The notes under the pieces were generated by a model. That model was not told the origin of the DNA. It saw only the letters and a program-made list of their open reading frames with translations, and did no database searches. Shown in pieces: positions 1 through 64,000 of a stretch of 64,000 nt of DNA (its first letter is position 1; every line of letters starts with the position of its first letter). Location of the stretch: NCBI GenBank assembly GCA_964252035.1, contig OZ176208.1. One strand, 5' to 3'. The DNA is from Podarcis erhardii. Lineage: Eukaryota. Made by a program: the position numbers and the translations under genes.

Positions 1-1399
1 CACTAATGAAATTCTGTTGCAAAATGCACCTAGAACAATGGGAGTTTCGAACACTGAAAATATCTCATACCTACTTCTTGAATCAGTGCGCCAGAGCACC
101 TAAATAATTTTAGCACAAAGTGGAATTAGTTGAATGTCAGATTGCCTGTGCCATTTCCATGGAATGTATACACACTGTAGGTTTCCAGAGCATGTTTTAG
201 TATATAGCTAGGGTTCATTATTACCCCACATCAATTGAGAGCAGGGGTGGTAACCTCATGTCAAGGGCTGCATTCCCTTTTAGTCTGTTGGCAGCATGCT
301 AATAGTAGATGGGACAAGAATTAAAAGTCGGAGGGCCACCCCTTTTGTCTCTTTACACCACCCCTTTTGAACACCCTCTTTCTGCTATCCCATTTCCCCT
401 CCTGTCGTTGTTACTCTTATGTAATTAGGCCAAGTACTGGATGGAATTGGACTAAGGGCAGCAGGTTGCCCATCCATTCTAAAATATGCTCAAGTTTCAG
501 ATTGCAGGTAAATATAATAACGATGAGCTTTTAGAAAAGCTTGTCTGATGTCATTGATCTTTTAAATGAGTTGATTACCTTTTTGCAAAACCAGTGTTCC
601 CTACAACATACTTTGAAAGCCACTTTTTTAAAAAGTACAGTACTCTTATCACAGTAGCTAAAACCATACATTTTGTTCATTGCAACCCATGTTTATGTGT
701 CACTAAGGGCTCACAATACTCCAACAACAAGGGTTGATAGTAGAGCTACTTATTTTATTTTTCATTAGATATGAAGGAAACACCCATATTTATAGAAAAT
801 AAATTGCAGATGGCACAGAGCCACTGATTCAGTTTTTTTAAAATAAAAAAATGACAATATAAGCCTATGCTTGTCTACAGAGTTGAAGAAGAATATACGG
901 ATATAAAAGGATGGAACTATGTACAGTAGAGGAAAACAGGGTAATGTTCTGGAAACTGAACTTAGGGGTCTAAAACTGAAACATCTTTACTTACCTTAAA
1001 ATACAGTTACAACTGTTATTTTATAGTACAGCGCTACAGGGGTGTGATATATTGCCATGTCAAATATTATGAAACATGCTGTTTTAAAAATATATCCTGT
1101 GTGTCAATTGGTTTATACTAGTTTTAATTAAACATTTGTACTACTGTACTTGCCCAAAAGCTTCAGTTGTAACCACAATCCAGCAACATGTATGCAACAC
1201 ATCCAGGTGTGAACCTGGGCTTATTGGGTGTTCTCGCTCTCTTTTTTCTTAAGAGACTCCATGTATTGATTCTGTATGGGGTTTGTGTGTGTGTGTTACA
1301 CAAAACAGTTTGGAGATTTGGAATATGACTTTCCTAACTGGTGTACCTACTGTTAGTTGCATGTGTATAGCACTTGTTGAATCAGGTACTAGTTGAATC

Positions 1400-1690
1400 A
1401 AGGCTTTTTCTACAGTGGCTCCTCTTTTGTGGAATGTTCTCCCCAGGGAGGCTCTCCTGACACCTTCATTACATATCTTTGGTGCCAGGCAAAAACATTT
1501 CTCTTTAACCAGGTTTGGCTGATTAACATTCTATGGCTTTTTTAATTGTAGGAGGAGGGGTTATTGGTTTGTTTTCGCTTGATTATGTATTTTATATTCT
1601 AATTTTGTTTTTGTCTGTTGTGAACTGCCCTGGGATCTTCAGTTGAAGGATGACATACAAACTTAATTAATAAATATTAATAATAATACT
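1400..1690 (+). mobile_element. Degraded L2-type LINE 3' tail
   Basis: '...ctccccagggagg...ggcaaaaacatt...tgtgaactgccctggga...' ending in a (TAA)-rich tail; similar to pieces at 58825-59440 and 45230-45290. Boundaries approximate. Confidence 0.55.
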
Positions 1691-2120
1691 AATAGTGTAG
1701 TTGAGAAGCTTCTGTTTAATTTATTAGTGGTGTGAATAGACATACAGTAAAATAAAAGTGCTTTAAAGGTTTTTATAATTGACTTCACATTGGACCAATA
1801 AAGGCTATTCAAAATATTACTGGGAGTAGAGAAATGATATAGTATAGTGGCAGATAGAGTGCTCAAAACAGGTCACACCTGCTTATTTCTGATTCCAATA
1901 CCCAAATTAGTGTTTGTGTTTAGACATTGCATGAATTAGGATGGTGCAAATAAGCATGATGTCCAAATGCAACAGATAAGTTTCATTGCAACAGCTCCTA
2001 GTACTCTAGAGGCAGTTCATAGTCTTCCTACACCTAGATTTTTGTGGGCTTAAAGGAACTAAGGTGTTTTGAAAACAGGATAAAGATTCTACTTGGTACT
2101 TCTTGGGAATTCCTCTAGGA

Positions 2121-2624
2121 CAGTGGTTTTCAACCAGTGTGCCGTGGCACCCTGGGGTGCCTTGAATGATGGTCAGGGATGCCGCAGGCAACCCTGGCCT
2201 CTGTCTCTTTTTCCTTCCCTCGCTCCCTCTGATGCCCTCTTGTGTCTCTGCCCCATAAAGGCTTGCATAGCTATTTGTTGCAGCAGCTTTGGCTACAAGC
2301 TTCCCAGGTGAGTGGGGCCTCTGGGGCTGGCCAGGGGGTGCTTCCCAGGCCCCTGTGGGGTTGTGTGAGGAGGCACCTCTCTTTGGGGCAGGGAGAGCAG
2401 ATCAGAGACCAGGGGTAGCAGCCCAGAAGATTCCCAAGGAGAGGGGAGAGGGGAGAGGGGGCTGAGGGAACACTCCACAAGGGATGGTGTTCGAAAACGG
2501 GTGAGGGGTTGCCAGCTCTGTAGGCAAGGGGTGACATAACTGGGTTCCTGAGCCCCAGAGGGGTGCCGCAGACAGACTGCAGTTGGTCAAGGGAACTGTG
2601 GATTCAAAAACGGTAAAACCTCTG
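2121..2624. mobile_element. hAT-type non-autonomous DNA transposon (MITE)
   Basis: TIRs CAGTGGTTTTCAACC / GGTAAAACCTCTG; perfect 8-bp TSD CTCTAGGA (2113-2120, 2625-2632); second copy at 52232-52663. Confidence 0.9.
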
Positions 2625-2830
2625 CTCTAGGAATTAAACTAGTACTTTTACTTTCAGCAACTTTGTTAGGCTGGTCGGTACAGTTTCTGTTTCTAAAATG
2701 GCTAGGAAGCATCTAACATTGGTGAGACGAGGGATAACAGGAATTTGTGGTGTGCCTGGATAGCTTTGCTATGGTCCATAGTGATGGTGCTTAAGCTCCT
2801 GCTTCTTCTTAATCACTTTGCTGTTGCTTA

Positions 2831-3173
2831 AAGGTAAAGGGACCCCTGACCATTAGGTCCAGTCGTGGCTGACTCTGGGGTTGCGACGCTCATCTCGCTT
2901 TATTGGCTGAGGGAGCCGGCGTACAGCTTCCGGGTCATGTGGCCAGCATGACTAAGCTGCTTCTGGCGAACCAGAGCAGCACACGGAAACACTGTTTACC
3001 TTCCTTCCGGAGTGGTACCGATTTATCTATTTGCACTTTGACGTGCTTTCAAACTGCTAGGTTGGCAGGAGCAGGGACCAAGCAACTGGAGCTCACCCCG
3101 TCGCGGGGATTTGAACCGCCGACCTTCTGATCAGCAAGTCCTTGGCTCTGTGGTTTAACCCACAGTGCCACCC
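2831..3173 (-). mobile_element. Sauria SINE (tRNA-derived head, Bov-B-like tail)
   Basis: Lacertid-type Sauria SINE sequence with (CCTTTA)n tail on the minus strand; 11-bp TSD GCTGTTGCTTA (2820-2830, 3174-3184). Confidence 0.92.
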
Positions 3174-4979
3174 GCTGTTGCTTAGCCTATGGCTATTTGT
3201 TGTAGCACTCTCTGGTCCTGTTCAAATGTAACAGGATCCCATGGCTTGGCGTTGTGGCCAGGGATGATAGAAGCTGCAGTGCAGTAACCTTTGCAGGACC
3301 ACAAGCTCCCCACACCTGATCTAGATGCATTCTAATCTGGTTTGAGACCATGTTTTGGGACCAAGGAGGACTTGATTGCCCTGAAGGATCACCTTTTTCA
3401 AGAGAAGCACCGGGGGGGGGGGACACACGGGGGGTGACCCTATTACTTCTGCTGGATCACTCTTTGCATTTTAAGACTGTCGCCCAAGGTATCCTGGTTG
3501 AACTCCATGGATTCAGTATAGGAGGCACTGTACCTCAGCGGTGCTACCTACAGAGCTGGTTTCATAGAGTCGCATTGGGTGACCGTTTCTCAACCTCATA
3601 GCATTTGTGTTTTGGAGTTGTCTGTAGAAGGGAAGTGGAGACAGTATTTGAAAATCCCTGATGAAGGACCTGAGAGGTCTGACTCATGCTCAGTTTTTTA
3701 TCTCGCCCCCCCCCCCCCCGCTTGCCTAGTAACTGAAACCATTAAAGGAGACTCTTCTGATAGCGCTATACTTTTTGAAAACATGTTGTGGTCAATGGGA
3801 ATATATAGCCCATACAATCTGCTTTATGTTTTTGGCAGAAGTTAAGATCGTGTTCATCCAGTTGTTCCTGATAGTACACTTGTTTGGTCACTGGATGTTA
3901 GGTACTATTATTGTGTTGGTCTATGCTTTTATTCATTGTATGATTATTTTAATGTTTTGAAGATCACTTTAATATTTTTAAGTAATCGATGGTATATAAG
4001 CATTTTAAATACATAGAACAATAATTATTTACTTCGTTTTTCTGCCCCATAAGCTGCATGCTACATGAATCTTAAAACATAAATTGCTTCAGAATGCCTC
4101 ATGAGAAGCAACTCATAAATTAAAATAATAACAATAACAAAAATACTAGTAATACACATATGTTTTCAGAAGGTCTTTCAGAACTAGATAACTTTATTCA
4201 GTCATTGGGGTGGTGGTGATGGTACTGGGCAGTCCGGAAATAGCTGCTTACACTTTGAAGGATAATGCATATGAATGTTTTCTGTGTTGCAGGTCAAGAA
4301 GGTATGGATCTCCTTGTAAAATCAGGATGTTTTGCATTACACTTTTAAATAAGGGCACTCTGTATTAGGGTTAGAGTTGCATTTAGAAAGTGAACTGAGA
4401 TGATAAGGCAGGGGTCTGCAACCTTTAAGACAAAAAGAGCCACTTGGACCCATTTCCAAAGGAAAAAAAAACTGGGAGCCGCAAAACAAGCCAAATGTAA
4501 ATAACCACACATTCTTCCCCTTCCCCCATTCTCTCTCTTTTCCCTGAGTCTATTTCAGATAGCAAAGAGGGGTATGGTACCTCTCATATCCATTTTTTGC
4601 AAAGCACCATGTGCATAGAGGGCATTATACAAATTAATACATAGAAAAGTGTCTGTCCCTCCCTGCAGTTCAACTCCTCCTCTTTTTACTAACAGCACAT
4701 ATCCATTCCTTCTGCTGGTGCAACTTTCTCATCATTTCTACATAGCAGCATTTATAAACCAGTGCCAGAGAAACTGGGTGAAAGGAAGGTGAGAGGGAAG
4801 AGATATGAATATTTATGTGTGTATATATATATACATACACCTACACAATTACAGGTTTGAAGCCAACTTAAAATAAAAAGAGCTGGTAAGCAAAGGAATC
4901 TGTGGTGCTTTCCATGGGATCCGGGGACATGTCAGCTAATACTCTTCCCTTTCTTCTTCATTTGCTTGTCTCTGCAGCA

Positions 4980-5800
4980 AATCTCGAGGGGGAAGGGAGA
5001 AGGGCAGCAATTGCATAGGCACGAGAGAATGGGGGAAATCCCGCATGCATGATTTTGGTGCCTAACAGCCCCCCCTCCCTCTGCAATTGCTCTCGTGCTC
5101 CCCCGCCTCTCTCTGAGGCCGAGATGCTGCATCACGGCACACACTGGCTACCTCTGGACCCCCTCCTCGTCACTGACGTAATTCACCCCTTCCTCCCTGA
5201 CAGGGAGGGCGGGCCCATTTTGTCGTTCACCTCAGGTGCTCTCCCTCAACTCGGCGGCCACTCAGAAGCAAGGCACGGAAAAGGATCCCGAAGCACCACT
5301 GCCACCCCTCACACACACACAAAAACCCCGCCCCGTCACTTCCCTCAAGCGCGTGCGCTCTCTCTCCCTCAGGTGCCTCGCGCGCGGGGCTGAGGAGATT
5401 GTGGCCTGGGAGAGCGTTCCCCCTCGCCGCCACCGCCCGTCCTACTCCGGGGGAAGCTATGAGCCATGAAGCCGCCTAGCAGAACTTCCCTCCGGTGGCA
5501 GAAGCAGCAGCAGCAGCAGCAGCCCTTCTCTGGCCGCCGCCGCCGCCTCCTCCATCCCAGCAGCCGCCGCCTTGTTTTGCCCGGCTCGGCTGCCCAGCTC
5601 CATCCCCCTCCTCTTTCTGGCGCTTCTGCTTTTCTGCTCAGGGTCCCTGAGGATGTGCGGAGCCGCGGCAAAGGTGTAAAAGAGCCGCGGGTTGCCGACT
5701 CCTGTGATAAGGAGAAAGGGATTTCAAGACATTGTGACTGCATACAAACAAACAGAATTTCAGTTTGGGTTGTTGCTGGTTTTTTGCAACTTTATCGTGG
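4980..5800. promoter_or_regulatory. CpG island with housekeeping-type promoter motifs
   Basis: Dense CpGs against an AT-rich background. Inverted CRE half-sites CGTCA-C-TGACG 5168-5178; GC box CCCCGCCCC 5326-5334; CGTCACTTCC (CRE/ETS-like) 5334-5343; NRF1-like GCGCGTGCGC 5349-5358; (GCA)n and (GCC)n tracts typical of 5'UTRs. Boundaries approximate, direction unproven. Confidence 0.75.
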
Positions 5801-7229
5801 GTAAATAAGTTATTCCTGTTTGCAGCAGAAACTGGCCCTGAAGAGTCCTGATTGGTTTACCCCTTCAGTGTCACAGGGCCAGGCCCCTCTCAAACTTTCC
5901 GGAACAGTTTTTGTTTGCTTCTAAAGCACATTATTTGTGCCCTTTTTTGTATCAGTAGCATGGCAAAGTTGCAAGTAGTGAATGTTCACATTGCCCTTAA
6001 TTTTAAAATTTTATTTAAAGGCAGACACCTGGCCTGTAATGGGCGGAAGGGCAAAACAAACGACAGACTTGGTGTTCAATTTGCTGGCCAGTATATCTGT
6101 CAAAAGGTTGTGAAGGCAGGGGAAAAGCTGGCCTCAAGCTGTGGAAAGAAAACGAACAAAAGGGCTTAGATTTTAAGTGCTTAGCTTTTTTACAGGAATA
6201 AATGCTTTAATAGTTGTGTTTCTGCACTACCTGCAAGCTTTATATTTGCTTACTTCACAATTATTATACTTTCTGTTAGGTAATTAGGAATAGTGAGCCA
6301 GTTAGGTTATTCACAAATTTATGGAAGACTGGGAAATGCCTTAGGATGTGAAAAACAGTGCATTTTTGGTTTCACCTTTTCCTTAAACATTGGATGGCCA
6401 AAAGGAATGCAATTCTGTTTTCTTCTCCTTTTATGTACTTTATGAATCTGCTAAAGCCCATTGTCAGCTAGACTTTTCAGTTGGAAAGCCAATTGGCCTG
6501 GCCAACGAGACTTGTGTGCCAGCAGTATTTTATAGTAATGTTGAGAGCAATACAGTTCTTGTGCTAATGTGTAAAAAGCCTGGAGGGTATAGGCTAGCTA
6601 TATATAAATATCTCATTGGAGGTAGAAGACAAGGTAGCATAAATAAATAACATAGAAAATGACTTTTTAAAATGTAGTCACTGTAGGTGAGTGTTGACTT
6701 AAATAATGTTCTTTATAATTGCTTAACTGGTGAAGGAAAGGAGCCTATTGCAAACCAAGGCCACAGTCTCAGTGTGCTCCTGGACTTAATGCAATCTCCT
6801 TGCTTGTTCCAAGGATATAGTGGACAGCTTAGGATGTTATATACAGCTTGCGGGAGAAGAGTTTCTTAGCATAAGCATCTCTTCCCCTCCTCCCCAAACA
6901 TGCAGCATAATGGGTGAGATTTAGTGTAGTCTGAGCAGGCATCTGCTTCACCTCCCCTGAAATCCTTCTCTGTGCCCCCCAAATCTGCTCAGGGCAATTG
7001 GGGGACCCTAAAACAGAATTTGGGAGGACAGATTGCGGAGTGGGAGGAGAGAAACTGGAAATCCCATTGTGCACGTGGGCAGACATTATTGGATGTCTCT
7101 CGCTATTCTAAGTCTTTTGGAATGCTGCTTCTCTGAACAATTATGTTCTAACACCTTCAGTGTATATGTGGATTCAAAATTGCAGTCCATAACTATTGCA
7201 ATAGCTATTGCAGCTTAGCTGGAACAGCA

Positions 7230-7310
7230 AAAGATTCCTGCATTGCAGGGGGCTGAACTATAGATGGTCCTTGTTGTCCCATCCAACACCACAATTCTGT
7301 GATTCTGTAG
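7230..7310 (+). mobile_element. CR1-type LINE 3' end fragment
   Basis: 'gattcctgcattgcagggggctgaact...gtcccatccaac...attctgtgattctgt' resembles the CR1 terminal stem and ATTCT(G/A)TG repeat. Confidence 0.6.
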
Positions 7311-7339
7311 CTCCATATACCTGGTCAAAACAAAATAAA

Positions 7340-7428
7340 AAAATTTTTTCCTTCCAGTAGCACCTTAAAGACCAACTGAGTTAGTTCTAGGTATGAGCTT
7401 TCGTGTGCATGCACACTTCTTCAGATAC
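7340..7428. mobile_element. Probable Penelope-like element terminal fragment
   Basis: 'cttccagtagcaccttaaagaccaact...gtatgagctttcgtgtgcatgcacacttcttcagatac' resembles a common lizard repeat end; family assignment is from recall only. Confidence 0.5.
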
Positions 7429-8286
7429 CTGCTTAGCTATGGTTAGTAGATACACAGTACTTCAACATTCTGTATATTGGTTTAAAATTGGAAGTATTTA
7501 GCATACAAAAGACTTGAAGGAAAATTTGTGGCACCATGTGGACATCTGAGCTAGTAAATTTTGTGATTTAATTATTAGTTGACGATGTCAGGAGGGTCTG
7601 CCATAGTTTTGTCTACAAAAAATATATTTACTTCTCTGAAAGATAGCACCGTAAGTCTTTGGAGACCGTAACCTTTTAGAGCAAGTTTGTAACCTGTCTT
7701 TGTGAGGTAATGAGAGTCACTAACTTTGTCTCCAACAAGTGCATAATAGAAAACGTAAAATGTTTGCTCTGTTGTAAATGTTCATTTGTAGTGCTTTCTG
7801 CAATGAAGAACACTTGCAAACAGTACTGGACATTTTCAGTCAACCCTAAACTTTACTATTAAATGAATGTCTTTCCCTTTGATGCTAATATCATTAATGT
7901 TACTAGTAGCTTAATTCATGCTGATAAAAATGAAATGTATCTTAATAGTGAAGCAGCAAAGTCTATTATTAATCATGGATATTGTGAATTTGCTTCACAT
8001 TGAGGTATCCATTTATACACAGGCCTAAAAATAGCTTGACTATAGCACATTTTCAGTGGCATATATTTTTCTTCCACCTTTCCTTATTTTTGAAGTTGCA
8101 TTATTAGAGGGAGGTTTTGTGGCTCCCGCCAACGGTGGTGGAGGTGGGGGTAGTTTCTGCCCACGATAAGGAATACTAGATCTGTAATTACCTTACGTGT
8201 TTTAGGTTAAATGCCTAGAAGTGAAATTGTTGGGAGGGAAAAGGATTGTTAAAAATGCATCTTGCATTGTTAAAAATGCATCTTGC

Positions 8287-8504
8287 AGTCCTGTTTAAGA
8301 ATGATTCAGTTTACGAACTCTGCAAAACTGGAAATCGTGTCCCGGTTTGCGAACTTTACCTCGGTCTAAGAATGGAATCCGAACGGCGGAAGGGCACTAG
8401 TGGTGGGAGGCCACATTAGGGAAAGCACGCCTCGGTTTAAGAATGGTTTCGGTTTAACAACAGACTTCCGGAACAGATTAAGTTCTTAAACCAAGGTACC
8501 ATTG
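8287..8504. mobile_element. Tc1/mariner-type MITE lacking its left terminus
   Basis: Homologous to the complete copy at 62936-63176; right TIR ...CCAAGGTACCATTG then TA. Confidence 0.8.
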
Positions 8505-8625
8505 TATAAGCATTTTTTGGGATGGGTGTGTGTCAAAAAGCATTTCATTGGATTATTTGCTAATTTTCTGAGTGCAACCAGAAATAATTCTATTTAGATG
8601 CTCTGCATATAGTACATAGAGTCTG

Positions 8626-8885
8626 CCGTATTTTTCGCTCTATGAGACGCACCAGACCACAAGACGCACCTAGTTTTTAGAGGAGGAAAACAAGGAAAAA
8701 AAATATTCTGAATCTCAGAAGCCAGAACAGCAAGAGGGATCGCTGCGCAGTGAAAGCAACAATCCCTCTTGCTGTTCTGGCTTCTGGGATAGCTGCGCAG
8801 CCTGCATTCGCTCCATAAGACGCACACACATTTCCCCTTACTTTTTAGGAAGGAAAAAATGACTCTTATAGAGCAAAAAATACGG
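8626..8885. mobile_element. Tc1/mariner-type MITE (CCGTATTTTTCGC TIR family)
   Basis: TIRs CCGTATTTTTCGCTCTAT / ATAGAGCAAAAAATACGG + TA; related copy in opposite orientation at 36249-36709. Confidence 0.85.
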
Positions 8886-10414
8886 TAAATATGAGCACAG
8901 CTAAAATCCCATTTCCGGTCATGGCTGTAATGCATGTTAGAAATGGTGAACAAAACTTTGCGTTATATCTGTATATACAACAAACTAATATTAATGGTGT
9001 CCCAAGCTAAGAGAGAACTGTTGTATTATTTATTGTAGCTGCTACAGTTTGAGTACCATTTTCTAGTAAGTATGATCAGGTAATAAGACTTCATTGAAGG
9101 ATATGCATATTTAAAACCCTGCCCTGTTTAAGCATAGGAGCCCTTTGAGAATTTCATCTCTAGACTTCAAAGTATCTCCTTGGGAGTTGAATACACTGCT
9201 ATAACCTTGATGGGTCTTTCAGAGAAATAGTACATTCCTCCAGTTCTCCAAGGACAGTATTTTCCATAGGTGAAATATATATTTAAGAAATGCTTACCTG
9301 TTACCTTTTGGAATCAAAAAAATCTTTGTAGTTTAGAGAATTGTATAATTATAATACAGTCTACTAGAAGGGAGAGAGTCTTCAACCATTAACTTTTTGT
9401 CCTGCAAATAGTTTGCACCGTCATTGTTTTACAAGGTATGCATGAACTAGTATAGTTGCTTTAAAGAAGTAAGACTTGATTAACATGTTTTGAAAAACCA
9501 GTTTCCTTAGCTAAGCAGAAACTTTGCTAAGGTGAGTGGGCAGGAGTGATGTTAGAGGGCAAGGTAAGCAAAAGCAGCAGAATGTCTCCAGGCAGCAGGT
9601 GTGTGAATTCTGTAATGACTGGGTGGTCCCCATTAAATGTCATTATGGAAGCGTGGCAAGTTAAATTTTTGAGTCCCCAATAAATAAAGCTGGTTCATCA
9701 AGTCTAGTTATGTCAAGGAAAAACATACCTATATGCCTTGGCTTCATACACTTTTGTATAGGAATTGCAAACTGTATTTACTATCTTAAAGCCACTTTCG
9801 TGTGTACCTCTGTTTATAGGGAGGGTTTATCACAGTTGGTTTTGCTTTAAACTTGATATAAATTTAGAGCTGATTTTTGGAATGGAGACAACTTCATCCT
9901 AGCAGTGGATTTTTGCTAATTTGCAGCCTAATTATATGCTTTACTCAGTCCTAGTCAGTGATGTGCAGTGTTAAGTTTTCCCCCAGGTCTTAAGTTCATT
10001 AGTAACAAAGAACGGATGCCAATTGAAAATACAGTATTAGGCAAGCTTGGTAGTTTCAATGTTTTTAGCTTTGTGTACTAAATTCAAGTAAAATAAACTT
10101 GCTAAATTAGATCTTACTTTAGGGCATCAAAAAAAGTTTCACTGCAGATTACCCTAATTTCCCAGTTAACTTTTTTCTCACAAAACATACATCACTGGGG
10201 CAAGTTCTTGTATTACCATGGCAGCATAAGACCCACTGCTCCTTCCTGCGCCATCAGAGAATTTGAGAAGTCAATATGAAAAGAGTCCATTCTGCAGTTC
10301 CTGCCAGCGTTGAACCCTGGATTGATGGTGTCATATAGATGAATGATGGCACAGGCTTCTCCTGCATGGTTTGGAGTGTCTCATGTTCTCTTGGCAGTAT
10401 AGGAAGTGGGGGGG

Positions 10415-10770
10415 AGGGTAAAGAACACCTGGACTGTTAAGTCCAGTCAAAGGTGACTACGGGGTTGTGGCACTCATCTCAATTTCAGGCCAAGGGAGCT
10501 GGTGTTTGTCCACAGACAGTTTTCCGGGTCATGTGGCCAGCATGACTAAACTGCTTCTGGCTCAGCGGAACACCGTGATAGAAGCCAGAGCGCACAAAAA
10601 TGCTGTTTACCTTCCCACCACAGCAGTACCTATTTATCTACTCGCACTGGTGTGCTTTCGAACTGCTAGGTTGGCAAGAGCTGGGACAGAGCAACGGGAG
10701 CTCACTCCGTCACGGGAATTCGAACCGCCGACTTTCTGATCTGCAAGTCCAAGATCACAGCGCCATAGCA
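10415..10770 (-). mobile_element. Sauria SINE, more diverged subfamily
   Basis: Shares the core 'ttccgggtcatgtggccagcatgactaa...aactgctaggttggca...ttcgaaccgccgac' with 2831-3173. Ends approximate. Confidence 0.85.
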
Positions 10771-11049
10771 TGCACCAAAACCACCATGGCAACTTAAAAA
10801 GTTCCATTCAAGAAAACTCACTGGGGTCAAGAAGTGTTGCTCCCAAGTAAGATTTGATAGTAAAGTGAGAAAGAGAGAGGATGGCTTTCTTGCCATAGGC
10901 CATTGGTTTAGCTGCTATCACTGCAAGGTGATCAAGGGGGGGGGATCCAAAAAATCTGCACCAGGAGGTGGCAGTGAAGACACAAAGCATAAGCAAGAAG
11001 GCGGTCATCATCTAGCACCCACCACTGGTGTCAGCAACCCATGGTGGAA

Positions 11050-11165
11050 AATGCTAGTCCAGATGTGTTGAACCTGTGGCCCTCCAGATGTTGCTGGACC
11101 CACAACTCCCATCAGCCCCATCCAGCTTGGCCAGTGGTCAGGGATGATGGGAGTTTTTGTTTGGC
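11050..11165. mobile_element. Short squamate hAT-like MITE remnant
   Basis: 'ccagatgttgctggacccacaactcccatcagccc...gggatgatgggagtt' with internal inverted repeat; relatives at 13690-13826, ~29605-29730 and ~40835-40950. Confidence 0.6.
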
Positions 11166-13039
11166 AACCGTGTGCTTGCGTAATCCTGACCAGGATTTCC
11201 CGTCTCCTACTCTTACCTCCCAACTGTTGCTGGTAAGGACATCTATCTTCTCAAAACTGCCTCGCCAGATGTACTGTGTAGAATTGGGCATTTAACTACT
11301 TTAAAAAGACTGATGATTGGCTAAAAGAATTGATTGGAGCCTTAATATTATGCGAGCAAAGATATTAATCATCAGCATGTTTGATACTTAATGCTAATTA
11401 CTAAAAAAAAAATAGCTGTCGTTAGGCATCCTAAAGAAGCAATGGATTTTATTTATTATGCCTTCCTTCAAGGCACTCCCGTTTTATTCTCAACAACCCT
11501 GTGAGTTATCTTTAAGCTGAGTGTGTGTGGCCAGCCCAAGGTTGCTTAACAAACTTAATGGCTGAGTGACCATTTAAATCTTAGTCCAGTCCCATAAGGC
11601 AAAGCAACCTCTTCAACTGATGACTTGCTGTGTTCCTTTTTGGAACTCTCTTCCTATTTGGAGATGTCTGCAGGTGTTGGCGAAAGAAGCCTTGTGACTT
11701 CTCTGGGGCTATTGAGGCAAGCTGTCCTCATTCCTGCTCTTACTAACAGGTGACTTCATAATGAAATGACTTGAGCAATCATCTCTGTGGAAAGTGGGCC
11801 CATTCTGCTCATGCTGCAGAACACTGAGTTCTTACAAGAAGTGTCCCATCCATGCATGTAACAGTATATGAACAGCTTAGTTTTCATTATGTGCCCTGGA
11901 CCTTTCCCTGGGCCAGTCTGTGTAATGACTCATCTCTTAGGCCAGTTTAGATGCCCATGCATTCGGTGCATGTTGTCACAGCCACGCTGTCCACACACTC
12001 TACTGTAACTTAAGCCTTAGTGTCTATAACTGAAATGATACACGTTCTTCCCCTGTTTACCTCTCTGCCTGGTGGTGCAGCTAGTCTAGTCTTGAGGCCA
12101 AAATCCAGGCTGTCATAGCCGGTGGTGGGGAGCAGGTGACCATCCAGACCAGGGTTTGAAATTAGCAGGGCGCCAGGCGCATTTTGCACCTAAAGATTCT
12201 CCGTTTGCGAGCACCTCAAAAAGTCTGGCCGCCATTTTGTGTGTGACACTTAAGGATTACTGAAATTATGTGCTTTGAAGCCTGGAAGTATGTGTTAAGG
12301 ATAGACAATATGTTAAGGAGTTTAACAATAAAGAGTAGAGTGTTTTCAAAACTGAAGTACGGTACCAACATTTTTATTGTAAATGCCAAATTAAGCATGT
12401 CTTAACAATTTTTGCTAAAAATGTGATACAGTGGTCACTTATGTGAATTGCATATTAGTTCATGCTTATCAAAATAATAAATAAAAAGTGTTGCTGGCAC
12501 ACACACCCCAACCCAGGTCCCAGAAACCATTTGGCTCCTAGCTTTTCTATCCCAGTTTAGGAAGATTTTTTAATCTGGGGTGGTTTGGCATGTCCATGTT
12601 TACAGATTCTCATACATCTTATCACATATATTAAACTTTTCTACAGCAAAATGGTATTTGTTCGTAGTGTGTCTAGCATCAGTGCAGCAGAATCAAACTC
12701 TCTGATTCCTATTAGAATGTGAAACTGCATTTGCTCAGAATATTTCTTTTCTTTTTATCAGGGTCGGCAAACTGTTTTGGGTTTGTTTGTTTTTCTGTAT
12801 TGTATCAGGAATGTAGAAGCAATTAATAAGGCATAGAGTAACATGGGGAGAGATTTTGTGTTCTTCAGAGCGGAATTCATACAAAAGTAATACTGTTAAG
12901 GCTGGGGTCAAAATTGCTTGGTTGCACCACCTGCATCTACTTCCTCTGTGGTCTCCCTGTCTCAAATTATAGATAGTATGCTAAGTCATCTGGGTAGGGA
13001 CTTTTGTATCTGTAAATCACTATGCACATTGATGGAAAT

Positions 13040-13110
13040 ATATATATATTTAGAGAGAGAGAGTGTGAGTGAGTGAGTGAGTGAGTGAGTGAGTGTGTGT
13101 GTGTGTGTGT
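13040..13110. repeat. Compound microsatellite (AT)n-(AG)n-(GAGT)n-(GT)n
   Basis: Directly visible. Confidence 0.95.
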
Positions 13111-13689
13111 AAGCTGCCATTTCCTACACAATAGTCTTGGAACATCTAATAATATTTGGCTGTGGCTCAATAATACATGGCTTAGTTGGTGATATTTGAT
13201 CAGCAATACATATTTTACCATCCTGCTTGCAAATTTTCTTCCTAAACCCCCTTAAGTCTACAGAAGAGTACACTGATCCCCAAAGGTATTGTGGCAGTGT
13301 GTAGTTGTTAAATCCTGAGAACACTTGGCATCCTTTTTTTAAAAGTAACTTGCTTATACTCATGGTTGCTGTACTTATTTAAGACACATGGATGTTCCAA
13401 ACACAAATCTTACTTTAATCTCATCAGATTATTGGTATGCTGTTTGCCATAGGTTCTTTCTTTCCTGCTTCCTTTCTGTTCCCTACCTTCCCGTCCACCT
13501 TTGCTGGTAGTGATATATAAAATAGTAGAGAGATGGATGCTCTTAAGAGTGTGGGAGGATGTGGCTGAACAGGAACTGTCTGCTTTTGCCAAGTGTATTC
13601 AAAGCCAGTGGTAATTCAATAGTTGTCATTGCCACATTTATATTTCTTGGTTAACTCTGTAATTAAACGACATCATCATCATTCTAGAC

Positions 13690-13826
13690 CTGCTTTTCTC
13701 AACCTTGGATCCCTATATACTGTTGGACTACAATTCCTATCCTCCCTAGCCAGCAGGACCAGTGGTCAGGGATGATGGGAGTTGCAGTTCAATAACATAT
13801 GGGAACCCATATGTTAAGAAAGGCTG
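13690..13826. mobile_element. Short hAT-like MITE
   Basis: Imperfect TIRs CTGCTTTTCTCAAC / GTTAAGAAAGGCTG; 8-bp flanks TTCTAGAC / GTCTAGAC (7/8). Confidence 0.75.
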
Positions 13827-14361
13827 GTCTAGACTCTAGAACATTGCCTTAGAATTAGGCTTTTAATCTGCTTTGGAACGTATTTACATTGTTTGAAAAC
13901 TAATGATCATGGAGAATAAAAATGTGCCTCCCATTGTTAATTGGATTGTTTGTAATGTCTTTTTTGTGGTTTAAATGCAGTACGCATATAATCTAAGTAC
14001 TCACTTGGCAATTTAAATATCAAAATGTCTGCGCCCAGTTAGATTACTTAAATCCCATTGACTTGAGTGAGATTTAAGCAGTTTAACTATGAGCAGATTT
14101 GGAGCCCTAGTCTAATTAAAAAATGTTGCTGGACCTGCTCCATGCTCTTAATGTGTCTAATCCCAAACATACTTCAACCACAACATAAATATGACCTTGG
14201 AATTGTTAAATACTAGGGTTATGTGGCTTCCAGTGTGACTCTATGCACTGACTATTACAGCAAAACTGCTATCAGGTTTTTTTATCTCTATAAATTTAAG
14301 AAAAAAGAGAATACAGTACATATTAGCATCTGATTGTAATTTTTCTGTTTTTATTTTTAAG

Positions 14362-14455
14362 ACAAGCAAAAATCAAATTAAAGTAGATCTTGTAGATGAA
14401 AATTTTACAGAACTAAGAGGAGAAATAGCAGGACCTCCGGACACACCATATGAAG
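14362..14455 (+). CDS. UBE2K: Ubiquitin-conjugating enzyme E2 K, exon 2 (TSKNQIKVDLVDENFTELRGEIAGPPDTPYEG)
   Basis: ttttaag|ACAAGC acceptor; 94 nt; translation matches vertebrate UBE2K; donor is GAAG|gcaagt (GC type). Confidence 0.97.
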
Positions 14456-15182
14456 GCAAGTAATATTTTTTGTATAAGCCATAGTACATTTACACATCTT
14501 ATTACTTGAAGGTAAAGTTTATAAGAAATCGTATTGTGGCCCATTTTGAAGCCTGTTATTAAATAAAGATAAATAAAGATTGCTTCTTTGTTTGTAGCAT
14601 ATATCTGTTCAAGCTAGTTTGTGCACATAGTATTTTAGAAAACTTTGGGCTGCACTTTTGCAGGAGTTGGTAATGACTTGTGTGTTTGATCTGATAGAAC
14701 TGCATGAATATTTTTAGCTGAACATAATTTATTGTACAGACACCTTGGAAGTAGTAGTGCAAGTGGGCGGGGGGGAGGTTAAGAGTTCCATATTAATGAT
14801 ATAGTGCCCTGCTTTCATAAACATTTGACACTGAATAATAATGCCCAGTAAGAGGAAGTAGAGTGTGCAAGCATTTTTAAGGACCAGGTTTTCAGACCTT
14901 AAAGTTATAATTCAGCTGCTTGACAGGTCTTTCAGCTCACTTCCTCCCATCCCCTTCTCTTGTCCCTCTTGACAGAGAGTAGTAAATTAATTCCAAGCAG
15001 TTGGTGGGTATCTGTTGACAATGTAAAAAGTTGAAGTGTACTCTCGGGACCTGTCTCTTTTGCTTATGTTAGCTACATAAAGCGCCATGTAATAGGTTAA
15101 GAATGAAACAAATAATTACAATCTGTGGCTTTTGAAAAATATGGAGACCACCAAATATTTAGTACTGTGAGTTAATGTATAC

Positions 15183-15369
15183 CAGGGATTGTCAACCTGG
15201 TTCATAACCACCCACTAGTGGGCATTTCAGGATTCTAGGTGGGCGGTAGGGGGTTCTACAGCACAAGCTGAATCCTCCTTCCATCGAGCACCGGTGGGCG
15301 GTAAGGAAATTTTACCATCAAGAAAGATGCATTAGTGGGCGGTAGGTATAAAAAGGTTAACTACCCCTG
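15183..15369. mobile_element. hAT-like MITE
   Basis: TIRs CAGGGATTGTCAACCT / AGGTTAACTACCCCTG; TSD not clean. Confidence 0.7.
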
Positions 15370-17945
15370 GTATAGACTGTTACCTTTCAGGGGTGCTTCC
15401 ACTTGTTAAAAACAAATGCACAAGTTTCCTCCTTCACTGAGATGAGCTTTCAGTAAGTAGTGAATCACTAAAGAACATTTGTGCATAGGATAGATATATA
15501 AAGAAGCAAGATACACGTGCATATGTCTAAGGTGGTACACATCATATGTACCACCTTAGACACATGATGCTGATGACAGGCATCTGTCCGTGAATCAAGG
15601 AGGGAAGAAATCCCACCTCTCCCCAAATCTGCATCAGGGTGTTGTGGACCCTCCAGAGCAGTTTGGAGGGATGCAAGGATATGAGAAATTGCCCCAAAAT
15701 GCTTGCTTCTCCATTCTGCAGATGTATGTCTGCCATCATTGGGGGGGAGGGGGAGATAAGATGCCACTCATTATTTCTTGTAATACAATTGTTTTAAAAA
15801 GCCAATTTCATCACCCATGCTTTGAAGTTGGCTTGTTTTTGAAACTGAGCTTAGTTAATGTTAAGCCATGCTCCTTGGTTTGACCAAAATGGAAATGTGT
15901 AGTGTGGCTTACTAAATAAGGAGTAGAATCTTCCGACGTCATCCTTCTGGCCATATGGGAGGGAGAACATACAAGCTCAGTTCACTGTGGTTCATGCACG
16001 TCACAGTAAACCATAGTTTATCATGGAATCCAAATGTGGCTGCCATCTCTCCCAGAAGAACAGTGCTTACTTTACAAATCCCAGGATCCTCGAGTTATGT
16101 GGGATAGTGCTTATTCCAATATGTCACAGAATGAGAGACCTTTTGTATACTGTGTGTTGAAATTGAGATTCTCCACTCCCAAGTTTATTTTAGAGAGCCT
16201 CCTGCTAACTCAAATTCATTGATTTCCAAACTGCATGTATTAATAAGTTTTTATCTCTCTTCATTCTTGCCTTCTAGTATAGTTATAGGACACTATCCAG
16301 TCCTCTAGTCTTATTTTACACCACAAATGCAGCTCCTTCAGTCTAGAGATTGTTCCGCCTTTTCAGTTTGAATCTGCCCTACTTAAACATAGGAATCCAA
16401 AATTGGGCACAGTGTTCTTGTCATGGGTACATCATTTCTTCCACTTGAACTACTGTGCTTACTACCTTTTAAGCAAATGTGTGTTTGCTGCCTTTGCAGT
16501 TACATTACTTTCCTGCCACTGACAAAGATTTCTCGATCTTTCTTAATGTCTGATGAGTTCTCATTCAAGAGCAAAAATGTTTGTTAACAGCTCCCAAATG
16601 CATGACCTTACGCTTCTTAACTTTCCATTCATTTTGCATAACTTGTGCAGTTAAGAATTGGGTGTCATCAAATAATTTTATCAGTGTTCCTACTTCCCTC
16701 CCTAGAGCTGCTAGTAAAATCACTGAGCAGAAGGCACTCCAAGACTCATCTTAAGGAGGGGACGGAGTTTCCTTCAACTTAAAAGTTTGCCTTTTGCCTT
16801 AACAATTTGCCTTTGCCTGTCTTAGTCGATATTGGTGTATGTTTTTTCATTCCATGTTACAAAATGGCCACACTAGACACTTTAGTTAATATTCATAACA
16901 ACTGGAATGGCTGGCAAAATTCCCCCAAGGTGAGCTTATTAATGTCCCTGGCATTTTCATAATCTGAGTTGGAGGAGAATTCTTTGCTTCTCTCTCTGTC
17001 TGGGCATCCCAGAGGCCTTGCCACCGTCCCTGACTGCTGTTAGCAACTATATGCTGGTAGGCTAGAGAAGATAGTCTCTTCCCTTCCCCTTTCCCTTCCT
17101 CCCTCCCTCCTCCTTTTCTCTTTCTGGAATGTGGAAAAGTGACACATATGCCTGGAGCCCATAGGAATTGCAGCTTTCCTAAGGGTGATTACAGTTTGCA
17201 TCCCCCTTTCCCTGTGCATTGCTGCTGCTGCTTCAACCAACTCTGCGTGCCAGAGAAGGGGAGATATTGTGCCAGGAGAGAAGGTGTCAGTGAGGGCTTC
17301 TGGGGACAGGGAGTGCAGCCAGGTATAGGTGGAGGGTTTGTTTTTTGAACCTCAGATTCTCAGGAAAAGATATCCGCCCCCTACCTTTCTTTCCCAGAAG
17401 AACTTAAATACTTTCCAGGTTAATCCAAAGCAGATTTGAGAGACCATGCCCATCTCTAGTATCTTCTCTTTCCAAAAGGCCAGTTATTTTGAATAAGAAA
17501 ATGTGTATGGGAATCATGGGTTGTTTGTGTTTTGCTATGTTGCTGTTTATGCGTATGGTCTCACAAGGGCTGCTAATTCATTGAAATGAGTGAAACATGC
17601 CATGTGTTGGTGACTCGATCAACAAAAAATAAAGGAAACTGACAGGATTTATTACAGGCTCTAAAGCGGTATCTGATTGTGCTTCACAAAGAATAAAGAG
17701 GAAAATTCCCCACCCCAGGAGTTTAAAAAGCATGTTATTGTTATTTATTGTTTGTAGTGTGAAGTTCTATCATGTCATTGTTATTGATTGTTTGTAAGCT
17801 GCTTTGGGGTTCGTTTGAATGAAAAGCAGCATGGTTAATAAAGCAAATCAATTAAATAAAAAATAGGGAGACAGCAAGGACAGGGAAATGCAAGGTGAGT
17901 TGGAATAAATGTGGTACAATCGCTGTTGAAAAAGATCTGTTGCAC

Positions 17946-18610
17946 CCCAGTCAAGCTTGCAAAGATATATCACTTGCCCAATAACAATTGTTGAAAGTGT
18001 AATGAATGCGAAGGAACTTTTTATCATCTTTGGTGGACCTGCCCGAAGATTAAGGCCTACTGGGAAATGATCTATAATGAAATTAAGAAAATCCTTAAGT
18101 GGACATTTATAAAGAAACCAGAGGCTTTTCTCTTGGGCATGGTGGGCCAAACGGTTTCAAAGAAAGATAGAACATTCTTTATGTACGCAACAACAGCAGC
18201 AAGAATTCTTTTGGTGAAGTATTGGAAGACTAAAGAAGTACCTACTCTGGAAGAATGGCAGACCAAGGTGACTGAATTCATGGGACTGGCAGAGATGACC
18301 GGCAGAATCCGTGACCAGAAGAGAGAGACAGTGGAAGAAGACTGGAAAAAATTCAAAATATATCTTAAAAATTGTTGCAAAATTTCGGAATGTTAAGATG
18401 TCAAGGGATTAGATATAAAGAATTACAGCTGTAAAAATTGAAATTTAGAAAAAAGCTCTAAAGAGAATTAAATATAAAAAGGGATGAAGGATTGCTAAAA
18501 AAATTTTAAAATAAGGATGCAGTGAAGGGGAGGTTTGGGGAAGTCGTGTTATGTTTGTTTGTTTTTTGTTTATGTTGTAAAATTAATAAAAATTATTTTT
18601 TTTAAAAAAA
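17946..18610 (+). mobile_element. 5'-truncated L1-clade LINE (ORF2 C-terminus + 3'UTR + A tail)
   Basis: In-frame C*KCNECEGTFYHLWWTCP (CCHC knuckle with one premature TGA), then ...TTAARILLVKYWK...PTLEEW...; AATAAA and A-rich tail; 18-bp TSD GAAAAAGATCTGTTGCAC (17928-17945, 18611-18628). Confidence 0.9.
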
Positions 18611-18804
18611 GAAAAAGATCTGTTGCACATAGGAATGTAAAAGCTACAAGTCTTTTTATTAGGATTGCTTCTGTCTGAAAGTAAGTGAGCTGTTAACTTT
18701 TTTTGCTAAGACAAAAAGTTAAAATGCCATTTGATTCCCTTATTCAGTATTTTGGTAAAATACTGCTGGCAAAGTGTATAATATTTGTGTGTTGGCTTTT
18801 GCAG

Positions 18805-18863
18805 GAGGAAGATATCAACTAGAAATAAAAATTCCAGAAACGTATCCATTTAATCCCCCAAAG
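18805..18863 (+). CDS. UBE2K: UBE2K exon 3 (GRYQLEIKIPETYPFNPPK)
   Basis: ttgcag|GAGGAA ... CCAAAG|gtacag; 59 nt; phases fit neighbouring exons. Confidence 0.97.
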
Positions 18864-19800
18864 GTACAGTGAGCATAAATTCTCGTGAATAATTCTTCAG
18901 AATGTTTCTGTATAGTAGGTGTTTTGTTATGCAGTGCTGTTATCCCCTAGATCTTTCTGGATCAACACAGAAACAACAGCCATTCACCCCTCATCATTTT
19001 ATGTCAATAGTCCCTGGTCACAAAATATTACACAGCTGGCAAAGCAATGATGGAACTTTTTAGAACAAAACTGCCTTCAACACAACCTTGTTGTGAACAG
19101 CTTTGTTCACCCCTAGCCCATTGCTCTCTGCCTGAAAACCAATATGAAGGCAGTAACTGTTAGATCTAGGTTGAATTGTATATATAATATTTATTAATAT
19201 ATATGTTTTAGTATAATAGAAATATTACACATATTTTTTAAGCTTCAGGGTGTCACAAGGCTCTTTGGTTTCGCTACAACAGACAAACACAGTTACCCTT
19301 CTGAAAATTGCTATAAGGATGCATCTTCATTCCTTGTGTTTATCAACTCACTTGGTAGCCATAGATAACCAGGAATTCCACGCATGCAGGTAACAAAGGG
19401 ATGGATTTCTCTGTCATCTGTCTGCTTTTTTATAAGGTCATTTTTTAAACTAGTCTGCTAAGAGGTATCACTTCAGATTGCTGTGAGGGCTCACCCAAGA
19501 AAATGCTCTCCATGCCAGAAGAAACACTGCATTTCAATATGTACAAAACTATCCTATTTAGGTAGTTTTTATCTCAGAAATCTTGATCATCAATATTATG
19601 GAGGAATATTTTTTCATGTGGCGAAGCATCCAGTCATGTGAGCCCCCACCTGCATTCTGCTGTGGTGGAACTCAGGTTTACATTTATCATCATATATTGC
19701 CATTTGTGAAAACAGTTGGAGGTTTGCCCATTAAAATATGTAGAGGTTGTCTTGAATACTTAGAAGCTAATTTAATAGAATTTTTTGTTTCATATTCTAG

Positions 19801-19883
19801 GTGCGGTTTATCACAAAAATATGGCATCCTAATATTAGCTCAGTCACTGGGGCTATTTGCTTGGATATCCTAAAAGATCAATG
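19801..19883 (+). CDS. UBE2K: UBE2K exon 4 (VRFITKIWHPNISSVTGAICLDILKDQW), with HPN motif and catalytic Cys
   Basis: ttctag|GTGCGG ... TCAATG|gtaatg; 83 nt; E2 active-site signature. Confidence 0.98.
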
Positions 19884-20690
19884 GTAATGTTGTGCATTAA
19901 GTTCTTGAAGATCCTCCAGATAATTGGACAATCGTCTATTTACAAATGTAGTAAAACTGAATTATTGTTTGTTGAGTGAAGTTATTGACAATGGATTATT
20001 GATTTAATGAGTATACCACTGTTCATCTGAAGATCACAGGGCATTTGGGTGGATGAAACAATGGATGGAAAGATCATTTTCATTCTCTACTTATATTTTT
20101 CATAGGAATTAGAAATATGTTTCCTATTGCTTTACTTTAAACTTAGACCACTGAGTAATTCTATACCATGGTTTGACAGTTTAGAATGCCCCCCTACATC
20201 TTTTTTACTGCACCTCTTGGTTTTTGTTAACCATAGTTTGCTGTGACATCTGAATTGACACACTATGGTTAGTGCTTACATCCAAACCATGGTTTCTGGT
20301 CTGTCATAGTTGGATGATTTGAATGGCAAACTGGTTATCAAAAAGGAGGAAATGAATGAGGGAAGCATGAAAGGGGTGCAAATGTGTGACTGCTCCCCTT
20401 CATTAAACCACTGAGCTGTTTTTACTTAGGAATTTAGAAAACTGGATGACTTTTCCGATTAGGAGTGCTCTGTACAGCAGTGTTAGCCTTAGGTGATCAC
20501 TGAGTTTTTACTGCTTTTTAGACTTTTCTGTTTCTTAGTAAGAACAGGAATTGGAGGCTAGATCCCCCATGTGATCTTCGGCTCTGTTCTGGAGGGTCCC
20601 CCAACTCTCTGGAGTCAACACTCAGGGCACAGTGGGGACCGCAGGGAGGAATTGGTAAAAATTGCCTCCCCTCTTCTGTTAGTTGAGACA

Positions 20691-21145
20691 TTGTTGTTGT
20701 TGTTGTTTAGTCGTTTAGTCGTGTCCCACTCTTCGTGACCCCATGGACCAGAGCACGCCAGGCACTCCTGTCTTCCACTGCCTCCCACAGTTTGGTCAAA
20801 CTCATGCTGGTAGCTTCAAGAACACTGTCCAGCCATCTCGTCCTCTGTCATCCCCTTCTCCTTGTGCCCTCAATCCTTCCCAACACCAGGGTCTTTTCGA
20901 GGGAGTCTTCTCTTCTCATGAGGTGGCCAAAGTATTGGAGCCTCAGCTTCAGGATTTGTCCTTCCAGTGAGCACTCAAGGCTGATTTCCTTCAGAATGGA
21001 TAAGTTTGATCTTCTTGCCATCCATGGGACTCTCAAGAGTCTCCTCCAGCACCATAATTCAAAAGCATCAATTCTTAGGCGATCAGCCTTCTTTATGGTC
21101 CAGCTCTCACTTCCATACATCACTACTGGGGAAAACCATAGCTTT
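20691..21145 (-). mobile_element. Bov-B (RTE-clade) LINE 3' fragment
   Basis: Minus-strand MYGSESWTIKKADRLRIDAFELWCWRRLLRVPW (RTE ORF C-terminus); (CAA)n tail. Confidence 0.93.
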
Positions 21146-21358
21146 TAAGGGTCTCCAAAGTGCTTTTACACAGTTTGGTTGGAAGCATTAGCGGACAGAT
21201 AGAATAGCTGTAGATTTAGGATTTGCTCTCTTTGGGGCATTAGACCTGTGCCTGAAATATAGCAATTCAGACTGAATATGGGGCTCATGTGTTTGAAAAT
21301 TAGGTATCAGGGAGGATTCTACCCAAGTTGTTTTTGTTTTTTTAATGTGGGGAATGTG

Positions 21359-21363
<5 letters not shown>

Positions 21364-21400
<37 letters not shown>
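21364..21400. repeat. (CT)n(CA)n microsatellite
   Basis: Directly visible. Confidence 0.9.
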
Positions 21401-21704
21401 AGGGCACATTCACTCATATGAGCCCCCAACCTAAAGGCTGAAGTGGTATAGCTCAGACACAGGTTTATCATCCCAGTGAGAACTTGGCCATAATTTTAGC
21501 CTTAATGTCAATTAATTAGTGTGATTGATGCAAACTGTGGCAAATGAGTAACCCAGGCATTCTCCTCTGGTTGAGTGGTACAATTAATGCATGACAGGGA
21601 AAGATGATTTTAAATAACGGAGTTGAAATTATTCTAAAGGCATTGCAATCAGATTTTTGTGTGTTGATAATAATGTGAATTTTATTATTTCTAATTTATT
21701 CTAG

Positions 21705-21804
21705 GGCTGCAGCAATGACTCTTAGGACAGTGTTGTTATCACTGCAAGCACTCTTGGCAGCTGCGGAACCTGATGACCCCCAGGATGCAGTAGTGGCAAA
21801 TCAG
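21705..21804 (+). CDS. UBE2K: UBE2K exon 5 (AAAMTLRTVLLSLQALLAAAEPDDPQDAVVANQ)
   Basis: ttctag|GGCTGC ... AATCAG|gtatga; 100 nt. Confidence 0.97.
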
Positions 21805-22015
21805 GTATGATGTTTAGGAAAACTCTGGTTCTCTCTATTCATAATGCTTTTCTCTTTTCAAAAGTACACTGACAGCTCTCAAATTTTGAGTTTTAATTAA
21901 ATCTGTAGGACACAGGCTAGTGAAATAGTTATTTGCTCTCTGAGAACTCGAAAATGCAGAATTGGTGCAGTTCCTAAAATAGGACCTATTATAGCATAAA
22001 CCTTTGTGAATTTTT

Positions 22016-22064
22016 TATTATTATTATTATTATTACTACTACTACTACTACTACTACTACTAAT
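22016..22064. repeat. (TTA)n(CTA)n microsatellite
   Basis: Directly visible. Confidence 0.9.
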
Positions 22065-22751
22065 ACTTGGGAGTATGTTTTGCTGAGAGTTGTGACACTG
22101 CACAAACATTTTGCCTACCTTGATAAATAAAAAGAAAATATTCTGTGCATGTCTGGTTTTATATTTTAAATTAACTGACAATTGTTTTTGCTCACTTCCG
22201 GCATTGGGCCAGTTACCAGCTCTCAGCCTGGCTACAAAAGGGGACATGGTGCTTGTATCATAGGCATCAATTTTTGGTTCCTTCAACCAGAGTGAGGCCA
22301 GCTGGTTGTTATAGCTCTTCAATAGATGTATACAAAAGTTTTCATGTTATTCATAGAGTTACTGAATCAAATTTATAAAATCAAAGCACACACATGGACA
22401 CACACTAGCTATATAAAAGTGGCTGGCAGGAATATTGTCTTGCTTGAAAGGTCTCTGTATGAAGAGGAAAGAAGCCTATCACTGTTGCACCATTGGCAAT
22501 CGTCTTCATTGCTTTTAATTCTAACCAATTCTCCTTTGAATAAGAGCTTCTGTAAGCAATAAATTTATTGTAGAAAGGCAGTTGCACTGTGTTCTTTCCT
22601 ACCTGTGGTGCTTTGGAGTCTTAAGGTATATTTATTCATCAATTGCAATTCCCAGATTGGATGCCAAGTAAGCCAGACAGTGCAGTCTGAATGCAAAAAT
22701 TCTTGAATTTGGACAGTTGTATGACTTAATTTTTTTTCCTTTTTGCTATAG

Positions 22752-22880
22752 TACAAACAAAATCCAGAAATGTTTAAACAGACAGCTCGACTTTGGGCAC
22801 ACGTGTATGCTGGAGCACCAGTTTCTAGTCCAGAATACACCAAAAAGATAGAAAACCTTTGTGCTATGGGCTTTGATAGG
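22752..22880 (+). CDS. UBE2K: UBE2K exon 6 (YKQNPEMFKQTARLWAHVYAGAPVSSPEYTKKIENLCAMGFDR), start of UBA domain
   Basis: ctatag|TACAAA ... GATAGG|gtgagt; 129 nt; UBA MGF motif. Confidence 0.98.
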
Positions 22881-23240
22881 GTGAGTATTGGTGCCTCTTA
22901 TGAAAGTGATAAACCACAACATGTCTATCCTTCCGTACGCAGCAACAGAACTTTGGTTACAAGGCCTGCCTTGTGTCAGATACTCTTTGCTTACTTGGGT
23001 AGAAGCTTCTGTTAGATTATCTTTGTATTATGCCTTGATTAACAGCTTTTTCACTACTTCTGAAGCTCAAGGAAATCCGTTTAACACCTGATTTTCTGTT
23101 AAGTAACTGACTTTAATTTAGCCATGGTCAAACTGACGTGTAAAGTTTCCTTCAGGCTTGTGCTGCAATTGGGTTTACATAAAGAACAGGTGCACACACT
23201 GACTTGAGTCTTTTTTTTCTTTTTCTTTTTGTCTTTGCAG

Positions 23241-23315
23241 AATGCAGTAATAGTGGCCTTGTCATCAAAATCATGGGATGTAGAGACAGCAACAGAACTA
23301 CTTCTGAGTAACTGA
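23241..23315 (+). CDS. UBE2K: UBE2K exon 7 coding part (NAVIVALSSKSWDVETATELLLSN*)
   Basis: ttgcag|AATGCA ... AAC TGA. Exons 2-7 total 540 nt = 179 aa + stop; adding the missing 21-aa exon 1 gives the known 200-aa protein. Confidence 0.98.
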   Translation, partial: NAVIVALSSKSWDVETATELLLSN

Positions 23316-26300
23316 GCCATGTGCAGAGAACTGCTTCTGTAGCCCAGCTTGCCCTTTTCTTGAAGAGCCTCACCATCTCTTATTTTTAGGTTTCTATATA
23401 GATTCTCTTTCAAAACTGGCATTCTTGCCTGATGCTATCTAGGCATTATTGGAGACTGAAAAAAGAAAAAAAAACCTGCTCTGTAAATAAAGCTAATTAA
23501 ACGTCTGTGTAAATTTAAAAAAAAGGGGGAAATACTTTAATTTTTTCTTACTAAATATTGTAAATTCCTTGAGCTTGGCTAAAACAATGGGGGACAACAT
23601 GCCTACTTTAGTCTTAGCAGTGTGACCCAAGACTAGAAGGAATTTGCATCAGGATTTTGACTTTTAAGAATTTATTCAGAACACATCTGATTGTGTCCAT
23701 AATCATCAGTCATTGATGTCACTCATCCCAGCTACCTTACCTATGTTTTTTTAACATGGATCCTACGTGCCTGTGGACCTTATATTTGCATGCTTGTATT
23801 TTACATAGACACTTTAAAAAAAAAAAAAGTAGGGTAAACTGAACAGAGCACTGTTTGAAGTACTTGAGTATTCATTCTTGTAACTTTTTCCTAAGACTTT
23901 CCAAATGTGCTCATAGATCAAAATGACAGCCTACTCGGAAATGTTTTCACTTCTTAAGGAGTAGCAATCTTCCATTTCTTCTTTACCTCCCTCTCCCCCC
24001 CCCCCCAACTGCACATGCAACTAAAATAACACACTAGAACCTCCAGAATTTGTGGGTATGTGCCATTTAAAGTAGCCTAGTTTCCCACTTCCAAGTGGTC
24101 TATTTTGAATAACCAGTAAAAGTGTTTCAACCATTGTAATTTCTACACAATTGTATAAAAGGTTTGGTATATCTGGACATAGCACAAGCAAGTGGAGCTG
24201 CTCTTTTGTTTCTTATGCAGAAATCAAACCTCTTTCAATAAATTCTGGATAGAATGAATTTGCCGAGAAGAACTGGTTCTCTGTTAACACTGAGAATGCC
24301 ACCTCTTTTCTCTAGTATTTGCTGTGATGCAATCAGTTTGGGGGCAAAAGCTTCCTAGTTTTTACTTTGGACATTGTTTTAGGTAGGGGTTGCTTGTAAA
24401 CCTCTAAAGTCCCTCTTGTGCACATTTCCCCCAGTTGACACTTGAAAGTCTTGGATTGTTGTTTTTTTACTGTAAATATATTGAATGCGAGTAGAAGTAC
24501 CTGCTAAAACAAATGTACATACAGTCATACTTTCTATTCATTCAGAGAGATCTAAAATCTCCAAATCATTAGTTTTTATACCTTTGTTGCAAGTTGTAAT
24601 ATCATTACAGAACTGCATCAGGAATTGCTTTTGAGCAAAATGCAGAGATGCAGTGTCAACGTAGAATTCTGCAAGGTTATTTTCCCATTCCTGCCCCCAA
24701 CTCTTCTGTACTGTAGATAGGAAAGTTTAAATCGGTCCATTTTTTAATTGAAGAAGCTGCATCACCACTTTTGCTAATCAGCCATGTTGCATAACTGTTA
24801 AGCATCTAATGTGAAGTAGAGAAATGGAAGAGATGAGAACCTAAACAATGCAGAATTATTTTCTGCAGTACGTATGTCTTAAGCTGCCTATAGATTCAAG
24901 TTACTAGGACACAGAAAAATAAATTGTAGTTTATATCTGTGCAATGCAGAACACTGTTGATCTCTTCACATCCTATTTATGCATTCAGTGATTGTATGGT
25001 TTTTCTTGCAGTCCTGTAAATCACTTTCAGATGCCAAAGGAAATGTGATTTTTGTTTTTTCCTTGATATATATTTATTTTTTTTAACAAGTTGCTGCTGC
25101 TCAACAAAGTTTTTGTTAAATAGTAGCCAGGGCCAGCAGAACCCTGGCAATCTGCCATTTGTGTTTGTAATTTTTTTTTTTTAATGGTCTATATTTTGAC
25201 GAGTTCATCTGCAGCTTTGTTTTACCCTGGTGGTAATTGTGTAAAAATGGCTGATAGATTACATTTTCCCTTGTTCTTTGCAAATTATTAAAGGAAAGAT
25301 CGTGGAAGTGGTTAGATGGAATGAAATGTCTTCTGCTTTTCCATCTAGATCATATTAATCATTTTAAGGAAGCTTTCTGTGATTGTGTTAAATGAGTAGA
25401 AAAAGTTTGAACACAGGAGAAAAAGCTTACGCTAAACATAATAGCTAGGACTCTTCCCTTGGCTACATGAAACTCTTGGTATTGGTGGAAGGATTCATAT
25501 AGGTGCTAGGTTTTCCCTTCATGGTTCTAGTGTAATGACAGTTGTTTTGTCACTGCACCCAAGAGGAAGTTTTCTCAAGAATTGAGCAAGAATCCTTAAC
25601 TTACGTTGATGCCAGCTGGGACTCAGTTTCTAAAGGTATGTGTGCACGGCTTGGTAGGCTGTTGAGCTGAGTAAATTGCTGCTACCCAGCTCAATCTTAA
25701 TTTGCTGGTCTTTAATTATTCAGCGTATCATTTTTCACTTCTCATTACTCTAAAAATAATAGTCAGGCAGCCTTGCAGTTATTGTGAGCTGTGCCAGTTA
25801 TGGTGGAAGAATTGCTGCACAATTCACATACACCACACAATGGATGCTAATCATGCAATAACTTGTTTCTGGGAACTTTTAAGCAACCCGTAGATTTTTA
25901 AGAAATCCAGAGGGTTGGAACTGGTTTATCTCTGTTGAGTACTGAGATTATAACCATTGACTGCTCTTTCTATGGAGGCAAGAGAGAAGAGATGCCCTTC
26001 CCATTGACAGGGGTCTCAACAAATCATTGTAAGTGCCAAAAACACTCCACACAACTAATTGGGTTTTTAAAAAGCCAAGTCCATGCTTTCGTTCCTATAC
26101 TGAGCTGCCATTAAAAAGTGACAAAGTACAAAACAATTTGTACTCCTGGTGATATGTGCTGTAAAAAAAGGTGGTTAAGCAGCATTTTACCTCAAGCATT
26201 GACTTTGGAACATTTTGACCAGTCAGGTACTTCTATAAATGTAATTAAATGATATTTTATGATATCTTTGGAGAGGAATATCGAGGTCCAAGCCTCAGCA

Positions 26301-27530
26301 ATCTGTCTAAAAGGAGAAACTCTGGTTGAAAGCAACTTTGTCTTCAAATAAACCAAATGGTTGCAAAGTGAGTAAACTATGCAAACTCAAACTTGTTCAA
26401 TAGAAGAGTTAGACATTGTGGAATGTGCACCTTGCCTTCCCTGTCGTTTGCTTTCTTATATTTTACAACTTAAGTGATGGCAATGACACTGGGCTTTTAT
26501 TTTTTAAACGTTTTGGTGGCTTTTGCAGTCATTGTTCGGATAAGAACCGTGCTTCCGTCACGGACATTTTGATAGGCTCATAAATAGTTACCACTGTCAG
26601 ATTTTGAGTTTTATTGGGTACCCAAATGCATGATGGGCAGTCTGGGAAGCTTAGCACAGTTAACTGCAAAAATCATGGTTGAAGGGAGAATGTTGCAATC
26701 AAAGACTTTTCTAAACAAGGCTTAGTTGCATGAATATAAGCATAGGAAAAACATTTAGTACAGTTGCTGAAGTAGCAACCATCGTGATAAGAGCTGCAGT
26801 ATTCACTCTGCTTTGACATGCAAGTACAGCTACATCCTTGTTAGACTAATGCTCCCAAAGTGATTTGGGGTTTTTCAATACATAACCCAACCTTCAGGTT
26901 TTTGGGTTTTTTAAGTGCCATACTTAATCGGCCTACTCTTCTACTTGGAGCTATTAAATGCCCCTACCTGCTTTTTTTGTGTTTTACTGTAATAAACTCG
27001 TGACTCCATTCCCTAAAGGATGAAAGTTTGCAAGCTGTGTATTGTATGACAGTGCTGCTTTCTGGTTAGTCCCTCTGCGATGGGAAGATTCTACTAGTTT
27101 GAAATAACCATCCAGAATCATGCCAACAAAACCCAACAGTACTATAGGAGCCCATTAATAAAATTTGCATTGTGGCGCTTTACATTGATTTTTAGAGGGG
27201 GCCTCCCCTTTCAGAAAAGTGGTACTGTCAAAGATCCTTGCTGACCTGTTGCCGTTTTCCATTTCAATTTATGTTGTGGGGGTGGGAGGTTTTTTGGGTT
27301 TGGTTTTTCTTCCCAACCAAGATGACAAAGGCTATTTGTAGGAAGCTTTCAACTGGACATTTCATTGTGAGTGAGCGGGCTGCAATGCAACGTTGGTGTT
27401 TGCGTCTCTTGAGAATAAAAGCCACGCAACACTTTTGTATGCCATTTTTCTAAAAAAATAATAATAAATACACTTTAAAAATGTTGATTTCCACTGCAAA
27501 TGCTTAACAATAAATGCATGTTTCCCTGAA
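23316..27530 (+). other. UBE2K: UBE2K 3'UTR (proximal part secure, distal end inferred)
   Basis: Follows the stop codon. AATAAA at 23486-23491; AATAAA cluster at 27414, 27463 and 27509 with U-rich sequence after; no recognisable TE across about 4.2 kb. Confidence 0.6.
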
Positions 27531-28863
27531 AATGCTTTCCATTTTACTTTGTGGTAATCAATCTCTCCAGAACAGGAGATGATGCACCACTATTTAAGTG
27601 TGATATAATGGTCTCATTACGTTACAAGAGTGATGACCCATAGACCAGCAAGTTGGATTTTATGGAGCAGACGTGTGCAAATCAACCAGTTGTGTTTATG
27701 CTTTGTTAAAATCTTTTTTAAATTAACGGGTGGCTGAGGCATTGCTACTTGAGTGTTCCTTGCAGCATTAGTAAACTCCTTTGTTCTCACTACTTGTTGC
27801 CTTTGCGGCCAAAAACCTTGGAATTTTCTTACTGGGAATCTGCTCAGGGGAAGGCATATTACTTCTCCTACCAGCCTAAGTTGCATTTTTCTGCTGCAGA
27901 GTAGGCATTCTTCTCCCCAGCCCAAACAGCTAAGAGAAGGAACTTCCTCCCAAAGTAGATACGGAACCTTCCATATTGTGGCCAGTATGCTGAGCCTTGG
28001 GTAACACACACAAAACCATTTCCTAATCCACAATAATAGAGCTTTCATATCCTGGCAGCCCTAAACTACCCCTTCTCCATGTGCCTATTGCTGAGGCAGA
28101 TGTGCCGAAACACTTAGGGGTGGGGACAGAATGTTCTCCTTAATCTTTAGGTTTACGTTAAAGTTGCTGTTGTGAATAAAAGGGGCATGCTGGATCCTTT
28201 GGGGCACTGAGAAACAATACTAGGTTGTCTTATTGGGAGCAACTGAATCACAACTGGTTGAACATTCTAATAGTTTTGCCAAGAGGCAGCATCGGCTGAG
28301 GCAAAAAAGTTAAGTCTAGGATGCACACAACTCTCTGGTCGCTCACATGGCTGCCTGCAGGTATCTTTTTCAAATCTCTTGCTCTTCCTCTCAAAGCAGC
28401 CCAGGGTAGCAAAAAGCCCCATCACGTACTGATGAGCTGTGCCTTCCTTGAGTTACTTGGCACAAAGTTCAAAATGCAACAGCAGCGCACACATACAGCC
28501 GCCACATCTCTAGGTCTTCCCCCAAGGAAACCGCCTGAAATTTTGGAAGGAGAAATGGACGATTTTCTCCCACATCTAACTCATCTGTGAGTACGATAGC
28601 AGCAGCAGAAGAAGAATGGAAGCACCAAAAGAAGCACCAACAGCTATGCCGTGTGGAAAATCAATGTAACTTTCGCTGTAAGAGAGGAGACCAAGCATAA
28701 AGCATCATCTCTTCAACTACAATGGGTCTGGGTTAGAGGATCACGCTCCAAGCTTATAGATCCTCCTTGCAGACACAGCTGTGTGTCATCCCCAGCGCAT
28801 TTTCAGAATGAACTTTCCGAAAGGAATAATGCTCATAGTCAAGTCCTGGTAGAACACTCAGTA

Positions 28864-29089
28864 TAGTGGTACCTCGGGTTAAGAACTTAATTCGTTCTGG
28901 AGGTCCGTTCTTAACCTGAAACTCTTCTTAACCTGAAGCACCACTTTAGCTAATGGGGCCTCCTGCTGCTGCCGTGCTGCCGGAGCACGATTTCTGTTCT
29001 CATCCTGAAGCAAAGTTCTTAACCCAAGGTACTATTTCTGGGTTAGCGGAGTCTGTAACCTGAAGCGTCTGTACCCCGAGGTACCACTG
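28864..29089. mobile_element. Tc1/mariner (pogo/Tigger-like) MITE, copy 1
   Basis: TA|TAGTGGTACCTCGGGTT ... CCCCGAGGTACCACTG|TA. Confidence 0.9.
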
Positions 29090-29110
29090 TACATGTGAAA
29101 AGGTTCCAGA

Positions 29111-29268
29111 GGTCTTGGTGAACCACTAGCTTGACATGAGTCAACAGAGTGATGCAACAACAAAAAAAGGCTACTGCTATTCTAGGCTGCATCAACAGAA
29201 GTTGATAAGGGAAGTGATAGTCCTGCTCTTTTCTGCCCTGGTCAGATCCCACCTGGAGTCCTGTGTCT
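29111..29268 (+). mobile_element. Degraded CR1 LINE ORF2 fragment
   Basis: Reads approximately LDMSQQ.DA..KKA.AILGCINRS...EVIVLLFSALVRSHLESCV, like the CR1 ORF2 C-terminus. Confidence 0.8.
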
Positions 29269-29864
29269 AAACCCTGCAATGCAGGACTGTCAACTAAAGC
29301 ATCCATGACAGATGGCCATCCACACAAAACCCTCAAGCTGTTTTTCAAGGCAGACTCCAGACCCTTGCTGGAAGTGTCCTTAGGCCTCTCTTCTGTACAT
29401 AGGGAAAGCACCATGGAGCACATCTGGAGGTGGTCCATGACATCTGGAAGAAAGTAAAATTGGTTAATCAAACGGTGGTAGACTTAGATCTACACACACT
29501 GGACTGGTAGCATCCTGACAGATTAAGAAACAGTATATTTAGGTAGCTCTGAAGTTCTTTCCTCTGCATCTGCACTGGGGTATTAAGGAAGCTCAGATCA
29601 GGTTTGCCAAACCTGGTGCCCTCCAATGTTTTGGACTATAACTACCATAATTCCTAACCATTAGCTAGCAGGGGTTGGTGGGAGTTATACCCTAAAACTT
29701 CTGGAGGGCATGGGATTACAGAAGGCAGGTTTGGATTGATCACCCATGCTAAGCTCTTAAAATTTAATATAGAACACTAATGTTTCATTGACCTCTAGCA
29801 TCTCCTAGATGTAATCCATCATTTTAAAAAGCCCACCTGATGATGGTACAAACCCCTTCAAATA

Positions 29865-30093
29865 CAGTGGTACCTCGGGTTAAGTACTTAATTCGTTCCG
29901 GAGGTCTGTTCTTAACCTGAAACTGTTCTTAACCTGAAGCACCACTTTAGCTAATGGGGCCTTCTGCTGCTGCTGCCGTGCTGCCGGAGCACGATTTCTG
30001 TTCTCATCCTGAAGCAAAGTTCTTAACCCAAGGTACTATTTCTGGGTTAGCGGATTCTGTAACCTGAAGCGTATGTAACCCGAGGTACCACTG
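29865..30093. mobile_element. Tc1/mariner (pogo/Tigger-like) MITE, copy 2
   Basis: TA|CAGTGGTACCTCGGGTTA ... TAACCCGAGGTACCACTG|TA; near-identical to 28864-29089. Confidence 0.92.
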
Positions 30094-30185
30094 TACAGTA
30101 CATGTCTTGCAAGAACACATTCAGTAATGACTATCTTCATAGCCTCTGTCCCAAATTAAACACTGGCGTAGAGATACTTGCTATG

Positions 30186-31323
30186 GGGGGGCCACCAGGT
30201 GGCGCATTGGAAGATGGCCGACAATAACATCTCTCCGACCCACACAAGGTAATTAAGAGGCTGCTATGGGAAGTATTCAGTCTTCCCGATCCCCCAAGGA
30301 GATGGGGGGGGGACTGCCTTGCCAGCGGTGTCCATAATGCACCCCCGGATTCGAAAGAAGTGGGTGCCGGTCACTTGGCATCAGCCCTTGGTGAAGTCGG
30401 CTCTTCCTGACGCTGTCTCCAATCTGCGTGTGCTGGTTCGCTTTAGCTCGAAAATATAATTGGAAATATACAATTGGAAAGAAGCTAAAGCACATACATC
30501 AAGCAAAGTTCGGGAGATAAGACTGCTGATTAATGGATCTCTGGGATCGGAGCGGTGGTGCAGGACAAATAAATCAAGTGATGAAGCGCCATTAAGAGAC
30601 TGGTATGTCTGGAGTGAAGAAGGGGGCTGGAGGAAAAACCTTCTTTTCTTTGCCTTATGGGAGTATTAATAACCCTCCACCCCAAAGAAAGAAGAATCGC
30701 CGTATTTTATTTATCACAAGCAGAAATTTAAAAACTGTGGGGGGGGGGGGAATTAAAGAACAAAGAGAGGATTGGTAAATATCGGAGAATAGAAAAATTC
30801 TATGACGCAGTTTTAAATGGTGTCTTGTAAGGCAGGCTTGTCTAAGAAAGACGGGGGGAGGAGGACCAGGATTATTGGAATGTGAATGATGATTGGAATG
30901 CGATCTTATCCTGGCAGAGCCCTCTTTGAGATATCTGACAAGCCTGGGAAAACTAAAAGGCAGACCGAAGATAAACTTTTGAAGGAGGAGGGGGAATGGC
31001 GACTGTCCCTATGAGATATGACTTGTGGAGTGTGTAAAACCCACACAGACGATGTTTGCTTCCGACCTGCTTGTGAAGATTATCAGAGATCGCAAAGAAA
31101 GGAATATATGACAACAACAAGATGAAGAAAGTAATAAAGAGACTATCTGGACAGAACTGTTTAATTAAAGCAGTAATAGAAGTGATGTTTGGACCCTCGT
31201 TCGGAGCTTGATGTATGGGTACCCCCAACAAAATTTTAAAATCTGGCTGTATAATTTGGAATTAATGTGATTTGAAACAATGTGATTTGATTGGCCTGTT
31301 AATAAAAATTATGTTAAAAAAAA
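30186..31323 (+). mobile_element. Non-autonomous poly(A) retroposon (L1-mobilised type), no long ORF
   Basis: 16-bp TSD AGAGATACTTGCTATG (30170-30185, 31324-31339); 5' G-run and AAGATGGCCG; 3' TAATAAAAATTAT + poly(A). Confidence 0.85.
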
Positions 31324-31929
31324 AGAGATACTTGCTATGTTCCTCTGATCAGCGCTAAATATTAAAAGGTTACAAAATGCAAAATTCAGAGTTTCAAGAA
31401 ATTGTATTCTAAGACCTTACAGGACAGGCCGATTTTGATTCAGCAGATCAAAAACCCCAATTCCCCTCAAACAGTCTTGGTAAATCTCCTTGGCTACATA
31501 CCTTAGTAAATGTATTTTTCATTATACCATCTGCAGCTTCTCTTGTTTCCCTGATATTTTAGGTTTCTTAGAGGTGTTGTGTGCAATACCGGAATGCTCT
31601 TTGCTTTCTGAACACTCCAGAATACACAAGTCATCTTGCTGTGAAAACTATGACCAGAGGTTCTGTTCACAATGCAAAATCTTTCTATTTCAAATGGAGT
31701 GATGCTTGATTAGCTGTTTCTTGCCTATTTTGTTCTTTTAATCTATGAAATCCAGGGCCTAAGTATTTTACACTACTATCTGGTCCACTGGAGAACACAC
31801 ACTTTCCCAAAGTGTCAAAATCTTATGTGTTGACATCAGTGCTTAGGCAGCAGGAAATTTATTGGTCCTACACAGATACAGAGATGCCATGCAGAACTGA
31901 GGCAAAGTAGAAATTATACTTTTCTGGGG

Positions 31930-33073
31930 AGAAAAATGATACCATATGACACCTAGAAGCATTTATTTTATGCAACAAACTTAAATATGATCATGTGTAC
32001 GTTAAAAGTGTACACTGTATGCTGAACAATGCCAGGGGGAAAATCAATATTGATGCAAGTCTTCTAAAATTAAACATTAAAAAATGAGCTTGGGCAGGAA
32101 GACAAAAACGTAAAACAGACTTACTTTCAATCAGCACAATGCTTAAAATTGAGAGCAATCCTAAACATTTCCAACATTCCTTACAAAGCTGCCAAAAGTT
32201 CAACTATTTTTAAAAATTGATATTTTACATCAATAATAAAAATCTGGTGACAAACATTATAAAATCAAATGCTGGGCTGCCTTTACTCCATTAAATTTAG
32301 AATATTCCAACAGAATCACAGGAGTAAACCCACTTAAAAGTGATGTTTTTATAAAACAACCAACAATATGTACATTTATTGCAAATTATATTAAACTAAA
32401 ATGGAGAGGGAAATTAAAAAAAAGATGAAATGTCTACTTGCAAATCAATCAAGTGATTAGTCTCCCACTCAGATAAAAAGTCAGAAAGCAACATGTATAA
32501 AAATTGTCACTATGTGACTTTTCATAGCAGGAACCAAAATCTGTACATCTTATTTAGCTGGAAAGAATTATACATAGGAGTCTCCAAAAGGAAAGCAGAT
32601 GAGAATTCAGGTATTTTCCTTGTGTCTTGGATTAAAATTCTTTCAGTAAGCTTCTATTTTTTTCTTGCAAAAAGGGTGGGCAATACCTGATTCTAGGTCT
32701 GATTTTTTTTTAAAGGATCTCATTCTGACTTTCTTTTAAAAAATGCAGCATGAAAATTTATGGAGTAAAACACTTTTAACTCCAGATATGCAGAAACTGG
32801 AATCAAGTGTTAAGCAATTTGCTTAATTATTGACTTTTCATAAAAAAAGTCTCTGGGAAAATAAGTACAGATGCTTTTAGCCTCTCTCAAGAGTTTCAGC
32901 AGAATAATGTCATCTGAAAGGGAAGCAGATTTTCCTTCTGTTTTCAGAGCTGAAAGCGATGTGATCTGAGTATTTTCAGTTCCTTATACAGGAAATTTCT
33001 TGGTTTTTGCAGAAGCTTGGAGCATGCCTTCATTTGGCCCTCCTTTTCCTCCCCTTGCAAGGAAGTTTTCTTT
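31930..33073 (-). other. PDS5A: PDS5A 3'UTR (minimum extent)
   Basis: AU-rich sequence after the stop; minus-strand AATAAA at 32375-32380 and 31962-31967; blocks resemble the mammalian PDS5A 3'UTR as I recall it (not checked by alignment). It may extend further. Confidence 0.7.
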
Positions 33074-33077
33074 TTAC
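33074..33077 (-). CDS. PDS5A: PDS5A terminal exon coding part (last G of Arg codon + TAA)
   Basis: Long pyrimidine tract ttcttcttctcttcaag|G TAA. In-window exons sum to 3279 nt = 1092 aa + stop, with all phases consistent. Confidence 0.9.
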
Positions 33078-33682
33078 CTTGAAGAGAAGAAGAAGAAAGT
33101 TTAGAAAATGAAACTTCCTGGGAAAACGTTCAAGAGCGAAGTGAACTTTCCCCTCTGAAGTGCACCTTTGATTTCTTTTTTTAAAATCAATTTTTAAATT
33201 CCTTAATTATTATTTTTTATTAAATTTATATCCCGTCTTTGTTCCATCTTGGACCCCAACATACATGGGTACATGGCATACAGTCATCTAGCCTATGCAC
33301 ACTTACCTGGAAGTAAGCACCACTGGACACATTACCTGAATATTTATGTCTAGGGATTGCACTGTCAATTGTGTTTGTATTCACATCATCTTTGATGTAG
33401 GTGATAAAGGTCTGGTTGAAATTCCACTGAGGACAATAATTTGCATTTATATGAGGCTGATAATCTTTTTATGAATTGATTTGGGGGTGGGGAGATACAT
33501 TACTTTAAATTTACATTATTTAAGTAAATTTCCACTGCAATAATGTAAAGAGCATCATAAAGATGCTGTAGCATTTGTCTAGAAAAGCTCAGCAATTGAA
33601 ACTCTTGTCGAAGGAAGGAAGGTGGGAAGAATGACAGGAATATAGCAGTTTCGCGTGTTCCCAGTTTATTGACTTTTATTAC

Positions 33683-33994
33683 CTAACTTCCACTAAATTT
33701 TTAACATGCTGAAGTACTGTGTGATCTTCTACATCCATGTCAGCGACATTTCTACAAGGACTGACCAGCACCACCTCCTCCCAGCACCCATAATTATACA
33801 AACATAGCCCTGTATAATCTCCCTGCTGCACCTTCAAGAAGCCACTCTCTGTTAGTTCTGTCTCCTCAGTGTCTTCCTGGCTGCCTGTATCCTCAGTGTC
33901 ACAAAGCTTAAAAAGATCCATTTCACTTGGAGAATATCCAGGACTTGATTCTATCTCGAACACTGACTCTCCATCACTTCCCAGCACCTTGCTT
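33683..33994 (-). CDS. Candidate alternative PDS5A exon (312 nt, in-frame, +104 aa, acidic)
   Basis: ctaacgtttttcag|AAGC acceptor; stop-free in the phase-2 frame inherited from exon 32; ends GTTAG|gtaata. Not part of the PDS5A protein I know; no transcript evidence available here. Confidence 0.6.
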
Positions 33995-36248
33995 CTGAAA
34001 AACGTTAGAATGGGAATATCATTTGGGAGTAAAAGCCTAGCTAAATCAAACTAGGAGTTGCACTTCTGTCCTTTGAGCTGAGACGAAATGAGCTCTGCTT
34101 TTCGGAGCTTAAGTCAATTTTTGTTAGCATGAGATTTCTCTTAACCTTCTTTGAAAGGGCAAGTGGTCTACATAAGGAATAACAATGGACTTTACAGATG
34201 TGTAAGAATGGTTTCTATACTTCTTTAGACAATTATCAGCTATATTGGAACAATATATACTATTAAATACAGGCAACATCTGATTTGCACGGGGTTGCAT
34301 TCCTGGCCCCCTTTTCTGGCCACTTCTGGGTTGTGGCGATGCACGTGTACATGATCATGCATGCATTGAACAAGCGTAAAATGGTTGTTGCCTGTATACT
34401 TCAGTTGGTTTTAACTATGCCAGAGATACAGATTTCCCCTCACCAGTATACATGTAAAAGGATGCCTAATCAAATTCCTTACATAAAAGAATATCTCCTC
34501 TGTTTTCAATAAGATCTCAAAGAGCTAATTTAAGCATGTCCAAGGACAGGCCTTCCCAATTTGTGACCCAACAAGCTCAAGACAATCTAGTAGTCATGTA
34601 CAACATTGATTGGCCACAAGGTGGTGGTGGGATCACAAGTTGGGTAGGCCTACCCAAGAGCCTGCATATATTTGGTACAATTTTTGAGCACCAGATTCGT
34701 ATGCCATCTCACTGTTTGCTTCTGAAACTCCTCCCAGTCTAAGAAATAGGCTGTGCAGCCAGCCATTATTTGTGGCCACCAACCCTGACCATGTCCCTTC
34801 CCAGGAATCTTCTAACATATGTAGAGGATGGGAGTGGGGAGAAGGTAGGATCAGGACTTGATACTACCTCCAGAGAGACAACTGTGAGAGATTCAGGTTG
34901 CTCCTGACTATGTGAGGAAGCTGGTCCCTCTCATTTGGTGTTGGACATCCAGTAACTGCCTTTGTGAGCCCTTGAAGGGGGCTGAAATTTAAGAAACAAG
35001 CCCCCATGGTTCGGACAACAAAGTAAACTCATCGGACAGTTGTTCAGAAGGCTAAGGATTCCTAGGCAGGCTTCCTTCATACTGATGCTGATGCTTTTGA
35101 CCAGGGGAATGGTCAGTAGCCAATAGTAAACACCACCCTAGGAAGGCCATATATGAATTAAGTAGGTATCTCTACTCCTGCTAACTCGCCAGGTCAACAG
35201 CTAGTTTTAAAAACAATTTTATAATTGACCACAGGTTGAAGGACCAGTAAGACTGGTTAGGGGCACACAAATTCTGACTGGGCATCATGCTTGTCAACCA
35301 TCTCGACTGGCCCCTCAAGTCTTCCAGTAAGTGCAGAGACCTTGGGGTACCACAGTTCTTATAGCACCACATTGCCTTGTCATGATCCCTGATCCCAGTG
35401 AAAACTATCCCTAACACAAATCCTAGCCCCACACCACTTCTAGAAGTCCCAATCCTACCCTGCTGTGCTGCCATTATCCCACAGCAACATGCACACACAG
35501 AGGGTAACAGGGAGGAGGTGAATAGACAAAATTGAGAGCAGCCAGGTTGCTCAGGTGCTCTGGAAGAGCTGCTTGCTTCTGAATTTGATTTTCAAGACTG
35601 GGTCCAGGTTGCAGTAACTACTCCTCACTGCACACTTGAGGAACTGCAGGCAAAAAATAGATGAGCCAAAGTGCCAAAACACTCTGGAGGAAGGCAGAAT
35701 TTCTTTCTCATGCCCGAAGAGACATCTCTTCCTCAAAGTTCTTTACCCTGGAGATGGGTGGTATTATCCCTAGTTAGGGGATTTCTGAAACCATTTACAC
35801 TGGCTTTCCCCACTGATTCTGATGTGAACCAAGCCACACGCAAAAGACTAACTCACGCTCCAACTATGAACAACTTTCTCCCATCATGCACTTCAACTGC
35901 TTACTCTGACATGTCTGTGCCTTGCCTTGTGCAAAGTAAACAACAGCCGAGATGCAAAATACATAAGAAGAAAAATCTACCACAGCCAATTTTGCTGTTT
36001 ACACATGGATGGGGATGTCGAGGATTTTTTTTTTACCTGCTTCCCAACTTGCGTTGAAGAAAGCCTTCAAGTTGCATAACGGCAGGTGAGTACATAGGGG
36101 ACTAGAGTGCACCTTTAGGGTGCCAGTTGCCCATTCTTTTTTTAAAAAAATGTGTGTTTTGATTTTTCTTATAAAGCATACAGGATAAAAACAATGATAC
36201 CTAACATTAGGGAAAACAAACCAGCTGATTCCACCAATAAGGGAAATA

Positions 36249-36709
36249 CCGTATTTTTCGCCCTATAGGACGCACTTTTCCCCCTCCAAAAATGAAGGGG
36301 AAATGTGTGTGCGTCCTATGGGGCAAATGCAGGCTTTCGCTGAAGCCTGGAGAGCGAGAGGGGTCGGTGCGCACCGACCCCTCTCGCTCTGCAAGCTTCG
36401 CGGACCTCTCCGCAAGCAGCGGGAGCGCTACCGCTGCTTGCGGAGAGTTGCTTGCATGCAGAAGCCTGCGCGCACTGAGCTCAGCGCGACCAGGCTTCGC
36501 GGACCTCTCCGCAAGCAGCGGGAGCCAGCGCTGGGCTCCCACGGCTTGCAGAGAGCTGCCTGTTTGGGGGCTGGGGCGGGGGAAGCTCGGGCCTCCCCCG
36601 CCCCAGCCCCGCACCTGGGGGGGGGGAATAATTTTTTCCCCTTTATTTCCCCTCCAAAAAACTAGGTGCGCCTTATGAGACGGTGCGTCCTATAGGGCGA
36701 AAAATACGG
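36249..36709. mobile_element. Tc1/mariner-type MITE (CCGTATTTTTCGC family) with GC-rich internal repeats
   Basis: TA|CCGTATTTTTCGCCCTATAGGACGCAC ... GTGCGTCCTATAGGGCGAAAAATACGG|TA (perfect 27-bp TIR); internal duplicated GCTTCGCGGACCTCTCCGCAAGCAGCGGGAGC. Confidence 0.93.
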
Positions 36710-36989
36710 TAATAGTTTGTCTGTAGTAATATTACAGAATGTCTCTGTTTGATTTGTACTATTCAGCCCAGAGTTCCTGACCACAGTTGGCCATGTGTAT
36801 CCGGAGGACTAGTTGCAAACAAGCAATACCATGTTTCATGAAATCTATCCACCTCAGAGTTTTTCCTAAACACAAACAATCTAAGGGTTTTTCCATTAGT
36901 GCCCACTTTCAAATTTCTTGATCCCAGCAGCAGTTGCCTATTCTTAACAAGAAGGGACAGGAGCAGCTCATATGGTTGACTGACTGGAT

Positions 36990-37556
36990 CAGGGGTCAGC
37001 AAACTTTTTCAGCAGGGGGCCAGTCCACTGTCCTTTGTGGGGGGACGGACTATATTTATGAAAAATATATACAGTGGTGCCTCGCAAGACGAAATTAATC
37101 CGTTCCGCGAGTCCCTTCGTCTTGCGGTTTTTTCGTCTTGCGAAGCACGGCTATTAGCGGCTTAGCAGCTTTAAGAAAAAGTAAACAAACTCGCAAGAAC
37201 TCATAAGACGTTTCGTCTTGCGAAACAAGCCCATAGGGAAATTCGTCTTGCGAAGCACCTCAAAAAACGGAAAACTCTTTCGTCTAGCGAGTTTTTCGTC
37301 TTGCGGGGTACCACTGTATATATGAACGAATTCCTATGCCCCACAAATAAACCAGAGATGCATTTGAAATAAAAGCACACATTCTACTCATGTAAAAACA
37401 CCAGGCAGGTCCCACAAATAACCCAGAGATGCATTTTAAATAAAAGGGCACATTCTACTCATGTAAAAACACATTGATTCCTGGACCGTCCGTGGGCGAG
37501 ATTTAGAAGGCAATTGGGCTGGATCCGGTCCCCGGGCCTTAGTTTGCCTACCCATG
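36990..37556. mobile_element. hAT-type MITE hosting a nested insertion
   Basis: TIRs CAGGGGTCAGCAAACT / AGTTTGCCTACCCATG; 8-bp flanks GACTGGAT / GTCTGGAT; internal ~70-bp tandem duplication. Confidence 0.85.
37072..37316. mobile_element. Tc1/mariner-type MITE (GCAAGACG-repeat family), nested
   Basis: TA|CAGTGGTGCCTCGCAAGACG ... CGTCTTGCGGGGTACCACTG|TA. Confidence 0.92.
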
Positions 37557-38092
37557 GTCTGGATTTTGGCAAGATCAGATCTCCAAGAGCTGGCCACTCT
37601 GCCGACTTATCAGCAGCCACTGCAGCTCTGAATATTCCATGTCAGCTGGCTTTTTAAAATGGAGAGACTTCTGATAATTGGTCTTCCACACTCCCTGACC
37701 CTGGTGTTCATCTGCATTTGCATGGGGGGGGGCGGGGCGGGAATCTTTTGAGGGGTGTCTTTTTATACATGCACACATATCTCTGTGTTAAAGAAAACCT
37801 GTGTTATGCAAATGAATTTGCTGCATTTTTTGAAAACATGTATTGCTCAGCAATTGGCTTTTGTGTGTGGTGGGGAAGGACTAAGGCTAAGTGAAGAGGA
37901 ATCAAAGGGCACAAATAAACAAGAAACATGTGATGAGAGAGGAAAGAGTGCGGGGAGCAGTGTGCAGGAAAGTGAAAAAGAAGTTCCGTGGAGATGGTTA
38001 GGATTTACTGTGATGTCATTTGGCATTTCTGGCAAATTAGAGCCAATTCAGGACAGCTTCCCAGAGAAAGAAAGCAGTGTATTTGTGTTTAC

Positions 38093-38448
38093 CTTTGTAG
38101 ATCAATCTGTCTCTGTGCTGGTACTGCTTTTTTCGGTGCATCTTGCTGTTTTGGTGCTTTGGCATTGCTTGCCTCTAAACTCCCTGGACCTTCCTGGCTG
38201 GGTGCTGCCCTTTTCCGCCCCCTCCCAGATGGTTTACTTGTTTCAGCATTTTTTGCCATGGTGCCCTGAGATTCAGACTTGGGAGGACGCCCTCTCCTTG
38301 GTTTCGGAGGGGCAGGCTGGCCCGATTCATCTGTTTTTTTCTCTTCTGACTTTTGATGAATATTTTCTGCTCCGGCGGCTGTTGCAGTTCTTTTCTTCCC
38401 ACGCTCAGTGCTAACATTTCCTTGCGTTGCCTGATCAGAGTTTATCTC
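38093..38448 (-). CDS. PDS5A: PDS5A exon ~32, basic disordered C-terminus ([10 protein letters not shown] ... [11 protein letters not shown] ... AQRQIDLQR)
   Basis: ctctag|GAG ... CAAAG|gtaaac; 356 nt; ends in the characteristic QIDLQ-R. Confidence 0.96.
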
Positions 38449-38943
38449 CTAGAGGGGGGGAAATAAGGCTTAGCTTGTTGTCAGCTGAATCCCTGACAGT
38501 CAGGTGGCAGTTATATCTGCTTCAAAACCTTGCAAGAATTTAAGAAAGAAGTTTCCAAGGGCAGCTACAGCAATAACCTTTCAAGTACCACAAAATAATC
38601 GGTCCAAGGGGACATACTGTTGCAGTGGGGAATTCTCATTCCCCAAAATATAAAGCAGCATTTGGGAAACTCGTTATAGAAATACAACAAGCTTTGAAGT
38701 ATTTCTCAGTGTTGTGTCTACTGGCTTAGGTTTTCTACTTAAATTAAAATCCAACTTAAAACATTATGGGCATGAAACAAATTATCAGATGAAACTGTTG
38801 ACGTTATCAATCTGGGATGTGTTTTCATGGAATGGCAAATAAAATGCAACAGTTGTATTAAAATGTTAGTCACCAATTCCTGGATACAATTTTTAGTCGG
38901 ATTACCTATAAGTAGAATGTGCTTTAAAAAAATTCAACCATAC

Positions 38944-39049
38944 CTTGTTCTTTACAGGTTCTATTTTTGCTGGGGTGACAGAAATAATTCTCACTGGATT
39001 TTCATCATTTTCACTGACACCAGTTTCTGATATGTCTGAGCTCTGCTCT
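38944..39049 (-). CDS. PDS5A: PDS5A exon ~31 ([35 protein letters not shown])
   Basis: caacag|AGAG ... ACAAG|gtatgg; 106 nt. Confidence 0.96.
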
Positions 39050-39917
39050 CTGTTGGAAGAATTTTAAAAATCAATTAAATTTGGTTTTCTGTTAAATTAT
39101 GGAAGGGAAAGAAATCTATTTCCCTTCTTTAAGCCTAACTGGTAAAAGAACTGATCAAGATTTCTTGTAAACTGGTTAATGCTAATGCAAAGGTTTTAAT
39201 ATGCTCCTGCTTCTGTGTTGGATTGTGATCCTGCATTAACTTTTAAAATTCATTATCTTCTTAACTACAGCAATCCCCAGGGTTGAAAGTGGAAGATGTT
39301 ATTTAAAAAACCATGCATTTAAAATAAATTCTACCCTGAAATACTTAATTTCAATGTTAATCCTAATATTTAAAAATCCATGTGAACATAGATATGCACT
39401 CAATCTGTTCTGTTGTTTGAGATTCAGTTTTTACACCTTAATAACTGCTGATATATACTATTATTGTACTGTGTATTTTGGGTCTATGGACCACAATAAA
39501 GCTGTGTGTGTGAGTAAAAGAGTTAACAATTTGAGAAAAATGTGCAGCTAGCAATGTGAACTAATCCAAACCTCATTAGATATAATACTGCGACTACATA
39601 AAACATTCTAACAGGTAATACAATTGAAAGCAGATGGTGAGACCAAATATATAAATGTTCATTTCAAAATGGAGGTGAAGAAGTGCTTGGCGGACTTAGT
39701 TCATTAAAGGACTTGGAATTCTAAGAATTTGATATTCCTTTATGACACTGAAAAGTTTGCAAACTCTGAATTTTAGAAAAATACAATACCATACATAAAC
39801 TGAAAAATAGCAATTTTCCACATAATTAAGAAAAGTAAAGTACAATCCTATATTGAGAGAATCCTTTAACATAATATGTTTTTTAAATCTGAATTATATT
39901 GCTGAAAAGTATTAGAC

Positions 39918-40063
39918 CTTGATTTGTTTCCTGCAGGAGAGCTCAGCTCAGAGTTTACGCTATTATTGCTTCCAGTTTCTGATCCTGCGCTTCGGATATA
40001 TGGTCTCCTTCCAGTTGCAGATAAAGGTTTATTTACAGCACCTAATACACCAGTTGGTTTGGG
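39918..40063 (-). CDS. PDS5A: PDS5A exon ~30 ([49 protein letters not shown])
   Basis: ttttag|CCC ... TCAAG|gtctaa; 146 nt. Confidence 0.94.
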
Positions 40064-40640
40064 CTAAAATGAACAAGAGCAGGCCTATTTAATAAGTTTG
40101 AAATACATGCAAACACACAATTCACAATGTATAAAAAATCTCTACAATATATAAAATGGCCCCTTGCATTTTGGTCTATAAGACATATTAATTGGATATC
40201 ATTAAATAGCTGCAGCTACACCTAGCCCAGTGAAAATTCCTGAACTTTCTCCTACTTATAAATGTGATATAGCTCCAAGGTTATAGTGAAAGGCTTCATT
40301 TTCCCCACAACCTCCAGTTCACCACATGCCTAAATTATTGAGGTACAAATTGTCTCAGCATTGTTTCTCCTTACACCCTTTACATAAAAATAAAAGTTCT
40401 TGTTTTATCTTAGTGAAGCTGACCCACAACCGACAAATTAGCTCTGAAATCAAAGGGGCTAAGACACTTTAGGTGAACCTGTAAGATAAAGTCCTACAGA
40501 ATTCAATGGGATTTAGACTCAAATAAATACACCCTAAATGGGTTGCACTGAGTTAGTCATGTATATAATTTTATCATTTCTCAGAAATTGAAAGGGTTCA
40601 TCGTTTATACGTGTCAAATAAAAAAAAGTAGAAACAACAC

Positions 40641-40703
40641 CTTTCCGGTTAAGAGAAGAACTCTCATCTCTTCCGAAATATAATTCCTTTCATTGCAAAA
40701 ATC
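40641..40703 (-). CDS. PDS5A: PDS5A exon ~29 ([21 protein letters not shown])
   Basis: acaaag|GAT ... GAAAG|gtgttg; 63 nt. Confidence 0.95.
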
Positions 40704-41854
40704 CTTTGTGGGGGAAGAGAAAAAGAGAAGTTATTTAGTATTTTCAGGATAGATTATGTAATTTGACAGGGAGCAGAGATTCTTAAATGCTTTCCAGTTT
40801 TAAAGAACGAGTGCTTCTAAATCAGAGGGGAGGAACGTTTGGTCCTCCAAATGATGCTGACGACAATTCCAATCATCCTGGCCACTGACCATGTTGGCTG
40901 GGGCTGATGGACATTGGAGTCCTAACATCTGGTGGACCAAATGTTCCCTACCCTTATTCAAAATAGCTCCTCCCCCAAGTAAACTTTGTTCATAAAACAG
41001 GACCGCAACCCAAGAAGTGTGAGACTTGTTTTATGAGCCCAGGGTCCTGGTGGGGTTACACAGTGAATTGCATTTCAAGCAGAGGAGCATTTAGAGGCCC
41101 TTTCCACTATGTTTCAACAGGGGGGGGGGACCTGTCTTGTCCAGCAGGGTTTGGTTTTGTCATTTAAGTTAAAACTGGAATCTTGGAAAGAAAATTATCT
41201 GAGGAACCTCTGTTTTGTATTGTTGTTCTATGGAAAATTTTGGGGAGATATTCAATGGTCATACTCAGAGCAGACTCACTAAAATAAATGGATTCAATGG
41301 GTCTATCCAAGGATGATTAAAATTGGATAACACCTTAATACAGTACGTATTGGTTTCAATTGCTGCTAGCCACCCTGAGGTGCATGTAATCACTATAATA
41401 ACAGGATCTAAACTCCTCTATAAAAGCTCAATCAGAAAACTAGGCAGTGAGCTCAATGTTCAACAGTGGCTCACTAAGCCAAGGTCCTAAAGCATATTTA
41501 AGAAATATGCACTAAGCTAAACAGAGTAAACTTTTGTCCCATTATGAGAGTGCTTTTGAAAGTACTACTGATTTTGCATATTATAGACACCTGTATATTT
41601 AATTTCTTTAGCTTGTCACTTTCACTATATTCTAGTAATGGCAGATTCAATACTGCTGAATGTCCAAAGAATAGGACCACAAAGAAGTTTTAAGAGCAAT
41701 TTGGTTTCACGGGAGAGGAAGAGAACATGGCAATAGTTAGGTAATTATCTAAATAGGTAATTTAGAAAGTACAACCAAGAACGAAGTTCCCATATTCGAA
41801 GGTATGCTTAAGTAGAAGAGAACACAAAAAGATTTGTTTGTTCTAGAAAATTAC

Positions 41855-41974
41855 CTTTTCAGGTTGCGTAAAAAATTTGGTGGGCAATACAGGATCCTTT
41901 GGAGACTCTGCATTACATAAAGCACTTTTGCTGTTGATTACACACAGGGCCACATCACATACAGTATAGAGTTT
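41855..41974 (-). CDS. PDS5A: PDS5A exon ~28 ([40 protein letters not shown])
   Basis: ccacag|AAA ... AAAAG|gtaatt; 120 nt. Confidence 0.97.
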
Positions 41975-42386
41975 CTGTGGGAGGGGGGGAATTGTAAAAG
42001 GACTTTAGAAATCACTTTACAACGTAAAACAAATGTAACTATAGCATATAGAAATCAGTATGCCAATTACATTACAGACTTATTTTATGCTTTTTTAAAA
42101 AAATGGGATTCCCCATAGACCTATTATCTCCCAGTGCAAATCCTGCCTAATTTTCTACACTATACTTTTGAACAAAATGAAGCAAGCTTTTTCTAAATTT
42201 TACAAACACACAGGACTAAGGTTTAAGTAGCTTGCTGTAACAGCTAGTCCTACTCAGAGCAGAGCTACTGAAATTGAAGAATATGATGAAGAGGTTAGTT
42301 GAATACAATTCCTAGCTTCTTATTGTTTCGATAAACTAGTCCCCCCAACACACGGTAAGAGGAGAAGTAAGAACTACAGAGACTGA

Positions 42387-43110
42387 AATAATAATAATAA
42401 TAATAATAATAAATTTTATTTATATCCCGCCCTCCCCAGCCGAAGCCGGGCTCAGGGCGGCTAACAACAATAAAACAGTATAAAAGTACAGCACAAACAA
42501 CACTCTAAAATCATTCATTATAAAATTAATTAAATTCAAGCCACTGGCCACCATTGGGCCAGAGCTCCGCGAAGATTGCCAAGGGAGGGAGTCAGGCTGT
42601 GCCCTGGCCAAAGGCCTGGCGGGACAGCTCTGTCTTGCAGGCCCTGCGGAAAGATGTCAAGTCCCGCAGGGCCCTAGTCTCTTGTGACAGAGTGTTCCAC
42701 CAGGTCGGAGCCACAGCCGAAAAAGCCCTGGCTCTAGTTGAGGCCAGCCTAACTTCTCTGTGGCCTGGGACCTTCAAGATGTTTTTATTTGAAGACCGTA
42801 AGTTTCTCTGTAGGGCATACCAGGAGAGGCGGTCCCGTAGGTACGAGGGTCCTAGGCCATATAGGGCTTTAAAGGTTAAAACCAGCACCTTAAACCTGAT
42901 CCTGTACTCCACCGGGAGCCAGTGCAGCTGGTATAGCACCGGGTGAATGTGATCTCGCAGCGAAGACCCCGTAAGGAGTCTCGCTGCAGCATTCTGCACC
43001 CGCTGGAGTTTCTGGGTCAGTCTCAAGGGCAGCCCCATGTAGAGCGAGTTACAATAATCCAGTCTGGAGGTGACCGTCGCGTGGATCACAGTGGCTAGGT
43101 CAGGGCGAGA
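42387..43110 (-). mobile_element. 5'-truncated L2-clade LINE, young-looking
   Basis: Uninterrupted 165-aa minus-strand ORF IHATVTSRLDYCNSLY.GLP...KLQRVQNAAARLL (L2 ORF2 C-terminus); (TTA)n tail. Confidence 0.92.
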
Positions 43111-44396
43111 AATGGTTTTTTTAAAAAAAAGGTTGTAACATAAATTGATTACAGCTAGTTATATTTGAGAAATGTGATTTCTGTGATCCAATCCAGACCT
43201 CCTGAACTAATGTGCAGATCAGCACAAAATTATCCTTTGTATTTTGCACTTCTCCAAATTCTGTGACAGCTCTTTGCTCAAAATACCCCTATCAAAATAT
43301 ATTAACAATGAGTATTTCAGGTAATATATGCTTAGAAATGAGTACATAGAGATGAAATGGTATTTTATAAGAAGATATGTAATGAAATATGAATTTTTCG
43401 TGTTGATTTTCAGATAAACATGGAAGTGGGACAGGATGGACTTATGAATAAACATATTCAACATTGATATAGACTGGTTTAGACTTGATCTGTCCGTATT
43501 TAATTACAGCTAGCAGAATTTGGTGCGATGTGGGGCAAGGATTCATCCAACAGTCCAAATGGTGACTGATACCACCACTCAACCCACATGCTGAAAGAAC
43601 ACTGGAGAGGTTAGCAGGAATCTCAAGCCAAAATGGCATGGAACTGATCTTCTGGGCTGTTCTTGTCATCGGAGCATGAAATACAGAACTCTACAATAAA
43701 CCACACATATGAGGGAAGTAACACCACTCCCTCACTGGCAGCAAAAGCTTCTTCCCAACTCTGTTAACCGGTGGCTAACCTTTGCCCACAGCAAGGTAAG
43801 AAAATACTGAAACTTAGGTGGGAAATTCAGAGACTGCAATGTGAAGCCCCTAACAAGGCCTCCCTTTATGGCCTATGAGCAGGTTAGAGGGGAAAAGTCA
43901 CTCCTCTCATTTGATCCCAGATTCGGCCCATAACATTAGCCAATGTAGCTGATTTAGCACCTGTGCTGTGGCTGGACCATATCCTAGCCAGTGAAATAGA
44001 TCAGCAAACTGCTGCCATATGAAGGGGGGGGGGACGACTCTTATTTGTGCCAAGTGCTCAGAGAAGCGCCCCAAGTAAGAGGAGATCCAGGGCTTTCCCT
44101 TCTGTGGGAATTTTGTGGTGGTTGGCTTTTTTTGCAATTACAAAACAAACATTCAACGTGGCAAAGAGGAGGAGGAACAACAAAGAAAACAAGATTTTGC
44201 TTGCTTGATGACAACTACATTCTGCTGGATTAACTTTTTCGCTCTGTAAAGATGAGATTGCTAACACAAAATGCTTACAACTAAAATTCTCTCTGGAGAG
44301 AAATGAGATTCTGGCTTATTGCTTGCTCTGAAGCATTCTGTCCATCTTGTTCAAAAACTGACTTCAAAACCAATCTCTTTCCACCACATTTCTTAC

Positions 44397-44529
44397 TTCA
44401 TTGGCTTTTGGCTCATCTGGAGACTGTCCATCCCGTGTAAGTCTGATACTTTCTGTCATCTTTTTCATGAAGGCATGGCTGTTGTTTTCGTTTTTTGTCA
44501 TTAAGACTTCCAGCATGAACCAAAGGCAC
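44397..44529 (-). CDS. PDS5A: PDS5A exon ~27 ([44 protein letters not shown])
   Basis: cattag|GTGC ... ATGAA|gtaaga; 133 nt. Confidence 0.97.
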
Positions 44530-45429
44530 CTAATGAAATCAAAACACCCCAATGCTATGAGTTGCATGTAACAGCACTAACAATATTCCCCAGAAAGAAA
44601 GCATACTTGAGTCTAAAACACCTCCCCTTCCAGCTCGAAATGTTATGTCCCGGTATCCCACAATGCATGATTTTAGCAATACAATAAACTAGAAATTTGA
44701 CCATCCCTGCCCACCCAAATTAGGGCAAAAGGAGGGAATTGCAAGCCACAGGAAGAAGTCCTTAGAAGTTGGGGAGAAGCTGGGAGAAGGAATGCGGGGG
44801 CAGGGTTTGAAGCTTTGGGAAACATGACCTGGAAGCTTAGTAAGCAGAATCCTCTCAAATTTGCAGAGCCTGGTAATTTGAAAACCAACCGCCCCCAAAT
44901 TAACAACCATGATTATCCAAAAAGGGTAGCCATCATGGAAACCAGTCTCCATCCAGCAACAACAGTGTGCTCAAGCCTCCTGTCATATAATTTTTCAGGT
45001 GCTAACACTTTCTTCAGAATGCACTGAGGACACATGAGGCGGTTCTATCTACTGTGGAAAACAGGCAGGTCTGGTCCAGTAAGCTGCCTGGATGGCAGAC
45101 TGCCTTTGAATCATACCTAAACAACATTCTGAGCAACTTAGAGGAGTAGCATATATGGATTTAACAAAATGCACTGTGTGAAGAAGAGCCACCAAAATGA
45201 ATGTTCTTAAGCGTTCCTGAGGAAATCCTAAATTTGTGTTGTGAACTGCCCTATGATCTTCGGATGAAGGGTGATATACAAATGTAACAAATAGTAACAA
45301 TTGTGAAGTTTACAGTAAAAAATGGGCATTGTTCTCTTTGTTAGAACTGCGAAATGAAAGTTTGGGCGCTGTATCTATCCAACATCTAAATTAGCATTTT
45401 TCAAATATCCAATACAGAATGACACATAC

Positions 45430-45544
45430 TCTTTGATATCACGAAGCTGATCAACATCTTGAGGTTTTGTAAAATCTGGATCATGGGCCAGCAAGTGAAT
45501 CATGTATGGTACCACATATTCAGGCAGCAGGGATAGCAGCTTTT
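45430..45544 (-). CDS. PDS5A: PDS5A exon ~26 ([38 protein letters not shown])
   Basis: ttccag|AAAAG ... AAAGA|gtatgt; 115 nt. Confidence 0.97.
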
Positions 45545-45744
45545 CTGGAATAACATAATATAAACATGTTCTAAGCATAATGTAAAGACACATAGCCAAC
45601 ACCAGAGATTTTTCAATTTTTCTATTATGCAAGTAAGCAATATAGCTGTAACACATTTTACAAAAATATTGTGAAGCTAATTCAATTGTGTGATTATTGG
45701 AAGATTTAAGGAATGAACTCTCAGAGCATATATGAACACAACTA

Positions 45745-46095
45745 CAGTGGTGCCCCGCAAGACGAACGCCTCGCAAGACGGAAAACCCGCTAGACGAAAG
45801 GGTTTTCCGTTTTGGAGGCGCTTCGCTAAACGAATTTCTCTATGGGGTTACTTCGCAAGACGAAAAAATCTTGCGAATTCCCGCGGGGGTTTTTCGCCCC
45901 CCCCTTTCCTAAGCCGCTAAGCCGCTTATCAGCTGTTCCACTGATAAGCCGCCTCTCAGCTGATCGCTAAAAGCCGCTAGACCGCTAATAGCGCTAATCC
46001 GCTAAGCCGTCAATGGGCTTGCTTCGCAAGACGAAAAAACCGCTAGACAAAGAGAATCGCGGAACGGATTAATTTCGTCTTGCGAGGCACCACTG
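45745..46095. mobile_element. Tc1/mariner-type MITE (GCAAGACG-repeat family)
   Basis: TA|CAGTGGTGCCCCGCAAGACG ... CGTCTTGCGAGGCACCACTG|TA; inverted relative to 37072-37316; internal GCCGCTAA repeats. Confidence 0.92.
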
Positions 46096-46183
46096 TACTA
46101 TATTCTTCAACCACAACCAAAAAACAGAATTTGAAATAAAAATGCCACAAGATACAATTTTACTTGCAAGCAAATTTACTAAC

Positions 46184-46388
46184 CATTGGCCATGGGGTTC
46201 TGTTTAATGTACTCTCGCCGTATACTTATATTTTTAAGTAAGCACTGTCTTGCATGCGCTCTCCTTTCTTTTACGGGGTCTTTGGCACACAATGCAAATA
46301 TTGCCATGTACTCCAATGGGAGCAGTAATTTTACCAGTGCTTTATGCAGCTTCTGAGCAAATATCTGCCTCACCTGGTAACATTCATC
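46184..46388 (-). CDS. PDS5A: PDS5A exon ~25 ([68 protein letters not shown])
   Basis: ttgcag|GAT ... CAATG|gttagt; 205 nt. Confidence 0.97.
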
Positions 46389-46817
46389 CTGCAAGAGAGG
46401 AAAAGAATAGGACAAGTGCAACTGAGCAACTAAGCAAACCATATGGGTGTCAACAGAAACAATTCTGTGAAACAGTAAAATATGCTTGCAGTATCTGCAA
46501 AGTTTAAGGCAGAGCTTTCCAAACTTTTCACGTTGGTGACACTTTTTAGACATGCCTCATTTCACAACACAGTAATTCAGTTTTACTTGAAACTGGAGGT
46601 TAAACTAACCCCTTTCCAGTCCCGGGAGAAGTGCAGGGAGTGTTCACATGACACACTGCAGCCGACACACTAATGTGTCATGACACACATTTTGGAAAGC
46701 TCTGGTTTAAGGAAAGAAAGACAGGTAATCTTAGACTAAACAGTAGCTTTATGATAGGGGATGTGCCCTACCTTAATTAATTGTTCCTCTCACAGCTCTT
46801 CAAAGACAATTACTTAC

Positions 46818-46941
46818 GTTAATGACCAATGCACAGAGTTGGAATTGCTCTGGGGTAATAATTTCGTGATAACAGGGCTCCTGTGCAAGCTTCATTATGG
46901 CACTGCCAGCAGCCAGACGTAGACGGGACATATCAGATTTG
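46818..46941 (-). CDS. PDS5A: PDS5A exon ~24 ([41 protein letters not shown])
   Basis: atgcag|CAAA ... TTAAC|gtaagt; 124 nt. Confidence 0.97.
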
Positions 46942-47697
46942 CTGCATACAAGAGAAGACAATCATCCCTGTCTCTCAGAAGACAACCTTGTGTCTAAAGA
47001 TGCATAAGCAGTATGAAACTTCTAGAATTTCATGGAAATGTCATAACTTCTAGCTGAGTAACTAACTTCCTGGTCACCATGCTGTAAACATTACCAAGTA
47101 AATTTTACACACACTGCAACATAGATGAGAAAACTCATCCCAAAACACACTGTGAGCTGTAGCTGCCCACAAAAATAAATAAGTATATAAATAAAGGACC
47201 TACCCATGTGATGCTGACACAAAACCCCTGCACAAACACTATGCAATAGAACCAAAGATCATTACCCCCCAGCTCTCTCTCTTCCCCCAACTGCACAATG
47301 CATAGGACAAGTGACTCATCCAGAATGTAAACGAAATGTGAAAAAATACTCCATGAATTTAAAATGGAAACACTATATGTATGTTTATTTGTATGTCTGG
47401 AACACTAGAAAATGTTAGAAACAAACAAACAAAATAAACGTTTTGTGTCCTCTCTTTCAGATCTAATAAGGGAAAGAACAATTGGTCTTAACTGAAGAGT
47501 AGATTTATAAGGTGGACGATGAAGACACTGCAACCCTCCCTGCTGTGGTCTGCAGTTGTGCTAATTTCAGGCTGCTGCCAAGGCTTTATTTAAGGGTTCC
47601 CTTTGTTCTTCTGTTTAAAGAGTTACATTATTTATTTTGGGGGCATGTCATCAGCCAGGGGGAGGTAGGCAGGTATGTTCAGATTTCTTTTCTAGGT

Positions 47698-47765
47698 TGT
47701 TGTTGTTTAGTCGTTTAGTCGTGTCCGACTCTTTGTGACCCCATGGACCAGAGCACGCCAGGCAC
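47698..47765 (-). mobile_element. Very short (68 bp) Bov-B 3' end insertion
   Basis: Near-identical to the tail of 20691-21145; 12-bp TSD TCTTTTCTAGGT (47686-47697, 47766-47777). Confidence 0.9.
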
Positions 47766-47995
47766 TCTTTTCTAGGTATGTACATTGATTATTGCTGCTT
47801 GGCGAGTCTGAAAAACTAATTTAAGCCTGCCTACCACAATTCTGTGCTCCTGCCTCCATCACGTGATGAGGGAATTACCCAATCCAGGGGCTTCATCATC
47901 CACCGCAATAAATTCTATATACACAGCTCTTGCTTCTATGCAACTTGATGGATCGGGACATAAATATGAACTGTGAAAATTTGGGGAAGTCTTAC

Positions 47996-48132
47996 CTAAT
48001 TCTCTTCTGTTCTGTCAAGTCTCCTTCACTGACCAACATAGCTGATAGTAACCGGAGTGTTGAATTTGCAGATTTTGACTGGTTATTCTTCATACCCAAA
48101 AGCCAACGTACTAGAAGTTTAATTGCTTGAAC
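47996..48132 (-). CDS. PDS5A: PDS5A exon ~23 ([46 protein letters not shown])
   Basis: taatag|GTT ... ATTAG|gtaag; 137 nt. Confidence 0.97.
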
Positions 48133-49627
48133 CTATTAGCAGATAAAATCAAGTCATTGATACTTCTAACAGCATTACTAAGTATATTTTAGTTCACTGC
48201 CTACGATTTGAAAGCCTCCTCTATTGAAATATAATGACTGAAAATTGTATTAACATTCAATTTCAGAATAGAAAAAAACCTGTGTGAATTTCATGTTAAA
48301 CAACGGTCACCAACCTTTCTGGACCAGTGGGTCCATTTCTAATTTTGAGAAAATACTCTGGGTGCCAGTGACAAAATGGCTGCCGTAAGTCAAAACAACA
48401 CGACTGCTACGGCATAAAACAAAATTAGAGAGAGTATGGTCACTGCTCCTTCCCTCATCCCACTTGAACAAGCTCATGCTTGCTGTGGGATGTCAGCTAT
48501 GTCTTCCTGGTTCTGACTCTGGAGGTGACACAATATTTTCCATACACATAGATAATGATCCTGTTGCTGACTAGTAACAGAAGGGAGCCTGAGTATCGGG
48601 GGGAAAACACAAGGTGGCTACACCACTCATTTATTCTTTCAAACTCAGCATACACACCTACAGACCACAGGAACACATGCATCTCTCCCTCTCTTCAATG
48701 CGCATCTTCCTCTCTCTTTCTCAGACCACAACATACAAACAAACCACACATGCATATATCCCTCTCACACATACACACTACAAATATCTTAGGCTACACA
48801 TAAACCCATCCCTTCTCTCCCTCCCACATTCCCCCCCCCCAAGCCAAGTGCATCTCTCTCAATCACACATGCACAGCATACTTGAGCACCCACACATTCA
48901 GAAATGCCCCACCAAGGGTGAAGGAAGCGCTTGCAATTTTAAAAAATCCCTGCCAACCCCATACACAAGGGTCACTAACTTGGTGCCCAATGGCACTGGG
49001 TTGGTGATTTCTGTGCCAAGACATAACACAAAAATCGGACTGGAAAAAAGGAAGGTTAATACTTTTGCAACACGCTTCTCACATTTTCTTTCAATTTGCT
49101 TTATTATATATTTGAATGTATGTATTCATGTACTGTAGAAACAACTGAAAAAATGTGAACTTGTTACTTAAGACAGGTAATTCCATTTTGAAGACCGTAA
49201 AGCCTTCTAACTTTAGTTTTAGGAGATGGTTGTCTAGATTCTAAGCATTTATTCATTTATTTACCTCGTTCCATTTTCATTTACATAACATAAAAGTAAC
49301 AATAAGAAGCTATTTCATTATAAGGCAAGAAGCAAATATCATATCATTTCATGTGTATTAGCTGAACAGAGATTAGGTAGGCATTTGTAACAAATTAATT
49401 CCACACCAACTTCGAAGAGCATTTAATGAAACAACCATTTATCAGCAAATACAGAGCAAAGTACTTGTACGACCAGACATATTCAAACTGAATTTCTTTG
49501 AAGGCCGATACGTTACAAAGGCCAAGCTATACTGTTGATGTTTATATTGACAAATAGATTTAATACTGTTGTACATTTTTGTGGGAAATTGCTATGCCTT
49601 ACAGTTAAAGGTAAGAAACTAATGTAC

Positions 49628-49696
49628 CTTTGCTAGAACTTCTGGAGAAACCTCTTCATCGGGGGACCACAATTTCCCATTTTTCTCACCTGTAGA
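49628..49696 (-). CDS. PDS5A: PDS5A exon ~22 ([23 protein letters not shown])
   Basis: ttgcag|TCT ... CAAAG|gtacat; 69 nt. Confidence 0.97.
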
Positions 49697-49864
49697 CTGC
49701 AAAGATTTATGCATGATTGATAGCAATTTTTAAAAATGGACAAAAGAAATTTAAAAAGAATTTTAATATATTTTGCCTTCATCTTGCAAGCTCATACAGC
49801 ATCAGATATTTACATAACATTCTTCATTCTCACCATAAAGTCATTATATCGCTCTGAGCCTTAC

Positions 49865-50023
49865 CCTGTCATTCATCAGGAGATCTTTTACAATGAAATT
49901 TGCAACTACGGATTTCATTGGTGATGCAAACTGGTCTGGTGCCAACATGGAAATGTGACCCAAAGAAACTAATGGTGTTATAAGTTGCTCTGGAACATCA
50001 GCATTCAAACTTCTACTTAGAGG
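49865..50023 (-). CDS. PDS5A: PDS5A exon ~21 ([53 protein letters not shown])
   Basis: ctccag|CCT ... ACAGG|gtaagg; 159 nt. Confidence 0.97.
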
Positions 50024-51900
50024 CTGGAGGAGGAGAGAGAAGAATTATTGCACATTAACGCACTTCCAAAAAAAAAATACTAACCTGAATAGTTCTGTTA
50101 CAAATATATATCTCAAGAAGACCCAATATGCAGTACAAGCTCAGTTTCTTACTCAATTTAATATACTGGTATGAACCAATATATTAAAAATCAAATACCT
50201 TAAGCACTCTACACCAAGAGAGCAACTTGTTCCCTATATCCATCTTATTTTCAGAAGCGCTTTATGCTACACCATCTACAATTGGGTAGAAGAGTTCATA
50301 TCCAATGAGCTCCTTGGAGGAAGGGTATGATAAAGACATGGGATATGGTCCAATGTAATAGAAGTGGGCATTTGCTCATACCGTGGGGCTTCTCCTTCGT
50401 CTGTCCCCCCCACCTGGAACAGATTGGAGGGTGCAAGGGGCTTCAGGGGGAGATTAAAGAAACTGGAAGTACAGTTGCACAAGCAGGCACACATCACTCG
50501 AGGTAAGCGAACAGTTTGGGAAGGCTCAATTCACATTCCATTTTGCATCTTACTTTTGCCCCTTGGGCATGAGTGTGGAGTTGGAGGTTAATCAGAGCAG
50601 TGTGTCATAAATATATATGCCGAGTTTCACTGTGACATTGTATTACAGTGAATTGCAGCTTTTCTTGCCCCTTTAAAATGGGTGCAGGGGTCAAGCTGGG
50701 AGTCATGTTGCAAATGGAGAATTATATGTTAACATACATACTAAGTTGTGTTGTGGTTCCTCAGTGCCCAGTATCAAATTATTGGGCTTGATCATCTTTC
50801 CTGCATCCTTTGGGAACGGTTATAGGGGCAACATTGCATTATAACAACTAGAGCGGTGTCCAGAACATGCACATTAAACTTCATTAAACCAAAGGCTTTG
50901 CTTGCTTGGCAAGCAGCTAAGTACACAATTTGTATACTTCCTGTTAAAACCCTAAAACTAAACAAAGCACAGTACTGAAACTGAGGAATGGGTTTGGCAT
51001 GGTCTTTTCCCTGCTTTGTCTTCAATAGTCAAATTCATGAGTAAAGGTGTAAGTAGATAAACCGAACTTTCTAGAATTCATAATGTCAGAATGGTTTGAT
51101 ATTCAAACAGGAAAACACATTTGAACCAGTTCTAAGTGAGTAGAAAGTCTTGCAGGATATGACAAATTCGGGGAGGATACGGCTATTGATGGCTACTAGT
51201 CATGAAGGCTATGTTCTGCTTTTGCTGTTGGAGGCAGTATGGTAATATCTATCTATCATCTATCTATCTATCTGGCTAGAAATTGCAAGTGAGGAGATCA
51301 CTGGTGCACTCAGATCAATTAAATCCCTGTGACAACAGAGTGATGGACTATATGAGCCTTGGACTGATCCAGCAGGGCTCTTCTTATGTTGTAAAGTTCT
51401 TTCTATCACCAGGTGTCAAAAGGGCATGCTGGTATGAAGAACTCTTCCATTCCATCAAGACACTATAGAGGTGAGGAATAATGGCAGGCTTGAAGTGTTG
51501 CAACTTGAACTTACCAAGTGAAACCACCACTTGTCAAGCGACGCTATCAATTACGTGCCTTTAACTGAATGTATTATATACAAGTTTATTTAAATAGAAA
51601 CAAAGTTAAATACTGGTGCGATCAACATTCCTGATACAGTAACACACCAAAACAAAAATAGTTTCAATACATTGACAAATGGGCCCTTAACTTTCAGTCC
51701 TTCAGCCAATCAAATAAAGCATTAGTTAATTTTCTAATACTTCTAATGGAAGTAAAATATTGCTAACTGCTAGTGGACCCTGACCACTTATTGAAGTGTT
51801 ATATATTCCTTGAAAAGCCTGGGTTGTTAGAATAATTTCAAAAGGTCTGATAATTGTGATTCCATCCTTTCATGGCTTTTAACAAGTCAGACAAACCTAC

Positions 51901-52024
51901 CTCAAAAATCTGTGCAAGCTGAACTTCTTTATTTGAAAATATGGCATGTATACAGTGGACAGCTTGTTTTGCTTGGTGAGGTGTTCCTCTCTTTGCTTTC
52001 TGATGCAAAATAGGAATAAGGGTT
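51901..52024 (-). CDS. PDS5A: PDS5A exon ~20 ([41 protein letters not shown])
   Basis: atacag|AACC ... TTGAG|gtaggt; 124 nt. Confidence 0.97.
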
Positions 52025-52231
52025 CTGTATAGAGTTAGCACAAAAAAAATTATACCAAAAATAAATTCCTGTAATGTTTGCAGGAAGGCAATGCAAGATT
52101 TTTTTGAAACATAGAGAACCACCATATAAAACTAAATTAAGAGCACACGTTCTTAGGTGGAAAGGTAGTTCAAATACCACAAGGTTCACTGCTCTTCCCA
52201 ACCCGGCAAAAAATCTAACTACAAATCAAGG

Positions 52232-52663
52232 CAGTGGTTTTCAACCAGTGTGCCGTGACACCCTGGGGTGCCTTGAATGATGGTCAGGGGTGCCATGGGC
52301 AACACTGGCCTCTGCCCCTTTTTCTTTCCCTCCCTCCCTCCTCTGATGCCCTCTCGGTTTGCATAAAGCCAAAGCCCTGACTATAAGCTCTGCAGGTAAA
52401 TGGTACCTCTGGAAGACATCTCTTTTGGGGCAGGATGGGCAGCTCAGAGACCAGGGGTGGCAGCAGTGGCTGCCCAGAAGACTCCCAAGGAGAGAGGAGG
52501 CTGAGGGAACACTCCACAAGGAGGATGTTCAAAACCGGGTGAGAGGCTGCCATTTCTGCAGGCAAGGGGTGACATAACTGGGCTCCTGAGCCCCAGATGG
52601 GTGCCGCAGAAAGAATGCAGTTGGTCAAGGGAGCCGTGGACTCAAAAAGGTTGAAAACCTCTG
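52232..52663. mobile_element. hAT-type MITE, same family as 2121-2624
   Basis: TIRs CAGTGGTTTTCAACC / GGTTGAAAACCTCTG; flanks AATCAAGG / AATTAAGG (7/8). Confidence 0.9.
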
Positions 52664-52799
52664 AATTAAGGGATGCAATAGTAATGGGCAATGAGGTTAT
52701 ACGTATTTGCACCAGCAAGAAAAAGATTGTCTAATATCAAAAAGCTGAAAGATAAGACAGTACCAAATGCATTTATGGTATTTGAAGAAATGCACTCAC

Positions 52800-52960
52800 G
52801 ATCGTATCTGGGGCAGATCAGTTTCTATTTTGTGCCCAGTGTTTCTGAATATCTGAATGGCTGCCTCTGCTACTTTATCATCTTCCATCCTGAGGCACTG
52901 CAGGAGAGATTCATACGTCTCTGCAGAGTGGAACGAGGTAGGATGCGTGAAAGACAGAAC
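52800..52960 (-). CDS. PDS5A: PDS5A exon ~19 ([54 protein letters not shown])
   Basis: ccatag|GTT ... CGATC|gtgagt; 161 nt. Confidence 0.97.
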
Positions 52961-53743
52961 CTATGGACACACATCAAAACAAATTAGAAAGACATACTCA
53001 TGAATGAATCCTGAATATCTGGGAGTAGGGCAGGGTATAATTCTAAATATAGATTCTTTCCCTTTGTGCTTGCCTCAAAGGAAGGGGTGGGAAACACTAA
53101 GATTGTCTAGTGGAAGTCCCAAGTCTTGACTTTCAGAGTTTATTATTTTTAATAACTTTTTTGTATTAGCTTTTCAAATTTTTTTGTATTAGCTTTTCAA
53201 ATTTTACAAATTCTTTTAAACAACCATCAGAATAAATGTCTCATATCGATTGACTTCCCATCCACACTTCCATGGTGTTCTTTTCTTACCTTATAAAGCT
53301 GCTATACTGCTTATATTTTACTCATTATATTTTGTCTAATTTTGTGTTGTGCCACAGCCACCTTGACATCCATGAGAATTGTTCAGTGCCCCCAGGACAT
53401 TTTGTCCCTCAAGCCCACAGCACTTTCTCAAAATTTGAACTGTGACCACTCATCCAAAAAAAGGCTGGCAACCCCGATCTAATCCTTCTACACACAATGC
53501 AATTTATTGTGCTAATACCTAGGACAACATACATCTAAAATTCACTGCATTATTGCAATGTACAAAGAGATTAAAAGGGATTGTAGCTGGCCCATTCCAT
53601 AGGTTTCTTCAAGTGAATGTCAGCATTTGAAGAAAGGTTTTAAATGTCAAGAAGTAGCACCGACTCTTCCAAAGAATACTGAAATGGACTGCAGTGTAGT
53701 GAATTTAGAAGTATTACTAAACAAGTAATTTTACAGACAGTAC

Positions 53744-53849
53744 CTTGAGAAGTTCAAGCCCTGAACGAATAGCTGTATCGGGGCTTACACCCTCCTCTTC
53801 ATCATCAGCTGTCCCTTCTATTGATTTATTCATCAGCTTTACTAATGCA
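53744..53849 (-). CDS. PDS5A: PDS5A exon ~18 ([35 protein letters not shown])
   Basis: tcttag|TGCA ... TCAAG|gtactg; 106 nt. Confidence 0.97.
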
Positions 53850-54247
53850 CTAAGAAAAAAATGGGGGGAGGGAGCTTAAATATACACTTACAGCTTACAT
53901 ATTATACACACATTCAATCTACTATTTCTTTGTAAAAAAAAAAGACTTATCTACGTAACCAAGTCAGTCTAATATTCCAGTTTTCTTCTGAATATTGCTT
54001 ATTTTCACAATAATCTAGACTATTATTGATATATTCTTATTTCAATAAAATTTTCAACATACCTTCACCTTTGTTCAATATTCCATTTTATTTTTAAAAG
54101 CAAATCTTATTTTTTATTAATTCGTTTAAACTCATTCCTAACTACTTTTAAGTGTATAAATCAGATTTCAAAAGAAACTCATATTAGCAACAGTAAAGAG
54201 CTGCCTTGCAAAAACACTAAGATGGGACAGCTGTCAGTCAAGCTTAC

Positions 54248-54363
54248 CTGATGGCTTCTGAGTCAATGTGTACAGGGGCAATTCTTTCCAAAAGAAATTT
54301 TACCATCTCCAGGAAAGGATTGGTTGGCTGTTTAGGATTAGCAAGTTTCCGTGCAATCTCCCT
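54248..54363 (-). CDS. PDS5A: PDS5A exon ~17 ([39 protein letters not shown])
   Basis: attcag|AGG ... ATCAG|gtaagc; 116 nt. Confidence 0.97.
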
Positions 54364-55026
54364 CTGAATAAAATAAAAGGATTAAGTTATGACAAATCTG
54401 CAATAAATTTGTACAAGCAGTACTCCGAATGAGTCAAACAAACTAACAGAAACAAAAGCCACACAAGCTCCATAGCTCAAATACTGCTAAACAGAGCTAA
54501 ATTTCTTCTAGCCTTAATTAAATGTGTAAACTAGGTACAACCTTCAAGCATGAATTACTATTTTTTTTGTGGGGGTTTCCCACCCCCCACTAATGGCTGG
54601 AAGAAGGGGCAAAAGTTATATTAAAGTATCACCTTTTTGGACTATCTCTCAGCTTTCAGAACTTGGGAGAGAATGTCAGTGAATCCTCTGCTCCGGTGGT
54701 GTGGTGATCATTGACAGGTCATTGACAGGAAAAGCAAAGTGTGCACTTATTTAAACTATTGCTTATTTTAAACAACAGTTTAATATTTTGTGTGAACCAA
54801 GCGAGGAAAACTTGTGGGTAAACATTTAGGAGTACCCAGGCAGGTGTATATACACTTCCTAAGGATTTTCCATTATCAGGAGCATCCCTGACTTCTTGGC
54901 TCATCTTTCTGACCCTTCCTACCATGTCAAAGCCCCATATTTTTATTGTGGTATTCCTGTTCAGAAATGCATAAAAGAAACATAGCCTATCTATACTGGA
55001 AACAATAGTAAAAACCTGGTTCTTAC

Positions 55027-55166
55027 CACACAGACATCTGCTTGCTTACAGGAGCAGGTAGGACTGATTAATAGTTCAAGCTGAGAACGAAGCTTCTCAT
55101 CATCACCAAGAACCTGATTGAACTTTTTCACAAAGTCTTGTGCCTTCCCAGGATCAGGAAGATTTT
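55027..55166 (-). CDS. PDS5A: PDS5A exon ~16 ([46 protein letters not shown])
   Basis: ctatag|AAAAT ... GTGTG|gtaaga; 140 nt. Confidence 0.97.
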
Positions 55167-55263
55167 CTATAGAATTGAAATTCAAAAAGGTAGTTTATAG
55201 TAGCAGCTTTAGTTGTACTGAAAAAACAACAACAATGTAATCATACTCATCTACAGATCTTAC

Positions 55264-55312
55264 TTGCTATGGTCATCAGCTTTCCAAACATAGCAGCACT
55301 GTTTGCTTCTGA
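55264..55312 (-). CDS. PDS5A: PDS5A exon ~15 (SEANSAAMFGKLMTIA)
   Basis: tttcag|TCA ... AGCAA|gtaaga; 49 nt. Confidence 0.96.
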
Positions 55313-55426
55313 CTGAAAAGAGAAGTTCAGAATGAGCATTTATACAGAAAGTTTCGTATACCAGAGTGTCTTCTACTGTTGTAGAATCTCTCTTCTCTCC
55401 CCCTATCCCACTTTGGTAAATGGGTA

Positions 55427-55747
55427 AAGGTAAAGGGGGACCCCTGACCATTAGGTCCAGTTGTGATACTCTGGGGTTGCAGCGCTCATCTCGCTTCTGG
55501 GTCACGTGGCCAGCATGACTAAGCCACTTCTGGCAAACCAGAGCAACACATGGAAATGCAGTTTACCTTCCCGGCAGAGTGGTACCTATTTATCTACTTG
55601 CACTTTGATGTGCTTTCAAACTGCTAGGTTGGCAGGAGCAGGGATCGAGCAATGGGAGCTCACCCCGTTGCGGGGATTCGAACTGCCGACCTTCTGATCG
55701 GCAAGTCCTGGGCACTGTGGTTTAAGCCACAGCGCCACCCGCGTCCC
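55427..55747 (-). mobile_element. Sauria SINE with intact 5' end and an internal ~30-bp deletion
   Basis: Starts GGGACGCGGGTGGCGCTGTGG on the minus strand; 14-bp TSD TTGGTAAATGGGTA (55413-55426, 55748-55761). Confidence 0.93.
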
Positions 55748-56628
55748 TTGGTAAATGGGTACAAGATTACAAATACATGATCATCAAATAAAATAATAAA
55801 CAAATAAATATTTAGCATTTTGCTATCCCATAAAAGCCAATTTCCAACAACAAAGCAGTCCTAACCTAAAAGCAGGCAGCAGTAGAATTTGATGGAGCAG
55901 CATAGTCACCACCACATCCACAGCCCTACCAGTCACACTGGCCAGGGCTGGCATTCTGAGTGGGCACAAATTGGACTGAATGCTGTCAAGTGACTACAAT
56001 GAAACTGAATTGGGATCCAGTGAGTCCTAGGCCCGCTCAGCCACTCTCTCTCCCGTTTTGGGCTTTCTATGGACTATCATACATAGGAATCATGCCAATG
56101 ACAAGAATGGGAAGATCTACACCAGAGGAGTGGTACCAGCTTGGGCTGCGCAGAAGAACACATTTGCTCTATCCCACTGCCCCCAAGCCAGCAGATCAGG
56201 AGTTTGGATTGCAGTGTAAATTACCAAAAAGAGATACTTTTGTCTTTTCCTCAAAAAACCCAAAGGAAAATGCTAGATATTATTTAGTAATGTATTATTC
56301 TGATTTAGTCTATTAAATGTTGCTTCTAGTTTGTTCTTTCAGGAACATTAGAAAATTTTAATGCAAGAAGTCACTGATTATAAAGGATTGACAACAAATA
56401 TTTCTGAGCAAGAGTGGATCCCTTGCTTTAAAGTTCCATTAAGATACTGATTACTAAGTTCTGAACTAAGAAAAAGGCAGTATTAGAATTTGAAATTAAA
56501 AAGGGGGGGAAAGAATTTGAAATTAAGTTTAAAACCATCATTTAATATATTAATTCTAAAATATATGCAGATGTGTTACAAAGCATTAAATGTAAAACGA
56601 GGCAATTAAGTTATTGTGAAAACCGTAC

Positions 56629-56710
56629 AGTGGGTTGCTTGTGCAAATCTAGTAACTCCCGCACGTGACTCCTAAGCATGTTCTGGCATTTCCACATTTC
56701 ATTCAGTGCC
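56629..56710 (-). CDS. PDS5A: PDS5A exon ~14 ([27 protein letters not shown])
   Basis: cttag|GGCA ... CCACT|gtacgg; 82 nt. Confidence 0.96.
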
Positions 56711-57922
56711 CTAAGCATAAAAGAAATGACAAATATGTTAAAATCTGAAAAACCAGTGTGATTCTAAAAATACAACATTGAGTCCCAAGCTGACTGTTCT
56801 TCTATCACATTATCTCTTGTTGGCCCAATATCCTGCTCTCAATAACTTCTCCAGCAACAAGGCTGAACATATATTATGTGTATATGAAGATCTAGATGCC
56901 TTCCCACCTTTCAGTTGGTTTTTAATCAGTGTGTGCCTGCACATGCATGCACACAGGGACACACACACAAAATTCATTGAGCTCTTTATTCAACTAGTAA
57001 TTTCAAAATACCATGTCTTAAAATCCAAATAAAAAAGCTAACCTTGAATAAAATACAACTATTGACAAGATACTAGGAGTGAACATTGGCTCAGTGCATA
57101 CTATGAACTATGAGGAAAACTGAGGTGATTCAGGGAAGGTCCTCACGTTTCTGAGTCGGTTTATGCTGTTAAGAATATATCATGAGGTGGAACAGGAACT
57201 CCCTAAGCTTCTGTGGCCTTGACAGTCAAAAAATGTACAATCATGTATCCTTTCTTTCTTTCTGAGAAACAAACTCAAGCAGACTGGAGTACTGTCTAAG
57301 TAATAAGAGGAAGGGTGTGTGTGGAAAATGGGATGAATCTTCATTTTGCTGGCTAGGAGGACAACCCCCCCAATCTATTCTAGGGATTTATGCTATTTTT
57401 CTACTACCCTCTTCCCTATGATTTCCACTGTATCTACCCCATATCAGTGAAGTCTGCCCTTTTTCTTTGTTCTAAAAAAATAATAAACAGGCTACAGGAG
57501 CTTTCTGTCTATGATCAGGACAGGCTTAATCCACTCTGGAGGACCTGCTATGCTTGCAAATTTCATCCTCTTCTAAGAATAGAAAATCAAGTTAAAGTTG
57601 TGTTATGATCCCACATAATGGCGATTTAATTCTGTCCTGAATAATGAGTTCAATTGCAAAGACGCAGAGAGCACCTGAAACAGATAGGGCTGCTTCCCAA
57701 AGCAACAGATATTGCTGCAAATTGAATCTTCTGGCCAGTGTACACTCCTAGTAGACACCCAGTTCAGCAAATTGCTTAAACAAGTTTGTTCATCTTAACA
57801 GGTCAACTAATATGTAGTATTCTGAACAGTGAGGCATTTTGTTTTTGAATCTCCTACATATTGTGTGTTTAAAGCGACTACTAAAGCGCACTGAGAACTT
57901 CCCTGTGTAGAAGGATACTCAC

Positions 57923-58036
57923 TTAACAGCATTTGGGTCTAAGCTAGCATACAAATAATATAAGCACTTCATCCGCTCTTCTGTTTCCAAGTTATGTGGA
58001 ACAAGATACTGAGCAAAGATTTTCTCCACCAATAAT
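57923..58036 (-). CDS. PDS5A: PDS5A exon ~13 ([38 protein letters not shown])
   Basis: ttgcag|ATTA ... GTTAA|gtgagt; 114 nt. Confidence 0.97.
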
Positions 58037-58914
58037 CTGCAAAGGAAAATAAGTTGACAGATTTTGTATTTTCCAAAATACTCATACTTTCGAATTATGA
58101 GCATAAGCCTATGTATACATCATCATGGAAAACATCATCCTCTCATTTCCACATTATCTGCTATCTCAAAACAAGCAGGTTTGGGTTGATCTCCCTTGGC
58201 AGTTCCTCCAAAAACCTCTGTCAAGAGTTGGGGGAGCCTGCTGAATGGGGAGGGTCTGAGGAGGGTGGAGTCACTTTCCGCAAGTATGAGCTCATGGAAG
58301 GAGCCTCTCCCAGTTTTCAGCAGCCCCTCTCCCCCACCATGATACAGCTCACTCTTTGATAAGAGTGAGGCCCTTGCAACCCTCAAGCAAGGATTTTCAG
58401 CAAACTGACTGGTGGGGGAGGGGGAAAGATAAATCACCTTCTGGCAACCCCCTTCTACCAACACTTCTCAGGATCTAAACCAAAGAAAATATTGCATCTG
58501 CTTGAAAGACTGTAGAATACCCCTTACTATTATTAATTATAAAATTAATATTAGTAATGGGAATGCTCATTATTAAGGTAAAGGAATTAACTAGCCCCTA
58601 TAGTTCATCTGGAGAAAACAAATACACTTCTCTCATCTAATAGCAAATTCAACAGTGAGATGCCCTGAAAACATCTTAAAAAAGGACAAAGTAAAGAAGG
58701 CACACACTTTTCCTTTATGAAAATACAGAATCAACAGAAATTACCAAGAGACTAAAATTCCATTTTTAAAAAGGAATCTTACGACAATGTATCACAAACA
58801 TGCATTAGGGAAGAATGCTACTGTATCTATCCTTCGTTACATATCTTTAAGCACCAGGCAAAAACATTTTTCTTCTCCCAGGCCTTTGGCTATTTAAAAA
58901 TCTTATGGCCTTTT

Positions 58915-59291
58915 GCTTGTTTGGAGGTTCTAGCAGGGGAGCGCAGCTATCGTATACCCTTGACCGAAGAACGGTACACTCCTTCTATCTGGGATNNNNN
59001 NNNNNNNNNNNNNNNNNNNNNNNNNNNNNNNNNNNNNNNNNNNNNNNNNNNNNNNNNNNNNNNNNNNNNNNNNNNNNNNNNNNNNNNNNNNNNNNNNNNN
59101 NNNNNNNNNNNNNNNNNNNNNNNNNNNNNNNNNNNNNNNNNNNNNNNNNNNNNNNNNNNNNATTGCTAAAAAATTTGAAACAAGGGTGCAGTGAAGGGGA
59201 GGCATGGGGAAGTCATGTGTTGTTTAAGAATGTTTTTATTTGTGTGTTTTTTGTTTATGAAAATTAATAAAAATTATTTAAAAAAATAAAA
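58915..59291 (+). mobile_element. L1-type insertion containing the assembly gap, nested in an L2-type tail
   Basis: 3' end homologous to 18490-18610; 20-bp TSD TAAAAATCTTATGGCCTTTT (58895-58914, 59292-59311). Confidence 0.85.
58996..59161. other. Assembly gap (166 N)
   Basis: Run of N. Confidence 1.
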
Positions 59292-60027
59292 TAAAAATCT
59301 TATGGCCTTTTAATCTTTAGGGGCAAGTAGCGTTTGTGTGTGCTACTATGTTATGTAATTTTGTGTTTTGATATTGTAAACTGCCCTGTGATCCTCAGAC
59401 GAAGGACAGTATAGAAATTTAATAAATAAATAACCAACCAACCAACCCCCCATTATATAATTGTTTGTATGCAGGCAAAATTAATCTATGCTGCATAGGA
59501 ATGCCTGCACCAGGGTGTTTCTTGTAGCATGCTAGTATTCTGCAGCTCTCCCTTTGGAAACCATTTAGAACAATTATCACCAAACTTGTTTTGATCTATG
59601 GTTTTGAAGCAACTCATGGTTAGTGATGACTATAATTTGCCATCATCTCAAACCATAGAATGGAGAAAGGAATATGTAAGCCTATAGAGTTTACCAATTA
59701 CCCAAACTATTGTTCAGCAATAGCTCAATGCTGGCCAAATTGAGCCATGGGAAATTTTATTTACGTTTCTTTGGAACAGCAGTTATTTTGGAGTACTTTT
59801 GCCACCAGTTAAAGGCTTATTTACCCTGGATTTCCCTGATCATTAGTAAAGGTCTTGGCTGCTCTTGGTTAATACTTTTGTGATGTTTTTACAGGTACTT
59901 TTATTGGATTTGTGCATTGTTTTACATTGTGATGTGATTTGTAATTCACTGTATTGAAAGAGAAATAGGTTTAGATAAATAAATTGGATATTGTACCACT
60001 CGAGGAAATGGCTTAACACTGACTTAC

Positions 60028-60179
60028 TTGTCATCAATGCTATTCTGATAATATATGTGCAAAAGTTTATCCTTTATCCAGCTCACTTTCTCTGCTGCAT
60101 CTTTTCCAGCTTCGGCATGAAGACAGTATTTCTTGTATAGCTGGGCGAGACCCATCATTGCTTCTTTTCTTACTCGCCA
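60028..60179 (-). CDS. PDS5A: PDS5A exon ~12 ([51 protein letters not shown])
   Basis: tttaag|TGG ... GACAA|gtaagt; 152 nt. Confidence 0.97.
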
Positions 60180-61573
60180 CTTAAAAGGGGAAAAAAGAAA
60201 GCATTTTTAGGTTTACAGGATTACATACTCTCTTTTTCTTATTTAATGAGTGCCCTTGATCTGTTCAAAGTGGGGTGGTTTGTAATTACCCTTTGGAGAA
60301 TATTTTGGAACCTTTATTTTTTAAAAAAATTTTTAACTGTTTTTCTTTCATCAGTCCCCCTATTTTTATCTCCGCCCTTGTTATGGATATAATAGTGGCT
60401 TCTAAGAGATTTTGGAGTTTTTTACTAGGTGAATGTGTTTAAACATTTTCCTAATTCTTTTCCTAATTCTTAATACTATTTTTAAACAAATTTTAAACAA
60501 CGAATTTCTGTTTACTATCAGGTGACACAGCAACTATTGTTTCATAACATCTGGCAAAACAGTGATGCAGGATACTGGTTTTTGTATGTTATATGAGAAA
60601 TGGGATTTTTGTGTCTTTGCTAGATCACTGAAAACCCCCCAATATTTGTGGTTACAGAATCTCATGGATTGTAAGATGTTTGTGAAATGTATTCTGCCTC
60701 TGATATTATACACCACAACTTGGTAGCTTTAGTTTGAATTTCCCTGTATGTTTTCCAATGACTAGAATGTTTCTGAAATATCTAAAATGTAACTTGCTGT
60801 GGAAGAACCATCATTATGGTTTTTCTTCTTTTTCACAGCCTGCAGGACCATAGAAATCCATAAACATTTTACTTTTCCCAAAACAAAAGCCAGACAAGAA
60901 CACTATCCACAAAAGTAGCCCTGTTCAGTTTTGATTACTTTGAAGAAAGGAGACAGGACTAATACAATATTTTGTCTAAAATGTCATTGTAAGTTTCTAA
61001 ATAATTAAATACTGAGAACAGAAACTGACATTTGACAGCTTAAATGTCACAACAGGTCAGCAATCACTTTTACTTTGAAAACTGTCAATGTGGTGATAGT
61101 AAGAACAAGTCCTGATGTGATGCAGATAATATAGCATTTAGACAGGACATGTTGCTGTTACACTTTTTCAGCATGCAGGTTCACAATCCCAGCCTGGAGT
61201 AAAAAGGGATTCTGAAAGTTGAATGAGCATTTCAGTAACTGGTTTTTGCCTGTTGTTGTGATGCAACGTGCAATGAAAAAAACTTAAAATATCCATACAA
61301 CTTTGAAGCATGAAACTGCTACATTTTCACAGTTTTATTCTGTTATAGGATTTCCACTTCCACATGAGAATTCCTTTCACCCCCTGCAGTTCCTGGTACA
61401 GTCCCAACACCTGCTCTAGAAGTTCCCCTGATCCTCTAGCGTAGATTCTGGGGGAATACAAGGGACTTCAGAGGAGGGGAAGGTGAGGTCCTATTGCACA
61501 AGCAGAAATCCACTCATGTGACACTGGTTGTCACCCTATGAGTTTTAACATTATAGCATTCCTTTCATCTTAC

Positions 61574-61719
61574 CCTCTTGTCCAGTGTTCTCTCTCTGAC
61601 AAAGCCAAGTAACTGGTCATTGACTAAAGAGAGGTCCCTCTTGCCAGCTGTTATTATTGTAACAATGACATCATGTCGAATGGCTTCTTCTGGATCATGT
61701 GACCTAACCTTTAAGTACT
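61574..61719 (-). CDS. PDS5A: PDS5A exon ~11 ([49 protein letters not shown])
   Basis: attag|AGTAC ... AAGAGG|gtaaga; 146 nt. Confidence 0.97.
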
Positions 61720-62205
61720 CTAATACAAAAAGAAAACATTGTCAGTTTTATGCTTCTGGCTTGGTTGCAATCAAAGAACAACAAATTAGGAATACTAAAT
61801 ACCTATCCTTAGCCTACAATTGTAAACACATGAGTTTAGGGAGAGATTAATATTATAACTTCAATTAGGAAAGCAACTGAACAGAGGAAAGTCACAGATT
61901 CCACTTAATGAAAGGCCTGCTGTGGTAAACTAAAAATTGCAAGAATATTAGAAATGATAAGCTACTCCATTTTGTATGTTGAATATGCAAAATATCAGAA
62001 CCATCACACCAGCTCCAATTCTATTTGAAAATTTGCCTTGAACAATCCTTCTAATCCTTCAACTGATTAAAAACATAATCAAGTCAAACATTTATATATA
62101 TTATAATTATGTTAGTATTTGTCATGCCACCATGTTATGTACATGAGCTATTATCTTCATGCTCTTCTGTCTAATGAATCTAATCTAGGAGATAAGAGAT
62201 CTTAC

Positions 62206-62300
62206 CAGTGAGGTCTTTTGCTAAATCTGGATGGTTCATTAAACAATGGCTTGCAAATTTCACGCTTTCTAATCTCACAGGAACATGGATATCGTTAAAT
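62206..62300 (-). CDS. PDS5A: PDS5A exon ~10 ([31 protein letters not shown])
   Basis: ctccag|ATTT ... CACTG|gtaag; 95 nt. Confidence 0.97.
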
Positions 62301-62935
62301 CTGGAGAAGGGGAAATTAATTTACAATTATAATAGACAAATAAACTTAGTATGTTTTCATAAACTCCATCATTTCAGAGTGCAACACATCCTGACACACG
62401 ATAAGGCAAAGCAAACTCAAAACAAGTAGGACAAAAAAGTACAGTAATCCTTTGAATAAAAATGCAATAAAATGCATATAAGGTTACATTGAAACAGCTA
62501 AATGTATTGTCATTCGCCTAACCCTTTAGGGAAGAGCAGAACCTAACTAACTAGTTTACATAGTAGTGCTGAAGAACCTCTGCCCATTTTTCTCAAACCA
62601 CACCCATCCACCCTCACAGCTGATTTCCTATGTATGCCAGATGTGGCTGCAAAGAAGCAATCAGGAAGTTAAAGTATGCTCCTGATTGTTCCTTGGCAAG
62701 CATGGTTTGCTACTGTTATTGATCAGCTTAAGTTTTCTATTTGCACGTGCAGTTTAAACCCAATGGTCTTCAAAGGGATTTGCTTGTTGGTGCACCTCAC
62801 CTTTAAAAGTTGGCCCGTAGCCACCTGTGCTATATATAACTATCAAAAACACAAATGCTACTACTTGTATGTAGTGTACATAGTTATTCCAGGGAAACCG
62901 TATACTGTTACAGCATATAAAGGCAGCAGGGAATA

Positions 62936-63176
62936 CAGTGGTACCTTGGTTTAAGAACAGCCCTGTTTACGAACGATTCGGTTTACGAACTCCGTAAAAC
63001 CGGAAGTAGTATCCCAGTTTGCAAACTTTACCTCTGTCTAAGAACGGAATCCAAACGGTGGAAGGGCACTGCCGGCAGGAGGCCTCATAAGGGAAAGCGC
63101 GCCTCAGTTTAAGAATGGTTTCGGTTTAAGAATGGACTTCCGGAATGGATTAAGTTTGTAAACTGAGGTACCACTG
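62936..63176. mobile_element. Tc1/mariner-type MITE, complete
   Basis: TA|CAGTGGTACCTTGGTTTA ... TAAACTGAGGTACCACTG|TA. Confidence 0.92.
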
Positions 63177-63386
63177 TATACTATTAGGCAAGACCTAAAC
63201 TGAGCTTTGCTTCAAGATGTGAACTCCAGTCCTATCTGAAAATAGAAGTAGGTCTAACAATATGTAGCAGATAGCCATGACCATATGAAAATCATTACAG
63301 ATTTTTTTTTTTAAAAGAGATGAATGGCAGGAAGAGAGCTGCTTTGAGACAAGAACAATTAAAAACACGTTTGTATGTTTTCTCAC

Positions 63387-63502
63387 CGGCCAAGAAAGCA
63401 CTGCCAAAGCGGACGGTTCTGCGTTGCGAGGTCAGAATCCTTAGAACCAAATAGCTTAGCTAAAAGGCGAACAACAGCTAAACGTTCCTCTCCATCGTTG
63501 CT
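63387..63502 (-). CDS. PDS5A: PDS5A exon ~9 ([39 protein letters not shown])
   Basis: tgtag|AGC ... GGCCG|gtgaga; 116 nt. Confidence 0.97.
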
Positions 63503-63857
63503 CTACAGTTTGAAGACAACAAAAAACAGAATTGGAATTAAATACTATCAAAACGAAACAAATATACAAAAATCAAAGTCATGTTATTCAACTATTGGAT
63601 TCTTGCCTTTTGAAAAACCAAAGCAATACAAACAAGGATTCCAGCTCACAGACTCCTATGAAGAGCTCGCTCTCTGTATTATGCAATGCCATCTTAAAGC
63701 CATAGAGCATGCGAAGCTACTGTTTCAGAAACATGAGCCCAAAGCACCACTAAATAGGTGGATCTAGTTGCTTGGTTTTTTGGAACCTAAACTGTTGTCA
63801 CAGCCTCATGCTGGGGACCTCCACATATGTAAATATTAAATAACTAATTTCACTTAC

Positions 63858-63998
63858 CTTCAGTTTGAACTCAAGCTGTGGCATGACGGACAGCAATAAA
63901 TTAGGATCAACAGCAAAAAGCTCCTGAATTAGATCAAATATATGCTCTGACAAGTCACTTACAGAAGACTTTCCTAGTACCAGGACCTGGTTAAAAAA
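63858..63998 (-). CDS. PDS5A: PDS5A exon ~8 ([47 protein letters not shown])
   Basis: Acceptor AG at 64000-63999; donor GTAAGT; 141 nt; matches PDS5A HEAT-repeat region. Upstream exons lie beyond the window. Confidence 0.96.
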
Positions 63999-64000
63999 CT

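What the first reader, a model, noticed from the sequence alone, without database searches (positions are those of the whole stretch)
33679..33994. Hidden in-frame 312-nt exon in the last PDS5A intron, giving a candidate long isoform with a 104-aa acidic C-terminal extension
Seen in sequence: on the minus strand there is an acceptor CTAAC-GTTTTTCAG| at 33994 (branch-point-like CTAAC, pyrimidines, CAG). Exon 32 ends in phase 2 (CAA AG|), and this exon read in phase 2 is stop-free for exactly 312 nt, ending GTT AG|GTAATA, again phase 2. It therefore slots between exon 32 and the terminal G-TAA exon without a frameshift. Added sequence: R-SKVLGSDGESVFEIESSPGYSPSEMDLFKLCDTEDTGSQEDTEETELTESGFLKVQQGDYTGLCLYNYGCWEEVVLVSPCRNVADMDVEDHTVLQHVKNLVEV-R*. 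It has 23 D/E against 5 K/R in 103 residues and three Ser-Pro sites, and resembles no repeat in the window. Established: PDS5A regulates cohesin loading and release with WAPL and sororin, and normally ends at QIDLQR after a basic tail. Inference: an acidic tail after the basic, AT-hook-bearing tail could tune DNA or chromatin binding, possibly in a tissue-restricted (e.g. germline) isoform. A stop-free 104-codon frame with matching splice phases at both ends is unlikely by chance in AT-rich intron, but I have no transcript evidence and do not know whether it is already annotated.
Basis: partly seen in the sequence, partly recalled or inferred. Interest (0 to 1): 0.85.

Follow-up and report, generated by a model that had tools for sequence, protein, structure and literature searches.

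The report
Conserved PDS5B-like hidden exon in PDS5A
The last intron of the cohesin regulator gene PDS5A holds a 163-base exon-like block, conserved from lizards to bats, that matches the next-to-last coding exon of the sister gene PDS5B; if spliced in it would give PDS5A a PDS5B-style tail, but no spliced transcript was seen.

Summary
The open frame alone is not special: the window has 49 stop-free stretches of 100 codons or more.

Comparison with other species changes the picture. Only the first half is conserved, at 33994-33832 plus about 25 nt downstream. In a second squamate, a slowly evolving sauropsid-like group and mammals (bat RNA contigs), this block is the only alignable part of the last intron.

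The block always starts at the invariant TTTTCAG|AAGC. It is 163, 154 or 151 nt long, always 3n+1. In most lineages it ends at a weak AAG|GTG donor.

It has the same position and the same phases (2 in, 0 out) as the 139-nt penultimate coding exon of PDS5B. The peptide profiles resemble each other (hhalign P = 0.004; 1 of 300 shuffles). After it, the PDS5A terminal exon reads VKRKLxxKGRK-stop in most lineages, against VRRRGSKRERR-stop in PDS5B.

Against coding: omega is 0.65 (not significantly below 1), the substitution pattern looks like the 3'UTR, no spliced ORF was found, and the donor is lost in one bat clade.

Best reading (about 0.5): a weak-site alternative exon giving a PDS5B-like C-terminus. 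Main rival: a relic exon kept for an RNA-level role.

The parts
38091..38093 (-). End of PDS5A exon 32 (..CAA AG, last base 38093) and its donor GT (38092-38091). Reading through the donor gives AGG TAA, the same R-stop as the spliced form.
   Evidence: The same arrangement is found in L024.
33995..34010 (-). 3' splice-site-like motif ttctaacgtttttcag: a short pyrimidine run and an invariant CAG. Conservation across species begins here.
   Evidence: TTTTCAG|AAGC is invariant in 11 DNA sequences. Pyrimidines at -23..-4 number 8-15 of 20, against 15-19 of 20 at the terminal-exon acceptor.
33832..33994 (-). Conserved exon-like block of 163 nt. It enters in phase 2 and leaves in phase 0. It encodes (R)SKVLGSDGESVFEIESSPGYSPSEMDLFKLCDTEDTGSQEDTEETELTESGFLK. 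It is the counterpart of the 139-nt penultimate coding exon of PDS5B.
   Evidence: It is the only alignable intron block in distant species. It is open in all 11 DNA sequences and 24 ORF clusters. Lengths are 163/154/151 nt, all 3n+1. hhalign against the PDS5B exon gives P = 0.0039, and 1 of 300 shuffles reaches that score.
33807..33831 (-). Conserved flank that begins with the weak donor GTGCAG. Group A carries TAG here, so the bases are conserved but not as coding sequence.
   Evidence: There are 0 differences from L006.
33683..33806 (-). It is specific to this lizard clade and is not conserved as coding sequence.
   Evidence: It does not align to L001, L002, L004, L005, L023 or L024. P0008 reads the same bases in another frame. 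Divergence from L006 is 1.7% with a 3-nt gap, against 4.2% and 10.2% in the flanks, so use of a clade-specific donor is not excluded.
33665..33682 (-). No conservation was seen in distant species.
   Evidence: No alignment beyond L006/L007.
33030..33077 (-). Start of the terminal exon. The canonical reading is G TAA. In phase 0 it reads VKRKLPCKGRKRRAK-stop. Other species read VKRKL[A/T/I][R/C]KGRK-stop (11 aa), against PDS5B VRRRGSKRERR-stop (11 aa).
31946..33029 (-). Conserved PDS5A 3'UTR. It was used as the noncoding control for the codon tests.

Best explanation
Window 33994-33832 (minus strand) is the PDS5A counterpart of the penultimate coding exon of its paralogue PDS5B. It has been kept under purifying selection in the last PDS5A intron across amniotes.

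Proposed mechanism (inferred, not shown):
- The exon is flanked by a short-tract acceptor and a weak AAG|GTGCAG donor, so it is normally skipped. Exon 32 then joins the terminal exon as AG|G TAA, and the protein ends QIDLQR.
- When the exon is included, its 3n+1 length moves the terminal exon into phase 0.
- The protein then gains an acidic, Ser-rich stretch of about 54 residues followed by a short basic end (VKRKLPCKGRKRRAK in this lizard; VKRKLxxKGRK elsewhere). This is a PDS5B-type C-terminus of about 69 extra residues.
- The stretch carries invariant Ser-Ser and a nearly invariant SQED.
- The even conservation of all three codon positions would reflect dense splicing-regulatory information, as is usual for regulated minor-form exons.

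Shown: conservation, exon-like boundaries, phases, open frame and paralogy.
Inferred: splicing, translation and any effect on cohesin.
For: - Conservation island. In L001, L002, L004, L005, L010, L013, L023 and L024, only window 34007-33809 and the terminal exon/3'UTR align within the intron. In the 25-kb contig L024, only the coding exons, this block and the terminal exon align.
- Range. The sequences span squamates, a second sauropsid-like group and mammals. L002 and L003 come from bat total-RNA runs SRR21780604-23.
- Close relative. Against L006 the block differs at 1.2%, against 4.2% and 10.2% in the flanks.
- Exon signals. TTTTCAG|AAGC is invariant. The length is always 3n+1. The two indels are 12 and 3 nt.
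- Open frame. Frame 0 has 0 stops in 9 sequences, against 27 and 38 in the other two forward frames. None of 906 3'UTR control windows is open in all six species. One ORF-independent DNA hit (L024) is also open.
- Paralogy. The PDS5B exon is 139 nt, with phase 2 in and phase 0 out. The profile-profile match has P = 0.0039, and 1 of 300 column shuffles reaches it. The terminal-exon phase-0 ORF is 11 codons and basic in both genes.
Against: - No transcript evidence. All 24 ORF clusters are unspliced genomic or pre-mRNA contigs. None starts with the exon-32 peptide or ends with the spliced tail.
- Weak protein-level constraint. ML omega is 0.65, and the LRT against 1 gives 2dlnL = 3.6, p about 0.057. 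Pooled pN/pS is 0.68, against a median of 0.71 in 3'UTR pseudo-frames. Variable columns by codon position are 25/22/28. Real exon 32 gives pN/pS 0.24 and 21/9/39.
- The donor is weak everywhere. It is lost in one bat clade (GAG|atg) and probably in P0021/P0022 (KA).
- L004 has a 1-nt deletion in the basic tail, and the window has an altered tail.
- The relatives were found through ORF databases, so the 'always open' result is biased by how the sequences were found.
Confidence: 0.5

Rival explanations
1. Relic exon with a noncoding RNA-level role. The block descends from the ancestral PDS5 exon but is no longer translated. It would be kept as a regulatory element of the pre-mRNA. One option is a decoy or regulatory exon that controls removal or retention of the last intron. 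Another is a 3'UTR element of the intron-retaining mRNA, which encodes the same protein because the donor reads AGG TAA.
For: - The substitution pattern cannot be told apart from the conserved 3'UTR, and omega is 0.65, not significantly below 1.
- Conservation continues about 25 nt past the donor, over a TAG in group A.
- Read-through of the exon-32 donor gives the same stop in the window and in L024.
- Bat total-RNA contigs carry the intron joined to the terminal exon.
- The donor is lost in bats while the block is still recognisable.
- No spliced ORF was found.
Against: - It does not explain the open frame in every sequence seen, the 3n+1 length kept through two indels, or the retained PDS5B-like phase-0 tail with a stop at codon 12.
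- RNAalifold finds no covariation.
- Rfam gives no match.
Confidence: 0.33
2. A 312-nt in-frame cassette exon (33994-33683) uses the AG|GTAATA donor, adds 104 residues and ends R-stop.
For: - The frame and the donor-like site exist.
- Against the close relative L006, the 3' half differs at 1.7% with a 3-nt gap, less than the flanks at 4.2% and 10.2%.
- The ORF is kept in L006/L007.
Against: - The 3' half does not align to any distant species.
- Other squamate-like sequences stop 13-30 codons after FLKV, and P0008 reads the same bases in another frame.
- The donor has no counterpart in PDS5B.
- The comparison with L006 rests on 2 differences against about 6 expected (p about 0.05).
Confidence: 0.07
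3. Chance open frame or a transposon ORF remnant with no function.
For: - Open frames of this length are common in the window.
- Pfam gives nothing.
- The 3' half has a weak similarity to a tandem-repeat ORF, P0006.
Against: - The block is single-copy in the window.
- It sits at the orthologous position, 0.4-1 kb upstream of the terminal exon, in every species.
- It is conserved where the rest of the intron is not.
- The P0006 match is 28% identity over 39 residues and is inflated by its repeats.
Confidence: 0.03

Closest known systems
Penultimate and last coding exons of PDS5B (..RVGRSKQAATKENDSSEEVDVFQGSSPVNDDIPQEETEEEEVSTVN | VRRRGSKRERR-stop)
   Same: - Same place in the gene: after the basic exon and before a terminal exon that begins GTR.
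- Same phases: 2 in, 0 out.
- Length 3n+1.
- An acidic, Ser-rich peptide with blocks S-E-x-D-[LV]-F-[KQ] and Q-E-[DE]-T-E-[DE]-x-E-[LIV].
- An 11-residue basic end with the stop at codon 12.

   Different: - The PDS5B exon has a long pyrimidine tract and a good GTATGT donor, and is 86-100% identical in protein among the hits.
- The PDS5A block has weak sites and only 50-83% protein identity.
- The PDS5A block is absent from the described 1337-aa protein. The review PMC8198109 mentions no such isoform and calls the two C-termini predominantly different.
Conserved minor-form alternative exons (own knowledge: low synonymous rate, raised dN/dS, conserved flanking intron, weak splice sites)
   Same: - Nucleotide conservation in the exon and about 25 nt of flank.
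- Weak 3' and 5' splice sites.
- pS lower than in the neighbouring exon (0.31 against 0.47), and omega about 0.65.

   Different: - Inclusion has not been observed.
- The length is not a multiple of three. This exon would switch the frame of the terminal exon rather than insert a module.
Decoy or poison exons in retained introns (own knowledge, e.g. those described in erythroblast intron retention)
   Same: - A conserved, exon-like block with splice sites inside an intron.
- That intron appears unspliced in total-RNA contigs.
- The coding signature is weak.
   Different: - Such exons need no open frame.
- With the conserved donor, the stop would lie in the last exon, so no nonsense-mediated decay is expected.

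Membership tests
Paralogue of the PDS5B penultimate coding exon | Same position in the gene: between the basic C-terminal exon and the terminal exon | tested here: met
   The island lies 0.4-1 kb upstream of the terminal exon in all loci, and downstream of exon 32 in the window and L024. For PDS5B, the terminal-exon side was seen: the exon is followed by the terminal exon (L027). That it follows the basic exon rests on the protein sequence as recalled (..KKNV|RVGR); the upstream PDS5B exon was not seen in DNA.
Paralogue of the PDS5B penultimate coding exon | Same intron phases and the same length class | tested here: met
   PDS5A: AG|A in and AAG|gt out, with lengths 163/154/151 nt. PDS5B: the AAT|gt junction (out) and the 139-nt length were read from DNA; the entry phase (GT|C) is inferred from the exon's first bases and the recalled protein sequence. 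All lengths are 3n+1.
Paralogue of the PDS5B penultimate coding exon | Sequence similarity beyond shared composition | tested here: met
   hhalign of A4 against A5 gives P = 0.0039 over 24 columns. One of 300 column-shuffled controls reaches that score. The similarity is modest: phmmer alone did not find PDS5B.
Paralogue of the PDS5B penultimate coding exon | The following exon, read in phase 0, gives a homologous short basic end | tested here: met
   VKRKL[A/T/I][R/C]KGRK-stop against VRRRGSKRERR-stop, both 11 codons ending in TGA. Exceptions are the window (15 aa) and L004 (a 1-nt deletion).
Functional alternative coding exon | Exon-exon junctions seen in RNA | tested here: not met
   No ORF with QIDLQR-S.. 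or ..FLK-VKRK was found among hits of about 34-182 aa. Longer products and annotated isoforms could not be searched.
Functional alternative coding exon | Open frame and frame-preserving indels across species | tested here: inconclusive
   The frame is open in all 11 DNA sequences and 24 clusters, and the indels are 12 and 3 nt. However, the relatives were found through ORF databases. Only L024 came from a DNA pattern, and it belongs to a group already known to be open.
Functional alternative coding exon | Purifying selection on the protein (omega below 1, third-position excess) | tested here: inconclusive
   Omega is 0.65, with LRT p about 0.057. Pooled pN/pS is 0.68 against 0.71 in 3'UTR controls. 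Variable columns by codon position are 25/22/28.
Functional alternative coding exon | Conserved splice sites at both ends | tested here: inconclusive
   The acceptor is invariant. The donor GT is present in 9 of 11 DNA sequences but weak, and it is lost in L002 and L013.
Transposon or repeat-derived ORF | Multiple copies, or a match to a repeat or transposase family | tested here: not met
   No second copy in the window, no Pfam match, and an orthologous single site in all species. Dfam and RepeatMasker were not available.
Structured noncoding RNA | A conserved secondary structure with covariation, or an Rfam match | tested here: not met
   The RNAalifold covariation term is -0.06, with 1 compensatory pair of 32. 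Rfam gives no match in 30000-39000.

The most novel reading that the evidence does not exclude
Across amniotes, PDS5A makes a minor, regulated long isoform. Its C-terminus copies the PDS5B design: an acidic, phosphorylatable Ser-rich stretch with SSP and SQED, followed by a short basic end. The two PDS5 paralogues would then differ less in kind than in the splicing of one exon. Part of what is called PDS5B-specific tail function could be switched on in PDS5A by exon inclusion.
Probability: 0.35. Interest if true: 0.7.

Novelty: new member of a known kind. Interest (0 to 1): 0.5.

Why it matters
PDS5A and PDS5B are described as near-identical in their HEAT-repeat bodies and 'predominantly different' in their C-termini, and those C-termini are thought to carry their specific regulation (review PMC8198109).

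A conserved PDS5B-type exon hidden in the last PDS5A intron means the difference at the extreme C-terminus may come from exon skipping, not gene content. This gives a concrete, testable isoform: named junctions and a peptide ending ..GFLK-VKRKL...

It also identifies a constrained element that variant interpretation in PDS5A would otherwise treat as deep intron.

If the block turns out to be noncoding, it is still a clear case of an ancestral coding exon kept for more than 300 million years for another purpose.

Tried and rejected
- Pfam on the 104-aa peptide gave only a sub-threshold DUF7731 hit.
- The ESM Atlas features pointed weakly to ricin-type lectins, below the recognition level, so I did not follow them.
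- The PDB sequence search with the island profile gave nothing relevant.
- Rfam gave no match. RNAalifold gave no covariation.
- The repeat search in the window found no second copy.
- A possible conserved downstream donor (GTAAGA, about 60-90 nt after FLKV, seen in L001, L005 and L002) is absent from L023 and the window, so I dropped it.
- Poly(A) signals after the block (two AATAAA in the window) have no conserved counterpart in the other loci. An alternative last exon is therefore not favoured, but it is not excluded.
- A relative-rate comparison of the bat clade that lost the donor with L010, worked by hand from the pairwise difference counts, gave about 10.5 against 5.5 changes, which is not significant.
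- Third-position excess in the first 33 nt of the terminal exon was 2/1/4, p = 0.09.
- The P0006 tandem-repeat ORF match to the 3' half is 28% identity and inflated by repeats.
- Literature searches for a PDS5A poison exon, or for long-isoform, C-terminus or alternative-splicing terms, found nothing on this exon.
- Species of most SRA runs could not be identified, apart from the bat runs.
- Full-length annotated isoforms could not be searched, because the protein search only sees candidates near the query's length.

Full report
**1. What is in the sequence**

On the minus strand the window carries the 3' end of PDS5A.
- Exon 32 ends ..CAG ATT GAT CTA CAA AG at 38093 and is followed by gtaaac.
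- The terminal exon starts G TAA AAA GAA at 33077, behind a long pyrimidine tract.
- Between them, ttctaacgtttttcag|AAGC puts a possible first exon base at 33994.
- The frame entered in phase 2 is open for 312 nt, to GTT AG|gtaata at 33683|33682. Two AATAAA hexamers follow directly.

Its statistical argument is not. The window has 49 stop-free stretches of 100 codons or more, and this same intron has several longer ones. No second copy of the segment lies in the window. Pfam and Rfam give nothing.

**2. Relatives**

- A phmmer scan of 1.84 billion representatives found short ORFs with 50-97% identity.
- A profile search found 22 clusters, and a later search added none.
- Together the two searches give 24 clusters, all of them gene calls on Logan/ENA contigs. 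Their N-termini are translated intron (..LLTFFRS.. is the pyrimidine tract and the AG), so the contigs are unspliced.
- I fetched DNA for ten further species or strains.
- An ORF-independent DNA pattern scan of JGI metagenomes gave one 25-kb contig, L024.

In every locus the match lies 0.4-1 kb upstream of an acceptor followed by GTAAAAAGAAA, which is the PDS5A terminal exon. L024 also holds exons 28-32. The loci are therefore orthologous.

A codon tree groups them as follows:
- window + L006 + L004: squamate-like;
- L001/L005/L008/L024 + L023: a slowly evolving sauropsid-like group, taxon not determined;
- L010 + L002/L013.

L002 and L003 come from runs SRR21780620 and SRR21780618. A preprint lists these as total-RNA libraries of Australian bats (10.1101/2022.10.20.513122). 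The third group is therefore mammalian, and the element is amniote-wide.

**3. What is conserved**

Between groups, only two blocks of the region align: window 34007-33809 and the terminal exon with its 3'UTR. Along L024 the aligned blocks are exactly the coding exons, this island and the terminal exon.

- Island identity to the window is 67-79%. The 3'UTR is 71-86% and exon 32 is 81%.
- Conservation starts about 13 nt before the AG and ends about 25 nt after the codons ..FLK.
- Against the close relative L006, the island has 2 differences in 163 nt (1.2%). The flanking intron has 4.2% and 10.2%.

- In group A a TAG follows FLKV at once.
- In mammals and other squamate-like sequences the read-through frame ends after 13-30 codons.
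- P0008 reads the bases GGTGCTGGGAGGAGGTGG as GAGRRW, where the window's frame reads GCWEEV. This is a frameshift between relatives.

**4. Exon-like properties of the island**

- TTTTCAG|AAGC is invariant in 11 DNA sequences.
- The block ends AAG|GTGCAG, GTGTAG or GTGCAT in 9 of the 11. It ends GAG|ATGCAA in the L002/L013 bat clade.
- Its length is 163, 154 or 151 nt, always 3n+1. The only two indels are 12 and 3 nt.
- The frame set by exon 32 has no stop in nine sequences, against 27 and 38 stops in the other two forward frames. None of 906 control windows in the equally conserved 3'UTR is open in all six species.

Caveat: the relatives were found through ORF databases, so openness is partly guaranteed by how the sequences were found.

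**5. Paralogy with PDS5B**

The search returned 13 real genomic ORF clusters and three loci.

| Feature | PDS5B exon | PDS5A island |
|---|---|---|
| Length | 139 nt | 163/154/151 nt |
| Entry | phase 2 (..GT\|C CGT GTA, inferred from the exon start and the recalled protein) | phase 2 (AG\|A) |
| Exit | phase 0 (..GTA AAT\|gtatgt) | phase 0 |
| Next exon begins | GTG CGG.. | GTA AAA.. |
| Next exon, phase 0 | VRRRGSKRERR-stop, 11 codons, TGA | VKRKL[A/T/I][R/C]KGRK-stop, 11 codons, TGA |

The PDS5A tail reading holds in group A and in mammals. In the window it is VKRKLPCKGRKRRAK-stop, and L004 is frameshifted by a 1-nt deletion.

Profile-profile comparison of the two exon peptides aligns S-E-M-D-L-F-K .. 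S-Q-E-D-T-E-D-x-E-L with S-E-E-V-D-V-F-Q .. P-Q-E-E-T-E-E-E-E-V. The P-value is 0.0039, and only 1 of 300 column-shuffled controls reaches that score.

Position, both phases, length class, sequence similarity and the following tail all agree. I take the paralogy as well supported.

**6. Is it coding now?**

The evidence here is mixed.

- A codon model gives omega 0.65 and kappa 2.0. Fixing omega at 1 costs 1.8 log-likelihood units (p about 0.057).
- Pooled pN/pS is 0.68, against a median of 0.71 for pseudo-frames of the 3'UTR.
- Variable columns by codon position are 25/22/28.
- Real exons between the same two species give pN/pS 0.06-0.24. The disordered exon 32 gives 0.24, with differences of 21/9/39 by codon position.

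All three codon positions of the island are thus about equally constrained. This pattern fits a regulated minor-form exon rich in splicing signals (own knowledge). It fits a noncoding element equally well.

No ORF joined to exon 32 or to the terminal exon was found. Only products of about 34-182 residues could be searched, and annotated full-length isoforms could not be checked. A 2021 review of PDS5A and PDS5B mentions no isoform and calls the C-termini predominantly different (PMC8198109).

**7. Reading**

Most likely (about 0.5) the block is a weak-site alternative exon. Its inclusion shifts the terminal exon into phase 0 and gives PDS5A a PDS5B-like acidic-then-basic end, about 69 extra residues in this lizard.

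The main rival (about 0.33) is that the relic exon is kept for an RNA-level role. This rival is favoured by three points:
- the 3'UTR-like substitution pattern;
- reading through the exon-32 donor gives the same AGG TAA stop, so retention of this intron leaves the protein unchanged;
- unspliced intron-plus-terminal-exon contigs occur in bat total RNA.

Its 3' half is somewhat less diverged from L006 than the flanks are. Comparison with other species gives it no support, so I put it at about 0.07. Chance or transposon origin is excluded for the conserved half.

**8. Verdict**

The finding is worth a transcript check.

Noticed in passing
window 38088-38093 (minus strand); L024 (reverse complement) about 12040-12050: The exon-32 donor reads CAA AG|GTAA. 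An mRNA that keeps the last intron therefore stops at AGG TAA and encodes exactly the canonical protein. The last intron is in effect a 3'UTR intron. In L024 the intron starts with AATAAA-like hexamers.
   Followed up: partly
window 33077-31946 (minus strand): About 1.1 kb of the PDS5A 3'UTR is 71-86% identical between this lizard, the other sauropsid-like group and mammals. This is as conserved as the coding exons.
   Followed up: partly
window 33892-33877 and 33865-33850 (minus strand), approximate: The 12-nt insertion specific to the window and L006 (adding DTED/TG) looks like a local duplication of the neighbouring GACACTGAGGAxACAG acidic motif, and it is in frame.
   Followed up: no
window 36200-36700: A GC-rich stretch (63-66% GC) inside the last intron has long open frames on both strands. 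It forms inverted repeats with 8626-8887. It is probably copies of a repeat element.
   Followed up: no
window 28862-30097: Two direct repeat pairs (111 and 134 nt, 95-97% identical) lie about 1 kb apart, downstream of the PDS5A 3' end. This suggests a recent tandem duplication or LTR-like pair.
   Followed up: no
L027:213-401: This PDS5B contig, from run ERR2353909, keeps the intron upstream of the penultimate exon but is already joined to the last exon. It is either a partly spliced pre-mRNA or a species without the last intron.
   Followed up: no
window 37070-37318 and 45743-46097: Several inverted-repeat pairs (83-91% complementary) link the last PDS5A intron with an upstream intron. They are probably the same interspersed element in opposite orientation.
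   Followed up: no
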